This document shows positions 1 to 64,000 of a DNA stretch of 64,000 nucleotides, in pieces. The notes below the pieces were generated by a model. The model searched no databases. It worked only from the letters and a program-made list of their open reading frames with translations, and had not been told where the DNA came from. Each line of letters begins with the position of its first letter. The stretch's first letter is position 1. A program made the translations under genes and the position numbers. Source of the DNA: an uncultured cyanobacterium (GTDB lineage: Bacteria > Cyanobacteriota > Cyanobacteriia > Cyanobacteriales > Nostocaceae); contig OY970166.1 of assembly GCA_963706595.1 (NCBI GenBank), positions 1 to 64,000 on the forward strand. The letters are read 5' to 3'.

Positions 1-978
1 ACATAGTTTAATCGATTTTTGCCTATTTATGCACTCATTAGTAAATAAGTACATAAATCACTAAGACGCGATCAATAGAACAGGGCTGCAATCTCCTGAG
101 AAAATACCCAATTCCCTAGTCTATGCTGTCCATTACCCAGCCTTTTTCCAGAAAATAGTGCAAAGTTAATTTTTTTGATGCTAAGGTGGTTTCATATTGG
201 CGAAAATCAGGGTTGTTTGATAAACTTAGTATATTAAGTTGAAAAACTAACAATTTGGTATAAAGTGTACACAGTACGAGTAATCCTAATTGGCTATGTC
301 TAACAATAGGTAATTTTAGATATACGTAGTAAATTTCCTTTGATAAATTTAACCCGTATCCGGTTACAAGTTTAGTGTGTTTCTCAAATTGGTGAATTGC
401 GATACCGCGATTTTTCAAATTGAGATATTAGTTTCTGTCTTAGGGTAGATGCTAATGGTGTTTTTTAAGTATTATAAGTTGTACGTCATCTTTCCCAGCT
501 TTTAAAGTAACGCCTCACTTCTACCGTTATCGGGGTCTGCTCTGTTGTAGCAGGAATCAATAGGGAAACCAAGTGTGCTTTTGCTCATGCCAATTTCAAA
601 AGATCAGTAATTCTGCTCAGCCTACGTACTTGCAGTATATTTAGCCTAAATGATAGGTTGAATACTCTTTAACTAACATCAGTTATTTGATGTAGTCGGG
701 TATTAAGGGCAGAGGCAAAAGTATATTTTATGCAGTAACATTTAGTCAACTGCGTAGTTTTTCGAGCGCAGATTTCCCAGGAAAAACCACAATTTGTCAG
801 CAATGAGGGATGAAAGATGACACTAAAGTTTTGTAAAAATCTGCAAACTTTGAAGAAATTATCTGGTTTTACTGGTTAAATTTAGAAGTTTGTTGTTATA
901 CCTGTAATTATCGCCTGCTCCCTTACTGCTTAGGCATTGCTCTTCACACAGCACCCGCCCTCCCTAGAGAGTCTACAT

Positions 979-2271
979 ATGCTCAAACTCTTATTGCTGT
1001 CAGGATGGTTCCGCCTTCAACCATTTGTCAATTATGTTGTTCTAGTGATGCTGATTGCACCCTTAGTCGCAGCATTTCGGGTCACTCTAGCTCCGCCAAA
1101 CAATCAAGCGTAGTCACAAAAATTGCTTCCGCAAGGACACAATTTGACTCTGCACCATTGGCAGTGGCTAGTATGAATGAACCTTATTTAGTTGAATTAT
1201 TAACAACATCTCCCATAACTTCCTTCGCCGAAAAATCTGAATCTATGCCATTGTTAATGGCTTCTATTCGGGGAACCGTCAATCCTACAAACGGGCAACA
1301 TTGAGTCTTTGGTAGCAGATGATTTTTTCTCTAGCAGTGATTTTGATGAGGCTTCACCATTCGGCAGCAGTGGAATTAGCACCAATTCCAGAAACGGCTG
1401 GGAGTAAATTCGAACGTGGTAATAGCTTGAAGACCAAGTTGCCAAATGAAATACTGACCGCGAAATCATTGAGAACAACGCCTAGACAGTTACAACCAAT
1501 CTTAACGCCCGAAACACCTGTTATCGAAGAACTTGATGAAGAGGAAATGTTGGCACAGATTGATCCTATCGGTAGTCCTCATCCTATTCCTTGGAAATGG
1601 ATCGCGGCGACTCAAGAAGCAATTGGTTCCAAGGGTCGTTCGGGAGTTCGTCACTACCGCAGCGTACCAGTGGTTTCTCCAGATGGTAAGTATGCTGTTT
1701 ATAGCCGAGTGCAATTAGAAGTAAAACCCGAAATGTACAACAGCCGTGTTACCAGCGTTCTGTTTGTTCAAGATATGCACACCAAGAAGTTGTGGGTAAT
1801 GGCTTCAACGACTCCTGTTAGCGATCCCTTATTAAAGGTAAAGGCTTTAAAGGCGGCGGCGGCATCAGAAGAAACTGATACTCAGAGTGGTAAAATTGGG
1901 GTATTGGTTCCAGTTAGTTGGTCGGGAAAAGGGAATAGCTTTTTGGCACGCAAGTTTGAAGGTATATTTAATGCAGGGGATTCTACAGATGAGTGCAGTG
2001 ATTTGGGATCGGCAAAAAAATCACGCTAACACAGTGGCTCCGATTAGTCACGAAGATGAGCATGAGAAGATTGCGGTCTTATTAGGTTGGAGCAAAAGCC
2101 AGCCCGATAATGTACTTTTCCGTGCAGGAGAAATGGGGGAGGAAACTGGCCACTAGTAAAAGTTGCTAAAGATGGTGCATTTATCACTCCAACAGACACC
2201 GATCAGCCTATTACTTTTGGTCAAAAAAGGTTACAGAAGTTTGGGCAGGCACAAAATTTGCTTCTCGATAG
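979..2271 (+). pseudogene. Cyanobacterial hypothetical exported protein, split by several frameshifts (pseudogene or sequencing error)
   Basis: ATG at 979 opens a signal-like N-terminus (MLKLLLLSGWFRLQPFVNYVVLVMLIAPLVAAF). Coding continues through ORF pieces 1005-1304, 1319-2029 (VVSPDGKYAVYSR, LVPVSWS) and 1887-2156 to a TAG near 2271. Confidence 0.6.
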
Positions 2272-2292
2272 TTTATAAAATTTTATATTAAC

Positions 2293-2327
2293 TCCCGTTG
2301 TTAAATCCTAAAACAACGGGAATTTTT
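2293..2327 (+). terminator. Rho-independent terminator
   Basis: TCCCGTTGTT...AACAACGGGA hairpin followed by a T-run, just after the first gene. Confidence 0.65.
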
Positions 2328-2409
2328 TAAAACTCGACTTATGAGTGGCGGATGAATAAACGGGTTTAAAACTCTACTGATTTATTCTGATCCTTAATTC
2401 TGACTTCTG

Positions 2410-2538
2410 ATATCATGTCCGTTAAATAATTTCATTGCAAACGAGAGGAGCATCCCGTAGAAGCCTTGCTCGATTGCTTCATTCCACTTCGTTCGCACTC
2501 GCAATGACATATTACAAGTCATTTGCCGGACATGATAT
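2410..2538. mobile_element. MITE-like element with 12-bp terminal inverted repeats
   Basis: ATATCATGTCCG (2410-2421) and CGGACATGATAT (2527-2538). The same ends recur at 35374-35515. Confidence 0.65.
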
Positions 2539-2781
2539 AATCTTTTTCTTCAATAGGATTTTCATTTGAAATTAGGTATACGTGTAAGGTAGCACAGCTA
2601 GCTGTAGGAGATAAGCAAAGATTAAAGTTTGTTTTCAAGTGTATATAAGTATTTGAGGAATTAAAATAATTGAAAATAAGTTTAATTCAAAATCAAGACT
2701 GTTATATTGCACTACTCGACAATTCACATTTTGCTGATCCAATAGCTTTTAATCAAAATACTTAGATTAAAACTCTAAGAT

Positions 2782-3076
2782 TTATAATCCCCTGTTTTCC
2801 CATTCAGGTATGGCTCCTTTGACTCGGCGGATGGGCAAATTCGCAATTAAAGCTGTCGTTCGTTGGTTACTTTCTAGGGAGAACTCCAAGCCCTCCGTCT
2901 CAATTTCGACATAGCGACAGACTACATCTAAGATTTCTTTCCGCATTTTTTCCAACGTTTGAGGATCTAAATCAGCGCGATCGTGAGCAATCACCAATTG
3001 CAGGCGACGTTTAACTTGAGTTCGACTGCTATCAGGAGTCGCGAAAAAAAAGTCGTTCTAGAAGTTCAAGAATCAT
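2782..3076 (-). CDS. minE: Cell division topological specificity factor MinE (one frameshift near the A-run at ~3044-3051)
   Basis: [10 protein letters not shown] then, after a shift, [20 protein letters not shown]...[12 protein letters not shown]...[10 protein letters not shown]. Downstream of minD. Confidence 0.9.
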
Positions 3077-3112
3077 TACGAATAGGTGCGCGGAGACTGG
3101 AAAATGAGATAA

Positions 3113-3918
3113 TTAAACAATCTTTGTCCTAAACAACCTTCGTATCCGGGCAAAGATGCTGTCTTGGGCGAGTCGAAATCCAGAAAATCGACATTTTCTC
3201 CTTCTAATCTACGGGCAATATTATCAAAGGCTGTGGCAGCTAAAGAGGGAATTTCCCCTAACACTAAAGGTTCGCCGCGATTGGTAGATACAATAACACG
3301 CTCGTCGTCAGGGATTACCCCGATCAGGGGAATTGCGAGAAGTTCCTGAACATCTTGCACAGACATCATATCATTTGCCTGTACCATTGCGGGTCTGATG
3401 CGGTTAATTATTAAATGAACACGTTTGATACCTTGTGCTTCTAGTAACCCCACTACGCGATCAGCATCACGAACTGCAGAAATTTCTGGCGTGCTGACAA
3501 CTAGTGCTTCTTTTGCCGGGGCGATCGCATTTTTAAACCCATTTTCAATCCCGGCGGGGCTATCAATAATCACGTACTGATACTTTTGCGCTAGGGCATT
3601 CACCAGCAACTTCATTTGTTCCGGAGTGACTGCATCTTTGGAGCGATTTTGGGCTGCTGGCAGAAGTACGAGATTGGGTTGTCGCTTATCTTTCACCAAA
3701 GCTTGTTCTAATCGGCACTCTCTAGCCAAAACTTCCACCGCAGTATAAACAATGCGGTTTTCTAGTCCCAGCAACAAATCCAAATTTCTCAGCCCAAAAT
3801 CCGCATCAACTAAAGCAACTTGACGACCCATTTTGGCTAAAGCCATGCCCAGATTTGCCGAAACTGTGGTTTTACCCACTCCTCCTTTACCGGAGGTAAT
3901 CACAATAATGCGAGTCAT
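3113..3918 (-). CDS. minD: Septum site-determining ATPase MinD (frameshift near the C-terminus, ~3165)
   Basis: TSGKGGVGKTT deviant Walker A, DADFGLRNLD, DSPAGIE. The amphipathic membrane-targeting tail SIFARIRRLF lies in another frame ending at TAA 3113-3115. Confidence 0.93.
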
Positions 3919-3961
3919 GATAGAGTTGCGCTCGATGAGGGTTCAGGAAATATGTAAATAC

Positions 3962-5028
3962 TTATGGTAGCTGATTGATCCTAGTCAATTGGTTTCTGGA
4001 AAAATCATTAGCCCTGGCAATACGAATTCCTTGGGCATAATATGTGCCACTTCTGGAGAAAATTGCATCGGTAATTTTTCTGGTGACCTAGCTACAGCAT
4101 CTGCAATCCGTAATTGGGTAGGTTCCATTTGCAAAGCCATAATTAGACACTCACGATTGCCTCCGGCACCCGCATGAGCAATTCCACGTAGACGACCCCA
4201 GATGATGATATCTCCATCTGCAATTACAATACCACCTGGGTTTACATCTCCCAAGATAATTACTGTACCAGGATGACGAATTTCTACTCCAGAGCGGACT
4301 GTTATTTCTAGATAGAGGGCATCGCCTGGGGTTGTAGTCGTAGCTTTTGGTTCTGAACTCAGAGAAGTTACAGGCTGGAATTGTTCTACAGAATACCCAG
4401 ATGTGACAGCTGCGATCGCAGTTTGTCGGCGACTTGTTGAGACAGATTTGAGTCGCAGTTGGACTTCGCTTAAAGCTTCGGCGAATTCTTGTAGTTGTCT
4501 GCCATCTAATAGGCGGTCTTGTGCCATCAAATGCACAGGGGTATTGGATGTCCGGAAGCGATCGCCTGCATTCAACCGTTACTTGATTTGTTGCCAAATG
4601 CCAGACCAACCCAGTTCTGAGGCAGATACTTGAGATTCTGATGGCAAAATTAATAATAATCTTTCCTCTTTACTTTTTAACTGGACTTGAATATTGTTAT
4701 TTACCCTATTCCCTGTCTGTTAATCATTGATTTGAAAGTCCGAAATCCAAATCGACAACATTGGCTCTGGGTAACAGATTTGACCATCAGTGGGTAGCAG
4801 GATTTGACTCTACATCACCAGGGTCAGTATTTGACTGTAAATAAAGGAGAACAGATTTTAGCTCCGCATCAGGGATAATAGGATCTGATCCTCAGAAATA
4901 GTGACATTAGACGACTTATTGTCAGCAAGGGCGGATTTACTTCTAAATCCGAAAGGATAGAGTTGGATTCTGCATCAGGGGAGTGCAGAATTTGACTTTA
5001 GATTGGGAATATGAGAATCAGAAGTCAT
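3962..5028 (-). CDS. minC: Septum site-determining protein MinC (multiple frameshifts)
   Basis: TVRSGVEIRHPGTVIILGDVNPGGIVIADGDIIIWGRLRGIAHAGA in ORF 3985-4575. Likely start MTSDSHIPNL at 5028, with a low-complexity acidic N-terminus. Confidence 0.85.
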
Positions 5029-5111
5029 GCATTACTAGCCAAAAGATACACCGAGTAATTTTCGATATTAAATTATTTGCATGATCCAAAAGATTCTTTA
5101 CTATATCTTTA

Positions 5112-6434
5112 CTATATATTTTTAGTTAATCTTTTGTAAACCGTCCCCAAGGCATCAGCATCGCCAACATTACCTGGAAACAGCACCACTGGCAAATCAG
5201 GAAACTGAGGATGTTCCGAAGTGGTGATTACCATTGAACAACCAGCTAAAATTTGTCCAAGTAAGCGGGCTGAATTTAAAGATAGCCCAGTACTCAAGAC
5301 ATCGTTTGAGGTAATTCCACCCTTGCTGATTAAAAATCCGATATCAGATGGTAAACCCCGGACAATATCCATCAATAAACTTGAAACTTTTACCCCAAAC
5401 TCCAATCGAGTTTTAACATCTTTAAAACTTAGTTCCTGACGACTGGTATAAACTACTGGTGTTTTACCAGCTTCGTGTGCCGCCTTGATACTTTCTTTAA
5501 TTTCAGTTAGCAGTGTAGTAGATTGATTCACTCCATCATCAAGTAATCGCGCCACATCTACTTCGATTCCCACCGTTCCCTCTACTTGCAATAACGCCTC
5601 TAACTGCTGAGTAGTCTTTTTAACATGAGAACCAACAATTACCGCACCCTGGTTTGCCTGCCGCACATATTGCGCCATGTTTTCGGCGGCAATGGGTTGA
5701 GGAGGTAAAGCAGCTAAAGCGGTTAAAATACTCGCAGCACTGCGAAACAAAAAGCGTTTTCCTTGACTTGCTGCTGTTAATACATCCACTGCAAAGCGGT
5801 TGAGATCCTCTTGAGTTTCACCATCGACAACAGCGCATTGATTATCACTACAGTTTTAATAAGCGTTCTAAACTACCAGTCCGAATATCATCAAGAAAAA
5901 CCTGGTTACAGATTCGGCACTAATTCGTCCTTGAGTCTTTTCCTCTACATACTTGGGTAAGTAACTGTGATGGTAGCTGAACACTGAATCACGGGCAAAT
6001 TCAGTTTCATGGACTGGGGTCGGTACACCATCAATAATCAAGTAATGTACGCTGTCGCGGGTGATGCGTCCACCCTCAAAAAATGCTGGGACGAGAAAAT
6101 GAGCATCAAAGGGCCGAGTTCTTGTGCGATCGCATCAGTTTCAATGGGATAATGTCCCCGTAAGGTAGAATCAGAACGGCTAACAATCAGAAAATCGTCA
6201 TATTTTCCGCATTTAACGCGAGTTTTAAGTTTTGACAAACTTCTTTGGTGACAGATGCGGCTGACTCTGGCGTTAAGGATCTAGTATTAGTCAGCACAAA
6301 GAAAATCGGTGAATCATCTTGCAAACCAAGGCGTAAAGTATCCACATCCCAGTGCATTAACAGCAAGCAACTGTGGACTGTTTGAGAACCTGTAGGGTCA
6401 TCATCCAGGACAATTATTTTGGTTTGTTACTCAT
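5112..6434 (-). CDS. Four-carbon acid sugar kinase family protein (DUF1537/YgbK-like), multiple frameshifts
   Basis: N-terminus KIIVLDDDPTGSQTVH, SRSDSTLRGHYP, C-terminal ISKGGITSND and VLFPGNVG motifs. Confidence 0.85.
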
Positions 6435-6483
6435 TTAAATATCGGGACGATGTTTTAAACATCCTAGTGGATATTTCCTCAAC

Positions 6484-7099
6484 TCAAATTTTGTATTTTC
6501 TGACTTCTGCTTGTACATCCAAGGCAATCTGCAAAGATTGATTAATGTAGCTTCCTTTTATTATTCATAAATAACTCTTGGTTATTTGCCAGTAGTTTTT
6601 TATTATCCCGCAAAATTCGTTCACTTTTAAGAGAATTTACTAAATCTTCTCTAATAAGTTGTAAGGCAGTAATCACTTGATCTCGGTCATCGATGCTACT
6701 TTGGGAATTGCCAGATGTGGCTAATTGGTCATTAATATCTATTGCTTTGACCACAGTATGATATTTATCGACTTCATCTAAAATTACTGTCAGACTGTGG
6801 GGAAAGGTGAAACGTTGCCATAGCGATCGCCCAACTAATATGGAAATTGGGACTAAAATTAGTAACAGGATTCCTACTGTAATTGAAGAACCAATTATCG
6901 GCAGAATAATAAACGCATAAACAAAGCCAACAACGATAGGGGTTAAAGCCAATGCTACCAGCATTTCATTAATAAACATTCCTAATCGCTGCTTCCCGTC
7001 TTTCCACATAGAAGGTCGAAAAACATCATCTGGCTCGAATCCTGTCAAACGTCTCAGTTCACCTTTGCTAATTTCCAAACCTATTAAGTCCGGCTGCAC
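6484..7099 (-). CDS. Hypothetical membrane protein (two TM segments plus helical domain), 3' end frameshifted
   Basis: ORF 6542-7099 has hydrophobic segments. A continuation NQSLQIALDVQAEVRK lies in another frame. Confidence 0.7.
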
Positions 7100-7238
7100 A
7101 GCGAGATACTCCTATGAAAGCGCGATTTGAGTATTTATTTTAGTCGGTTTTTTCAAAAAAACAATAGCATTGGTAATAGGTGAAATCTAATATAGACGAA
7201 ATATCATCTGTATTCATCAATCTGGCTAAATAGTTTAT

Positions 7239-7400
7239 TCAACTAAGATGTGAACGTTCTTCATCTCCTGCTAAATATTTCATTCCCGTTTGTATATCTT
7301 GGCAATTTTTCAAGGATTCATTGAGTAAGCGTGAATATTTTTTGCTGACTGTTGCCTTTGTAAGGCTTGTATAGCAATTAAATTACTTTCTAAAAATTAT
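7239..7400 (-). pseudogene. Possible remnant of a paralog of the 6484-7099 gene (C-terminal part)
   Basis: Broken translation ESNLIAIQALQ...YSRLLNESL..IAQDIQTGMK resembles NQSLQIALDVQAEV of the neighbour. Confidence 0.35.
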
Positions 7401-7411
7401 GGCTACATCAG

Positions 7412-7971
7412 TCAGATTTCCTGAACTTCAGAAAATTTAAACCTAAAAATAGACCCGCAATACTTCCAGCACCGCAATTTCACCGTTAATAATTTTATCT
7501 AAAACTGATTCTACAGGAATTAAAACAACTCTCAATATCTTCTGTAATGTCTAACTTTTGTTCTCCAATTTTTATCACATTTTCAGCCAAAAATAAATGT
7601 ATTTTGTTAGTATCCTTGACTGGATTATCATATAAAGTAGCTAATTTAGTAAGTTTTTGGGATACATAACCAGTTTCTTCTTTTAGTTCTCTGACTGCTG
7701 CTGTTTCAGCATCTTCTTTGGCTGCGTCGAAACTCCCCGCAGGAAGTTCTAACAAAATTTCACCCGCCCCATGCCTATATTGACGCACAAAAACAATTTC
7801 TTGATGAATTGTAATAGGTAAAACAAGTGCGATTTCCGGTCTAATAACCACAAAAAAATCATCTATAATTTTACCATTAGGTAATTTTATTTCATCTTGC
7901 CTGACTTGACACCAGCGATGATTTATAACCATTTCTGATTTTAGAACATGCCATTTTTTGAAATTATTCAT
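7412..7971 (-). CDS. NUDIX hydrolase (ADP-ribose pyrophosphatase-like), frameshift near the 3' end
   Basis: Nudix box ELPAGSFD...AAVRELKEETGY, plus VRQYRH. The tail VVLIPVESVLDKIINGEI is in another frame. Confidence 0.85.
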
Positions 7972-8010
7972 ACCTATATATAGGACTAATATTTGATTAT
8001 TAACAAACAA

Positions 8011-8085
8011 GTAGGGTGTGTTAACGGAGAGTAACGCACCAAACCTAATAACGGTGCGTTAGGATTTTATCCTAACACACCCTAC
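8011..8085. repeat. REPIN-like double palindrome bounded by GTAG...CTAC
   Basis: GTAG-GGTGTGTTA-N8-TAACGCACC ... GGTGCGTTA-N11-TAACACACC-CTAC. Near-identical copy at 35556-35635. Confidence 0.8.
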
Positions 8086-8106
8086 TATACTTAATTGATT
8101 ATTTTT

Positions 8107-9159
8107 ATGCAATTAGAAGTAAAGTTATTTACTGTCAATAAACGCTTTCCTTTGACTATTAGTCGCGGGACAACAGCCCAAACCACAAATATATGGGTAA
8201 AAATTTTACATGATGGTATTGAAGGCTGGGGTGAAGCTTCACCTTTTGGTGTAGGTACTCATTCCCAATCAACTGATATAATCAAAAGTCATTTGCAACA
8301 ACTTGCACCAGTTTTAGAAGCATTCAACCCGTTACAACGACAGCAAATTGAAAAAATTCTAACACAACAGCAGGTTCCTTCGTCCGTGAGGGCAGCCCTG
8401 GATATGGCAATGTATGACTGGCTAGGTAAACGTGTGGGATTACCTGTTTGGCAAATTTGGGGACTTGACCGTAATGTTACAGTACCAACTTCAGTCACAA
8501 TTGGGATTAATTCACCAGCAGGAGCAAGAGCTAGGGCGCGGGACTGGTTACAATTTATGGATGTTCGCCTGTTTAAAGTGAAATTAGGAAATCCCGATGG
8601 TATAGATGCAGACCAGCAAATGTTATTAGCGGTGCAACAAGAAGCACCCGGTTTAGAATTATTCGTAGACGCAAATGGGGGTTGGAGCTTAGAAAATGCT
8701 ATTTATATGTGTAATTGGCTAGCTGATTTAGGTATCAAATATGTAGAACAACCATTAGCACGGGGTCAGGAAACAAGTTTAGTTCAACTGAAGGAAAAAT
8801 CCCCCCTACCAATATTTGTTGATGAAAGTTGCTTTACTAGTAGCGATATTCCCCATTTAGCCAACTATGTGGATGGAATTAATATCAAACTGATGAAATC
8901 AGGGGGACTCACCGAAGCCATGCGGATGGTACATACAGCGCGAGCTTATGGGTTACAAGTGATGTTTGGTTGCTATTCTGACAGTACACTAGCGAATACA
9001 GCCGCCGCACAGTTAGCACCATTAGCTGATTATTTAGATTTAGACAGTCACCTGAACTTAATTGATGATCCCTTTACGGGTGCATTAGTGCAAGAAGGGA
9101 GAATTTTACCAAACGATTTACCTGGCTTGGGGGTACAATACAGTGAGTTTGCCGCTTAA
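8107..9159 (+). CDS. Dipeptide epimerase / N-acyl amino acid racemase (enolase superfamily, DgcA-like)
   Basis: GWGEASP, FKVKLG (KxK), VDANGGW, EQP, DES, NIKLMKSGG, DLDSHL motifs. Confidence 0.88.
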   Translation: MQLEVKLFTVNKRFPLTISRGTTAQTTNIWVKILHDGIEGWGEASPFGVGTHSQSTDIIKSHLQQLAPVLEAFNPLQRQQIEKILTQQQVPSSVRAALDMAMYDWLGKRVGLPVWQIWGLDRNVTVPTSVTIGINSPAGARARARDWLQFMDVRLFKVKLGNPDGIDADQQMLLAVQQEAPGLELFVDANGGWSLENAIYMCNWLADLGIKYVEQPLARGQETSLVQLKEKSPLPIFVDESCFTSSDIPHLANYVDGINIKLMKSGGLTEAMRMVHTARAYGLQVMFGCYSDSTLANTAAAQLAPLADYLDLDSHLNLIDDPFTGALVQEGRILPNDLPGLGVQYSEFAA

Positions 9160-10189
9160 CCAAAGAATAGCGATTCTGCTACATGAAGGAATTACTGGGA
9201 CTCAGGGTAAAACTGGACTATCACTTTTACGTTACAGTCAAGCCCCAATTGTCGCCTTGATTGATCGTGAATCTGCTGGCAAATCTGTGTCAGAATTAAC
9301 AGGGATCAAGCGTGATGTCCCAATTGTGGCATCATTAACAGCAGCACTGGAGTATAAACCGGAAGTTTTGGTAATTGGTATTGCTCCCAAAGGTGGCATT
9401 TTACCGGATGATTACTGGTTAGAAATTAAAAATGCTTTACAAGCTGGGATGTCTTTGGTAAATGGTTTACACACACCATTGGCGAATATACCAGAGTTAA
9501 ATGCACTGCTCAAACCAGGACAATTAATTTGGGATGTACGCAAAGAACCAGCTAATTTAGATGTTGCTAGTGGTTTGGCTCGGACTCTTCCCTGTCGCCG
9601 AGTGCTGACTGTGGGAACTGATATGGCAATTGGTAAAATGTCCACTAGCCTAGAATTACATTGGGAGTCACAGCGACGGGGATGGCGTTCTAAATTTTTG
9701 GCTACAGGTCAAACTGGAGTGATGTTAGAAGGAGATGGCGTACCCTTGGATGCTGTGCGGGTAGATTTTGCGGCTGGTGCTATAGAGCAAATGGTGATGC
9801 GTCATGGTCAGGATTACGACATCCTGCACATTGAAGGACAAGGTTCGCTGCTGCATCCTGGTTCGACGGCTACTTTACCTTTAATCCGTGGTTCGCAACC
9901 AACGCAATTAATTTTAGCACATCGTGCGGGGCAAGTTCACGTGCGTAATCATTCCCATGTCCTGATTCCGTCTTTACTCAAGGTGATTCGGTTGTATGAA
10001 ACTGTCGCCAGTGGAGAAGGCGCTTTTGGAAATGTGCCTGTAGTGGGTATAGCTTTGAATACAGCTCACTTAGATGAGTTTACAGCCCAGGAGGCGATCG
10101 CACAAACTACAGCCGAAACTGGTCTACCTTGCAATGATGTCGTGCGTTTTGGGGCTGGTCTCTTATTAGATGCGATTATGAGTAATTAG
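9143..10189 (+). CDS. DUF1611 domain protein (DgcN-like P-loop protein)
   Basis: VLTVGTDMAIGKMSTSL, ATGQTG, IEGQGSLLHP motifs. Overlaps the epimerase stop. Confidence 0.85.
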   Translation: MSLPLNQRIAILLHEGITGTQGKTGLSLLRYSQAPIVALIDRESAGKSVSELTGIKRDVPIVASLTAALEYKPEVLVIGIAPKGGILPDDYWLEIKNALQAGMSLVNGLHTPLANIPELNALLKPGQLIWDVRKEPANLDVASGLARTLPCRRVLTVGTDMAIGKMSTSLELHWESQRRGWRSKFLATGQTGVMLEGDGVPLDAVRVDFAAGAIEQMVMRHGQDYDILHIEGQGSLLHPGSTATLPLIRGSQPTQLILAHRAGQVHVRNHSHVLIPSLLKVIRLYETVASGEGAFGNVPVVGIALNTAHLDEFTAQEAIAQTTAETGLPCNDVVRFGAGLLLDAIMSN

Positions 10190-10220
10190 GGGAGTGGGGA
10201 GTGGGGAGTAGGGAGTAGGG
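10190..10220. repeat. STRR heptamer array (GGGGAGT/AGGGAGT)
   Basis: Tandem 7-mers directly visible. Confidence 0.8.
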
Positions 10221-10303
10221 AATATAAACATTGAAAAGAAGCCTTGGGGAGAAAATCAAGACTTCTGGGGGACTTATGCAATTCACAGTTTAAAAATAAG
10301 GAT

Positions 10304-10543
10304 TTATACGACGTGGTTGAAAAAAATTGCCCAAATACTTCCTGTGACACCGATAGCGATTAAAGAGTTAGTAAAGAAACGTCCTAACTCGGTTCCTCTT
10401 CCTAGCTTATTCTCGTCTTGTCCGCCGCTAAAAAATAATGACCAAGCTTGGTTGACATTAATAATTTCAAAGTTATTGAAATTCGGTCTAAATACAACTG
10501 GACCGAGTAAATCTCTTTGGGGAAAATCAAAATCAGTTCTCAT
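10304..10543 (-). CDS. Small hypothetical membrane protein downstream of hli
   Basis: 79-aa ORF with a C-terminal TM helix, co-oriented with hli. Confidence 0.7.
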   Translation of the reverse strand: MRTDFDFPQRDLLGPVVFRPNFNNFEIINVNQAWSLFFSGGQDENKLGRGTELGRFFTNSLIAIGVTGSIWAIFFNHVV

Positions 10544-10603
10544 ATTTTTTCTCGCTTATTGTTCTACTGTTTATTAATTTTGCAAATTTCTGGAATCTTC
10601 AAT

Positions 10604-10816
10604 TTACAGGTTAGTCAACCAACCAATTAAACCTTGTCCGGTAATCACTTCTACAGCTATGAGTGAGACAAAACCAATCATCGCCAAACGACCATTGAGT
10701 TTCTCTGCATACTGGGTAAAACCTGCTCTTGGAGTTTGGTCTACATAAACTTTTGGCTCAATGGCGACTTTATTCCGTTCACCGAGTTCATTTATCTTGA
10801 AACCTTTGCTGGTCAT
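10604..10816 (-). CDS. hli: High-light inducible protein (CAB/ELIP/HLIP family)
   Basis: [18 protein letters not shown], the ExxNGRxAM chlorophyll-binding motif. Confidence 0.93.
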
Positions 10817-10839
10817 GGGTTTTTTCTTTTTTGTTTTCT

Positions 10840-10867
10840 TATGTAACCAAATATAACATTATGTAAA
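10840..10867 (-). promoter_or_regulatory. HLR1 (RpaB-type) direct repeats upstream of hli
   Basis: Minus strand TTTACATA-AT-GTTATATT-TG-GTTACATA matches (G/T)TTACA(T/A)(T/A)-N2 repeats. Confidence 0.75.
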
Positions 10868-11083
10868 TATTTTTTGCAAGGGGTTGACAAACGTTAAAGG
10901 TGTGGTTAGCCGTAATAAAAAGTTAGAAGCTACCTGAGATTGTGGAATATCGCCTCAAAAGCCACGGAGAAACAGGTATCTATTCTGGGCAAGTGCTATG
11001 ATTTCCACTGCATACGTTATGTAAATGAAAAGCTGTAGGGGCGTAAACTCTTGCGTCTTTACATAGAACACCGAAAGCTATTT

Positions 11084-12118
11084 ATGCCTACTACCACCTG
11101 GAATCGTCATCACGTTCTCTCCCTCGCTGACTTCACAACTGCCGAATACGATACTGTTTTACAAACTGCTGCTAGTTTTCAAGAGGTGCTGTCACGGCGG
11201 ACAAAGAAAGTACCCAGCCTACAAGGACAGGTGGTGGCGAATTTATTTTTTGAACCTTCTACACGCACCCGCAGCAGTTTTGAACTCGCCGCCAAACGCC
11301 TGAGTGCAGATACGCTGAATTTTGCCGCAGCCAGTTCTTCCATGACCAAGGGAGAAACAATTCTTGACACTGCCAAGACTTATTTGGCAATGGGAACTGA
11401 TATTATGGTGATCCGCCATCGAGAGGCTGGAGTTCCCAATGCGATCGCCCAAGAAATGGATCGTCTAGGGGTGCGAGTCAGTATCCTCAACGCTGGTGAC
11501 GGTCAACATGAGCATCCTTCCCAAGCATTGCTAGATTTATTTACCATTTGTACTCTCATAGACCGCAGTCATCCCCGACTAGAACTGTTAAAAGATAAAA
11601 AAATTGCCATCGTTGGAGATATTCTACATTCCCGCGTCGCGCGATCAAACATTTGGAGTTTAACAGCCAGTGGCGCACAAGTGCATCTAGCAGCACCACC
11701 CACCCTGCTACCTCAGTTATTCAAAGACTTTGTTTTAGAAGAAGGTAAAACACCCTCATCCTCCACACTCAACCGCCAACTATTTCTGCATTGGGATTTA
11801 GAATCAGCCTTACAGGATGCAGATATAGTCATGACTTTGCGCCTGCAAAAAGAACGCATGACAGCGCACCTACTTCCCAGCTTGCGAGAATATCATCAAA
11901 CCTTTGGTATTACACGCAAAAAGCTAGAACTGTGCAAACCTAACGTTAAAGTTTTACATCCGGGGCCAGTTAACCGGGGTGTAGAAATTAGCTCAGATTT
12001 AATGGATGATCCCGAATTTAGCCTAATTCAGTCGCAAGTTACCAGTGGTATAGCTATTCGCATGGCGCTATTGTACCTCTTAGGTAGTGGCAAAGATTCA
12101 GCAACTCTCATCAAATAG
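11084..12118 (+). CDS. pyrB: Aspartate carbamoyltransferase catalytic subunit
   Basis: [46 protein letters not shown]. Confidence 0.96.
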
Positions 12119-12130
12119 GTTCGCACGTTC

Positions 12131-12190
12131 GTAGTGAGGACTTTAGTCCTCTCCATCTCCTTGAGGGAAAAGGGCTGAAGCCCTTACTAC
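12131..12190. repeat. REPIN-like GTAG...CTAC element
   Basis: GTAG-TGAGGACT-TT-AGTCCTC ... GGGCT-GA-AGCCCTTA-CTAC. A related half occurs at ~44697-44716. Confidence 0.65.
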
Positions 12191-12358
12191 GAGCTTAAGT
12201 CATTTCTTGGTAACTCAAGTAGTCATTTTTATTTACTCATCTATTCAGTAAATTCCTCCTATAGCTAGAGGACATAATACTGAGAATGGTGCATAATTTG
12301 AATCATAGAAGTGAGTTAAATCAATAACTTCTCAAGAATTATAGAAGGTAAATAAATT

Positions 12359-12796
12359 ATGAAAACCATATTTTTGACCGCAGCAGCGCTACTTAGTACG
12401 CTAACTTTAGCTGCGCCTATTTCTGCTAGAGAAATACCTACTCCCAAACAACAGTTATTAGAAACGAGGGAATGTTATGGTTGCGATTTAACCAACGCTA
12501 ACCTCAAAGGCGCTCACCTGATAGGTGTTGATTTGAGAAACGCGGATTTAACAGGTGCAAACTTAGAACAAGCTAACTTAGAAGGCGCAGATTTAACAGG
12601 TGCAAACTTGCACTCTGCTGACCTTACAAATGCCTTTGCCAATGGTACTACCTTTGATTATGCAAATATGACCAATGCCGATTTGAGCGATGCTAATTTA
12701 TATAATGCTCAAGTCAATGGTGCAGTAATGATTGGGACTAATATCCGTGGTGCTGACGGTTTTGATATCAATCTCGGCATTGGTGGCGAAGAATAA
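12359..12796 (+). CDS. Exported pentapeptide repeat protein
   Basis: Signal peptide, CYGCDL, then A(D/N)LxxA pentapeptide repeats. Confidence 0.92.
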   Translation: MKTIFLTAAALLSTLTLAAPISAREIPTPKQQLLETRECYGCDLTNANLKGAHLIGVDLRNADLTGANLEQANLEGADLTGANLHSADLTNAFANGTTFDYANMTNADLSDANLYNAQVNGAVMIGTNIRGADGFDINLGIGGEE

Positions 12797-12834
12797 GAGT
12801 TAAGAGTTAAATCATAACTCCTAACTCCTAAGTT

Positions 12835-14175
12835 TTACTCACCAGTAATTGAAAGTTGGTCAACCCAAATTTTAGGACACACTCCACCAGGGGTAAGCTC
12901 TGCTTCTTTATCTACATAAACTATCGACTTCAAGAGTTCCAAGAAATCGCCAGCCACAGTTGCTGATTCAATACTCGTTTTCACACCTTTGTTAACTAGC
13001 CAACCATCGAAAGGCAGAGAAAACGAACCTTGTAAAGATTTCACTCCTGCATGGAGAGCTTGTAAATCATCAATTAAAATTACATTTTCCGCAGTGTCTA
13101 AACTCAAATCCTGTTCAGGTGACGCGGCTGCAAACACATGATAAAAATTAGGACTGACGCTAACTTTTGCACCAATACTTGCATTACCTGTAGGCTGGGT
13201 ATTCATTCTTTTCGCAGTACCCGCACTGTGAAGAAAGCTTTTTAACACCCCATTTTCAATCAGCGAAATTTGACGAGTCGGAGTTCCTTCACCGTCAAAG
13301 CTTTCCGCCCCAACATTAGCTGGGTGCAAAGAATCATCATAAACCGAAAGCAGAGGTGAAGCAATTTGCTTGCCTAGATCATCAGCATTTGATAAACTTT
13401 GATTATCCAGAATGCTTTGAGCGTTAAACAAATTAGAAAACGCACCCAACAAACTTAAAAAAGCATCAGGAGAGAAAACAATGCGATATTTACCAGACTT
13501 GATTTTTTCATAATTCAAGTGGCTGATAGTTTTCTCTGCGGTTTCCTTGATACAACCATTGATATCAAGATTATTTACACTCCGTTCAATTCTAAAAGCG
13601 CTACCACTGCGGGGCTTTTTACCCTCTTCCTCGGTTTTGCTGTAAAGATAAATTGATGCTAAAGAATGAGATTCAGTTCTGGTTGCACCATCGCTATTGA
13701 GATAAAATCTGTCTATATCTCTTTGGGCTAAACCGTTATAAGGTACGCCCTGAATTGCTGGATGTGCTGCTAAAAGTTCTTTTTCCGCTTCTACCAAACT
13801 TTTAATTAGTTCAGCCACAGGTGCTTGAGATGCTTTTTCCTGATGTGTGCTGGGAATATTCACAGTTGCTTCGGGGCTAAAATCAGGGACATTTTCTTTC
13901 ACCCCAAAAAAACTAGCTTCATAAGCAGTTTTTAATGCTAATTCTAGACCCTTGGGGTCTACATCTGTGGTGCTGGTGACACCCATTGTATTGTCTTCAT
14001 TCCAGACACGCACTGTCACCCCAGAACGATTTGAGGCTTTAACTTGTTTTGGCTCACCTTGGTCTACTTGGACGCTAGTTTCATCTACAGTCGAGCCATA
14101 AATGTCAAATTTTTTAATCCCAAGTTTACTAGCATTTTCCTTGGCACTATTAGCAATTTCATTAATATTTGGCAT
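12835..14175 (-). CDS. pmbA: TldE/PmbA family protein
   Basis: FDGEGTPT, LIENGVLKSFLH, GSFSLPFDG. Lacks HExxxH and follows tldD. Confidence 0.88.
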   Translation of the reverse strand: MPNINEIANSAKENASKLGIKKFDIYGSTVDETSVQVDQGEPKQVKASNRSGVTVRVWNEDNTMGVTSTTDVDPKGLELALKTAYEASFFGVKENVPDFSPEATVNIPSTHQEKASQAPVAELIKSLVEAEKELLAAHPAIQGVPYNGLAQRDIDRFYLNSDGATRTESHSLASIYLYSKTEEEGKKPRSGSAFRIERSVNNLDINGCIKETAEKTISHLNYEKIKSGKYRIVFSPDAFLSLLGAFSNLFNAQSILDNQSLSNADDLGKQIASPLLSVYDDSLHPANVGAESFDGEGTPTRQISLIENGVLKSFLHSAGTAKRMNTQPTGNASIGAKVSVSPNFYHVFAAASPEQDLSLDTAENVILIDDLQALHAGVKSLQGSFSLPFDGWLVNKGVKTSIESATVAGDFLELLKSIVYVDKEAELTPGGVCPKIWVDQLSITGE

Positions 14176-14403
14176 GGTCAATTTTGGATGTTAGATTTTA
14201 GATTCGTAGGGTGGGTATAGCCCAAGGGGCATGGCTACGCTAAAGCGATAGCGTAACCCACCGTTAATTATGGCTACAGGTAAATGGTGGTGTTGCTGAG
14301 TGAAAATATTAAGTTTCACGCAAAGGCGCAAAGGCGCAAAGAATAAGAATGAAAGAAATGTAATTTGGGCATTTCATATTCAAGTTCACCAACCCCAAAT
14401 TCT

Positions 14404-15876
14404 TTATCTGCCGCCGACGGTGATAGAATCGACTTTAATGTGGGGTTGTCCGACTGTGGTGTAGATACTGCCACTAACGGAACCGCAGAAGCCGGGTGCA
14501 AGTTCCAAATCTTGGGAACACATAGAAATTTTATTCATAATTTCCTTCGCCTCACCAATGAGGATGGCTCCTTTTAGTGGTTTTGTGATTTTGCCATTTT
14601 CAATTAAATAAGCTTCATCTACACCAAAGTTAAATTGACCTGTAGCCCCAACGCTACCGCCACCCATTTTTTTACAGTAAATGCCTTTATCAACTGAGTT
14701 AAATAAATCTTCTGTGGTGTATTCGCCAGGTGCAATATAAGTGTTACGCATCCGACTAGCAGCAGCAAAAGTATAACCTTGGCGGCGACCACTTCCGGTT
14801 CTGGGGTGTCCGGTGCGGGAAGAACCTGTTCTATCTGCTAAAAAGTTTTTCAGAATACCTTTTTCAATTAATAGGGTTCTTTGCGCCGGCATTCCTTCGT
14901 CGTCCATATCAATTGTACCGAAGGCATTTTCTGCCCGACCTTCGTCCCAAGCTGTGAGACTTTCGTGGGCAATTTTTTCGCCTTTTTTGTCGGCAAATGG
15001 TGTAGTCTTGCGTTCGATTTGCGTAGTTTCTAAAAGATGTCCGCAAGCTTCGTGGAAGATGACCCCACCGAAGTGATTGGCCATAATAATCGGGTATGTA
15101 CCGGAATCTACATAATCTGCATAAAGCATTTTTCCGGCTGATTCGGCAATTTTCTCGGATGCATCTCGATAATCCCAAGTTCTCAGGAAGTTAGCATCGC
15201 TGGTATTTCCAGCGCGTTCACCGATAGAGGTGCGATTAGCACCATCTGCACATAATAGGTTGAATCCTACGGATTGAGTGAGGCGAATGTCACGGGCAAA
15301 AGTGCCGTCACTAGCAGCAACTAGGACTTCTTGCCAATCTCGGAAATAGGAAGCCCGGCGCGATTGTACATGGTTGGCTTTTTTCTGGAGGTAGGTAGTG
15401 CCATCAAGAAGGACTTCTCCCATTTCTTTGATTGAACTACACAAAGGTAGCCAGCCATCTTTACCTCTTTTTGTGGCGTAGTCTCTGAGTAATTCTAAGT
15501 TGATTTCTGGGATGAAGGCGTTATGAGTCGGTAGTTCTAATCCGAGAATGGAAAGTCCTTTTTCTAAGGCTGCTTTTAAACCCGAAAATGAAAGGTCGTT
15601 GGTGCTGACGTAACAATCAGCTTTACCGCGAAATACTCTGACTCCCGCACCTGTGGCTAAACTGGGTGAAATACTGGTAATTGCGTCGTCTTCTGCGAGA
15701 CAACTGATATAGTTACGACGTTCTAAGAATAATTCGATGAAGTCAGCACCTGCGGCGCGTCCGAGTCCGAGAAGGGTAGCTAGAGGAGCTTCCCAGGTTT
15801 CATCGAATCGCTCTGCTGTGGATGAATATTGTAGTGTGGGGATTTGGTTGGAGAGAAGTAGCGTACTTGTAAGCAT
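14404..15876 (-). CDS. tldD: TldD family metalloprotease
   Basis: [10 protein letters not shown] zinc motif, [13 protein letters not shown]-terminal GFCG..GQPH. Confidence 0.92.
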
Positions 15877-16259
15877 GAATAGTCCCGTGTGGTGGCGTTA
15901 TAGTTAGGTTTACTGTATTTTCTTAACTTGTATATCTATCTAGGTTAATAATTTTTTTGATTTATTACAAGATAGTTCTTCCTTATCAAGTTTATCATAA
16001 CAAAAATCACAGCAATTGTCAACTGCCAATACTCTCTTTTGGCGTGGAACTAAAGAAGGAATTTTAGTATTTCCCTAAGATAAATTGTAAAGTCGGTGGT
16101 GCGGGGGAAAATTTAAAGGTGGGTTACGCTGTCGCTAACCCAACGCTACAATTTTTGCATTATTTTAAGCTTGTCGGTCCACTACATTCAGTGGCTTAAT
16201 GGGAGGTGCGATCGCCTACTGCACTTGATCCATTACATGAATAACGCTATATATGAGTT

Positions 16260-16673
16260 ATGTTGCAAATTTCTCGTAAAATCATTATCCCCGATAGCGA
16301 AATTGAAATGAACGCGATTCGCTCTCAAGGGGCAGGTGGTCAAAACGTCAATAAGGTTTCTACTGCTATCCACTTACGCTTTGACATTGAGGCTTCATCA
16401 TTACCGACTTTCTATAAAGAACAGCTGTTGAAGTTAAATGACAGACGCATTACTCAGGAAGGAGTTATTGTCATCAAGGCTCAAGAATACCGCAGTCAGG
16501 AGAAAAACCGGGAAGAGGCTTTGCAACGACTCAAACAACTTATACAAAGCGCAGTTATACTTCCCCAAAAACGCAAACCTACTAAACCAACTCGCAGTTC
16601 TCAGAAAAAACGTCTTAATAGCAAAACTAAGCGCGGACAAATTAAGTCGATGAGAGGACAGGTGGTTGATTAA
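16260..16673 (+). CDS. arfB: Alternative ribosome rescue peptidyl-tRNA hydrolase ArfB
   Basis: RSQGAGGQNVNKVSTA (GGQ motif), RSQEKNR, basic C-terminal tail. Confidence 0.95.
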   Translation: MLQISRKIIIPDSEIEMNAIRSQGAGGQNVNKVSTAIHLRFDIEASSLPTFYKEQLLKLNDRRITQEGVIVIKAQEYRSQEKNREEALQRLKQLIQSAVILPQKRKPTKPTRSSQKKRLNSKTKRGQIKSMRGQVVD

Positions 16674-16753
16674 AATGCGATACCCTCATAGATATCCGCT
16701 ATGCTAATCCTGCGGGTGTGGGAAAATAGGTCAACTGGACTCAGGATTGATTT

Positions 16754-17575
16754 ATGAATTTCTCGTCAGCACGATTATATTTTTACCAAGAAATTCAACA
16801 GCCTGACGAGCATATTGATCTGGCAAAGGCTGCTTTGTATATTGCCCAGGAGGAATATCCTGGTCTTGATATTGCGGAATACCTCAACGCTCTGGATACA
16901 ATGGCTGGGGAAGTTCAAGAATGCTTACCTGCTTCACCATATCCTCTGCGAATTATTCAAACTCTCAATCAGTATCTCTACGCTGATTTGGGATTTGCTG
17001 GTAATCAAACAGACTACTATGACCCCTGCAATAGCTTTTTAAATGATGTGATTGACCGCCGCATGGGGATTCCGATTACTTTGGCGCTGGTTTATCTGGA
17101 AATTGCCCGTAGGATTGATTTTCCGATGGTGGGTGTAGGAATGCCAGGACATTTCCTAATTCGCCCTAATATTCCAGATATGGAAATCTTTGTGGATGCG
17201 TTTAATCGGGGTGAGGTGATGTTTGCAGAAGATTGTGAACACCAATTATCTCAAATGTTTCAGCAACCTGTGAGTTTACGATCTGAGTTTTTAGCCCCGG
17301 TAAGTAATCGGCAATTTTTGGCGCGGATGTTGACGAATTTGAAGTACATTTACCTTAAACAACAAAATTTAGCAAAAGCTTTGGCTGCGGTTGAACGCAT
17401 TTTGCGGTTGTTTCCGGAGATGATTTTAGAGGTGCGCGATCGCGGTTTGCTGTATTATCAACTAGGTGAATATGCACCAGCTGCTGATGACTTGCAAAGT
17501 TATCTGGTCAAGGTTCCTGATGCTGAGGATGCAGTGGTAATTCGGCGGTTACTGGCTGAGATGGGAAAGGATTAA
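16754..17575 (+). CDS. SirB1 family transglutaminase-like/TPR protein
   Basis: YYDPCNSFLNDVIDRRMGIPITL, GMPGHFL, RMLTNLK, RDRGLLY. Confidence 0.88.
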   Translation: MNFSSARLYFYQEIQQPDEHIDLAKAALYIAQEEYPGLDIAEYLNALDTMAGEVQECLPASPYPLRIIQTLNQYLYADLGFAGNQTDYYDPCNSFLNDVIDRRMGIPITLALVYLEIARRIDFPMVGVGMPGHFLIRPNIPDMEIFVDAFNRGEVMFAEDCEHQLSQMFQQPVSLRSEFLAPVSNRQFLARMLTNLKYIYLKQQNLAKALAAVERILRLFPEMILEVRDRGLLYYQLGEYAPAADDLQSYLVKVPDAEDAVVIRRLLAEMGKD

Positions 17576-17735
17576 ACCTCACCCCCAACCCCTCTCCTTG
17601 TAAGGCCACTGTGTACACACAAGTAGGGAAATTCTTTTTTGTGTCATAAGACCCCACCCCTAACCCCTCCCCGCAAGCGAGGAGGGGAACTAGACGCTAG
17701 TCCTAAACTAATGACTAATGACTAATGACTAATGA
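17576..17735. repeat. Cluster of C-rich palindromic dispersed repeats plus ACTAATG STRR
   Basis: CCCCAACCCCTCTCCTT.., CCCCTAACCCCTCCCCGCAAGCGAGGAGGGG (also at ~35421, 38996, 40002, 41203), and tandem ACTAATG. Confidence 0.75.
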
Positions 17736-18164
17736 CTCTGCAACTTGTTTGAGGCGACGGAGTTGGGCTTGCATATCGTTTTGAGTCCAAGATGCGGCGA
17801 AGTTATTGAAACCCCAACTGATTATGGGGTTAGGAATATCGTATTCAAAACGGTTGACAAGAAGCGTATTTTGTGATGTGGGTTGGCATTCCCAGCGATC
17901 GCGCCCGTGGAAAAATCCTTGAAATTCCCAGACGACAAGACCCGGCTGCCGTTCTACGACGACACTTTTCAGGGTAGGTTTAAGGAGAGGAATTTGAATC
18001 ACAAACAGACTTTCACTGCCAACCTCTGTACTCCATGTACCCACAGGTTCGCAACATAGAGCCGGATTGAGCCAACGGTGCATGAGTGTTAAATCGGTAA
18101 TGCAGCGTTCCACTATTGTGGCTGTGGCATTAATTTGAATCGATTGCTCAAAAGCTTGGGACAT
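17715..18164 (-). CDS. SRPBCC/polyketide cyclase-like family protein
   Basis: FEQSIQINATATIVERCITDL..MHRWLNP, WEFQGFFHGRDRWEC. Confidence 0.75.
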   Translation of the reverse strand: MSQAFEQSIQINATATIVERCITDLTLMHRWLNPALCCEPVGTWSTEVGSESLFVIQIPLLKPTLKSVVVERQPGLVVWEFQGFFHGRDRWECQPTSQNTLLVNRFEYDIPNPIISWGFNNFAASWTQNDMQAQLRRLKQVAESLVISH

Positions 18165-18554
18165 TCCACATTTCTCATGCTGTTGCTTTACTTAGAATAT
18201 CGCAAAATTAAGCATTTTTATCAGATTATGTCAACATCCCCCTGCTCCCTGAACCCTGCTCCCCTGCTTCTTTTTCAATGGCTTGAGTGCAGACACAAAT
18301 ATACAACTTATGAATGAATAGGGCGAAATAGGCGATTTTGTGGGGTATTGGTGAATAAAACGAGAATATAAATCACAAAGTCAAAAAAATATCTTTGAGA
18401 GCAACTGCATTTATGTGTTTATTGCCCATTTACTGGTAAATTGATAGGCAAAACATGAGTGAACTTACTGGGGCTAAGGATGATTTCATATCCAGCTACT
18501 CCATAAGTATTACAAGTGTTTTTTGGAGACATCTTACCTTAATACCGGAAAACC

Positions 18555-20207
18555 ATGAACACAACTTGGCAAAGTATAACCCAGTTGATAGACAGTGGTT
18601 TATCGATGAGGGTACAACATTTTTTAGCACAGTCACCAAGTTTACCACTAGATCAACAAAGAGTTAACGAAGGAATCACCGAAGTACAAGGAATTGTTGA
18701 ACCTTTGGTGGCGTTTACCCCCCGTTTATTGGGCGCGGCGGCAATTTTGTTAGTTGGTTGGTTAATTGCTTTGGCTGTAGCCGCAGTTACAAAAGGGATT
18801 CTGGATCGCACGGAGATAGATAACCGCATTGCAGCCGGGATAACTGGTCGTGGGGATGTTCCCCAAATAGAGAAGTTAATCTCTGGCTTAGTCTTCTGGA
18901 GTATCATGCTGCTGACAGTAGTAGCTGTTTTACAAACTCTGGAACTAGAGGTAGCCTCTCGACCACTAAATAATTTGCTTGACCAATTGATTGGCTTTTT
19001 GCCTAAGTTGGTGGGTGCGGGAATTCTTTTAGGAGTGGCTTGGTTAATCGCGACTATTGTCAAACTGGTTACAGTCAGAGGATTACAAGCGCTGAGGCTG
19101 GATGAGCGTTTGAATCAAGAAGTCCAAGATGAGACAGTCAATCTGAAGCAATTATCTTTGAGTGAGACTATTGGTAATGCTTTGTATTGGTTTATTTTCT
19201 TACTGTTTCTCGTGCCAATTTTGGATACGTTGGCGCTCAGACAAGCACTATTACCAGTACAATCCTTAATTACGGACATTCTGTCAATTCTGCCTAATAT
19301 TCTGGCGGCGGCGTTAATTGCGGCTGTGGGCTGGTTTATAGCCAATATTGTGCGGCGGATTGTGACTAATTTACTTGCAACCACAGGGGTTGACCATATA
19401 GGAAGTCGGGTGGGACTTTCGGCATCTTCAGGAATGCAACCTCTGTCGAGTATTATTGGCACGATTGTCTATATTTTGATTTTGATTCCTGTGGCGATCG
19501 CCTCGCTGAATGCTTTGAGAATTGAGGCGATTTCTTTACCTGCGATCGCGATGTTACAGCAGGTGTTGAATACTCTACCCGCCATCTTTACAGCCCTAGC
19601 AATTTTAATTGTGTCCTTTTTCTTAGGGCGGTTTGTCTCGGAGTTAGTAACCAGCATCCTGACTAGCTTAGGTTTTAACAACATTTTCGCCGTATTAGGT
19701 CTACCATCACTGAGTAGACAATCTGCAACTTCAGAAGCAGACGCAACCCCAAGATCAGCCAGCCGCACCCCATCAGAAATGGCCGGGATTGTCGCTTTAG
19801 TGGGGATTATGCTGTTTGCCACAGTTGCAGCTGTGAATATCCTGAATATCCCCGCCTTGACAGCACTGGTGACAGGCATTTTAATTATCCTGGGACGGAT
19901 TTTAGCAGGATTGATCGTATTTGCCATTGGTTTGTTCTTAGCAAATCTGGCGTTTCAACTGATTAGCAGTTCCGGCGACCGCCAAGCCCGAATTTTGGCA
20001 CAGGTAGCACGGATTGCCATTATTACATTAGTCTCAGCAATGGCACTGCAACAGATTGGTGTTGCCAGTGATATTGTGAATTTAGCCTTTGGACTTTTAC
20101 TAGGTGCGATCGCCGTTGCAATTGCCCTATCCTTTGGTCTGGGTAGCCGTGATATAGCCCGTGAACAAGTTCAAGGTTGGCTTGATTCTTTTAAAACCAA
20201 AGAGTAA
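18555..20207 (+). CDS. Multi-pass membrane protein with repeated TM-helix modules (MscS/CmpX-like)
   Basis: Repeated (F/L)LPxLxxAxxILxxGWxIA modules, ending ALSFGLGSRDIA. Confidence 0.85.
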   Translation: MNTTWQSITQLIDSGLSMRVQHFLAQSPSLPLDQQRVNEGITEVQGIVEPLVAFTPRLLGAAAILLVGWLIALAVAAVTKGILDRTEIDNRIAAGITGRGDVPQIEKLISGLVFWSIMLLTVVAVLQTLELEVASRPLNNLLDQLIGFLPKLVGAGILLGVAWLIATIVKLVTVRGLQALRLDERLNQEVQDETVNLKQLSLSETIGNALYWFIFLLFLVPILDTLALRQALLPVQSLITDILSILPNILAAALIAAVGWFIANIVRRIVTNLLATTGVDHIGSRVGLSASSGMQPLSSIIGTIVYILILIPVAIASLNALRIEAISLPAIAMLQQVLNTLPAIFTALAILIVSFFLGRFVSELVTSILTSLGFNNIFAVLGLPSLSRQSATSEADATPRSASRTPSEMAGIVALVGIMLFATVAAVNILNIPALTALVTGILIILGRILAGLIVFAIGLFLANLAFQLISSSGDRQARILAQVARIAIITLVSAMALQQIGVASDIVNLAFGLLLGAIAVAIALSFGLGSRDIAREQVQGWLDSFKTKE

Positions 20208-20249
20208 AAGTATTACTTTCGCCAGATAAGAATCATCAACCCTTTGAGA

Positions 20250-20331
20250 CGTAGGTTGGGTTGAGGCTTTGGGAAACCCAACAAAACCAGGGATTCTTAA
20301 TATCGGGTTTCGCTCCTTAATCTAACCTACG
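20250..20331. repeat. REPIN-like GTAG...CTAC element between convergent genes
   Basis: CGTAGGTTGGGTT..AACCCAAC ... TAACCTACG. Confidence 0.7.
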
Positions 20332-20382
20332 CCTCAGATGGCAAATTGATAATTTTCATAAAGTGTCTAATTTGTCAAGATA

Positions 20383-21843
20383 TTAATTTTTCAGTTTTAC
20401 TTTTTGTTGCAATTCCTGCTTAATGCGGTTGAGGATCGATTTTTCATCTAAGTTTGCCAAAATTCGACTAATGACTGCTTTAGGTCCTTCATCACCCCAA
20501 GTTGCGCCATTAGCCAAATAAACTTTAGTAACTTGTCCAATACCATAAGAAGAAACCCCAGCCACCCCAGCTTGAGTGATAGCCACTGAGACATAAGGCG
20601 CAAAAGTAGCCCCAGCCGTAGCGGATGCAGAGATACCCAGCAGAGTTTTTAATCCACTCAAGCCTAAATTTGCCAGCAGCTCACTAAAACCGATACCGCC
20701 CATACTGAGAGCAATTTTTTGTAGCAATTGTACAGCACCGCTTTCGCTCATGGGGATGCCATAGAGTTTAGATAAACCCAAAATTAGAGAAATATCAATG
20801 ACTATACTACTGAGTATATCGACAACTGTTACCGGATTGAGTGCGATCGCTAAAGCCTTAGTCATCACAGCCTTCCAAATCAACTGATTAGCATTCTGTT
20901 CACGAATCGTCAATTTTCGCTCAACCAATTGCTCATTCACATTATCCGCATAAAGCATAGTATTGAGAGCCACCAAAGCTTTACCTTCACGGTGCAGAAC
21001 CTCCAAAATTTTCAGCTTCAACTCTTCAACTTGAGCTGTACTGTTACGTAACTGCACCCCCCTAGTACCATCAGGGCGCATAATCGCCGTCTTCACCAAT
21101 GGGGATGCAGCCGCCATCACAATTTCCAGAGGCGTGAGTAATTCCCTCACCCGTTCATCTCGGATTTTGTGATAAATTGCCATCCTGTCAGCTTTAGGAT
21201 ACTGATCAACTTTATTAAAAACCAGAATGATCGGTTTACCAGCTTCTCGCAACTGCGAAAGAGCTTCATGTTCTATCTTTGTCATATCCCCAGCAATTAC
21301 AAACAAAATTAAATCTGCTTGCTTGGCTACCTGTTCAGCTAAAGCAGCACGAGTGTCACCATCGACTTCATCTAACCCAGGAGTATCAATTAGTTCCACC
21401 TGAGATTGACCACCCGCAGGTAAAGTTACCCGTAAAGTGCGTTCATTTTCGCCAATTGTCTCCTCAGTAATACTCCAGTTAACACATTGGGAATCACGGG
21501 TAACGCCATGCAGGGGTCCTGTTTCAAACACCGTTTGTCCCACCAGAGCATTGAGTAAAGAGGACTTACCACGTCCCACCATGCCAAAAGCAGCAATTTG
21601 TACCACCATGCTGTCCAACTTACCCAGCATAGTTTCCAAATCAGCGAGTTCATTTTCCAATCCGCTTTTTTCCTGGGGAGTCAAGTCAAGATTGGTGACT
21701 AAATTTCGCAGCGCCCTTTGTGCTTGTTTATAGTTGAGTTCTGTTTGAATATCGTCAAAACTGAAAATAGCACTATCCAGTTCCTCCTCCCAATTGGGTG
21801 AGTCGCTGTGATGAGGTTCAGGTAAAGGCAATTTGGAAGTCAT
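20383..21843 (-). CDS. Era-like GTP-binding protein with DUF697-type C-terminal domain
   Basis: GMVGRGKSS (G1), DTPG (G3), NKVD (G4), hydrophobic C-terminus. Confidence 0.85.
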   Translation of the reverse strand: MTSKLPLPEPHHSDSPNWEEELDSAIFSFDDIQTELNYKQAQRALRNLVTNLDLTPQEKSGLENELADLETMLGKLDSMVVQIAAFGMVGRGKSSLLNALVGQTVFETGPLHGVTRDSQCVNWSITEETIGENERTLRVTLPAGGQSQVELIDTPGLDEVDGDTRAALAEQVAKQADLILFVIAGDMTKIEHEALSQLREAGKPIILVFNKVDQYPKADRMAIYHKIRDERVRELLTPLEIVMAAASPLVKTAIMRPDGTRGVQLRNSTAQVEELKLKILEVLHREGKALVALNTMLYADNVNEQLVERKLTIREQNANQLIWKAVMTKALAIALNPVTVVDILSSIVIDISLILGLSKLYGIPMSESGAVQLLQKIALSMGGIGFSELLANLGLSGLKTLLGISASATAGATFAPYVSVAITQAGVAGVSSYGIGQVTKVYLANGATWGDEGPKAVISRILANLDEKSILNRIKQELQQKVKLKN

Positions 21844-21850
21844 ATCAAAT

Positions 21851-21962
21851 GGGGAGTAGGAAGTAGGGAGTGGGGAGTGGGGAGTGGGGAGTGGGGAGTA
21901 GGGAGTAGGGAGTGGGAAGTAGGGAGTGGGGAATAACTAATGACTAATGACTAATAACTAAC
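21851..21962. repeat. STRR arrays: ~11 GGGGAGT-type units then ACTAATG/ACTAATA units
   Basis: Tandem heptamers directly visible. Confidence 0.9.
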
Positions 21963-22020
21963 AAAAAGTCCTAAACTGAAAAATGCATCTAGTAGCGTTA
22001 GAATCTTGACTAAATCACCT

Positions 22021-22747
22021 GTGCGGAAAATAGTTATTGCCGGTAACTGGAAAATGTTCAAAACCCAGGCAGAAACCCAGGATTTTTTACAAGGGTTTCT
22101 GCCCCACTTGGAAGAAATACCCGAAGACCGAGAAGTGGTCTTGTGTCCTCCTTTCACTAACTTAAACATTTTATCCAAAAGTTTACATGGCAGCCTCATC
22201 CAGTTAGGGGCGCAAAATGTTCACTGGGAAGAAAATGGAGCCTATACGGGCGAAATTTCTGCCCCTATGTTGACAGAACTTGAGTGTACGTTTCGTAATT
22301 GTCGGTCATAGCGAAAGACGGCAATACTTTGGAGAAACAGACGCAACTGTGAATCTCCGCCTCAAAGCGGCTCAAAAGTACGGTCTGACACCAATTTTAT
22401 GTGTAGGCGAAACCAAAGAACAACGAGATGCTGGGGAAACTGAATCACTGATTACCACCCAGCTAGATAAAGACCTCATAGATGTAGACCAGAATAATTT
22501 GGTGATTGCTTACGAACCAATTTGGGCAATCGGTACTGGTGATACTTGTGAAGCCACAGACGCTAATCGGGTAATCGGCTTAATTCGCAGTCAGTTGAGT
22601 AATCCTAATGTTTCGATTCAATACGGTGGCTCAGTGAAACCGAATAATATTGATGAGATCATGGCTCAACCAGAAATTGATGGCGCTCTTGTGGGCGGGG
22701 CTAGTCTAGAACCTGCAAGTTTTGCTCGGATTGTCAACTACAAGTAA
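22021..22747 (+). CDS. tpiA: Triosephosphate isomerase (single +1 frameshift at ~22282)
   Basis: [19 protein letters not shown], then after a shift [31 protein letters not shown]. Confidence 0.95.
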
Positions 22748-22754
22748 CTTCATT

Positions 22755-22914
22755 AGGGACTTCCAAGAAATAAATTATCTAAATAAACGTTCGCGTAGCG
22801 TGCGCGAAGCGCATACCACAGAGACACAGAGTTATGAGACTTTGAGAAGCTTCGCCGAACGTCGGAACGGTTTTTTGTGTTAGGTGATTTCGTATTTTTT
22901 ATTTGGAAGTCCCT
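22755..22914. mobile_element. MITE-like element with 12-bp terminal inverted repeats
   Basis: AGGGACTTCCAA (22755-22766) and TTGGAAGTCCCT (22903-22914). Internal GC-rich palindrome TGCGCGAAGCGCA. Confidence 0.65.
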
Positions 22915-23009
22915 TATGCAAGGCTGTTTCCCTGTCCGAGCCGGGGAATGGGTGTTTTCAATTTTGGCAAAAATTAAAGACAGCAACTTAAAAACATAAA
23001 AATGTCTAT

Positions 23010-23852
23010 ATGTCAAGTAAGTTAATAATTCGAGAACGCTGTTTTGAGTGGGGACAGCGAACTTACCTGATGGGGGTTTTAAATGTCACACCCGATAGCT
23101 TTAGCGATGGTGGAGTATTTAATAATAGCGCTGCGGCTCTAGCACAGGCACAAGCAATGGTCGCTGCGGGTGCTGACATCATCGATGTGGGTGGTCAATC
23201 GACTCGACCAGGAGCAGAGCAAATAACTCTGGCAGAGGAACTGGATCGGGTACTGCCGATATTGCAGATTTTACGACGTGAGTTAACAGTACCAATCTCC
23301 GTAGATACTACTAGGGCTGCTGTAGCTAGAGCATCTATAGAGGCTGGAGCGGATATAATTAATGATATTTCTGGTGGCACATTTGACTTAGAAATGCTGC
23401 CCACAGTAGCAAGTTTAGATGTGCCGATTGTCTTAATGCACATCCAGGGAACGCCGCAGACAATGCAGCAAATGACTAATTATCAGGATTTAATGGCAGA
23501 GATTTCTAGTTTTTTAGCAGGACAAATTATAGCAGCAACTGCTGCGGGCATTGACCAGAGGAAAATAATTATTGATCCGGGGATTGGTTTTGCAAAAAAC
23601 TATGAGCAGAATTTAGCAATTTTTCCCGAATTGCATGGATTAAAAGCGCTAAATTGTCCTATTTTAGTAGGAGCATCCCGCAAAAGTTTTATTGGTCGCA
23701 TTTTAAACCAACCAGATCCGAAAGCAAGAGTCTGGGGAACAGCAGCAGCTTGTTGTGCGGCTATTGCTCAGGGCGCTGATATCCTCCGAGTTCACGATGT
23801 TGAAGAAATGCATGATGTGTCACGGGTAGCTGATGCTCTATTGCGAAAATAA
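23010..23852 (+). CDS. folP: Dihydropteroate synthase
   Basis: MGVLNVTPDSFSDGG, STRPGA, DPGIGFAK, GASRKSFI, RVHDV. Confidence 0.96.
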   Translation: MSSKLIIRERCFEWGQRTYLMGVLNVTPDSFSDGGVFNNSAAALAQAQAMVAAGADIIDVGGQSTRPGAEQITLAEELDRVLPILQILRRELTVPISVDTTRAAVARASIEAGADIINDISGGTFDLEMLPTVASLDVPIVLMHIQGTPQTMQQMTNYQDLMAEISSFLAGQIIAATAAGIDQRKIIIDPGIGFAKNYEQNLAIFPELHGLKALNCPILVGASRKSFIGRILNQPDPKARVWGTAAACCAAIAQGADILRVHDVEEMHDVSRVADALLRK

Positions 23853-23881
23853 GTTTAATATCCTAGCCAATTAGGCATGAT

Positions 23882-24721
23882 TTACTTACCGTTTTCAGAG
23901 ATTTTGCCATTACCGTCTTGAGCTATGGAGTCAGCAATTAACTGGTTATAAACTTCATTAGTTTTACTGGGGTCTAAGAAGACAATTTTGGCATTATTAC
24001 TCTCTCCAAGTCTTTGGCTAGCCACTACATAATCTTGAGCGACGAGATACCTGAGAATTTCCCGGCTTTCAGGATGAGTACGTAAGGCTTCAGCAATGAT
24101 CTGCATTGAGGTTTGAGTTCCCTGCGCTCTCTTAATTGCAGCGTCACGTTCTCCTTCGGCTTCAAAAACCAGCGCCCGTTTTTTGATTTCCGCAGCTCGC
24201 TCTTCTTCCATTGACTTTCGCACACTCTCAGGCGGTGTAATGCTCTGAATATCCAACCGAATAATCTGAACTCCCCAATCTTCTGTGGTTTGATTCAACT
24301 GATCTAAAATAGCTCTGTCCATTTCTGCACGAGAAACATTGGTTTCTTCTACAGTATTCTGGGCGATGATTTCCCGGAGTGTGGTTGTGGCTAGTTGATT
24401 GAGAGAACCTTGGAGATCCTCGATTTCGTAAAAACTTTTGACAATATCTCTGATGCGCCAAAACACAACAGCATCAACTTCTAGGTAAATGTTATCTTTG
24501 GTGATCACATTTTGAGGTTTGATGTCTAAAAACTGCTCCCGTGTTGTATCCTCCATCACAATCTGATCGATCAAAGGCACAATAAAGTTGAGACCTGGTG
24601 GAAGTTTGCGATGATACCGCCCCAAGCGTTCCACCAGGGCTTCGTTACCTTGACTAACCAGTTTGGCAGATCCGAGAGCATAACCGATGAGGGCTAAGAC
24701 TATAGCAATAATTGGCTCCAT
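23882..24721 (-). CDS. SPFH/band 7 (stomatin-like) membrane protein
   Basis: N-terminal TM, LVERLGRY, VITKDN, WGVQIIR, coiled-coil AAE..KRA. Confidence 0.9.
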   Translation of the reverse strand: MEPIIAIVLALIGYALGSAKLVSQGNEALVERLGRYHRKLPPGLNFIVPLIDQIVMEDTTREQFLDIKPQNVITKDNIYLEVDAVVFWRIRDIVKSFYEIEDLQGSLNQLATTTLREIIAQNTVEETNVSRAEMDRAILDQLNQTTEDWGVQIIRLDIQSITPPESVRKSMEEERAAEIKKRALVFEAEGERDAAIKRAQGTQTSMQIIAEALRTHPESREILRYLVAQDYVVASQRLGESNNAKIVFLDPSKTNEVYNQLIADSIAQDGNGKISENGK

Positions 24722-24846
24722 ATATTCTCCTATTCAGCTTTTGGGCAAATTTAGTCTAAAAGGATATGGTACTACCTTAGACCTATATTTCAGCCTTATG
24801 TTTTGAGTCTGTAATTTTATTAACATCAACTATTGAATGAAGCTAT

Positions 24847-26491
24847 TCACTTGATGACAAGATTGAGCCAAGGTTTAATATTCCCTGGTAAATCAGAATT
24901 AAAACGTAGGGGTAGTTCTGGTGTAGAAAGAGATTGGGCGTAAGCTGGTGTGAGAAATGGTTGGTAAATCTGGGCGGATGGTGTGTCTTGTTTGATAAAT
25001 GCTAAGGTGACACCACGAATTAACTGGCGTAAAGAGTTGGTTTCTTCTCCGCGCTTTTCTCTGACGATCGCAGCTGCTGCACTCACCGGATATGCTGGAT
25101 CGGTAATACTTAAATGAGTAGCACCAATGGCGGTTAACAGATACTTTGAACCCCGCAGTTGGTGAAAGGGTCTGATTTGATGGTTTAAAGCTGGGGTGAG
25201 TGCATCTTCAGTTCCCGCTAAGATTAATACAGGTTTGGTAATTTTAGCCAGACCGTTTGTACCAAAGAGTTTACCAACAAGCGGGTTGAGAGCGATCGCA
25301 CTCTTAACTCGCTGATCTTGCAAATCTGGTTGATTTTCTTTTAAACTAGCGGCTGCACACTGTAACCAATCGCCTGGTGATTCGCCAAAGGAAAGAGAAG
25401 TCTTACAGAACGCTCGCAATTCTTTTAAATCTACTTCTCCACCCACTAAAGCTAAAGCAGTATAACCCCCTAAAGAGTGACCAATCACATTTACTTGCTT
25501 TGTATTTAGTTTTCCTTGCAGTTGTCCCGATTGAGTATTGAGTTTTTCGAGTTCGTTGAGCAAAAAGCTGACATCTTTTGGTCGATCAATAAATTCACTG
25601 GCTGGTAGTAGTTGCGCCAAATTCATTTGATTTGCGGCGTTATTAATCGCGCCTGAGTTACTACCAGGATGTTCAATGGCTGCAACTGTAATTCCGTGAG
25701 AAGCTAGATGACGCGCTAAATAGCTAAAAAATCGGCGGTTGGCTCCAAAGCCGTGGGAAATAACCACCAGTGGGGCTGGGGCTTGACTTTGACTCCAATA
25801 AATGTCTACAGGAATGGTGCGATTCGCGTTGTCTGTCTTGTAGGGTGAGTGTCTGCTGTTGAACTGTGTTTTTTCCTGTAGCGCCTGGGTCGAAACTGGG
25901 CTGAAAAGGTGTAATATTTTTTACTAATAATTCTCGTTCTAGCAAAACACCAAGGGCTTGGCTTTGCAAGTTGTTGGCGTTAAATTCTAAGGCGATTTGC
26001 AGTGCTTGAGTTGCATCTACAGTCACATTTTTTTGAGGATAGGCGCGTAAAAAACCAATTGCACTTAAACCGTTGACTTGGCGTAGAGAGAGGTAGAGAG
26101 TTGATTGCAGTCCTTCGATGGTGCTATCTGGGATTGCGGCTCCCAAAGAGGAAATTAATTGTCTCCCTTGTGGCGATCGCACTAGCTCATCAACGAATTT
26201 ATCTGCAAAAGCTGGATCTACTTGTAACTTCCGATTCAGTAATTCCCCTATTTGGGGAGTTAAAACAAAGCTAAAAAGTTGGAGTTGTGCTGGTAGTTTT
26301 CCCGTTTTGGCAAATTTTTCCAAATCAGCGATCGCTAGAGACTGCTGAAATGGCCCCAACCGAATTGTAACTGTCTCTGCTGCTGTAGTAGCAGGAATAC
26401 CCACACCCCAACAGAGGGATAGAGTTAAGCTGCACAGTAACCCTTGTAAGAAGGATGTCTGAGGTCGATTTTTGCCAAGCCGAGAGTGCAT
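24847..26491 (-). CDS. Alpha/beta hydrolase with DUF1400-type N-terminal domain (one frameshift at ~25825)
   Basis: AAETVTIRLGP N-domain (ORF 25724-26491) joins VISHGFG...GHSLGGYT (GxSxG) in ORF 24847-25767 via QR/NRTIPVDIYW. Confidence 0.85.
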
Positions 26492-26574
26492 AGCGATTAG
26501 AGATCAATCATGTGACTCATAGTTCTGACTTCATCGGTGAGAATGTTGTTTCGCAAAAGTTGGAAGGAGGGGAC

Positions 26575-26699
26575 GATTGACCGAAAAATTTTAGATTTTG
26601 GATTTTGGATTTGGGATTGGGAATTTTCGTTACAAGCCCCGCCCCTTCAGGGCGGAATTAATCCAAAATCCAAAATCGTAAATCCAAAATTGATTGACC
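26575..26699. repeat. Inverted ATTTTGG/CCAAAAT STRR arrays enclosing a GC hairpin
   Basis: (ATTTTGG)n - CAAGCCCCGCCCCTTCAGGGCGG - (ATCCAAA)n, flanked by GATTGACC twice. Confidence 0.7.
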
Positions 26700-26729
26700 A
26701 GCGCCCCCGGTTTGTAGCTGTTTCTTGAA

Positions 26730-28268
26730 TTAGAATCCGATAAGCCTAAAAAGGTTAACTATAAACCCTAGAGGACCTGTGATTGTACCGACAGTATCAC
26801 CAGTCCTGGCTAAACCAGAACGGTTGACGACGACAACATCATTGTTGCGGAGTATGGGATTAGTCTCCTCATTAATTCCTTCAGAAAAATTAACTTTTAC
26901 TTCCCGCTTCGTCACAGAACCATTAGGGTTAAGGCGAATTAAATCCACGGTAGTTGTTCTAGCTCTAGCATCGTTGAATCCACCCGCCGCCAACAATGCC
27001 TGATTTAAGGAGCTATTAGGCTTAATCTCCACAGATCCCGGTCTTTTAACTTCGCCTACCACACCAACTTGAATTGTTGCAGCAGATAAAGTAGTAGCAG
27101 CTAATTGAGTCGCCTCTGCGGTGTTGACCTCAGTCGCAGTAGGAATAATAATCGTATCTCCATCCTGCACCAGAATGTCTTGATTGACATCACCAGTCTG
27201 CAATAATTGCCAGAGGTCGATATCTATGCTTTGTTCTGTGCCGGTTCTTGTGGGTCGGCGCAGCTTGAGATTACGAACATCAGCTTGTGATGTAATTCCC
27301 CCTGCTAATTGCAGCGATCGCATTACAGTGGGTAAACCACCACCACCTTCAGCTCCGCCACCACCCGCTCCCACCAGATATGAACCGGGACGATTAACTT
27401 CACCAATGATGGCGACAGTGCGGGGTGTATTGGGGCTAGCCGCAAAGTTAGCGGCAAAGAGATTACGCGCTTCTGCTACATTAAAAGTAGTTGCAGTTGG
27501 CACAACAATGGTGTCGCCATCTCGTAAGGTAATATCCTGATCTATCCGACCTGTCTGCATCAGTTCTTTTAAATTCAGATTCACAACTTGCTCAGAGGAA
27601 CGTCCAATTTTACGTCTTAATTGGACTTGAGTTACATCTGCGGCCAAGGTTACACCTTGGGCGGTGGTTAGTGCAGCTAATACCGTTGGGTATTGTACGC
27701 CGGGATTATCACCCCCGGTTCCTTGTAAGCTTAGAGTATAAGACCCTGGACGTGTGACTTCTCCGGCGACCAAAATATTGATGGGACGAGATGCTAACAA
27801 GTTAACTGAAATCAGGGGACGTTTGAGAAAGCGAGCATACCTCCTGGCAATTTCATCAGCCGCCTGTTCGGTTGTTAGACCCTGAACGGGGACACTGCCT
27901 ATTAAAGGTAAATTGATTGAGCCACCTGGAGGTATTTGGTATTCGCCAGTATATTCTGGTACTTCAAATACGTTTACACGAATGCGATCGCCACCGCCTA
28001 ATGTATAATTAGTGTCGATTGGTATGGCTGGTGATGCTTGTTGTTGTGTGGGGAGGATTCGTTGTGTATCCGACGATCCTGGTTGTAACGTGGGAAAAGT
28101 TTGTTGTGTTGTTTGTGATACTAGTTGTCCCTGAGCTAGGCTGGCAGACGGCGCTGCAACATTGACAGCCGTTAACAATAAAGCCGCACCCAAACATGGC
28201 TGGGTGAGGAATTTTAGCAAACCTGTGTTAAGCATATTTACCTGAGACTCTGAGACAGTGATCGGCAT
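26730..28268 (-). CDS. Polysaccharide export protein (Wza/OPX-like) with SLBB domains
   Basis: YTLGGGDRIRVNVF, GSINLPLIGSV, repeated GEVxRPGSY and LxDGDxIxVP. Confidence 0.9.
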   Translation of the reverse strand: MPITVSESQVNMLNTGLLKFLTQPCLGAALLLTAVNVAAPSASLAQGQLVSQTTQQTFPTLQPGSSDTQRILPTQQQASPAIPIDTNYTLGGGDRIRVNVFEVPEYTGEYQIPPGGSINLPLIGSVPVQGLTTEQAADEIARRYARFLKRPLISVNLLASRPINILVAGEVTRPGSYTLSLQGTGGDNPGVQYPTVLAALTTAQGVTLAADVTQVQLRRKIGRSSEQVVNLNLKELMQTGRIDQDITLRDGDTIVVPTATTFNVAEARNLFAANFAASPNTPRTVAIIGEVNRPGSYLVGAGGGGAEGGGGLPTVMRSLQLAGGITSQADVRNLKLRRPTRTGTEQSIDIDLWQLLQTGDVNQDILVQDGDTIIIPTATEVNTAEATQLAATTLSAATIQVGVVGEVKRPGSVEIKPNSSLNQALLAAGGFNDARARTTTVDLIRLNPNGSVTKREVKVNFSEGINEETNPILRNNDVVVVNRSGLARTGDTVGTITGPLGFIVNLFRLIGF

Positions 28269-28364
28269 AGTTGTCTAAATATCTTAATCTTGACTATACT
28301 TAATTATTCAAGTTCCTCAATTCAATTGTTCCAACATTCTTATTTTCCCAGAAAAGGATAATTT

Positions 28365-28370
28365 TCCGGA
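28365..28370. promoter_or_regulatory. TCCGGA (DIF1-type) motif upstream of the polysaccharide exporter
   Basis: Exact hexamer in an AT-rich intergenic region ~97 bp upstream of the ATG. Confidence 0.4.
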
Positions 28371-28484
28371 GGGATATTATTTTTTATTCTTGAACTTTTC
28401 GTAAAGTTAAATTAAAAATAAATCAAGATTTTAATTTGGTATTGATTAGCTGGTATGGTAATTGATTGACCTATAGTCGCAATT

Positions 28485-29465
28485 TTAAATCCCTGATTTA
28501 TTTTGTTGTAACTGTTGCATAAAAAAATCTTCTAGGGAATGGCGAGATAAGTTTAGAGAAATTATTTGACCCCTCATCAAACGGAGACTGGCAAGAAAAT
28601 CATAGTAATTGTCTTGTAGTGTGCCTTGCCAAGAACCATCATGCTCAAAAACTAGACTAGGTATCCACTGTTTGAGAACTTCGCAGTCACCACCTCGACC
28701 TTTGATATGGTATGTTTGATTACTGCCTAAAAGTTGATCTAGAGAACCAGAACAAATTACTTCACCTTGAGAGAGAATAGCAACGCGATCGCAAATTTGT
28801 TCAACCTCACTGAGAATATGACTATTGAAGAAAATGGTTTTTCCGGCGGCTTTCAGCGATAGAATAATTTCCCGCATTTGGTAGCGTCCTATAGGATCTA
28901 AACCAGACATTGGTTCATCCAGAAATATCAACTCCGGATCATTAATCAGTGCCTGTGCCATGCCCACACGCTGTAACATTCCTTTAGAATAGCGACGCAT
29001 CGGCTTTTTGCGTGCATCGGCTAAGGATAAACCCACTAATTCTAGCAGTTGGGGAATGCGTTGACGTTGCAAACTTTGGGGAATCTGAAATAACCCAGCC
29101 GCTAGCTGGAGAAATTCCCAACCAGTGAGATAGTCATATAAATAGGGATTTTCTGGGAGGTAGCCAATAAGTTGCTTCGTAGAGCGATCGCCTAATGGCT
29201 TACCCAATAATAAACCCTTTCCCGAAGTAGGGCGGATAATTCCCAACAACAGTTTTAACAAGGTAGTTTTGCCCGCACCATTTGGACCTAACAAGCCAAA
29301 GGTTTCGCCTTTGTAGACCTGAACGGAACAACTTTTCAGAGATACCACTTTTTGATTCAGCCAAAAACCCGTGCGATAAACTTTTCGCAAATCAGTAGTT
29401 AGGACTACTGGCGGATTATCAATAGTATTCAGTTGATTATCAGAGATTTCTACACCAGACTTCAT
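28485..29465 (-). CDS. ABC transporter ATP-binding protein
   Basis: GPNGAGKTT, YSKGMLQR signature, FLDEP, H-loop NSH. Confidence 0.93.
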   Translation of the reverse strand: MKSGVEISDNQLNTIDNPPVVLTTDLRKVYRTGFWLNQKVVSLKSCSVQVYKGETFGLLGPNGAGKTTLLKLLLGIIRPTSGKGLLLGKPLGDRSTKQLIGYLPENPYLYDYLTGWEFLQLAAGLFQIPQSLQRQRIPQLLELVGLSLADARKKPMRRYSKGMLQRVGMAQALINDPELIFLDEPMSGLDPIGRYQMREIILSLKAAGKTIFFNSHILSEVEQICDRVAILSQGEVICSGSLDQLLGSNQTYHIKGRGGDCEVLKQWIPSLVFEHDGSWQGTLQDNYYDFLASLRLMRGQIISLNLSRHSLEDFFMQQLQQNKSGI

Positions 29466-29538
29466 AGCCAAAATTACCACTAAGCTGATCAATGATCATA
29501 AAATTGACTAGCTCAGTGGTTCCTTGAGTTTTACCATT

Positions 29539-30162
29539 CTATAGGATACCCTTAGAACTGGGAATTGTACCAGCACGACGGGGGTCAATTTCCACAGCCA
29601 TGCGGGTAGCCCTGGCAAAAGCTTTAAATGTCGCCTCAATAATATGATGGGAGTTAATGCCATCCAGTTGACGAATGTGTAATGTCATTTGGCTATGGTT
29701 GACCAATGCGACAAAAAATTCCCGTACTAACTGGGTGTCATAGGTTCCCACGCGCTGAGTAGGAATTGACAAACCATAGCTCAGATGAGGTCTACCAGAA
29801 AAGTCCAGCGCCACTTGCACTAAAGCTTCATCCAATGGAGCGAGAAAATTACCAAACCGAACGATACCTTTCCTGTTACCTAGAGCTTGACTAAAAGCTT
29901 GTCCCAAAGTGATACCCACATCTTCATTCGTGTGGTGGTCATCAATTTCCCAGTCTCCCTGGGCTTGGACATTTAAATCAATCAGCCCGTGGGAGGAAAT
30001 CTGATGCAGCATATGATCCAAAAATGGAATGCCGGTGGCTGCCGTACAGATGCCTGTACCATCCAAGTTGACAGTAACTTTGATATCAGTTTCGCCAGTG
30101 GTGCGATGAACCGAAGCAATACGAGCAGTTTCAGTTGAATTTAGGCGATCGCTTGTTTGCAT
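29539..30162 (-). CDS. hisB: Imidazoleglycerol-phosphate dehydratase
   Basis: [45 protein letters not shown]. True start MQTSDR lies after the repeat array. Confidence 0.96.
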
Positions 30163-30165
30163 AGT

Positions 30166-30370
30166 TGGGGAGTGGGGAGTAGGGAGTGGAGAAGAGGCAG
30201 GGGGGCAGGGGGGAGAAGAGGCAGGGGGGCAGGGGGCAGGGTGCAGGGGGGAGAAGAGGCAGGGGGCAGGGGGCAGGGGGCAGGGGGCAGGGGGGAAAAG
30301 ACAACTTACTTCCCAATGACCAATGACCAATGACCAATGACCAATGACTAATGACTAATGACTAATGACT
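30166..30370. repeat. Compound STRR block (GGGGAGT, GGGGGCA, ACCAATG/ACTAATG arrays)
   Basis: Tandem heptamers fill the fabI-hisB spacer. Confidence 0.9.
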
Positions 30371-31148
30371 ACATTCCCATTATTTCATAGCCTGCATCTA
30401 CGTATAAAACTTGTCCTGTAATACCACTGGCTAAATCGCTAGACAAGAAAGCTGCTGTATTGCCTACTTCTTGCTGCGTCACAGTGCGTCGCAGGGGAGC
30501 TACTTCTTCTACATGGTGAATCATATCTAAAATTCCGCCTACTGCCGAAGAGGCTAATGTGCGTATCGGCCCGGCGGAAATGGCATTTACCCGAATATTT
30601 TGCGGTCCTAGTTCAGCCGCCAAATAACGTACACTAGATTCTAATCCGGCTTTAGCTACTCCCATAACGTTGTAGTTAGGAATTGCTTTCACGCCACCCA
30701 AATATGTCAAAGTGATAATGCTACCGCCTTCTGTCATCAGAGGTGTGGCTGCACCACTTAACTGCACTAAAGAGTAAGTGCTGATTTCTAAAGCGGTTTT
30801 GAACCCAGAACGGGAGGTTTGGCTGAAACCACCAGTCAAATCGTCTCTGTTGGCGAAGGCTAAACAGTGAATGAGGATATCTAGTTTACCCCACTTATCC
30901 TTAATGGCTGCAAAGGTAGATTCAATCTGTGCGTCATCTTGGACATTACAGGGAACAAATAAGCTGGGGTTAAGAGGTTCTACCAATTCCGCCACTTTTT
31001 TCTCCATCTTGCCTCGTTCATCTGGCAAGTAGGTAATACCTAAGTTAGCTCCGGCTTTGTGGAGTTGTTGAGCAATGCCCCAGGCAATGGAACGGTTGTT
31101 GGCAATTCCTGTTACTAAGGCATTTTTTCCCGTCAAATTCAGCAGCAT
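30369..31148 (-). CDS. fabI: Enoyl-ACP reductase FabI
   Basis: GIANNRSIAWGIA, YNVMGVAKAGLE, NAISAGPIRTLA. Confidence 0.96.
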   Translation of the reverse strand: MLLNLTGKNALVTGIANNRSIAWGIAQQLHKAGANLGITYLPDERGKMEKKVAELVEPLNPSLFVPCNVQDDAQIESTFAAIKDKWGKLDILIHCLAFANRDDLTGGFSQTSRSGFKTALEISTYSLVQLSGAATPLMTEGGSIITLTYLGGVKAIPNYNVMGVAKAGLESSVRYLAAELGPQNIRVNAISAGPIRTLASSAVGGILDMIHHVEEVAPLRRTVTQQEVGNTAAFLSSDLASGITGQVLYVDAGYEIMGM

Positions 31149-31390
31149 ATAAATTATGAATGTGATCAATAGTTAGGAGCATATTTACAATACTAGAATC
31201 TGAGGCGAGTTTGTCTTGGTTCTGCACATTTTTTGTAAAAATGATGATTAGGGAGACTATTTTTTGAAAAGTTTCTCTAGCTAATCCTGAAGATATTCTC
31301 AAGATATCGTGAAAGTTTTGCTAAAAAACCTGATGACTACAAATGTGCAAGAACTTATAACAACTACTCGCTAAAAACATCAGAAATTAT

Positions 31391-31404
31391 GTATCATAAT
31401 GAAC
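31391..31404 (+). promoter_or_regulatory. Imperfect NtcA box GTA-N8-AAC
   Basis: GTATCATAATGAAC upstream of ntcA. Confidence 0.6.
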
Positions 31405-31430
31405 TAATAACTGTGAAGTTATAGGTTTAA

Positions 31431-31444
31431 GTATAGGAATGTAC
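31431..31444 (+). promoter_or_regulatory. NtcA-binding site GTA-N8-TAC (ntcA autoregulation)
   Basis: GTATAGGAATGTAC, ~90 bp upstream of the ntcA ATG. Confidence 0.8.
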
Positions 31445-31532
31445 AGAAAGGTTGACGGTGCTTTATTGATTTTTCAGGTGTATTCTTAGGTAATCAGTTT
31501 TTGTTTTTCCGGCATTGGGTAGGGGAAGGGAG

Positions 31533-32204
31533 ATGATCGTGACACAAGATAAAGCCCTAGCAAATGTATTTCGCCAGATGGCAACGGGAGCATTTCCTCC
31601 TGTTGTCGAAACGTTTGAACGCAATAAAACAATATTTTTTCCCGGCGATCCTGCTGAACGAGTTTATTTTCTCTTGAAGGGTGCTGTGAAACTTTCCAGG
31701 GTGTATGAGGCAGGAGAGGAAATAACGGTAGCACTGCTGCGGGAAAATAGTGTTTTTGGTGTGTTGTCATTACTGACGGGAAATAAGTCTGATAGATTTT
31801 ACCATGCGGTGGCATTTACGCCTGTAGAGTTGTTGTCAGCGCCAATTGAACAGGTCGAGCAAGCGTTTAAGGAAAATCCAGAATTATCAATGTTGATGCT
31901 GCGAGGCCTTTCTTCGCGGATTCTACAAACAGAGATGATGATTGAAACTTTGGCTCACCGTGATATGGGTTCAAGATTGGTGAGTTTTCTGTTAATTCTT
32001 TGTCGTGATTTTGGGGTTCCTTGTGCCGATGGGATTACGATTGATCTGAAGCTATCTCATCAGGCGATCGCGGAAGCAATTGGTTCAACTCGTGTAACCG
32101 TAACTAGGTTACTAGGAGATTTACGTGAAAAAGAGATGATTTCTATCCATAAAAAGAAGATTACCGTGCATAAACCTGTGACTTTAAGTCGGCAGTTCAC
32201 TTAA
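31533..32204 (+). CDS. ntcA: Global nitrogen regulator NtcA (CRP family)
   Basis: [15 protein letters not shown]..., [33 protein letters not shown]. 223 aa. Confidence 0.98.
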
Positions 32205-32228
32205 AAGTCATGAAATTTTGCTAAAATG

Positions 32229-32237
32229 TGGTAAACT
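32229..32237 (+). promoter_or_regulatory. Extended -10 promoter element (TGnTAAACT)
   Basis: TGGTAAACT directly 5' of the structured element at 32243-32433. Confidence 0.5.
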
Positions 32238-32242
32238 CAGGG

Positions 32243-32433
32243 GGTCTATCATAGACATTAAAGCCTGCCCGTGAACTGCGGGAAAGTAAACGCCCAAGAC
32301 TTGAATCAACGGTTCACGGAAACAACACTCGGCCTGTTTTGGCAAACAGGGTGTGCCTGAGAACCCAATTAATTGGGATATACGAGGCAAAATCTTTGTA
32401 GAATCTCACTATCCCTAGTAGTGGGAGTATCAA
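32243..32433 (+). ncRNA. Candidate stand-alone TnpB omega/reRNA scaffold ending in an IS200/IS605 right end
   Basis: Several hairpins, a pseudoknot-capable CCGTGAAC/GTTCACGG pair, and terminus TGTAGAATC-N19-GAGTATCAA, which parallels TGTAGAATC-N19-GAGTGTCAA at the right end of the tnpB element in this window. Confidence 0.68.
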
Positions 32434-32487
32434 AAGGTAATCAATGAAAGTAGTAGGCTGTATCTGGAAGCATTTCGGTAGCTAAAG

Positions 32488-33873
32488 ATGACCACCGGGT
32501 ACATCCTTATCGCAGCAATGTTAATTTTGGGGGGCGTAATTGCCACCGTGGGCGATCGCATTGGCACACGAGTTGGCAAAGCACGCCTCTCACTGTTTAA
32601 CCTTCGTCCTAAAAAAACGGCTGTATTGGTAACTATCTTTACAGGTGGATTGATCTCGGCATCAACATTAGGAATTTTATTTGCTGCTGATGAAGGATTG
32701 CGGCAAGGGGTATTTGAGTTAGAAGATATTCAAAAAGACCTGAGAAACAAGCGGGAACAGCTAAAAATTGCGGAAACTGAGAAAAGTCAGGTAGAAACTG
32801 AATTAAGTACAGCTATTCGTGAACAAAGTAAAGCACAGCAAGACTTGCAGGTAATTAATAAGTCCTTACAAGCAGCTAACGCTAAACAACAAGCAACAGA
32901 AACTCAACTTCAACGGACTCAAAAGCAATTAGGTGAAATAGTAAATCAGTATCAACAAGCCTTAACTGAACTGCAAAGCGTTTACAATCAAAGAGAGACA
33001 TTGCAGGGGGCGATTGAAGAACTGAGGGCAGAACGACAACGACTTTTTGCGGAAGCGAAAACAGCTATTAACCAACGCGATCGCAAAATTGCCCAACTGG
33101 ATAGAGTGATCAAAAAACGCAATCAAGAAATTGCGGCGCGAGAGCAAGTGATAGCGACAAGGGAATCTCGCCTCAAAGAATTGGAAAGACAACAGAATTA
33201 TTTAGAAGCAGAAGTCGCAAGGCTGGAAAAATATTATCAGTCATACCGTGACCTCCGTTTAGGTAAGCTGGCATTGGTTCGCAATCAAGTTCTGGCTGCG
33301 AACGTGGTTCGCGTTAATCAAGCCAGTGCAGCTCGTGAAGCAGTCACACAACTTTTGCAAGCAGCTAACCAGAATGCCAATATATATTTAACTGAACCAG
33401 GAGAAAATCCGACAAATAAAGATTTGCTCCCTATTACCCAGAAAAGAGTAGAGCAAATCAGCCAGCAGATTAAAGATGGTCGAGAGTACGTTGTGCGAAT
33501 CTTCTCTGCTGGTAATTACGTTAGGGGAGAAAACCAGATCGAATTTTTTGCAGATGCAGCCCGAAATCAACTGGTTTTTTCAAAAGGTGAGGTACTGGCG
33601 ACAACTACTGCTGATCCCAGAACTATGACATCTTATCAGCTATCGCAAAGACTCGATTTGCTGATTTCTGCTTCGGAATTTCGGGCGCGGAATGCCGGAA
33701 TTGTCGAGGGTGTGTTAAGAGAAGGGACTCATTTACGCTTTTTCTTACAACTAAGACAGTATAATCAACCGTTAGAAATCAAAGCGATCGCCAGTGAAGA
33801 TACATATACAGCAGGACCTTTAAGAATAAAGCTATTGGCAATTTTCAACGGGGTAGTTATTTTTAACACCTAA
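32488..33873 (+). CDS. DUF3084 coiled-coil membrane-anchored protein
   Basis: LGGVIATVGDRIGTRVGKARLSLFNLRPK, then a long coiled coil. Usual neighbour of ntcA. Confidence 0.85.
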   Translation: MTTGYILIAAMLILGGVIATVGDRIGTRVGKARLSLFNLRPKKTAVLVTIFTGGLISASTLGILFAADEGLRQGVFELEDIQKDLRNKREQLKIAETEKSQVETELSTAIREQSKAQQDLQVINKSLQAANAKQQATETQLQRTQKQLGEIVNQYQQALTELQSVYNQRETLQGAIEELRAERQRLFAEAKTAINQRDRKIAQLDRVIKKRNQEIAAREQVIATRESRLKELERQQNYLEAEVARLEKYYQSYRDLRLGKLALVRNQVLAANVVRVNQASAAREAVTQLLQAANQNANIYLTEPGENPTNKDLLPITQKRVEQISQQIKDGREYVVRIFSAGNYVRGENQIEFFADAARNQLVFSKGEVLATTTADPRTMTSYQLSQRLDLLISASEFRARNAGIVEGVLREGTHLRFFLQLRQYNQPLEIKAIASEDTYTAGPLRIKLLAIFNGVVIFNT

Positions 33874-33923
33874 AACTATAAAATAATTCAAAAATGTATT
33901 CATAGAATTAAAGTGTATTTTTT

Positions 33924-34367
33924 ATGACTTTTAGTGAATTTTCACCAACCCAACCAGTGATTTTGGGCTTCGACCCCGGTAAAGATAAATGTGGTCTAGC
34001 AGTTATGGGACTAGATAGGCAATTGTACTACCACCAAGTTGTGACGGCACAAAAGGCGATCGCCACCATTGAGACATTACGTCAACAGTTTCCTGTTTCC
34101 TTACTGGTCATGGGTAATCAAACCACCTCGAAACAGTGGAAACAGCAACTGAGTGAGGTCTTAGTAGAGCAACTAAGTATCATTTTAGTAGATGAGCGCT
34201 ACAGCACCTTAGAAGCACGCGATCGCTATTGGCAGATGTATCCACCCAAAGGGCTAACGAAACTCTTGCCACAGGGCATGAGACAGCCACCGAGACCCAT
34301 AGATGACATAGTTGCTCTCCTCTTAATTGAAAGATATTTAAATCGCCTGACTACGAGTGTTGACTGA
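33924..34367 (+). CDS. YqgF/RuvX-like RNase H-fold nuclease
   Basis: ILGFDPGKDKCGLA, VDERYSTLEAR, DDIVALLL. Confidence 0.85.
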   Translation: MTFSEFSPTQPVILGFDPGKDKCGLAVMGLDRQLYYHQVVTAQKAIATIETLRQQFPVSLLVMGNQTTSKQWKQQLSEVLVEQLSIILVDERYSTLEARDRYWQMYPPKGLTKLLPQGMRQPPRPIDDIVALLLIERYLNRLTTSVD

Positions 34368-34375
34368 TAACTGAT

Positions 34376-34639
34376 CTAAAGTTCAGCCCTAATAGTAAAA
34401 GCATAATCTCCTCCAGGCTCTAACTGATAATCCTGTTGTTCCAAGAAGCGACCAAGGGGTTCTTTAATCAAGGCGCGACCTTGGGAAGGCTTCACAGACA
34501 GTTCTCCTCGGCGAAAATGCCATTGGAAATGCCACTCGAAGGAACCCGCACTTACTTCACCCTCAAGAAAGCCGAGTTGCCACGATTGACGGATAATTCT
34601 GACATGGGCGGTAGTTTCTGGAAGACGTTTGGCACTCAC
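34376..34639 (-). CDS. DUF3146 family small protein
   Basis: LPETTAHVRI..WQLGFLEGEV..VKPSQGRALIKEPLGRFLE..LEPGGDY. Start taken at GTG 34639. Confidence 0.8.
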   Translation of the reverse strand: MSAKRLPETTAHVRIIRQSWQLGFLEGEVSAGSFEWHFQWHFRRGELSVKPSQGRALIKEPLGRFLEQQDYQLEPGGDYAFTIRAEL

Positions 34640-34726
34640 AATGCTTTGTGTCACGTGTGGGATAACAGCCAAATAAATAGGCTACTTCTTTTATTTACCA
34701 AACTTATCTAAAATATACAAATTGAC

Positions 34727-35374
34727 ATGGACAAGACCGTAGCTGACCTTCGCAAAGATTACACCTTAGAAGGTTTGAGTGAAACCGAGATTCACCCTAA
34801 TCCGTTTATTCAATTTAAAAAATGGTTTGAGCAAGCACTAGCAGCCCAACTTCCTGAACCTAATGCCATGACTCTGGCTACTGCTACACCAGATGGTCAG
34901 CCTTCAGCAAGAATGGTATTACTGAAAGATTTCGATGAACGAGGCTTTGTTTTGTTCACCAACTACAACAGTCATAAAGGACAAGAACTAGCAGCAAATC
35001 CCCAAGCAGCTTTAGTTTTTTGGTGGGCAGAATTAGAACGCCAAGTCAGAATTGTGGGAACAGTTGAGAAAATTTCTTCAGAACAGTCTGATAGTTATTT
35101 CGAGATGCGTCCGCCCAATAGTCGCTTGGGTGCGTGGGCTTCTAATCAAAGTGAAGTAATTGTTGGGAGGGAAATTTTAGAACGACAATTGCAAGAATTC
35201 CAGCGCCAATATGAAAATCAGGAAGTTCCTCGTCCACCTCATTGGGGAGGCTACAGAGTTATCCCCAGAGAAATTGAGTTTTGGCAAGGTCGCTCCAGTC
35301 GTCTGCATGACCGCTTGTTATATACTCATTTGGATAACAATGGCATTTGGAAAATTGAGCGCTTGTCGCCTTGA
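34727..35374 (+). CDS. pdxH: Pyridoxine/pyridoxamine 5'-phosphate oxidase
   Basis: [42 protein letters not shown]. Confidence 0.96.
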
Positions 35375-35515
35375 TATCATGTCCGTTTAATTCGTTACGA
35401 TTACCACAATCATGTCACGCCACCCCCAACCCCTCCCCGCAAGCGAGGAGGGGAGATAAAGCAAAGCTTTGGCAGAGGTTTTCGCGTTTTGTAAGTATTC
35501 AACCGGACTTGATAT
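35374..35515. mobile_element. MITE-like element (same ends as 2410-2538) carrying a C-rich palindrome
   Basis: ATATCATGTCCG and CGGACTTGATAT ends. Internal CCCCAACCCCTCCCCGCAAGCGAGGAGGGG. Confidence 0.65.
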
Positions 35516-35555
35516 GAAGACTGAGGCAATTAATTTGGAATTTGCAATTTTAAAA

Positions 35556-35635
35556 GTAGGGTGTGTTGTCGCGTAGCGCAACGCACCATCCTAAATTATC
35601 GGTGCGTTAGGACTAACGTCCATAACACACCCTAC
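35556..35635. repeat. REPIN-like double palindrome (family of 8011-8085)
   Basis: GTAGGGTGTGTT...AACGCACC...GGTGCGTTA...TAACACACCCTAC. Confidence 0.8.
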
Positions 35636-35657
35636 CTTTTCACCCCTGCTTCCCTGC

Positions 35658-36557
35658 TTACTCCGTGGCTACTTTGGGATCAGGTGCAAACTGAACCCTG
35701 GGATCTGGCATAAAGGTATATCTCAGGTAAATTCCGCCCCAGATGAAGAGGATAATTAACAAACCACCAATACCCAGGGGACTAGGTAGCCAAAATACTA
35801 CTTCTATGTGGTTGAGTTCACCGGGTTTGAGCTGCCATACTAATTGCTGTCCTTTCTTTTGCGGCTGGATCGCAGTTTCAGTTTGTTGAATATTTTTGGC
35901 TCCCCAAGGGGTTTTTAAGCTAAATTCTAGGTCGAGAATTGACCCCGTATCAGATAACACGTTACCTCTGCTGGCAATTAAGGAGAGCGATCGCAAGTCT
36001 AAATCATAAATTAATCGATTCCTCACTAACAGCACAAAATTGTTCTGATTGATGAGTAAATTAGATTCAATTTTCGGTAGTTCTGACGCAGATGCTTTCT
36101 GCAAAGCCTCAGATTTTTGATTAGTCCGAGAGTTGAAAAAATCATTAAATTTCTCTTGCAACTCTTGACCATTACTGAAGGGAATTTTCACAATAATTTC
36201 TTCTGGAGAAATCCGTTGTGTTTTACCTCCTAGTTGACGGGTGCGCCGTTCTATGCTGTGTAACCATTCATATACATAATCACCACTAAAACTGGTGAGT
36301 CGTTCTCCCAATTTAATATGCTGTACTATTTCGCCATTATTGGCATTATTGAAGGTAACACCGGCATCGTACTTGACACAACCAGTTAGCAGCAGTGACG
36401 ATAACAGAACTAGCCACAAAATAGGATTTTTGAGCGGAAAGATCCGACGAATGAGATTCCGACCAATCAGCTTGATCAATAATGCCATTTTGATCAACAC
36501 AAAACTTAATGCTCTGATGAATCTCACTAAAATCTTTCTGAAAATAGAATAATTCAT
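35658..36557 (-). CDS. DUF3153 family putative lipoprotein/membrane protein
   Basis: Lipobox-like LLTGCV, LVWQLKPGELNHIEVVFWLPSPLGIG, C-terminal TM. Confidence 0.8.
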   Translation of the reverse strand: MNYSIFRKILVRFIRALSFVLIKMALLIKLIGRNLIRRIFPLKNPILWLVLLSSLLLTGCVKYDAGVTFNNANNGEIVQHIKLGERLTSFSGDYVYEWLHSIERRTRQLGGKTQRISPEEIIVKIPFSNGQELQEKFNDFFNSRTNQKSEALQKASASELPKIESNLLINQNNFVLLVRNRLIYDLDLRSLSLIASRGNVLSDTGSILDLEFSLKTPWGAKNIQQTETAIQPQKKGQQLVWQLKPGELNHIEVVFWLPSPLGIGGLLIILFIWGGIYLRYTFMPDPRVQFAPDPKVATE

Positions 36558-36782
36558 ATATAGGAACCACCAAGGACGTTAAGACATAAACGGATAATCA
36601 AACTTAGACACCAAAAGAGTTTTAACCCACTCCCCAGAAGAAGCAGGGGAGCAGGGCGCACCGGAGTAAGGGGGAGTAAGAAATTATTTTAAACTTCCGG
36701 TTACTTAACAAGCATTCTTCTTCTCCCCTGCCCCCTGCCCCTTTTCCTCTTCTCCCTACTCCCCAGCTATATCTCCCAAAAA

Positions 36783-37301
36783 CTAAAAACTCAACCAAGC
36801 CAAGTACGAGAGTGTTAACACAATAACAATTAGTGCTACCCCAATAAAGCGATTATCTTGGGTATTCACTTGGCTAAGGTCTTCTAATTCTGGTTCAGCA
36901 GGTGCTTGACGAGAAGCTTTTGCGTAATTTCCAGATGCCCGAATTTTGGCATCATTATCAGACAATGTGCCTAAATCTGGGATTTCCGTCATCCACTCAC
37001 TGGGGCGTTGGAGTTTCGGGGCTTTTAAAATATAAAGTAAATCCTTTGCTTGTTTACTCGTTTCTGGAAAAGGATGGCGTTGGAGTTGTTGACAAAGGGC
37101 GATCGCTTCTTCTGTGCGCCCGGCTGCTTCATAAGCTGTTACCAGCCAAATTTCAACTTCACCTCCAAGGCGAGAATTTCGAGATAACAAGGCGCTGGCT
37201 TTTTCCAGATTTTCCACAGCTTCTCGATATTTCCCATTTTCAAAGTTAAGTTTTCCAGCCTGATAACGACTTCTGGCAATTTCTAAACTTTCTGTACTCA
37301 C
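36783..37301 (-). CDS. TPR-containing protein with C-terminal TM anchor
   Basis: YQAGKLNFENGKYREAVENLEKA TPR pattern and hydrophobic C-terminus. Confidence 0.82.
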   Translation of the reverse strand: MSTESLEIARSRYQAGKLNFENGKYREAVENLEKASALLSRNSRLGGEVEIWLVTAYEAAGRTEEAIALCQQLQRHPFPETSKQAKDLLYILKAPKLQRPSEWMTEIPDLGTLSDNDAKIRASGNYAKASRQAPAEPELEDLSQVNTQDNRFIGVALIVIVLTLSYLAWLSF

Positions 37302-37435
37302 GTTTTACACACCAATCAGCACTACTTTTAATTTGTCGATGTCAGCAATTTTCTGAGAATTTTATGAACATCTGACACAATGGAAGTTAATCAACTTAAA
37401 ATTTTAACCAAGTAGCTGCGGCTTTTAGGTATCAA

Positions 37436-37960
37436 ATGCAGGTGAGCAAAAATATGCTAAAAATCAAGCATTTACCACTGAATTGGCTGGGAATGGGAAT
37501 AATTTGCGCTGTAATCAGCGCTACAATTACTCCAGTCGCTGCCCAGAACCTCATCATCATTAATAACTCTGTGAGGATTAATCAGTCGCCTGCTGTTGGT
37601 TCTTTTATTTATGGTAGTCCGATTCCTACCCCCATGCCTGTAAATCCAGCGACAGGGTTAGTTCCCAGGTGTAGCAGGAATCGCGAATATTGCTCCTATC
37701 CCGTTTTCAGGCAGAATGTGAACAGTAATTTTGGGTTAATTAATCCCACACTAATTAATCCTGTAATTCGTGACTCCACCCTAGTCAATCCAGTGATTTT
37801 CAATAATTCACGGCAAACTACACCATTGAGAAGGCGATCGCCAGTGAAGATGAATCGGCATCGTGTCAGATCCACAGGGCGATCTGCTGGTAGCGGTGCT
37901 TCGCGATCGCCCTTAATTTTGAACTATCCCAGGTCAAACTCAGAATACTCACCGTTTTAA
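37436..37960 (+). CDS. Hypothetical exported protein with (L/I)xNP repeats
   Basis: Signal-like N-terminus, [20 protein letters not shown], Arg/Ser-rich tail. Start uncertain. Confidence 0.6.
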
Positions 37961-38847
37961 GTGAACTGAGAACCAAGGATCATCGTGCCAATACCACCAT
38001 CAGTAAATACCTCTAGTAATAGAGCGTGGGGAATACGACCATCAATGATATGTGCTGCACTTACGCCTTGAGCAAGCGATCGCACACAACAATTCACTTT
38101 TGGAATCATCCCACCGCTAACGATACCATTGGTAATCAGTTCACGGGCTTGGCGAATATCTACTTTCGGAATCAAGCTAGATGGATCTTTGTAATCTTTG
38201 AGAATACCTGGTGTGTCAGTCAGTAAAATTAACTTTTCCGCACCCAAGGCTGCCGCAATTTCCCCAGCCACAGTATCAGCGTTAATATTGTAAGCTTGTC
38301 CCTTCTCGTCTGTGGCTACACTAGACACCACAGGAATATAGCCATTACTAGAGAGAGTTTCCAAAATTTTGATATTTACACCACTGACTTCCCCCACAAA
38401 CCCGATACCTTCTTGATCCTGGGGACGGGCTGTAATCAAATTACCATCCTTACCACACAGTCCCACCGCCAAGCCCCCAGCCCGGCTAATCAGGGAAACA
38501 ATTTCTTTATTAACTCGACCCACCAAAACCATCTCCACTACATCCATAGTGGGCGCATCGGTGACACGCAGACCATTTTTAAATTGTGCTTCAATACCCA
38601 GTTTAGTTAACCAACTATTAATTTCCGGTCCACCACCATGTACCAGAATGGGACGTAAGCCAACGCAGGATAAAAAGACAATATCCCGCATTACTTTGTC
38701 TTTCAGGGTGCTGTCTTTCATGGCTGCACCACCATATTTGACAACAACAGTCCGACCCACAAATTGTTGAATGTAAGGTAGGGCTTCGCTGAGTACACGG
38801 ACACGAGTAGCTTCCGTTTCCCTGATATATTCCGAATCGTTATCCAT
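37957..38847 (-). CDS. argB: Acetylglutamate kinase
   Basis: [36 protein letters not shown]. Confidence 0.97.
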
Positions 38848-39072
38848 CACGAGGAGCTATTGAGATTTAAAACTTATTTAGTCAGTTTAGAAGAATTTGG
38901 AACCTGCAACAATCTTTCCGAATTCCTGGTTCTTCTCTGGGGCTTCCTTTGCTGCGAGGACAGTTTTCCATTACAGCATTATCAAAGTTTCCGGCTCCCT
39001 CTCCTTAGTAAGGAGAGGGTTGGGGTGAGGTTTTCTAGGGATTTATACAAAATCCAGATGCTCCCAATCCCA

Positions 39073-39909
39073 TCAACCGCCGCCCATATTCATCGCCGCT
39101 AACATTGCTTGCTGACTTACCTGTTTATAAACAGTATCTAAATATTTCGTCACCACATCACCAGCCGTGGAACTTACGGTACTTTCTTCAGTTTTGGCTA
39201 AAGGAATCGCCCCCAATAAATCTAATACCGTTTCGCTACCCGACGGCGCAATCACAACTAAGGAAGACTCTAGCGGTTCATGATATTGCCAAAAATCATT
39301 AAGGTTAACAGAGGTTTGGGGTTGAGTCGTCGGCTGTTTAACATCAGATGTTTCAGGTCCTGTCACTTCCACCTTAGCACCGCGTAATTGACGTAAATCA
39401 CTGATAATTTGCTCTTTGGTGCGGCCGCGTAATTGAAACAGCACAAACGGATCTTCACTGAAGCGATCGCCTAACTGATAGTATACAGCACCAATGTGTT
39501 TACAAGGATTTGCTTTATCAGGACAAGAGCATTTACTGTGAACATCAGACAATGTAAACGGAAACAAAGACAAACCATTGGACGTAAACACTTCCTCAAT
39601 ATTTTGCGGCATTTCCCCAGCTAACAGCTTCGCGGCAAAAATTGCTCTTTGGGACATAGTTTCAATTACATAACCCCATTCTTCCTCACTAAAATTGTCA
39701 ATAGAAAGAGAAACCTTATAAGGATCAGGTTCACTACCTTGGACTCTAGCTAAAACCTTTGCCCCTTTAAACTCAATATTTAAAACATTACCCTGACGAG
39801 AATAATTTCTCGCCCGTTCTAAACGCTTTTTAAACCGATAAGAATCGAGTAACTCCAGCCACTTTTGTGACCACCATTCTCTACTTGCTTGTAAAGTATC
39901 GTTATTCAT
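39073..39909 (-). CDS. SWIM zinc finger protein
   Basis: RLERARNY, CSCPDKANPCKH (CxC...CxH), DPFVLFQLRG. Confidence 0.9.
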   Translation of the reverse strand: MNNDTLQASREWWSQKWLELLDSYRFKKRLERARNYSRQGNVLNIEFKGAKVLARVQGSEPDPYKVSLSIDNFSEEEWGYVIETMSQRAIFAAKLLAGEMPQNIEEVFTSNGLSLFPFTLSDVHSKCSCPDKANPCKHIGAVYYQLGDRFSEDPFVLFQLRGRTKEQIISDLRQLRGAKVEVTGPETSDVKQPTTQPQTSVNLNDFWQYHEPLESSLVVIAPSGSETVLDLLGAIPLAKTEESTVSSTAGDVVTKYLDTVYKQVSQQAMLAAMNMGGG

Positions 39910-39966
39910 AAATAAATGCAAAACTTTGGCTCAGGTATACAAGCAAAATCCTAGTAATAAAAGGCT

Positions 39967-40048
39967 TATAGCCTTTACTAATCACATAAGGTACATCATA
40001 GCCCCCTCCTCGCTTGCGGGGAGGGGGTTGGGGGTGGGGTTCTTGTAC
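39967..40048 (+). repeat. Dispersed repeat copy 1, flanking the Rpn gene
   Basis: TATAGCCTTTACTAATCACATAAGGTACATCATAGCCCCCTCCTCGCTTGCGGGGAGGGGGTTGGGGGTGGGGTTCTTGTAC. Direct copy at 41041-41249. Confidence 0.8.
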
Positions 40049-40984
40049 CTAAAAATATACATTATTTGATAACCAATTTCGCAAATCTTCCGCAGTATTT
40101 AAATCAAATATTGCCTCTCCTAAAGCCTCAATAACTTCTATATTTAGACTCCTAATTTCAGTGTCTAATTCACTATCAATTTGTCCAATTTTTTTATTAA
40201 TTTGACGGAGAATTAAATTTTTTTCTCTTTCAATACCTCTTTCAATACCTGTCTCAATTCCCTCTTCCATCCAACTGGTGACAATTTGCATAACTTCCTC
40301 CTTCTCTTCCTTGATTAATGTACCTATTTCTGCTTGAAATTTCTCTTCTTCTATTTTATTCAATCTCAAATACGTGTCAATGAACCCTGATATCAATTGC
40401 ATTTTAGCTGGATTTAATTTTAAGGTAACTAATAACCTTAAACATTCTGCTTTGACTTTTGGCCTATCTTCTGGTGCTATATTCATTTTTGACATCAAAG
40501 CCGATGCAACTGGATTTGGACGAATTAAAAAGTCCCGCCAGTTAAGTTGATTCAGTTGCACTACTTGATAATTAAATTTTAGCACTTCAAAATCAGGAAA
40601 GTTGATTTGATAGTTATTCACGGCTACGGTTTTGGGTGAGTCGTAGGAAAATATAACTATCGGATATATTGGCAAATCCAATTTTTCATCTAATCTCGCA
40701 AAATAACGGAACATTCTTTGATTAAATTTCGGTCTTGCACCTGATTCGGCTTCAATATGAATCACAAAGTAAGAAGGTTGACCGAGAAATTTAACTTTAA
40801 CTATTAGGTCAGTTTCATATTTGTCGCCTGCGGTGACATCCGTAAATATTTCTTTGTCTAAAAATGTAATCGATGTGGTGTCTATATATTCGATAACTTG
40901 AGGAAAGAATAATTCTAGAAACTCTACGAAAAAATTTGATATTAGTTCTTTGAATAAGCGGTCATGGTCTATCTTGTTTGTCAT
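40049..40984 (-). CDS. Rpn/YhgA-like PD-(D/E)XK nuclease with DUF4351-type C-terminus
   Basis: DHDRLFKELI..FF.EFL.LFFP, TDL..., IHIEAES, RMFRYF, GIExGIExGIE repeats, LGEAIFDL...DLRNWL. AT-rich. Confidence 0.85.
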   Translation of the reverse strand: MTNKIDHDRLFKELISNFFVEFLELFFPQVIEYIDTTSITFLDKEIFTDVTAGDKYETDLIVKVKFLGQPSYFVIHIEAESGARPKFNQRMFRYFARLDEKLDLPIYPIVIFSYDSPKTVAVNNYQINFPDFEVLKFNYQVVQLNQLNWRDFLIRPNPVASALMSKMNIAPEDRPKVKAECLRLLVTLKLNPAKMQLISGFIDTYLRLNKIEEEKFQAEIGTLIKEEKEEVMQIVTSWMEEGIETGIERGIEREKNLILRQINKKIGQIDSELDTEIRSLNIEVIEALGEAIFDLNTAEDLRNWLSNNVYF

Positions 40985-41040
40985 CTTGTTATCTTAGTAA
41001 AGAAAATTGAAAAAAAGCTTTAATTGCGCTCCTATTTTCA

Positions 41041-41249
41041 TATAGCTTTTCCTAATCATATAGCCATCCTATTTGATTTATGAATTTATCGAACCGCCTT
41101 CGCGCAGCGTATGCCCCCAGGGCTTTAGTCGCCAAGGTCGCCAAGTGAAGAAGTAAAGAGGTTTAGAAATGATTTAGGACGGATATATAAGCTATATCAT
41201 AACCCCCTCCTCGCTGGCGGGGAGGGGGTTGGGGGTGGGCTTCTTATAC
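41041..41249 (+). repeat. Dispersed repeat copy 2, interrupted by a nested element
   Basis: TATAGCTTTTCCTAATCATA-[insert]-TATAAGCTATATCATAACCCCCTCCTCGCTGGCGGGGAGGGGGTTGGGGGTGGGCTTCTTATAC. Confidence 0.8.
41061..41185. mobile_element. Nested MITE-like insertion with TA duplication
   Basis: Imperfect TIRs TAGCCATCCTATTTGATTT and AAATGATTTAGGACGGATA, TA on both sides, absent from repeat copy 1. Confidence 0.7.
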
Positions 41250-41263
41250 TATTTTATTGTTCT

Positions 41264-44200
41264 TTAAACTTCATCCTCCTCAATTATGGCACTACGATCA
41301 AGAATGAGTAAATCACGCAATTGGTTAGTATCCATTTCAGTTAACCATTCCTCACCAGTATTAACTACTTGTTCAGCCAATTGTTTTTTACTTTCAATCA
41401 TGTCATGAATTTTCTCTTCTAACGTGCCAGTACAGACAAATTTATGCACTTGCACATTCCGAGTTTGACCAATACGAAAAACTCTATCTGTCGCTTGATT
41501 TTCCACTGCGGGATTCCACCATCTATCAAAGTGAAATACATGATTAGCCCTAGTTAAATTCAAACCTACCCCACCCGCTTTTAAAGAAAGAATCATAATT
41601 GGAGGTCCTTGGGGGTCGTGTTGAAAACGGTCAATCATTTCCTCGCGTTGTTTTTTCGTGCTACTACCATATAAAAAGAATATTTCTTTGCCAAGTGTTT
41701 GCTGTAAATGAACTTTTAATAACTTACCCCATTCAGCAAATTGAGTGAAAATTAAAGCCCTATCTCCTTCCTCCAAAGCCACATTTAACATTTCATCTAG
41801 TCGTTGCAGTTTGGCAGAAGTATGTTCTTTTAATGTAGCTGCTTTCAAATATTGGGCTGGGTGATTACAGATTTGTTTCAATTTGACAAGTAACGCTAAA
41901 ATCATCCCTCGACGTTGCAAACCTTCAGCAGATTCAATTTCTGCTAAAGATGCTTCCACTACTTGTTGATACAGCGCAGCTTGTTCAGCAGCCAGACCAC
42001 AGAAAACCGTCATTTCTTGCTTTTCTGGCAAATCTTGAATAATATCACGATCTGTTTTCAGCCGACGCAGAATAAACGGTTGAACTAAACCCCGCAATTG
42101 ATTTAAAGATGCAGTATCACCATACTTTTCAATTGGCATAGCAAACCGTCTCTGGAAAAATTGGCGATTTCCCAAATACCCAGGATTAAGGAAATCTAAA
42201 ATAGACCACAATTCCTGGAGTTTATTTTCTACTGGTGTTCCTGTTAAAGCTATCCGAAATGTAGTTTTTAATTCCCTTACAGCCTTTGATTGTTTCGCTT
42301 CAGGATTTTTGACATTCTGGGCTTCATCTAATACAACTGTCTGCCAATCAACACTTTGCAAAGACTTAATATCACGGTGGACGAGTGAGTAACTGGTAAT
42401 AACTACATCGTGTTTTTGGACTGCTTCTACAAACGCTTTACCTTTGAGACGTTTATCGCCGTGGTGCTGTAAAACTTTCAGAGTAGGCGCAAATTTTTTA
42501 ATTTCTCTTTCCCAGTTACCTAAAATAGAAGTTGGACAAACAAGTAAGGTGGGATTTTCCAGTGCATCTTGTTCTTTGAGGTGCAGTAAAAAGGCAATTA
42601 ACTGAATTGTTTTCCCCAGTCCCATATCATCAGCGAGACAAGCACCCAAGCCCCAACGTTCTAAGAAAGCTAGCCAAGCCGCCCCTCTTTCTTGATAAGG
42701 TCGTAACTGTCCTTGAAAATTGGCAGGTGTGGGGAGGGGTGCAATGGTTTGATTATTCGTTAACGCCCCTATTAACTCTTGCAATGTACCAGATGCTTCA
42801 AAACTGACCACAGGTAACTTTTCAATCGCCTGGGTATCTCCAGAACTCAGACGTAAAGCATCTTCCAAAGAAAGTGTCATTTCGTCTTTGCGAGAAGCAA
42901 AAAATGTCTGTGCTGTTTTAATATCCTGGGGTCGCAATTCCACCCATTCACCGTTAATTTCTACCAGTGGGCTATTTAAAGCTACCAGTTTATTAAAGTC
43001 AGTTTTAGAAATAGTTTGTCCACCAATAGCCAATTGCCATTGAAAATTTAGTAAACTTTGTAAACCCAACCGACCCTGTTTTTTCTTTTGAGTTTCTGCA
43101 CTGATTTTTAAACCTAAACGATTCGCCCATCCTTCACGATTTGTCAAACTAGGAGGCAAAATTACCCCCAAACCACTATCTTCAAATCGCCAAGTTACAG
43201 ACTTGATAAATTCATAAGCTTGTAATGGGTTGAGGCGAGAAGATTGGGGATATTCTGTTTCTAAACTCGGTGTAAGAACTGGATATAATCGGGAAGCTAA
43301 ACCCAACCCCCGCAATAAAGTTTCTTGGGGTTGATCAATGGTGCGATTTTGATAAACTAATTGTTCAACTGGGTGATGCCAAATAGTTGCCGCATCTACT
43401 AAGAAATTTTCATCATCCGCAGCTTGGAGAAAATATGCCAATATCCAGTCTGTCGCGCCAGAGGCAGGGGGAAGCAGTTGAAAACAGGCTCGAAATAATG
43501 CTTTTCCTACCAGTTGGTATTGCAACGGCATCGTCCAAGATTTCAGTGCCGCTTCTAATCTTTCTACTTCCATTGCATCTGCATTGACTGTGTGAGATGC
43601 ACTGGTTAAACCTTGCAACCACTGTCTTACCGCAGATGGTAAAGATGCTAAAATTCTAGTTTCTAATAGAGGTTGAGAAGCTAACATCCCTCGCACTTGG
43701 GTATCTATCGTACTGTTGAGAAATCCTAATAATAATTCTTGCGGTTGAGTGGGGAAATCTACATACGTTATGGATGAAGAAGATTCCTCCCCACTCCCCA
43801 TTTCCTTCCGATAAGTACGACAAGCTAAGGGCATCTTTGCCGCAAATCTTTCTAAGCGAGTTCCGTCCACAGCACTGTCTAAAAGTACTTGCCATCTAGC
43901 AACAATAGAACTATCAGCTTGCCTTTGGATAGTTGGCAAAAACTTACATCGGGAAATTAAATCCAAACTCCAACGGGCAATTTGTGACCAAAAACGTAAA
44001 TCTCCACCGAACAAAGTATCCTCTTCCCTCGCAGCATTCAAAGGAACAGCAGCGAGAAATTTTATTGCTTCAGAGGGGTTGAGACAAAACCCCTCTACTC
44101 GCCACGGTTGAAGATATTGGGGTGAATTGATTTCCGAACCCAAAGTAGCAGAATGTAAAGGGGAAATAAATTCTATTTCTTGCTGATTGTTTTCTGAGAT

Positions 44201-44506
44201 ATGAGTTGGTAAATCAATGATTTGAGAGTGCGTTGGTAAGCTGATTTTAGTAGCAGTTGTACTTTTACGAGTTCGCCCAGTGGCAGCTACAGCAACTTGG
44301 GTTGGCTGCATTAAGCTAGGAATTTTAATATTCTGAGAACTTAACCACTCACTCAACTCAATTGGTGACATTACCAATGGATGTAGTGGTATATCTGGTG
44401 ATGCACTCAGAGCAAAATCGACTCGTGATGAACGCCAAGTTTCACCCCAGATAAATAAACAACTATTTTGATTTCTTACTAACCAATTACCGTGTAGAAT
44501 TGCCAT
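41264..44506 (-). CDS. SNF2-family helicase/translocase
   Basis: LRPYQERG, LADDMGLGKT, DEAQ, ALTGTPVEN, LSLKAGGVGLNL, WWNPAVENQATDRVFRIGQ. Confidence 0.95.
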   Translation of the reverse strand: MAILHGNWLVRNQNSCLFIWGETWRSSRVDFALSASPDIPLHPLVMSPIELSEWLSSQNIKIPSLMQPTQVAVAATGRTRKSTTATKISLPTHSQIIDLPTHISENNQQEIEFISPLHSATLGSEINSPQYLQPWRVEGFCLNPSEAIKFLAAVPLNAAREEDTLFGGDLRFWSQIARWSLDLISRCKFLPTIQRQADSSIVARWQVLLDSAVDGTRLERFAAKMPLACRTYRKEMGSGEESSSSITYVDFPTQPQELLLGFLNSTIDTQVRGMLASQPLLETRILASLPSAVRQWLQGLTSASHTVNADAMEVERLEAALKSWTMPLQYQLVGKALFRACFQLLPPASGATDWILAYFLQAADDENFLVDAATIWHHPVEQLVYQNRTIDQPQETLLRGLGLASRLYPVLTPSLETEYPQSSRLNPLQAYEFIKSVTWRFEDSGLGVILPPSLTNREGWANRLGLKISAETQKKKQGRLGLQSLLNFQWQLAIGGQTISKTDFNKLVALNSPLVEINGEWVELRPQDIKTAQTFFASRKDEMTLSLEDALRLSSGDTQAIEKLPVVSFEASGTLQELIGALTNNQTIAPLPTPANFQGQLRPYQERGAAWLAFLERWGLGACLADDMGLGKTIQLIAFLLHLKEQDALENPTLLVCPTSILGNWEREIKKFAPTLKVLQHHGDKRLKGKAFVEAVQKHDVVITSYSLVHRDIKSLQSVDWQTVVLDEAQNVKNPEAKQSKAVRELKTTFRIALTGTPVENKLQELWSILDFLNPGYLGNRQFFQRRFAMPIEKYGDTASLNQLRGLVQPFILRRLKTDRDIIQDLPEKQEMTVFCGLAAEQAALYQQVVEASLAEIESAEGLQRRGMILALLVKLKQICNHPAQYLKAATLKEHTSAKLQRLDEMLNVALEEGDRALIFTQFAEWGKLLKVHLQQTLGKEIFFLYGSSTKKQREEMIDRFQHDPQGPPIMILSLKAGGVGLNLTRANHVFHFDRWWNPAVENQATDRVFRIGQTRNVQVHKFVCTGTLEEKIHDMIESKKQLAEQVVNTGEEWLTEMDTNQLRDLLILDRSAIIEEDEV

Positions 44507-44618
44507 GTACTAACTACTCAAAGTTTAATTAAACTAAAATCATTAATTATTGAATTTTACTGTAACATGAATAAACATAATTACTTCTATCTATGTTGTA
44601 GACGTTGCCTACTGGAAA

Positions 44619-44749
44619 AATAAGTAAGTGGGCGACAATAAACCTAAGTTAAATTTTGTATTTTAGCTCGTAGTAATTTCTCTCAACTCTTAATTCAGGA
44701 CTAAAGTCCTGACTACAAACCTTGAATTATTTACGACGAATTACTTATT
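44619..44749. mobile_element. MITE-like element with imperfect ~22-bp TIRs
   Basis: AATAAGTAAGTGGGCGACAATAA and TTATTTACGACGAATTACTTATT. Contains a decayed GTAG...AGGACTAAAGTCCTGACTAC repeat. Confidence 0.55.
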
Positions 44750-44831
44750 GCATATCGGACAAAATACAAGCATTCAAATATTGAATATGATAAATTCAAG
44801 TAATAATCAAAATTCATAAAATTTGTTGCTA

Positions 44832-45377
44832 ATGAAATTCCCTTGTAAACAAGTTTTAAAAAATGACTTAGCCATCGAACTAGATTATATGAAGCCCGAA
44901 GAACAGGAGGAGGTGAGAACATTACTAAATGTCATAATTAATGAGGGCAAAACTTACCCCCAAAATAAACCTCTGTCGCAGGAGGCATTTGCAGCTTACT
45001 GGTTAAGTCAGGATGCCTTCGTGGTGAGGACATCTGCTCAAGATACGACACACAATCCAAAAGAAGTGCTGGGGGCATTTTATCTAAAGCCTAACTTCCC
45101 AGGTATGTGTAGCCATATTTGCAACGCTGGTTTTATTGTACAACCTGGGTTGCGCGGTCAGGGTATTGGAAGGTTTATGGGCGAGTCCATGCTAGCGATC
45201 GCAGCAAACCTGGACTATGAAGCCGTGATGTTCAATTTGGTCTTTGCAACTAATATACCTTCAGTTCAACTCTGGCAGTCCTTGGGATTTGAGATTATTG
45301 GCAATATTCCGCGTGCGGTGAAGCTAGCAGATGGGCAGATAGTAGAGGCACTAATTTTCTATCGGGCTTTGGGTTGA
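44832..45377 (+). CDS. GNAT family N-acetyltransferase
   Basis: GKTYP, FYLKPNFPG..SHICNAGFIV, RGQGIG acetyl-CoA motif, FNLVFATN, LWQSLGF. Confidence 0.9.
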   Translation: MKFPCKQVLKNDLAIELDYMKPEEQEEVRTLLNVIINEGKTYPQNKPLSQEAFAAYWLSQDAFVVRTSAQDTTHNPKEVLGAFYLKPNFPGMCSHICNAGFIVQPGLRGQGIGRFMGESMLAIAANLDYEAVMFNLVFATNIPSVQLWQSLGFEIIGNIPRAVKLADGQIVEALIFYRALG

Positions 45378-45478
45378 ACGACTTGTTTATCTTTGTGTGT
45401 ACCAGAAGTCAGTCTGAGGGCAGAAATGTTAGGATTGCCACAGAAAGAGAAAAGCAAAAGAGAAGGAAAAAAAACTGA

Positions 45479-47635
45479 ATGGCAGAAGTTGATAAGTCAA
45501 TATCCTTTGATGGTAGGGATATTAGACTGAAAGTAGGCTTACTGGCTCCCCAAGCTGGTGGGTCGGTTTTAATAGAATCAGGGGATACATCTGTTTTAGT
45601 GACGGCTACGCGTTCCAAGGGCAGAGAAGGAATAGATTTTCTTCCCCTGACGGTGGATTATGAAGAAAGATTGTATGCCGCAGGTAGGATTCCCGGAGGA
45701 ATCATGCGGAGAGAAGGTCGTCCACCAGAAAAAACCATTCTGACTAGCCGGCTGATTGACCGCCCCATGAGACCTTTGTTTCCTTCATGGTTGCGGGATG
45801 ATCTGCAAATTATCGCCTTTACGCTGTCGATGGATGAGTTAGTACCACCTGACGTTTTAGCAGTGACTGGTGCTTCCATTGCTACTCTGATGGCACAAAT
45901 TCCGTTTAATGGACCAATGGCGGCAGTGCGGGTGGGTTTAGTGGGTGATGATTTCATTATTAACCCCACCTATGCCGAAACTGAGAACGGCGACTTGGAT
46001 CTAATTGTGGCTGGTTCACCCCACGGTGTGATCATGGTGGAGGCGGGAGCCAATCAATTGCCAGAGCAAGATATTATTGAAGCAATTGATTTTGGTTATG
46101 AAGCGGTAAGAGATTTAATTAAAGCGCAGCAAGATTTGTTAGCGGAAATGGGTCTGAAAATTGTGCAGGAAGCACCACCAGAGGAAGACCCCACTCTGAG
46201 CAATTATATCCGCGATCGCGTCAGCGATGATATTAAGAAAATTTTGTCTCAATTTGAATACACCAAAGCCCAACGGGATAACGCTTTGGATATTGTAAAA
46301 GAGCAAGTTGCGAGTGCGATCGCCGAATTACCAGAAGAAAATGAAGTTCGACTGGCTGCAACTGCAAATAACAAAGCACTTGGTAACACCTTTAAAGACA
46401 TCACAAAACACTTCATGCGCCGTCAAATCGTTGACGACAACGTGCGCGTTGATGGTCGCAAACTCGATGAAGTCCGTCCTGTCTCTTGTCAAGTTGGCGT
46501 TTTACCCAAGCGAGTCCACGGTAGTGGTTTATTTAATCGCGGTTTAACCCAAGTATTATCCGCCTGTACCCTGGGTACTCCTGGAGATGCTCAAAACCTC
46601 AACGATGACTTGCAAACAGACCAATCCAAACGTTACCTGCATCATTACAACTTCCCTCCGTTCTCAGTTGGGGAAACTAAACCGATGCGTTTCCCAGGAA
46701 GACGCGAAATTGGTCACGGTGCTTTAGCAGAACGAGCGCTCATCCCTGTGCTACCGTCAAAAGAAGCATTCCCCTACGTGATTCGTGTCGTTTCGGAAGT
46801 GCTTTCTTCCAACGGTTCCACTTCTATGGGTTCAGTGTGCGGTTCCACTCTCTCCTTGATGGATGCTGGTGTTCCCATTCTCAAACCCGTAAGCGGCGCA
46901 GCAATGGGTTTGATTAAAGAAGGTGACGAAGTGCGAGTCCTGACTGATATTCAGGGCATTGAGGACTTCTTAGGCGATATGGACTTTAAAGTTGCCGGCA
47001 CAGATACCGGAATTACTGCCTTACAAATGGATATGAAAATATCTGGTCTGTCATTGGATGTAATTGCCCAAGCTGTCCACCAAGCGAAATCAGCCCGGTT
47101 GCATATTCTGGATAAAATGCTCCAGACTATCGAAGAACCAAGAGTTGAAACCTCACCCTATGCCCCACGTCTATTGACTATCAAGATTGATTCAGACATG
47201 ATTGGTCTGGTCATTGGACCCGGAGGTAAAACCATCAAGGGCATCACCGAAGAAACTGGTGCGAAGATTGACATCGAAGACGATGGCACTGTGACGATTT
47301 CTGCTGTGGATGAAAGTAGAGCGAAGAAAGCCCGTAACATCATTCAAGGCATGACTCGTAAGTTACACGAAGGTGATGTTTATGCCGGGCGTGTGACTCG
47401 GATTATCCCCATTGGTGCATTTGTAGAATTTCTGCCTGGAAAAGAAGGCATGATTCACATTTCTCAATTAGCTGACTATCGCGTTGGCAAAGTTGAAGAT
47501 GAAGTAGCTGTTGGGGATGAAGTGATTGTCAAAGTGCGCGAAATTGACAATAAAGGACGAATTAATCTCACACGTTTAGGTATCCACCCAGACCAAGCGA
47601 CTGCGGCACGAGAAGCTGCGGCAGTGAATCGATAA
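45479..47635 (+). CDS. pnp: Polyribonucleotide nucleotidyltransferase (PNPase)
   Basis: [39 protein letters not shown] (IGPGGK) and S1 domains. Confidence 0.98.
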
Positions 47636-47670
47636 ATCGATTGGGGATTTTAGATTTTTATCTAAAATCC

Positions 47671-47695
47671 GCGATGCCTAGATTCAAGGCATCGC
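47671..47695. terminator. Hairpin between convergent pnp and aminotransferase genes
   Basis: GCGATGCCT-AGATTCA-AGGCATCGC. No clear U-run. Confidence 0.4.
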
Positions 47696-47782
47696 CGTGG
47701 GTTTCGGAAGTTTAAAATCAGAGTCGCAGGACTGAAAGTCGCGGCTATAGAAACAAAGCCTGCGTTCGCAGGCTCGCTACAT

Positions 47783-48952
47783 TTAGTCAACCAGAGAACT
47801 GACAAATTTCTCTAACCTCTCCATCCCTGTTTCAATAGTTGCCATATCAGTGGCGTAAGACAAACGAATGTTTTGGTCAGCACCAAAGGCAATGCCAGGA
47901 ATTACTGCTACTTGCTGTGCTTCCAAGAGGGCGTTACAAAATTCTAGGGACTTCAGACCTGTTTTGCTGATATCAGGAAATAGATAAAATGCGCCATCTG
48001 GTTTAGCACAACTCAGCCCCGGAATGGCGTTGAGTCTGTCTGACATTACTTGTCGCCGTTTAGCGAAAGCTTGGCGCATGGTTTCTACGCAGTCTTGAGA
48101 ACTTTCTAAAGCCGCGATCGCACCATATTGAGCAAAGGTACACACATTCGATGTACTGTGTCCTTGAATGGTACTAGCCGCTTTAATAATTTCCACTGGA
48201 CCAGCTAAATAACCCAGTCGCCAACCAGTCATGGAGTAAGCTTTCGCGAACCCGTTGCTGATTAAGGTGCGGTCAAAAATTTCTTTACCCAGAGAACCAA
48301 TACTGATGTGCGTAGCACCATCGTAGAGAATCCTTTCGTAAATCTCATCAGATACGACAAAAATATCTGCATCCACTACAACTTGCGCCAGTGCTTTAAT
48401 TTCATCTGGCGTGTACACCATCCCAGTGGGATTCGATGGGGAATTGAGAATAAATAACTTGGTTTTCGGTGTAATTGCTTGACGTAGTTGCTCCGGAGTA
48501 ATTTTATAATCCGTCGCCGCATCTGTGGTGACAATGACTGGGTTTCCACCAACTAAAGTCACCATTTCCGGGTAACTTAGCCAATAGGGAGCCGGGATAA
48601 TGACCTCATCACCCGAATCAATCAGGGCTAACATCAAGTTAAACAGAGAATGTTTACCGCCATTGGTGACAATCACATTCTCTGACTGATAATCAAGACC
48701 ATTCTCAGTTTTCAGCTTATGGGCGATCGCTTCCCTTAACTTTGGTTCTCCTGCTGCTGGTCCATACTTGGTTTTTCCTGATTCCAAAGCTGTCGCTGCT
48801 GCGGCTTTGATGTGGGCTGGAGTGTCAAAATCCGGTTCTCCAGCGCTGAAACTACAAACGTCTATTCCTTCAGCCTTCATGGCCTTAGCTTTAGCTGCGA
48901 TCGCTAAGGTTAAAGAAGGTGTCACCTTACTTACTCGTGCTGCCAGCTTCAT
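47783..48952 (-). CDS. PLP-dependent class I/II aminotransferase (aspartate aminotransferase-like)
   Basis: [34 protein letters not shown]. Confidence 0.92.
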
Positions 48953-49039
48953 GCTTAATTTATTTGGCAAATCTCTCACTTATCTAAGGATATCTCACAA
49001 TCCCTACACAGATTTGCCTTTTTTTATTCCTGAGCTAGT

Positions 49040-49702
49040 TTAAAAGCCAAACATCTGTACAGCGTACATCCGGCCATTCGCCCCAATTACCACTCCATAA
49101 CCAAATTTGGTGTATTTTTCGGTGAGGAGATTAGCACGGTGTCCATTACTGTACATCCAACCGCGTTGAAACTTTTCTGCTTCTGTGTAAGTTAATCCCC
49201 AGCCTTTAGTCTGACTCTGAACAATATTTTCACCAACTCCTTGAAGTGGGCTAGTACCGACTGCAACGTAGCGATCTTGGGGAGTTTTGCCGTCAGGGGA
49301 AATATGATCGAAGTATTGGCGGTCAAACATATCCTGTGCGTGGAGTTGTGCGGCGAGGGATAGTGCAGAATCTTCTTCCAAAGGCGGCAAATTATTCACA
49401 GTGCGATCGCGATTTACTAGTTCTAATGCAAAACTTCTTAACTCCGGTAGCGATCGCAAATTTTCGGCATTCCAAATTGTTGCTTTTGGCTTGCCTATTT
49501 TCCAGTCCGCGCCACCATTCCCGTTGTAAAGACCCGCGCCCAAAAGCCCATAAGGCGAGAGTTCAGTCCAGAAGTAGTTAATATCTAGTGGATAACCTCG
49601 TAATGCCTGATTAATGAAATGGGTAGTCGGGCCAGATACCAACACCACTGTAAACAACAGAATGTATTTCCACCAACTTTTGACGGGGCTTTTTGTTTCC
49701 AT
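49040..49702 (-). CDS. CAP/SCP domain protein
   Basis: LVNRDR..NLPPL, AAQLHAQDM..YFDH, GENI, WMYSNGHRANLL. Confidence 0.9.
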   Translation of the reverse strand: METKSPVKSWWKYILLFTVVLVSGPTTHFINQALRGYPLDINYFWTELSPYGLLGAGLYNGNGGADWKIGKPKATIWNAENLRSLPELRSFALELVNRDRTVNNLPPLEEDSALSLAAQLHAQDMFDRQYFDHISPDGKTPQDRYVAVGTSPLQGVGENIVQSQTKGWGLTYTEAEKFQRGWMYSNGHRANLLTEKYTKFGYGVVIGANGRMYAVQMFGF

Positions 49703-49990
49703 AATCAGAAAACCACTGAATTATTCCTGCATCTGCGTAATTTATACATTACACAAAAATTAGGCACTTGTTATATTTATTGCTATTCAACACCATAGCA
49801 CATTTTTAACAATGGTTTTCAGTAGTTCGTACTATTCGGCTGTTGATCAAATAGTTATTAGTGAGTAGGTCAGCACAATTATTTCATCGTTACAATATTT
49901 GGATTTGGCGAAGTTTTACAATACTTTTTTATTCCCTACCCTTAAGGGTACTAATAGCGAGTATCAACAGAGATCAAAGTTCAGAAGCCG

Positions 49991-50615
49991 TTATTGATTA
50001 GAACCGCCAGTAGCATCACCTGGGGTAGAAGTACTACTATCAGACGGATCATTTTTCGTACTTGGTGTGACGGTATTACTAGAAGTACCGCCTTCGTTTT
50101 CTGAAGTAGAAGTATTATTCGTTGGACTGGTTGGGCTTTGTACTGGTTTAGGACTTGGCTGAGTTGGAGAAGGCGTTTTTTCTACCGCAGGCTGTTGGGG
50201 TGGAATAGTAATATTAATATCCGGTTGGCGAGGTGTAGATGGGGGTGTAACCGGCTGTTGTGGAACAGGTATAAATACAGGTACTTCCTTCGTTGTTTCA
50301 ATTATCGTCGTTTGTGGTTGAGGAGATGGAGTAGCTGTGGGACTGCTGTCAGTCGGTACAGGAACCAAAACCGGCACAGTATTAGTATTGTCTTGAACCT
50401 CTACCTTATTGCTTTGGTTGAAGTACCAAACTCCACCTACAATCAAACTCAACAGGGAAGTAATGATAATACCTAACAGCAAACCACGAGTAGCATTGTT
50501 CTCGTCACGTTCGGCTAAATTGTTTTCAGTGGTTATTGTCCGGCGTGTGTCAGTATTACCATTAATATCAGTATAAGATTCTTGCTTGACTTCACTATTT
50601 TTTCAATCTATTCAC
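49991..50615 (-). CDS. Pro/Thr-rich single-TM hypothetical protein (probable frameshift in the A6 run at ~50598-50603)
   Basis: ORF 49991-50482 is open upstream through ERDENNATRG. Removing one A joins a GTG at 50615. Confidence 0.65.
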
Positions 50616-50666
50616 TCGCGCATCTCAAGATTCTGAGATATGTTCTTGCCGAGTGCCAATTTCTCG

Positions 50667-50990
50667 TCAGTTTTTCGGAGTTAGCTCTTGTCCCCGCTTG
50701 CCACTTTCAATAGAATGATCGACCGCCCCTGGTGTCTTGATAATGACTTTTTCTTTCTTTCTTTCTTTGGTAGAATAGTAGGGTTTAATCGCCTCTGTTT
50801 GCACTACAATTTTACGTTCTTGGTTGCCATAATAAGGCTTAGATACAGCTATGTTGTGGTCTTTTTCCTGATAATAGCCCTCAGCTTGGACTGGAGCAGT
50901 AGGTAAGCTGATCAACCACATTAAACCAGCCAATAATACTATGGTTAATTGACGATGCAATTTATTAAATATTTTTCGGATATTCAACAT
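50667..50990 (-). CDS. Small exported hypothetical protein
   Basis: RBS GGAG, signal peptide, internal KPYY repeat. Confidence 0.7.
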   Translation of the reverse strand: MLNIRKIFNKLHRQLTIVLLAGLMWLISLPTAPVQAEGYYQEKDHNIAVSKPYYGNQERKIVVQTEAIKPYYSTKERKKEKVIIKTPGAVDHSIESGKRGQELTPKN

Positions 50991-51203
50991 GGTAAAAGTC
51001 GTCTCCTAAGTCTTTCATAAATGCTTAAATATTAGGAGATTCTTCATTGTTTTAACGTCTTCCTCTAGGATAGTGACGTGTATATAAAAAGTATCATTAT
51101 TAGTTATTAGGGCGTTGCTGAAACCAACTATGAATTTAAATGTAGAGACGTTCTATATAACGTCTCTATTTTGTCACAGATGTCCGCAGACTCCCCATAA
51201 TTC

Positions 51204-52286
51204 CTAAGCTATAGTCACATCTGGTGACAAGTAAACATCCTGAATTGCATGAAACAGTTTCACACCTTCCTCAAAAGGACGCTGGAAAGTTTTCCGCCCA
51301 GAAATTAAACCCGTACCGCCAGCCCGCTTATTAATTACTGCTGTCCGCACAGCTTGGGAAAAATCATCTTTACCAGATGCACCACCAGAATTAATTAGCC
51401 CTGCACGTCCACAGTAGCAATTAAGCACTTGATAACGAGTTAAATCAATCGGGTGATCACTTGTTAATTCTGTGTAAACTCGGTCATTAGTTTTGCCGTA
51501 ACTCTGATTAGTCGCTTTCGCTACTGCACTATAACCATGATTACATTCGGGTAACTTTTGTTTAATAATGTCAGCTTCAATGGAGACACCCAAATGATTG
51601 GCTTGTCCGGTGAGGTCAGCCGCAAGGTGATAATCTTGTTCTTGTTTGAAAGCGTTATTACGCAGATAGCACCAAAGAATTGTCACTAAACCCAGTTCAT
51701 GGGCGTATTTAAAAGCTTGGCTGACTTCCTGAATTTGTCTAGCAGATTGTTCTGAACCAAAGTAAATTGTCGCGCCTACCGCCACAGCACCCAAGTTCCA
51801 AGCTTGTTCCACATCAGCAAACAATATCTGGTCATATTGATTGGGAAAAGTTAGCAGTTCGTTATGATTAATTTTAGCGATGAAGGGGATTTTATGGGCA
51901 TATTTACGCGAAACGCTACCTAATACACCTAAAGTCGTCGCAACAGCATTACAGCCCCCTGCTATTGCCAATCTGATAATATTTTCGGGATCAAAATAAA
52001 TCGGATTAGGCGCAAAAGATGCCCCGGCTGAGTGTTCAATTCCTTGGTCTACTGGTAAGATAGACAAATAACCAGTATTTGCTAACCGACCGTGAGAGTA
52101 AAGCTGCTGGAGATTACGCAAGACTTGAGGATGGCGATCGCTATTTATCCAAACTCGATCTATAAAATCTGGGCTTGGTAAATGTAGTAAATTCTGAGAA
52201 ATTTTCGCTTTGTAGGTGAGTAAGTTTTCTGATTCTTTACCTAAGAAAGATTGGATAGAGTTAGCCTCTAAAAGCGTTGTATTCAC
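51204..52286 (-). CDS. fbaB: Class I fructose-bisphosphate aldolase (DhnA type)
   Basis: [45 protein letters not shown]. Confidence 0.93.
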
Positions 52287-52367
52287 TGAATTTTCCCCTA
52301 ACTTTAGTCCATGACAAAAATAATTACTAATTCATAGTTAGTTAAATTTTCAAGAATAATAGTGAAG

Positions 52368-52451
52368 AACCACAGATAAATTGACCTGTATTTCCTGTGG
52401 GAAAGCAGTCGGTGTTGGAAAATGCGTTTACATTTACGTTTATCTGTGGTT
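52368..52451. repeat. 84-bp element with perfect 13-bp inverted ends
   Basis: AACCACAGATAAA and TTTATCTGTGGTT. Confidence 0.6.
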
Positions 52452-52784
52452 ACTAATAATAATTAGGATTCTTGCCATAGTTCTATTTTAAATTTTCATC
52501 TGATTAAGTCATATACCAAAAGACACAAATCCCCTCAGCTTTTGTCCTCAGAACAAGCAGCATGGAATATTCACGTGGGGTATATATCTGCAATGGGTTA
52601 TGGTTCTTGTGGTATAATACCATCTCAGCTTTTGAACTGATGCCAAAAAATGTTTCCCAGTACTTTGCCCAAAAAATAACGTACTCAATACGAAAGTAAA
52701 TGATCGCTGAAGGCTCTGCATGATTGCAACACAGTCATACACCAGAAGAACACATTTAAAATATTACAACGAAAAGAGTTAAGT

Positions 52785-53573
52785 ATGCTGGGAGCGATCG
52801 CAGGAGACATTATCGGCTCTGTATATCAGGGTAAAAATTTTAAAACTAAGGATTTCCCGCTTTTTAATAGACAATGCCGCTTCACTGACGATACAGTTTT
52901 GACTGTGGCAGTAGCAGATGTGATTCTCAACGCCGGCAAACCTCCAGTTAGTAGTCAATATATCGACCAATTAAAGTTGTACTATCGCCACTACCCTTAT
53001 GCTGGTTATGGGCGTAACTTTCGAGAGTGGGCGAACTCTAGCCGACGCGAACCATACAACAGTCTGAGTAATGGTGCAGCTATGCGAGTGAGTCCCATTG
53101 GGTTTGCCTTTAATGACTTGGAGACTGTATTACAACAAGCGCAGATTAGTGCGGAAATTACCCATAACCATCCTGAAGGCATTAAGGGCGCTCAAGCTAC
53201 AGCCGCCGCCATCTTTCTAGGGCGTACAGGTCATGATAAAGGGAAAATTCATTCTTATATTCAAAATACCTTTGAATATGACTTAGAGCGCACTCTGGAG
53301 CAAATTCGACCGACTTACCAATATGATCCTACTTGTCAGGGTTCTGTTCCCCAAGCAATCATCGCTTTTTTAGAATCTCAAAATTTTGAAGATGCTCTGC
53401 GAAATGCCGTCTCAATCGGTGGTGACAGCGATACCATTGCTTGTATTACAGGTAGTATTGCTCAAGCATATTATGGTGGTGTACCCAAAGCGATCGCCCA
53501 ATCAACAATATCTCATTTAAATCAACATCTTTCCACTGTTACCGAAACCTTTATGTTTCAGTACTGTAATTGA
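52785..53573 (+). CDS. ADP-ribosylglycohydrolase family protein (DraG/ARH-like)
   Basis: GAIAGDIIG, FTDDT, NGAAMR, THNH, GGDSDTIACI. Confidence 0.92.
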   Translation: MLGAIAGDIIGSVYQGKNFKTKDFPLFNRQCRFTDDTVLTVAVADVILNAGKPPVSSQYIDQLKLYYRHYPYAGYGRNFREWANSSRREPYNSLSNGAAMRVSPIGFAFNDLETVLQQAQISAEITHNHPEGIKGAQATAAAIFLGRTGHDKGKIHSYIQNTFEYDLERTLEQIRPTYQYDPTCQGSVPQAIIAFLESQNFEDALRNAVSIGGDSDTIACITGSIAQAYYGGVPKAIAQSTISHLNQHLSTVTETFMFQYCN

Positions 53574-53591
53574 CCAATAGTTCCTTGGTGC

Positions 53592-53666
53592 TACAAGCCC
53601 CCAGATTTATCTGTGGGAGCAATCTAAAACCTAAAATCTAAAATCTAAAATCTAAAAATCTAAAAT
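53592..53666. repeat. Hairpin plus AAATCTA STRR array
   Basis: CAAGCCCCCAGATTTATCTGTGGG followed by (AATCTAA)n. Same layout as 26575-26699. Confidence 0.6.
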
Positions 53667-53699
53667 TAAACAATCCGGTTTCAATCAGCCAAATTTCTA

Positions 53700-53732
53700 C
53701 CATAGTTCTCAAGCTGAGTGTGAGAACTATGG
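53700..53732. terminator. 12-bp hairpin between convergent genes
   Basis: CCATAGTTCTCA-N9-TGAGAACTATGG. Confidence 0.5.
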
Positions 53733-53750
53733 AAGCCCTTTGAATTTGGA

Positions 53751-54053
53751 TTATATCTGACCGCTAAAGGCAGGCTTTACTTTGCGGTCAAACCTTTCCC
53801 CCAAGTCTTCGGAAATTGTTAAAGTACCTGGTTTACAGCGCTTGACATTCACAAGTATTCCTTGCGCCCCTTCGACCTCCAAATCTTCTATGTAGCCTTT
53901 GAGTGCGACATTAGCATCAGTGGAACTCAAAAATGGACCGAAGTAGTAAGTACAACTGGGATTTTGCGTCACAATCTCCACCCACCAAGCTAGGCCCAGG
54001 TTGTGGAATGTGTTAATCAATGATTCCTTCAGGTTATGCCAAATTGTTTGCAT
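53751..54053 (-). CDS. DUF1816 family protein
   Basis: WWVEIVT.NP.CTYYFGPF...GYIEDL..EGAQGI...KRCKP..LTI. Confidence 0.85.
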   Translation of the reverse strand: MQTIWHNLKESLINTFHNLGLAWWVEIVTQNPSCTYYFGPFLSSTDANVALKGYIEDLEVEGAQGILVNVKRCKPGTLTISEDLGERFDRKVKPAFSGQI

Positions 54054-54151
54054 GGTTGTAGCCGATTTATCAATGTGGTACTGAATATTAAAGGAAAGGA
54101 TATTGTGTTGTTTTTCTTTTACATTTCTTTATACTCTTTTACTGTCTTTTT

Positions 54152-55123
54152 TTAAAGAGGTTTTGGTAATTTATCTAGGTACAAAGTGTTTAAAGAGCGT
54201 TGGCGATAGATTTCATAAAGCGCCATACCTGCCGCCACTGAGGCGTTGAGACTAGGAGTTTTGCCCAGGAGAGGTATTGAAACCAAGACATCGCAGGAGC
54301 GCTGTGTCAGCATACCCAGCCCTTCGCCTTCGGAACCGATGACCAAAACGATCGGGCCACTGAATTTAACTGTATGCAGGGGTTCGCTTCCACCGCTAGC
54401 AGTACCATAAATCCAAAAGCCAGCTGCTTTCAATTCTTCTAAGGCGCGACTGAGGTTAACTACTCTAGATACAGAAAAGTTTTCTAAAGCACCTGCTGCC
54501 ACTTTCATCACGGTAGAAGTAATGCCCGATGCCCTTCTTTGGGGGATGACCAATCCCTGAGCGCCTATGGCTTCAGCCGTACGAATAATTGCTCCCAAAT
54601 TGTGGGGATCAGTAATTCCATCAGCTACCACAATGACAGGATCAGTCACAGATTTCGCTTGTGCAATTAAATCGGTTAACTCCATGTAGTCATGGGGGGC
54701 TACTTGCGCCGCGATACCTTGGTGATTAGCCCTATCAGTAATGTGGTCTAAGCGTTTTGGTTCTACTTCATCAATAACTGTGCCATTTTCCTTCGCTTGC
54801 AGGAGCAAATGATGAAAGCGGTGGTCGTAACGCAGACGAGTAGTAATCCAGATGCGGTTTAGTCCCCGTTCACCTTCTAAGGCGCTCAAAACTGGATGCC
54901 GACCATAAATGAGATCACTATCTTCTGGTGGTTTTGAGGCTACTGGGGATGCTTGGGGATCAATGCGATGTGGGCTTGGGTTTCTGGATACAGGCTTTTT
55001 ATCTCGCTCTCCGACGCGGGGACTGCGGATAGAACTAGGAATGATCCGCTTGGCCTTTAACTTCAGAGTTTGCCCACGATTCTGTTCGCTAGGAGTCTGG
55101 ATTTTCCTGGGTTTACTTGTCAT
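54152..55123 (-). CDS. rlmB: 23S rRNA Gm2251 2'-O-methyltransferase RlmB (SPOUT)
   Basis: [37 protein letters not shown]. Confidence 0.93.
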
Positions 55124-55220
55124 ATAAGTTTTGGGTATAGTTTATTGGGTGGACGTTGTGATGCTTTGAATTTACTCAAGCCCAAGTGCTGAGTTTCCTA
55201 TCCTGAGATTGAGTCGCTTA

Positions 55221-55700
55221 CTATTTCTCTAGATGGAGTTTTTGCAACAATTCAGTTAAGCGTGGGAAATCGGAGAGATACAGGTAGCCAATTAAAGTTT
55301 CTAAACTTGTTGCCTGTTGATAGATTTTGGGATCAACCCGCTTAGGTCGTCCTGAAGCGGCGTTACGGCCTCGACGGACAATTTCTAATTCGGCTGGACT
55401 CAAATGAGGAGTAAGCGATCGCAAATGAAGCGCTTGTGTTTCGGCTCTTACCTGTGCTACTACCAAACAGTGGTAGGTTTTTGTCTGCTGCATAGGCAAC
55501 AGATAGAACATCCTAACATATAATTCATAGATTGCGTCACCTATATAGGCTAAAGCCAACGGCGACATTTGTTGTATTTGTGAATGAGTAATCTGTAGTG
55601 GTAATGTCCCGGTGGTTGCCAACAATGCTTGATGCCAAGACAAATCCGGTGTAAGGGTTTCATCTTGTCCATCTAATAGCTCTTTTTCCTGTGATGTCAC
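55221..55700 (-). CDS. mrnC: Mini-ribonuclease III
   Basis: LAYIGDAIYELYVR, RRGRNA, YQQATSLETLIGYLY. Start uncertain (GTG 55700 or 55742). Confidence 0.88.
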   Translation of the reverse strand: MTSQEKELLDGQDETLTPDLSWHQALLATTGTLPLQITHSQIQQMSPLALAYIGDAIYELYVRMFYLLPMQQTKTYHCLVVAQVRAETQALHLRSLTPHLSPAELEIVRRGRNAASGRPKRVDPKIYQQATSLETLIGYLYLSDFPRLTELLQKLHLEK

Positions 55701-55951
55701 AAATTCATCATTCCTTAACTGGCTGTTGGCAGGGATCTTCACAGAGCTTTAATTGGTCTATGGTTTCTGAAACCAGCCATGTTGGTACACCTAAGATCAT
55801 CGAGAATGTCAAATATTATTTCTTAATTTTAACCTTTTTTGATTAGTAGTTGATCTTCAGGAGCAATCTATTGTATCAGATAACCAAGCTATTAACCAAG
55901 CTATTTGACTAACTTGACTAGTATGTGGATGTTAAATATTACCTAATTTTT

Positions 55952-55981
55952 AAACCTCTCTCGCCAGGAGAGAGGTTTTTT
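55952..55981. terminator. Hairpin with T-run on the plus strand
   Basis: AAACCTCTC-N7-GAGAGGTTTTTT. Confidence 0.5.
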
Positions 55982-56061
55982 GTCAGCGGTTTGTAAAAAT
56001 TAAGCTACCCAGATATAATTTCGTTCAGATGAGTGTATGTCTCTAGATAAAGCGATCAAGA

Positions 56062-56424
56062 CTACTTGATGTTTTCTAAAGCCGCATCAACTGAAGTTTG
56101 CAGGGCTAGAAACTTTTCTAAGCGAACAAGCTTGACCGTTTGAGTGACGCGGGCATTTGTGACAATTTGCAAAGTACCACTGGCAGTTTGAGCTTGTTTA
56201 GCTAGCTGCACCAGAGCGCCCAGGCCGGAACTATCAACAAAGTCAATTTGTGAGAGATCCAGGATAATATGCTTTGGACCCTCATCAATTTTACTGCCAA
56301 TTACCTTGCGAAACGTCGGCTCAGAAAATGCGTCTAACAAACCTGTGAGGCGGAATAGCTGACAGTTATCCCGGACTTCGCGAGTACCTCTCAGGCTCAC
56401 GGTTAGATTTAGTGGTTCAGCAAT
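56062..56424 (-). CDS. STAS-domain anti-sigma factor antagonist (probable ATT start)
   Basis: IILDLSQIDFVDSSGLGAL phospho-Ser motif. GAGGAGG lies 5 nt upstream of ATT at 56424. Confidence 0.88.
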   Translation of the reverse strand: MAEPLNLTVSLRGTREVRDNCQLFRLTGLLDAFSEPTFRKVIGSKIDEGPKHIILDLSQIDFVDSSGLGALVQLAKQAQTASGTLQIVTNARVTQTVKLVRLEKFLALQTSVDAALENIK

Positions 56425-56479
56425 AATTCCCTCCTCATGGTTAAAGTAAACGCTCAAGTATAGATGGTTTTAGCACAAG

Positions 56480-56630
56480 TTGTCTACAACCTGCTGGGTT
56501 GACACTCACCGAATTAGAAATTCGGGGATTCTACATTCACTGACTCGCCGTTAGACGACAGGCTTGCGCCAACCGCCCAAGAGGGCAAATCTCCTGTAGC
56601 GTAAGTTCCGGTATGCCCTACCGTACTGAG
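56480..56630 (-). ncRNA. Predicted omega/reRNA of the tnpB element (scaffold plus flanking guide CCCAGCAGGTTGTAGACAA)
   Basis: Overlaps the tnpB 3' end. Stem CGGTA/TACCG with loop GGGCA complementary to downstream TGCCC, CTACA/TGTAG stem, RE hairpin, TCAA. Ends approximate. Confidence 0.65.
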
Positions 56631-57859
56631 TCCTAGTCTCAAAATATTGATTGCGGCATTGGTATCTCTGTCTTCTACATATCCGCAATGTGGGCAAACA
56701 TGAGTCCTTGTAGACAAAGATTTCTTCACTTTCTGTCCGCAGTTAGAACAATTTTGGCTTGTATTATGGGGTGGCACTGCAACAGTTACCGAACCATATT
56801 TATGACCAAAATATTCTAACCAAGCGCGAAAAGTATACCAACCAGCATCACTAATCGATTTAGCTAGATGTCGATTTCTTACTAGCCCTTTCACATTTAA
56901 ATCTTCATAGGCTACCAAATCATTAGATTGGATGACGGAGTACGCTAATCTCTTGCAATACTCTTTTCGTTGCCTACTTACCCTTAAATGCTTGCGAGCA
57001 TACCTATTTCTAGCTTTGTGGTAATTGTTTGATTGCCGTTGCTTGGCTTTTTTCTTAGCTGCACTAAACTTCTTGGATTTCTTGCGGTTAGCACGGTTTA
57101 ACTGTTTTTCTGACTTACGGTAGAACTGGGGAGAAGGTTCTACATTACCTTTGTTATCAGCAATGAAGTATTTCAATCCCAAATCAATGCCAACTATTTG
57201 GTTCGTGGGTTGTTTTTCCACTCTCACATCAACATCAACCGCAAATTGAGCATAGTATCCGTCAGCACGACGCACCAAACAGACACGCTTAATTTGCTTG
57301 ATGTCATAGTAATTAAGGTCGTAAGTCCCTTTTAGCTTGAGAGTGCCAATACCTTTCTTATCTGAGAAGGTTATGGCAATTCTTGTTTCTGAAAGCTTCC
57401 ATCCGGTTGATTTATATTCAACTGAACGGCAATTTTTCTTGAACTTGGGGAAACCCTTTTTACCCAAAACCTTTTTCTTGCAGTTATCGTAAAACCGAGC
57501 TATTGCACTCCAGGAACGTTCAGCAGCAGACTGTCTAGCCATTGAGTTGAGTTCATCAGCAAAGGAAAATTCAGCGGCGAGTACCGCACAATATTTATTG
57601 AGGTCATACCTACCAATGTTTTTATGATCCATCCAGTAGCGCAAACACTTATTTTGGATGAACTGGGAAGTACGAATCGCCTCATCAATAGCGCGATACT
57701 GCTTGTCTTTTCCTTTGACCTTGAACTCGTAAACAATCATGGTTCGACCAATTGACCACAAATTTATGTTACCACAATTGACATAAGACGGCTAAATGAA
57801 TTTAGCGCATTCGCTTAGATCCCCCGAATGGAATTCGGGGGTTTTACGCATCACGGCTC
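56499..57859 (-). mobile_element. tnpB-only IS200/IS605-family element (IS1341/IS891-like), 1361 bp
   Basis: Left end TTAT|GAGCCGTGATGCGTAAAACCCCCGAATTCCATTCGGGGG. Right end GAATCCCCGAATTTCTAATTCGGTGAGTGTCAA|. No tnpA and no TSD. Confidence 0.9.
56514..57740 (-). CDS. tnpB: RNA-guided endonuclease TnpB
   Basis: GFPKFKK, RuvC-I GIDLG, RuvC-II YEDL, zinc finger CSNC..CPHC, RuvC-III DRDTNAAINI. Confidence 0.95.
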   Translation of the reverse strand: MIVYEFKVKGKDKQYRAIDEAIRTSQFIQNKCLRYWMDHKNIGRYDLNKYCAVLAAEFSFADELNSMARQSAAERSWSAIARFYDNCKKKVLGKKGFPKFKKNCRSVEYKSTGWKLSETRIAITFSDKKGIGTLKLKGTYDLNYYDIKQIKRVCLVRRADGYYAQFAVDVDVRVEKQPTNQIVGIDLGLKYFIADNKGNVEPSPQFYRKSEKQLNRANRKKSKKFSAAKKKAKQRQSNNYHKARNRYARKHLRVSRQRKEYCKRLAYSVIQSNDLVAYEDLNVKGLVRNRHLAKSISDAGWYTFRAWLEYFGHKYGSVTVAVPPHNTSQNCSNCGQKVKKSLSTRTHVCPHCGYVEDRDTNAAINILRLGLSTVGHTGTYATGDLPSWAVGASLSSNGESVNVESPNF

Positions 57860-57863
57860 ATAA

Positions 57864-57896
57864 GGGAGTAGGGAGTAGGGAGTAGGGAGTAGGGGG
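57864..57896. repeat. STRR array (GGGAGTA)n abutting the IS left end
   Basis: Four tandem heptamers. Confidence 0.85.
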
Positions 57897-57954
57897 AAAG
57901 AAATTTACGCAAAACTTTTTTCACTCAAAACTTTCCTCACTCAGCACTCAGCAC

Positions 57955-59109
57955 TCAGCACTTCGATAGCCGGGAAGTTCGCATTGTTTGGACAAATTGC
58001 TCAAATAAGTAGTCAGCATCGTGAGGGCCAGGACTAGCTTCTGGGTGATACTGAACGGAGAATATAGGCAGAGACTTATGACGGACCCCAGCCACCGTGC
58101 GGTCATTGAGGTTGAGATGGCTAACTTCGATAACTCCCACAGGTAATGAATCTGGGTCAATCGCAAAACTGTGGTTTTGGCTGGTAATTTCTATCTTCTG
58201 CTGTAGTCCTGCGGGCTGGTTTAAACCACGATGACCAAATTTGAGTTTATAAGTTTCTGCCCCTAGAGCGTGACCTAAAATTTGGTGTCCCATACAAATA
58301 CCGAATATGGGTTTTTGACTTTCCAGCAATGCTTTAGCAGTGGTAATGCCTTCAGTGACGGCGGCTGGATCACCAGGGCCATTGGAAAGAAAGATGCCAT
58401 CTGGGTTGTATTTGAGAATTTCCTCTGCTGATGTATCTATGGGAACCACGATGACTCGACAACCGTAACTGGCTAGGCGACGCAAAATATTCCGTTTTAC
58501 ACCAAAGTCCAGGGCGACAACTGTGAAAGGTTCCCCCGAATTTACTAGAGATTCTGAGTTGAATTCCCAGGCTGGAATTGTCGCCTCTGTCCATTCATAG
58601 ACAGAAGGGGTGGAGACTTGACGCGCCAAGTTTAAACCAGCCATGCTAGGTGCTGCCTGTACAAGTTCTAACAATTCCACTTCATCGAGAATTGATGTAG
58701 AAATACCACCATTCATGGCTCCTAATGTGCGAATTTTGCGTGTGAGGGCGCGGGTATCAATGCCGTAAATACCAGGGATTTGGTGCTGATGGAGGTAATC
58801 AGGCAGGGATTGTGTTGAGCGCCAGTTACTGGGACGATGACAAATATTGCGTGCGATCGCTCCTTGCACTTGCGGCCGAGCCGATTCTTCGTCTTCAATA
58901 TTGATACCAGTATTCCCTAATTCAGGATAGGTAAAAATGACAATTTGACCGCAATAGCTAGGGTCAGTCAGGACTTCTTGATATCCAGTCATGCCAGTGT
59001 TGAATACCACTTCCCCGATTTTGGTTCCCGTTGCACCAAAAGACCAACCGCGATAAGTAGTTCCATCGGCTAAGACAAGTAGAGCAGGTATTGAGTCAGT
59101 CAGGGGCAT
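57955..59109 (-). CDS. carA: Carbamoyl-phosphate synthase small subunit
   Basis: [50 protein letters not shown]. Confidence 0.97.
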
Positions 59110-59461
59110 AGGTGATTAAGACTTCCATGATAGGTTTAAATATTGGGCATGGGGTGTTACCCCGATTTCCAAAGAGGTAATTCTTCTCTCTACCCCCAAG
59201 AAGTGTAGCAAAGCTTGACCTTGGATATAGTGGAAGAATCATGATCTTGATTGTGGAAATTTATTTAGCCGTCAACAGTCAGCAGTTAACAGTCAACAGT
59301 TAACAGTAAGCAGTCTTGAGTCCTCAATTTAGCTAATACTGCGAATATCAATTATCTCATCTGGCACTCCCTACACTTGATTTTCTAGGATTTGGTCAGA
59401 ATCGGTGGCAAAACAAAACTAAATTTGCAGTCCCTTACATTAAGTAAAATTGAAGTTAATT

Positions 59462-60508
59462 ATGCTTCAGTCGTTTTTATCTCGTGCAACCCTGATTTTT
59501 ATCTCCAGCACTCTCGCAGTTTTGGGTGTTGCTTGTAATCAAAAAAAATACACTTCTGGGACTATTAGCCATCAAAATTCTGTAGTCACTGACAATTTGG
59601 CAGTTTCGCCTCCTGTGGAACCTATAGCACCACCAGCATTGCCAGCACCGAAAGCACTACCACCGTCAGCACCCGAAAGAAATTTTTTTGAGCTGGCGCT
59701 AGATAAAGCGGTAGGGGCTTGGAGCATCAGTCAATCGGCTCAATCGCCAGATGATTGGCAGTTGGTTGTCAGTCAGTACCAAGATGCGATCGCGCTCATG
59801 GAAAAAGTGCCGGAACACAGCTTGGAGTTTGACACAGCCCAAGACAAAATTTTCCAATACCAAGGTCAGGTGAAAACAGCCCGACAAAAAGCTACTCCTC
59901 GCCCTGTCCCGTTACCAAAGCCTGAGAATCAGCCCATCGTCGTGGCTGTTCCCCAGCCTCAAACCACTCGTGAGCCTACCCTAAATCCACCTGCATCCAG
60001 ACCACAGCCACCAGTTAAATCCATTGCGCCGATTTCCGCATTACAAGCCCCAGACAAAGCAGTATTTACTGCCCCCATCAAACGACGCATGGGTGGAACG
60101 CCAATTGTAGAAGTCATTTTCAACAATCAGCAGAAATTTGAAATGATTGTGGATACAGGAGCCAGTGGTACAGTGATCACCCAAGAAATGGCTAATGCTT
60201 TGGGAGTTGTGCCAGTGGGAACAGCTAAGGCCAATACTGCCAGTGCCAGAACTGTAGAATTTCCCATTGGTTATGTTGATTCAATGGCAATTGCTGGGGT
60301 AAAGGTGAATAGAGTTGCAGTGGCGATCGCAGGCGAACAGTTAGAAACTGGATTACTAGGTCACGACTTTTTTGGCAACTATGATGTCACCATTCGACGC
60401 GATGTGGTCGAGTTTAGTCCGCAATCACACTTAGAAATTAATGCTGTAGAAACTCAACCAGCTGTGCCAATTTTTCCCAAGCCGAACCAGACCGAAGAAT
60501 TTCCCTAG
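59462..60508 (+). CDS. Lipoprotein with Pro-rich linker and retropepsin-like aspartic protease domain
   Basis: Lipobox [16 protein letters not shown] (DTG), GLLGHDFF. Confidence 0.88.
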
Positions 60509-61502
60509 ATAAACTCACACCTTGAGCATGGTCTAACAACGGAATTGCCCCCGCTACTTGCAGTGCCAAGGAAGCATTTAATGCTACAGCGTCCTGTTGT
60601 GCCTGAGTTCCCTTACCTTGTAATACTGCCTTCAGAATCACTGCATTTTCTTGAACATCTCCACCCCGGAGGGCAGCGAGGGTAGCAGTATTTACGCCCA
60701 CTTCTTGAGGATTGAGAGTAGTTAAATGCACTTCACCCTCTGATAAAACTGCCAAATCCGTGATATCTCCTAACCCAGCCTCATCCAGTCTTTCTCGCCC
60801 ATGCAGGACAATCGCTTTTTGTTTACCCAAATTATTTAACGCTTGGGCAACAGTTGTTAAAAGTTTGGGAGTGAATAGCCCGACTACTTGCCCACTGGGA
60901 TGTAATGGATTGACTAATGGTCCAAGTAAATTAAATATTGTTCGGACTTTGAGAGTTCGTCGCAAAGAACCCACAGCTTTGAGTGCAGGATGCCACCCAG
61001 GAGCAAATAAGAAAGTTATCCCTACTTCTTGTACTGCCGCTTGCACCTTTTCCGGAGCAGCACCCAGATTGACTCCCAAAGCTTCCAAGACATCCGCGCT
61101 ACCTGTCAGACTTGACGCGGAACGATTGCCATGTTTAGCAACGGGGACACCGTAGGCAGCAGCAACAAAAGCAACTGCTGTGGAAATATTAAAAGTTGAT
61201 GACCCATCGCCGCCAGTACCACAGGTATCTATGAGATTGGGAACTAGGGTTTGGGTGGATATTTGCTCAGTCCCCAGTCTTGATTGAGATTGTAATACTT
61301 CCGCCATCCCCGTCAATTCTTCGGCGGAAATGCCTTTAAAGTTCAGCGCTGTTAAAATTGCCCCTGATAATTCTGGGGGAACAGCCTCAGTTAACCACCC
61401 TTGCATCAATTCCGAGGCTTGAATGCGAGTCAATGATTGACTATCCATTAATTGTTGCAGCAGCAGATGCCAGTTAGCAGAGGATGCTGGAGAAGTTGCC
61501 AT
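60438..61502 (-). CDS. trpD: Anthranilate phosphoribosyltransferase
   Basis: [40 protein letters not shown]. Confidence 0.97.
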
Positions 61503-61744
61503 AGTATTACTTGGTTGTAGGGTGTAGCTCAGTTGAGGATAGGAGCTATCCTACCGAAAAATGGGAACCTACTGAAGAAGAGGCAGGGGGATAGGGAGCA
61601 GGGTGCAGGGTGCAATGCATGATTTAAGCCAAATTTAGTTAAGAGAAGGTTATAAAGTACGCAAGTTTTAGGTAAAATCAAATAATTGTCGGATTTTATT
61701 CATAGAATTTCATTCTGAAAATGCAGAATTTATAGGAGGAATTA

Positions 61745-61954
61745 TTGTATACCTCAAAGAGTGTTCAAGTCGGGGATAAAGTTTTGATACTACGTCCAGC
61801 TTATGTAATCGGAAAAGTTGGCGTAGTTTGTGGGTTCGAGTCAAACTCGGATAGTCAAGCTAGCAGGCGTTGTATTATCCAAATAGAATCGGAAAATATT
61901 GTGGTGTCACTCACCCCGGACGAGTTTCAGGGACTTAGCCCGGGATTTAAATAA
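61745..61954 (+). CDS. Small hypothetical protein, KOW/SH3-like
   Basis: AGGAGG RBS before TTG. VQVGDKVLI..P..IGKVGVV pattern. Confidence 0.55.
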   Translation: MYTSKSVQVGDKVLILRPAYVIGKVGVVCGFESNSDSQASRRCIIQIESENIVVSLTPDEFQGLSPGFK

Positions 61955-61956
61955 TT

Positions 61957-62223
61957 TCACAGTGTTGTCGGTGGTTCTATGTCTTGAGCAATGCTCAGTT
62001 GTTTTTTGCTGCGTTTCAACTGCTTCCAAAGAGTTTTAATTTTTTTATAAGCTTGTTCGGGAGTCAGTTTCCCAGATGTTTCTAAATTGGAGATGTAGCC
62101 CACTCTTTGAGCAAATTCTTGCAGATTGGCATTAAATACTAAATGTTCTGGCCGAAATTGACCATAATAGCGACTGCGAGGGTAAATAAAGTTGTTTTTA
62201 TCGTCCTGATTAGGCTCTGCCAT
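61957..62223 (-). CDS. Conserved small cyanobacterial hypothetical protein
   Basis: FIYPRSRYYGQF.PEHLVFNANLQEFAQRV..I.NLETSGK....AY..IK.LW. Confidence 0.8.
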   Translation of the reverse strand: MAEPNQDDKNNFIYPRSRYYGQFRPEHLVFNANLQEFAQRVGYISNLETSGKLTPEQAYKKIKTLWKQLKRSKKQLSIAQDIEPPTTL

Positions 62224-62388
62224 CAGTTGACCCCCCTATTAATTAGTTTTTCATCAATACTAAACTAATGTAACTATTGGCGTGACTAATTTTCTGCCAA
62301 TTTGTCAAAAGTTTTTCTCAGGATGGTCGATGAAGCTGAAAAATATGAGAGACACGAAATTCGTGCCTCGAAAAGGTTTGGTAATCTT

Positions 62389-62577
62389 TCAGAAAAGATT
62401 TTCTTCCCCATGACGAGATGTATATGTGGCTACTACAACTTGTTGTGGTGTCAATTGACTAATGGGGGCTGGTTTCATATCCCGGTAGTCTAGCAACTGC
62501 ACTAAAATTAAGTAGGCGATCGCTAACAGAATAGAAATTGCACCTGTAATCACTGCCACAATTTTCGAGCGATCCAT
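62389..62577 (-). CDS. Small single-TM hypothetical protein divergent from trmFO
   Basis: MDRSKIVAVITGAISILLAIAYLILVQLLDYRDMKPAP, RBS GAGG. Confidence 0.72.
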   Translation of the reverse strand: MDRSKIVAVITGAISILLAIAYLILVQLLDYRDMKPAPISQLTPQQVVVATYTSRHGEENLF

Positions 62578-62706
62578 TAATATTTCCTCTCAGTACTTTT
62601 TATACATATTATAAAAGTTTACACAAAATATCCCATGAACCTGATCATTTATGATAATTGATATGCACTTCCAGCAAATTTAAATTGGGTAACTCAGCGT
62701 ATAAAT

Positions 62707-64000
62707 ATGGATAAACAACCGATACAAGTAATTGGAGGTGGACTAGCTGGGACAGAAGCAGCTTGGCAAATAGCCCAGGCTGGAGTGCCGGTGATTCTCC
62801 ATGAAATGCGCCCAAGTCGCTTTAGTCCTGCCCATCATACCGAACATCTGGCAGAATTAGTCTGTAGTAATTCCTTTGGGGCTATGGCAAGCGATCGCGC
62901 TACCGGATTATTACATGAAGAACTACGTCAACTCAACTCTATTGTTATTGCCAAAGCCGATGAACACTCGGTTCCGGCTGGTGGGGCGTTAGCCGTAGAC
63001 AGAGGGCGATTTGGTCAAGACTTGACGGAAACCTTATGTAACCATCCTTTAATTGAATTTCGCCGGGGTGAAGTCCCAGCAATTCCTGAAGGAATCGTAG
63101 TTTTAGCCACGGGACCTTTAACCAGTCCTGATTTAGCCGCAGATTTGCATCGCGTGACGGGGATGGAATATCTCAGCTTCTTTGATGCGGCGAGTCCCAT
63201 TGTTGTGGGAGAATCGATTAACCATGATGTAGCTTTTATGGCATCGCGCTATGACAAAGGTGAGGCGGCTTACCTAAACTGTCCGATGAATAAAGAGCAA
63301 TATCTGCACTTTTGGTCAGAACTCCGTCAAGCTGAACAAACTGAAATCAAAGACTTTGAACGGGAAACAGCCAAGTTTTTTGAAGCTTGTTTACCCATTG
63401 AAGAACAAGCACACCGGGGAGAAGACACCATGCGTTATGGTCCTCTGAAACCAGTGGGATTGTCTGATAGTCGCACAGGGGAACGTTCCTATGCAGTGGT
63501 ACAACTCCGCCAAGAAGATAAAGCTGGTCAACTTTGGAATATGGTAGGATTCCAAACTAATCTGCGTTGGGGTGAACAAAAGCGAGTTTTCCGGCTGATT
63601 CCCGGTTTAGAAAATGCCGAATTTGTGCGGTTAGGAGTCATGCACCGCAACACTTTTTTGAATGCACCGCAATTAATGCACTCGACTTTGCAATTTAAGC
63701 AGCGTCCAACTTTGTTAGCAGCTGGACAGTTGATTGGGACTGAAGGTTACAGCGCAGCCGCAGCAGATGGTTGGTTAGCGGGAACTAATGCCGCCCGGAT
63801 AGCTTTGGGTAAGGAACCATTAACAGCACCACCAACTACAATGATGGGGGCGTTATTAGAATTTATTAGTTCAGCTTCACCGAAGCATTTTCAACCAATG
63901 CCGCCAAATTTTGGTATTATGCCGGATTTAGGGGTGAAAATAAAAAGTAAGCCGGAGCGTTATGGACGTTATCGCGATCGCTCTTTGGCTGACTTAGCAA
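62707..64000 (+). CDS. trmFO: Folate/FAD-dependent tRNA m5U54 methyltransferase TrmFO (runs off the window; missing from the ORF track)
   Basis: Manual translation: [72 protein letters not shown]. Confidence 0.96.

Follow-up and report, generated by a model that had tools for sequence, protein, structure and literature searches.

The closest described systems are the PATE elements of Geobacillus stearothermophilus, which, in the accessible text of the preprint describing them, "often encode omega-RNAs" (Meers et al. 2023; PMC10055086); an action in trans was proposed there for these PATE-borne omega-RNAs. A family of gene-less elements of Nostocaceae, one copy of which stands between the ntcA and DUF3084 genes of the window studied here (the whole stretch of DNA that was analyzed, 64 kb), resembles the Geobacillus PATEs, as that text presents them, in several respects. 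The elements lack an ORF; an omega-RNA scaffold forms their right end, with the adjacent flank in the place of the guide; the copies are scattered, often several per genome, in hosts that possess tnpB and Y1 tnpA genes as well; and the RNA could be used by a TnpB only in trans. Unlike the PATEs of the same description, the cyanobacterial elements belong to another host phylum and carry a different and longer scaffold (eight helices, ~190 nt) with no Rfam match, and the window copy has neither a left end nor a cognate TnpB in its own genome. A fixed extended -10 element directly before the scaffold in nearly every gene-less copy further sets the family apart from the PATEs as the preprint text describes them. 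Since PATE-like omega-RNA elements are already in print, at least in the text of PMC10055086, the locus does not represent a new principle.

With the canonical TnpB omega-RNA (reRNA) of IS200/IS605 elements, including that of the element at 56499-57800 of the window, the RNA shares a homologous scaffold, the module composed of GAAUC, a hairpin, and GAGUGUCAA, and the TCAA boundary; unlike the canonical form, it has no tnpB upstream, and a dedicated promoter would replace the tnpB mRNA or an internal start. The guide RNAs of TldR (TnpB-like nuclease-dead repressors), in the accessible text of the report on them (Wiegand et al.; 10.1101/2023.11.30.569447), are likewise TnpB-type scaffolds that have settled at one chromosomal locus and ceased to serve transposition. 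Compared with that description, the window locus differs in that no dead TnpB gene adjoins it (the neighbours are ntcA and DUF3084), its guide matches no other promoter, and its scaffold bears no sign of purifying selection.

The segment 32208-32433 is interpreted, with a probability of about two in three, as a stranded, immobilised, and drifting copy of a PATE-like, protein-less IS200/IS605 mini-element. It lies in a spacer of 283 nt between two genes of the + strand (Table 1). The ORF list contained no long + strand ORF between ntcA and DUF3084, and the - strand had frames of 60 aa and 39 aa only, in agreement with the first-pass annotation, according to which the RNA region of ~190 nt held no credible ORF. 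No terminator-like site was found on the + strand of 32204-32488 by the terminator scan. A search of the whole window against Rfam 15 gave no match at the gathering score, and the same search of 32000-32700 with E up to 10 returned chance-level matches only, none of which fell on the scaffold; 6S RNA, which had been suspected from size and position, was discarded, as there was no Rfam match to it.

Table 1. Features of the ntcA-DUF3084 region and of the full tnpB element in the window (positions are those of the 64-kb window).
Feature	Position	Strand	Basis or remark
ntcA	31533-32204	+	Upstream neighbour, nitrogen regulator; stop codon 32202-32204; NCBIfam TIGR03697 NtcA_cyano, 381 bits (cut-off 245)
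Whole inserted/replacing segment, 226 nt	32208-32433	+	Spacer comparison at 30 syntenic loci; contig of a relative
Short remnant, junction to -10, 21 nt	32208-32228	+	Alignment with 8 close copies
Extended -10, TGGTAAACT	32229-32237	+	Hexamer TAAACT 32232-32237; motif at the same distance in ORF-less copies
Omega-RNA-type scaffold, ~194 nt	32240-32433	+	Covariance-model matches: 203 bits (R1), 173.7 bits (R2)
P1	32244-32256	+	Scaffold helix
P2	32268-32282	+	Scaffold helix, CCCG...CGGG
P3	32300-32311	+	Scaffold helix, weakened in the window copy by a 2-nt deletion
P4	32325-32354	+	Scaffold helix, encloses P5
P5	32332-32343	+	Scaffold helix inside P4
P6	32364-32377	+	Scaffold helix, CCCAAT/ATTGGG
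P7	32381-32400	+	Scaffold helix
GAAUC	32401-32405	+	Terminal module of the scaffold
P8	32405-32425	+	Scaffold helix, terminal hairpin
Tail GAGUAUCAA	32425-32433	+	3' end of the scaffold
Guide-equivalent flank AAGGTAATCAATGAAAGTAG	32434-32453	+	First 20 nt after the right end; position relative to TCAA
Ancestral DUF3084 leader	32434-32487	+	Conserved independently of the element
DUF3084 gene	32488-33873	+	Downstream neighbour; Pfam PF11283, 113 bits
RNA at the 3' end of the window tnpB (ORF 56514-57761, -)	56499-56644	-	R2, 23.5 bits, E 0.001
TGGTAACAT, TGnTAnnnT motif	57766-57774	-	Left end of the full tnpB element, 5' of the tnpB start; read from the sequence

The scaffold, which closes in ...GAGTATCAA, has a conserved secondary structure of eight helices backed by covariation. 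In alignment A2, comprising 48 family members and 45 pairs in helices P1-P8, 86.3% of the cells were paired, versus 67.3% in shuffled alignments and 38-46% in slid controls; double changes, affecting both sides, were present in 39 of the 45 pairs, and none of 500 shuffles matched the observed value on any of five measures. The rows are related, and the shuffle counts therefore overstate the significance, the slid controls being the fairer comparison. Helices P2, P5, P6, and P8 were included in the model used for building the alignment, whereas P1, P3, P4, and P7 were absent from it and were thus not favoured by the alignment. Compensatory changes across the 48 members were found in the first stem (P2), in the hairpin CCCAAT/ATTGGG (P6), and in the terminal module GAATC-hairpin-GAGT(A/G)TCAA, all three of which had been predicted in the first-pass annotation. 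Two further predictions fell away: for the pseudoknot TGAAC/GTTCA, 55.0% of the cells paired compared with 54.9% after shuffling (257 of 500 shuffles as high or higher), and the weakest pairs of the hairpin CCTGTTT/AAACAGG held in only 5 of 37 rows, with the family keeping GCC/GGC (P5) nested within ACACUC/GGGUGU (P4) in its place. Helices proposed by RNAalifold from 8 sequences (long-range ACUC/GAGU and CAGG/CCUG) were also rejected, since P4 agreed better with the alignment of 48 rows; the proposed pair 92-187, for example, held in 22 of 43 rows, and the pair 111-119 in 23 of 44.

Stretches related to the spacer were detected by BLASTN at other loci of relatives, and a tblastn search with the window TnpB revealed no TnpB at seven loci with related scaffolds. 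Covariance model R1, built from 8 copies (alignment A1), gave ~269 matches in 71 of the 151 family genomes, with up to 16 scored per genome. At the best 30 R1 loci, no long frame ran into the scaffold. Near 28 of the best loci, 78 ORFs of at least 120 aa were found, which belonged to unrelated housekeeping genes (e.g., ferritin, psbQ, rpsB, petH, argG, upp, and porins) and included two group II intron reverse transcriptases; no TnpB was detected among these 78 ORFs using Pfam.

R1 matches of 56-68 bits were obtained in G028, G083, and other genomes; in G028 and G083, they stood directly after matches to the PF07282 zinc ribbon. In such tnpB-linked copies, the scaffold overlaps the last ~170 nt of intact TnpB frames of 472-508 aa (~475 aa) and closes in GAGTGTCAA, its 5' part being coding sequence (…NAAKNIRDRA…). 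The frames carry D/E/D motifs; one of them encodes a 477-aa protein (guided_TnpB, 253 bits) with the motifs CDLG, VENL, and HADINAA. Since the same scaffold overlaps the 3' ends of tnpB genes in relatives, it is a TnpB omega-RNA, and the TnpB-type identity proposed from the letters of the window was correct.

The 48 aligned rows comprised 8 tnpB-linked copies and 40 copies without a frame of at least 250 aa, and most of them closed in GAGTGTCAA or a close variant of it. The 22 nt located 3' of the scaffold differed between copies, except in the four syntenic orthologs, which share this flank. Two near-identical twin copies in G123 had ~100 nt in common 5' of the scaffold, including a hairpin, and diverged right after TCAA, while close relatives of the window copy in G179, G031, and G147 shared a left end of 45-100 nt with hairpins. 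The ORF-less copies are PATE-like mini IS200/IS605 elements. An intact mini-element consists of a hairpin left end, a TGnTAnnnT promoter, the eight-helix omega-RNA scaffold of ~190 nt, and the right end GAGTGTCAA, and ~20 nt of flank after the right end would serve as the guide. We infer that the ancestor of the gene-less form lost a tnpB gene that had lain between the promoter of the left end and the scaffold. The proposal that the locus is a minimal non-autonomous element applies in this sense to the family, which is dispersed, often multi-copy (with three copies of identical score in G123), and divergent after TCAA; it does not apply to the window copy, whose left end has been lost.

Both the scaffold and a TnpB of the cognate clade were detected in 38 of the 151 genomes, the scaffold only in 33, and the TnpB only in 5; cognate-clade TnpB was counted here at E ≤ 1e-80 among the best 10 candidates per genome, and its absence in these counts is weak. 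Full scoring revealed no intact cognate TnpB in G011, G006, G123 (a fragment only), or the window genome. Genome G011 had 8 scaffold matches and a best TnpB of 35% identity, and G123 had 7 scaffold matches, three with identical scores, and a TnpB represented by a 211-aa fragment only. Many Nostocaceae genomes in which no intact cognate TnpB was found (e.g., G011 and G123) carry promoter-bearing, gene-less scaffolds. A description of this cyanobacterial scaffold family was not found in the text of the literature searched.

The window itself contains a full tnpB element, and the first-pass annotation had drawn a module-by-module parallel between its RNA and the scaffold behind ntcA. The TnpB identity of ORF 56514-57761 (-) was established using Pfam and NCBIfam. 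Model R2, an eight-helix model derived from alignment A3, was run over the whole window with filters off; it ranked the candidate scaffold first and the RNA at 56499-56644 (-) second. The latter aligned end to end, through P2, AGGAGAU, P5, AGCCUG, AGAAUC, P8, and GAGUGUCAA, and lacked P3, P4, P6, and P7. The parallel is therefore real, with the same architecture in a shorter form, although the score is weak (23.5 bits, E ~0.001, the E-value calibration of R2 being rough). Model R1 matched the terminal 28 nt only (E 0.068 in 111 kb; E 0.016 in 26 kb with filters off). The two RNAs belong to different subfamilies, and the terminal module of GAAUC, hairpin, and GAGUGUCAA is common to several TnpB elements of the window genome.

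The extended -10 element announced ahead of the scaffold is present as given in Table 1, and the motif TGnTAnnnT precedes the model start at the same distance (-11 to -13) in 31 of the 40 ORF-less copies, whereas none of the 8 tnpB-linked copies has it there. In those 31 copies, it ends 7-8 nt before the start of P1, (G/A)TCAGTA; several of the remaining nine ORF-less copies have a motif close to it, and one is truncated at the end of its contig. The sister species carry TGGTAAACT, TGGTAGAGT, and TGGTAAAAT at this position, so that TGnTA...T is kept in all four syntenic species. A standard -35/-10 scan did not list the TGGTAAACT site, as it has no -35. The motif TGGTAACAT stands behind the left-end hairpins of the full tnpB element of the window and is the analogue of the promoter of the window copy. 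Transcription is predicted to start near 32243-32245.

The boundaries of the segment were derived from 30 loci of the family with ntcA-DUF3084 synteny. In most of them, the spacer was 166-192 nt long. The spacers lacking the element had in common with the window only the final ~54 nt (32434-32487) and a few bases directly 3' of the ntcA stop codon and contained a different, conserved segment of 112 nt in the middle. The scaffold replaced this segment in four species only, namely, the window species and three congeners (G008, G006, and G005). The DUF3084 identity to the window was 90.5-95.5% in these three congeners and 85-89% in the other seven species; a single event in the common ancestor of the four species fits the fact that the carriers are the closest by DUF3084 identity. 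In the element-less relatives, homology restarts at 32430-32434, and in a 2302-nt RNA-library contig of a relative, 32207 is joined to 32434, with 226 nt skipped and 112 other letters in between. Since the spacers of the relatives and the joint of the contig agree, the right edge lies exactly after TCAA (32430-32433). The right boundary assigned to TCAA in the first-pass annotation is thus confirmed by the empty-site joint at 32433/32434, and the comparison of strains did yield element-less spacers, with 112 nt in place of the 226 nt. The tetranucleotide CCAC precedes the junction in two G123 copies and in the ancestral ntcA-side site; no common flank (TAM) was seen among the copies of the G179/G031 subfamily, and no TAM was derived.

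According to the proposed history, the common ancestor of the four species would have received the element, with its tnpB already lost, between ntcA and DUF3084, and a later deletion would have removed ~112 nt of the ancestral spacer and, along with them, the distal part of the left end. The 21-nt remnant contains no left-end hairpin, and its comparison with 8 copies having a left end of 45-100 nt revealed no resemblance to these left ends. The sister species G008, G006, and G005 have the same short remnant without a left-end hairpin, and the upstream folding energies were weakest in the four syntenic copies. The likeness of CATGAAAT (32210-32217) to the ATGAA of other left ends was taken as chance, since it matches an internal left-end position. 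Thus, with the right end (P8 and TCAA) present and the left end absent, the window copy is a truncated derivative and not an intact PATE-like member, and it could no longer be mobilised. In its own 5.57-Mb genome, no other full scaffold was found using BLASTN, R1, or nhmmer with the family profile, and BLASTN of the spacer gave chance matches of 15-30 nt only.

Divergence of the element is near-neutral, being roughly as fast as that of 4-fold degenerate sites. Its identity was 88.1% in G008, 81.6% in G006, and 80.6% in G005, versus 82.6% (71/86), 86.4% (165/191), and 79.6% (152/191) at 4-fold degenerate sites, respectively; the G005 element had 51 gap columns overall, mostly due to one deletion that removed P4-P6. 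Compared with 81-88% for the element, the 54-nt leader of DUF3084 was 93-96% identical in the three sister species, and it was matched by BLASTN in 33 of 36 other family genomes. The window copy forms 40 of the 45 family pairs and ranks by this count among the top third of the 48 rows. Of the 63 near-invariant columns, defined by a conservation of at least 85% across the other 44 rows, it retains 56, whereas its nearest outside relatives retain 60. A weak constraint on the RNA is possible, because 40 of the 45 pairs are formed and the G008 element exceeds the 4-fold identity, the site counts being small (86-191).

The promoter of the window copy probably still works. Transcripts from ~32244 would most likely continue across the scaffold and enter DUF3084, with the scaffold as a long 5' leader; this read-through is suggested by the lack of a terminator before DUF3084, the loss of the ancestral upstream segment, and the retention of the -10 in four species. 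Alternatively, the DUF3084 promoter could lie in the retained 54 nt, or transcripts could arise via read-through from ntcA. Two contigs from RNA libraries match the region: one, 100% identical, extends over 32286-32477, and the other, over 32296-32515, has a 22-nt leader insertion typical of sister strains. Their depth is ~2.5, and they show no start, end, strand, or level; these contigs come from metatranscriptome libraries in which DNA carry-over is possible, and they indicate presence in an RNA library only. None of the sequencing runs contained more than 1/5 of the sampled words, and X1 covered the flanking genes only.

In another reading, which we consider unlikely, the promoter and the folded scaffold, having replaced the ancestral upstream region, were exapted and are now selected as the promoter and structured 5' UTR of DUF3084, with an effect in cis on stability or translation and no link to TnpB. 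It would account for the conserved TGnTA...T of the four syntenic species, the missing terminator, and the contig that spans 32296-32515 across the DUF3084 start, and a same-strand ORF starts within ~60 nt of the scaffold end at 9 of the 30 best loci. However, this last proportion is no more than chance, and that three species should all retain the five key positions of the -10 is only weakly unlikely (p ~0.09, an estimate for ~15-20% divergence). Moreover, the scaffold diverges at approximately the 4-fold-site rate, one species deleted P4-P6 while the gene was kept, and strong conservation is found in the ancestral 54 nt, not in the element.

The stranded-copy interpretation also has to be weighed against that of a live guide-RNA gene, whose transcript, trimmed to the scaffold and the next ~16-20 nt, would be taken up in trans by one of the ~30 resident TnpB homologues or, in a variant given the same low credence, by a nuclease-dead TnpB, with cutting or binding of a matching site; this is quite improbable. 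The best homologue of the cognate TnpB in the window genome was 38% identical (33 of 33 candidates scored), nothing above 37% was found in G006, and G008 holds two identical copies of the cognate tnpB (73% identity to the query), both of which contain an in-frame TAA; because G008 holds them, the cognate clade must have been present in the genus recently. The genome of the window encodes six Y1 transposase homologues. Alignment of 22 resident TnpB frames showed the RuvC-I aspartate in 21, and the complete frames keep the other two motifs with two exceptions, a stop-truncated frame and a 601-aa fusion of an IS607 recombinase with TnpB that seemingly lacks the RuvC-II glutamate.

This fusion protein speaks for the guide-RNA gene, as do the -10 element of its own, the 40 intact pairs, and the trans action proposed for PATE omega-RNAs in the text of PMC10055086; furthermore, loading by a heterologous TnpB is possible because the guide-proximal terminal module is common to several resident TnpB elements. 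Nevertheless, the resident tnpB loci match the terminal module only, or weakly (23.5 bits), seven of the 63 near-invariant positions are lost, and one ortholog carries a large deletion. With up to 3 mismatches over 20 nt, AAGGTAATCAATGAAAGTAG had no second site in its own genome, and three near-matches of its 16-mer had no common 5' flank. It matches perfectly only at its own flank, where the TCAA of the element, and not an empty-site TAM, stands in front of the target. Since this flank is conserved in relatives that never had the element, AAGGTAATCAATGAAAGTAG is conserved as the leader of DUF3084 and not as a guide. An active stand-alone guide-RNA gene acting in trans, as first proposed, is therefore unlikely in view of the lost left end, the lack of a compatible effector, the near-neutral divergence, and the guide without a second target, and the guide function of the window copy would have been lost.

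That the segment is a decaying 3' stub of a local tnpB, i.e., a full element that lost its gene in place and acquired the adjacency of promoter and scaffold by accident, is highly improbable. The same genome does contain decayed tnpB stubs that retain parts of the scaffold, but here promoter and scaffold join collinearly with the ORF-less copies, 31 of 40 of which, from many genomes, likewise have TGnTAnnnT at this distance (-11 in the window copy), which places the loss of tnpB before the insertion in the window, and no TnpB-like coding remnant was found upstream, where ntcA ends 25 nt before the -10. One such stub, at 101316-101439 (-), was found by nhmmer, along with terminal-module matches beside several tnpB genes, and adjoins a TnpB fragment of 137 aa.

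With the segment read as a stranded mini-element, the ntcA-DUF3084 region of four species is a transposon relic that probably provides DUF3084 with a promoter and a structured leader of 190 nt, which is relevant to studies of ntcA termination or DUF3084 expression in these strains. A large cyanobacterial family of TnpB guide-RNA scaffolds without an Rfam entry is defined, with tnpB-linked and gene-less forms, and the eight-helix model could aid the annotation of short 'intergenic repeats' in Nostocaceae. The copies form a natural series for how gene-less guide-RNA elements persist without a nuclease. More doubtful is the wider proposal that the mini-elements are portable promoter-plus-leader cassettes that rewire neighbouring genes and whose RNAs are used by non-cognate TnpBs sharing the guide-proximal module; if this were true, guide RNAs would be commons shared among IS families. 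The 601-aa TnpB-like protein had also been considered as Cas12k, an assignment that was rejected once it was recognized as the IS607 recombinase-TnpB fusion.

The 54 nt ahead of the DUF3084 start, with the core GAAAGTAGTAGGCTGTATCTGGAAG, were conserved in 33 of the 36 other genomes of the family and had 93-96% identity within the genus, which was far higher than that of adjacent DNA. This leader contained GTA-N8-TAT, a putative NtcA-box-like sequence. In many relatives (e.g., loci L048, L049, L050, and L058), the leader carried an insertion of 21-22 nt (GCCTCCGGCACAC...GTGAAC), which was also found in X3, a contig from an RNA library, and was absent from the window, where the corresponding position is 32475. 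The 112-nt segment displaced by the gene-less scaffold element was itself conserved across many genera in the syntenic spacers of relatives (e.g., L058 in genome G009 and L052 in G002), the conserved letters being, in order, GGGGAGGTGGAGTGGC...GGAGGTAAATCT...TTGCCAA...CCAC. The ancestral promoter of DUF3084 and the terminator of ntcA may both lie within this segment.

The 601-aa fusion ORF of the window's own genome (G000) combined an N-terminal recombinase (residues 11-143) with TnpB (residues 195-568), in which, according to the alignment, the RuvC-II glutamate was replaced. The cognate tnpB was present in sister species G008 as two copies with identical scores and one in-frame TAA each; therefore, the gene seems to have been duplicated after its interruption.

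Two separate scaffold copies in the related genome G031 contained a group II intron, which started with GTGCGATTCG, was followed downstream by a reverse-transcriptase ORF, and was inserted in both copies at an identical point, directly 3' of ...GGGAGTG; thus, the element's right end appears to be a homing site for introns. A gene-less copy in G002 (L077) had an insertion of about 90 nt in the loop of the P6 hairpin and an intrinsic-terminator-like hairpin about 45 nt beyond the scaffold end. The remnant behind the decayed tnpB stub in G000 matched positions 74-196 of the family model (E 0.0035). A run of about five copies of the heptamer CTACTCC lay immediately outside the left end of the window's full tnpB element.

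Positions of the TnpB-related features, scaffold copies, and leader
Feature	Position	Strand	Method
IS607-type serine recombinase-TnpB fusion, 601-aa ORF	G000:C1:363121-364926 (L040:1417-3222), outside window	-	
Decayed tnpB stub, 137-aa frame, then scaffold remnant	G000:C1:101316-101439, outside window	-	nhmmer
Cognate tnpB, first copy	G008:C43:58790-60220		
Cognate tnpB, second copy	G008:C155:7471-8901		
Scaffold copy with intron, L064/L090	G031:C1:~1260212		
Scaffold copy with intron, L079	G031:C1:~1946559		
Gene-less scaffold copy, L077	G002:C1:~4369800-4370090		
DUF3084 leader	window 32434-32487		
CTACTCC run	window ~57880-57915	-
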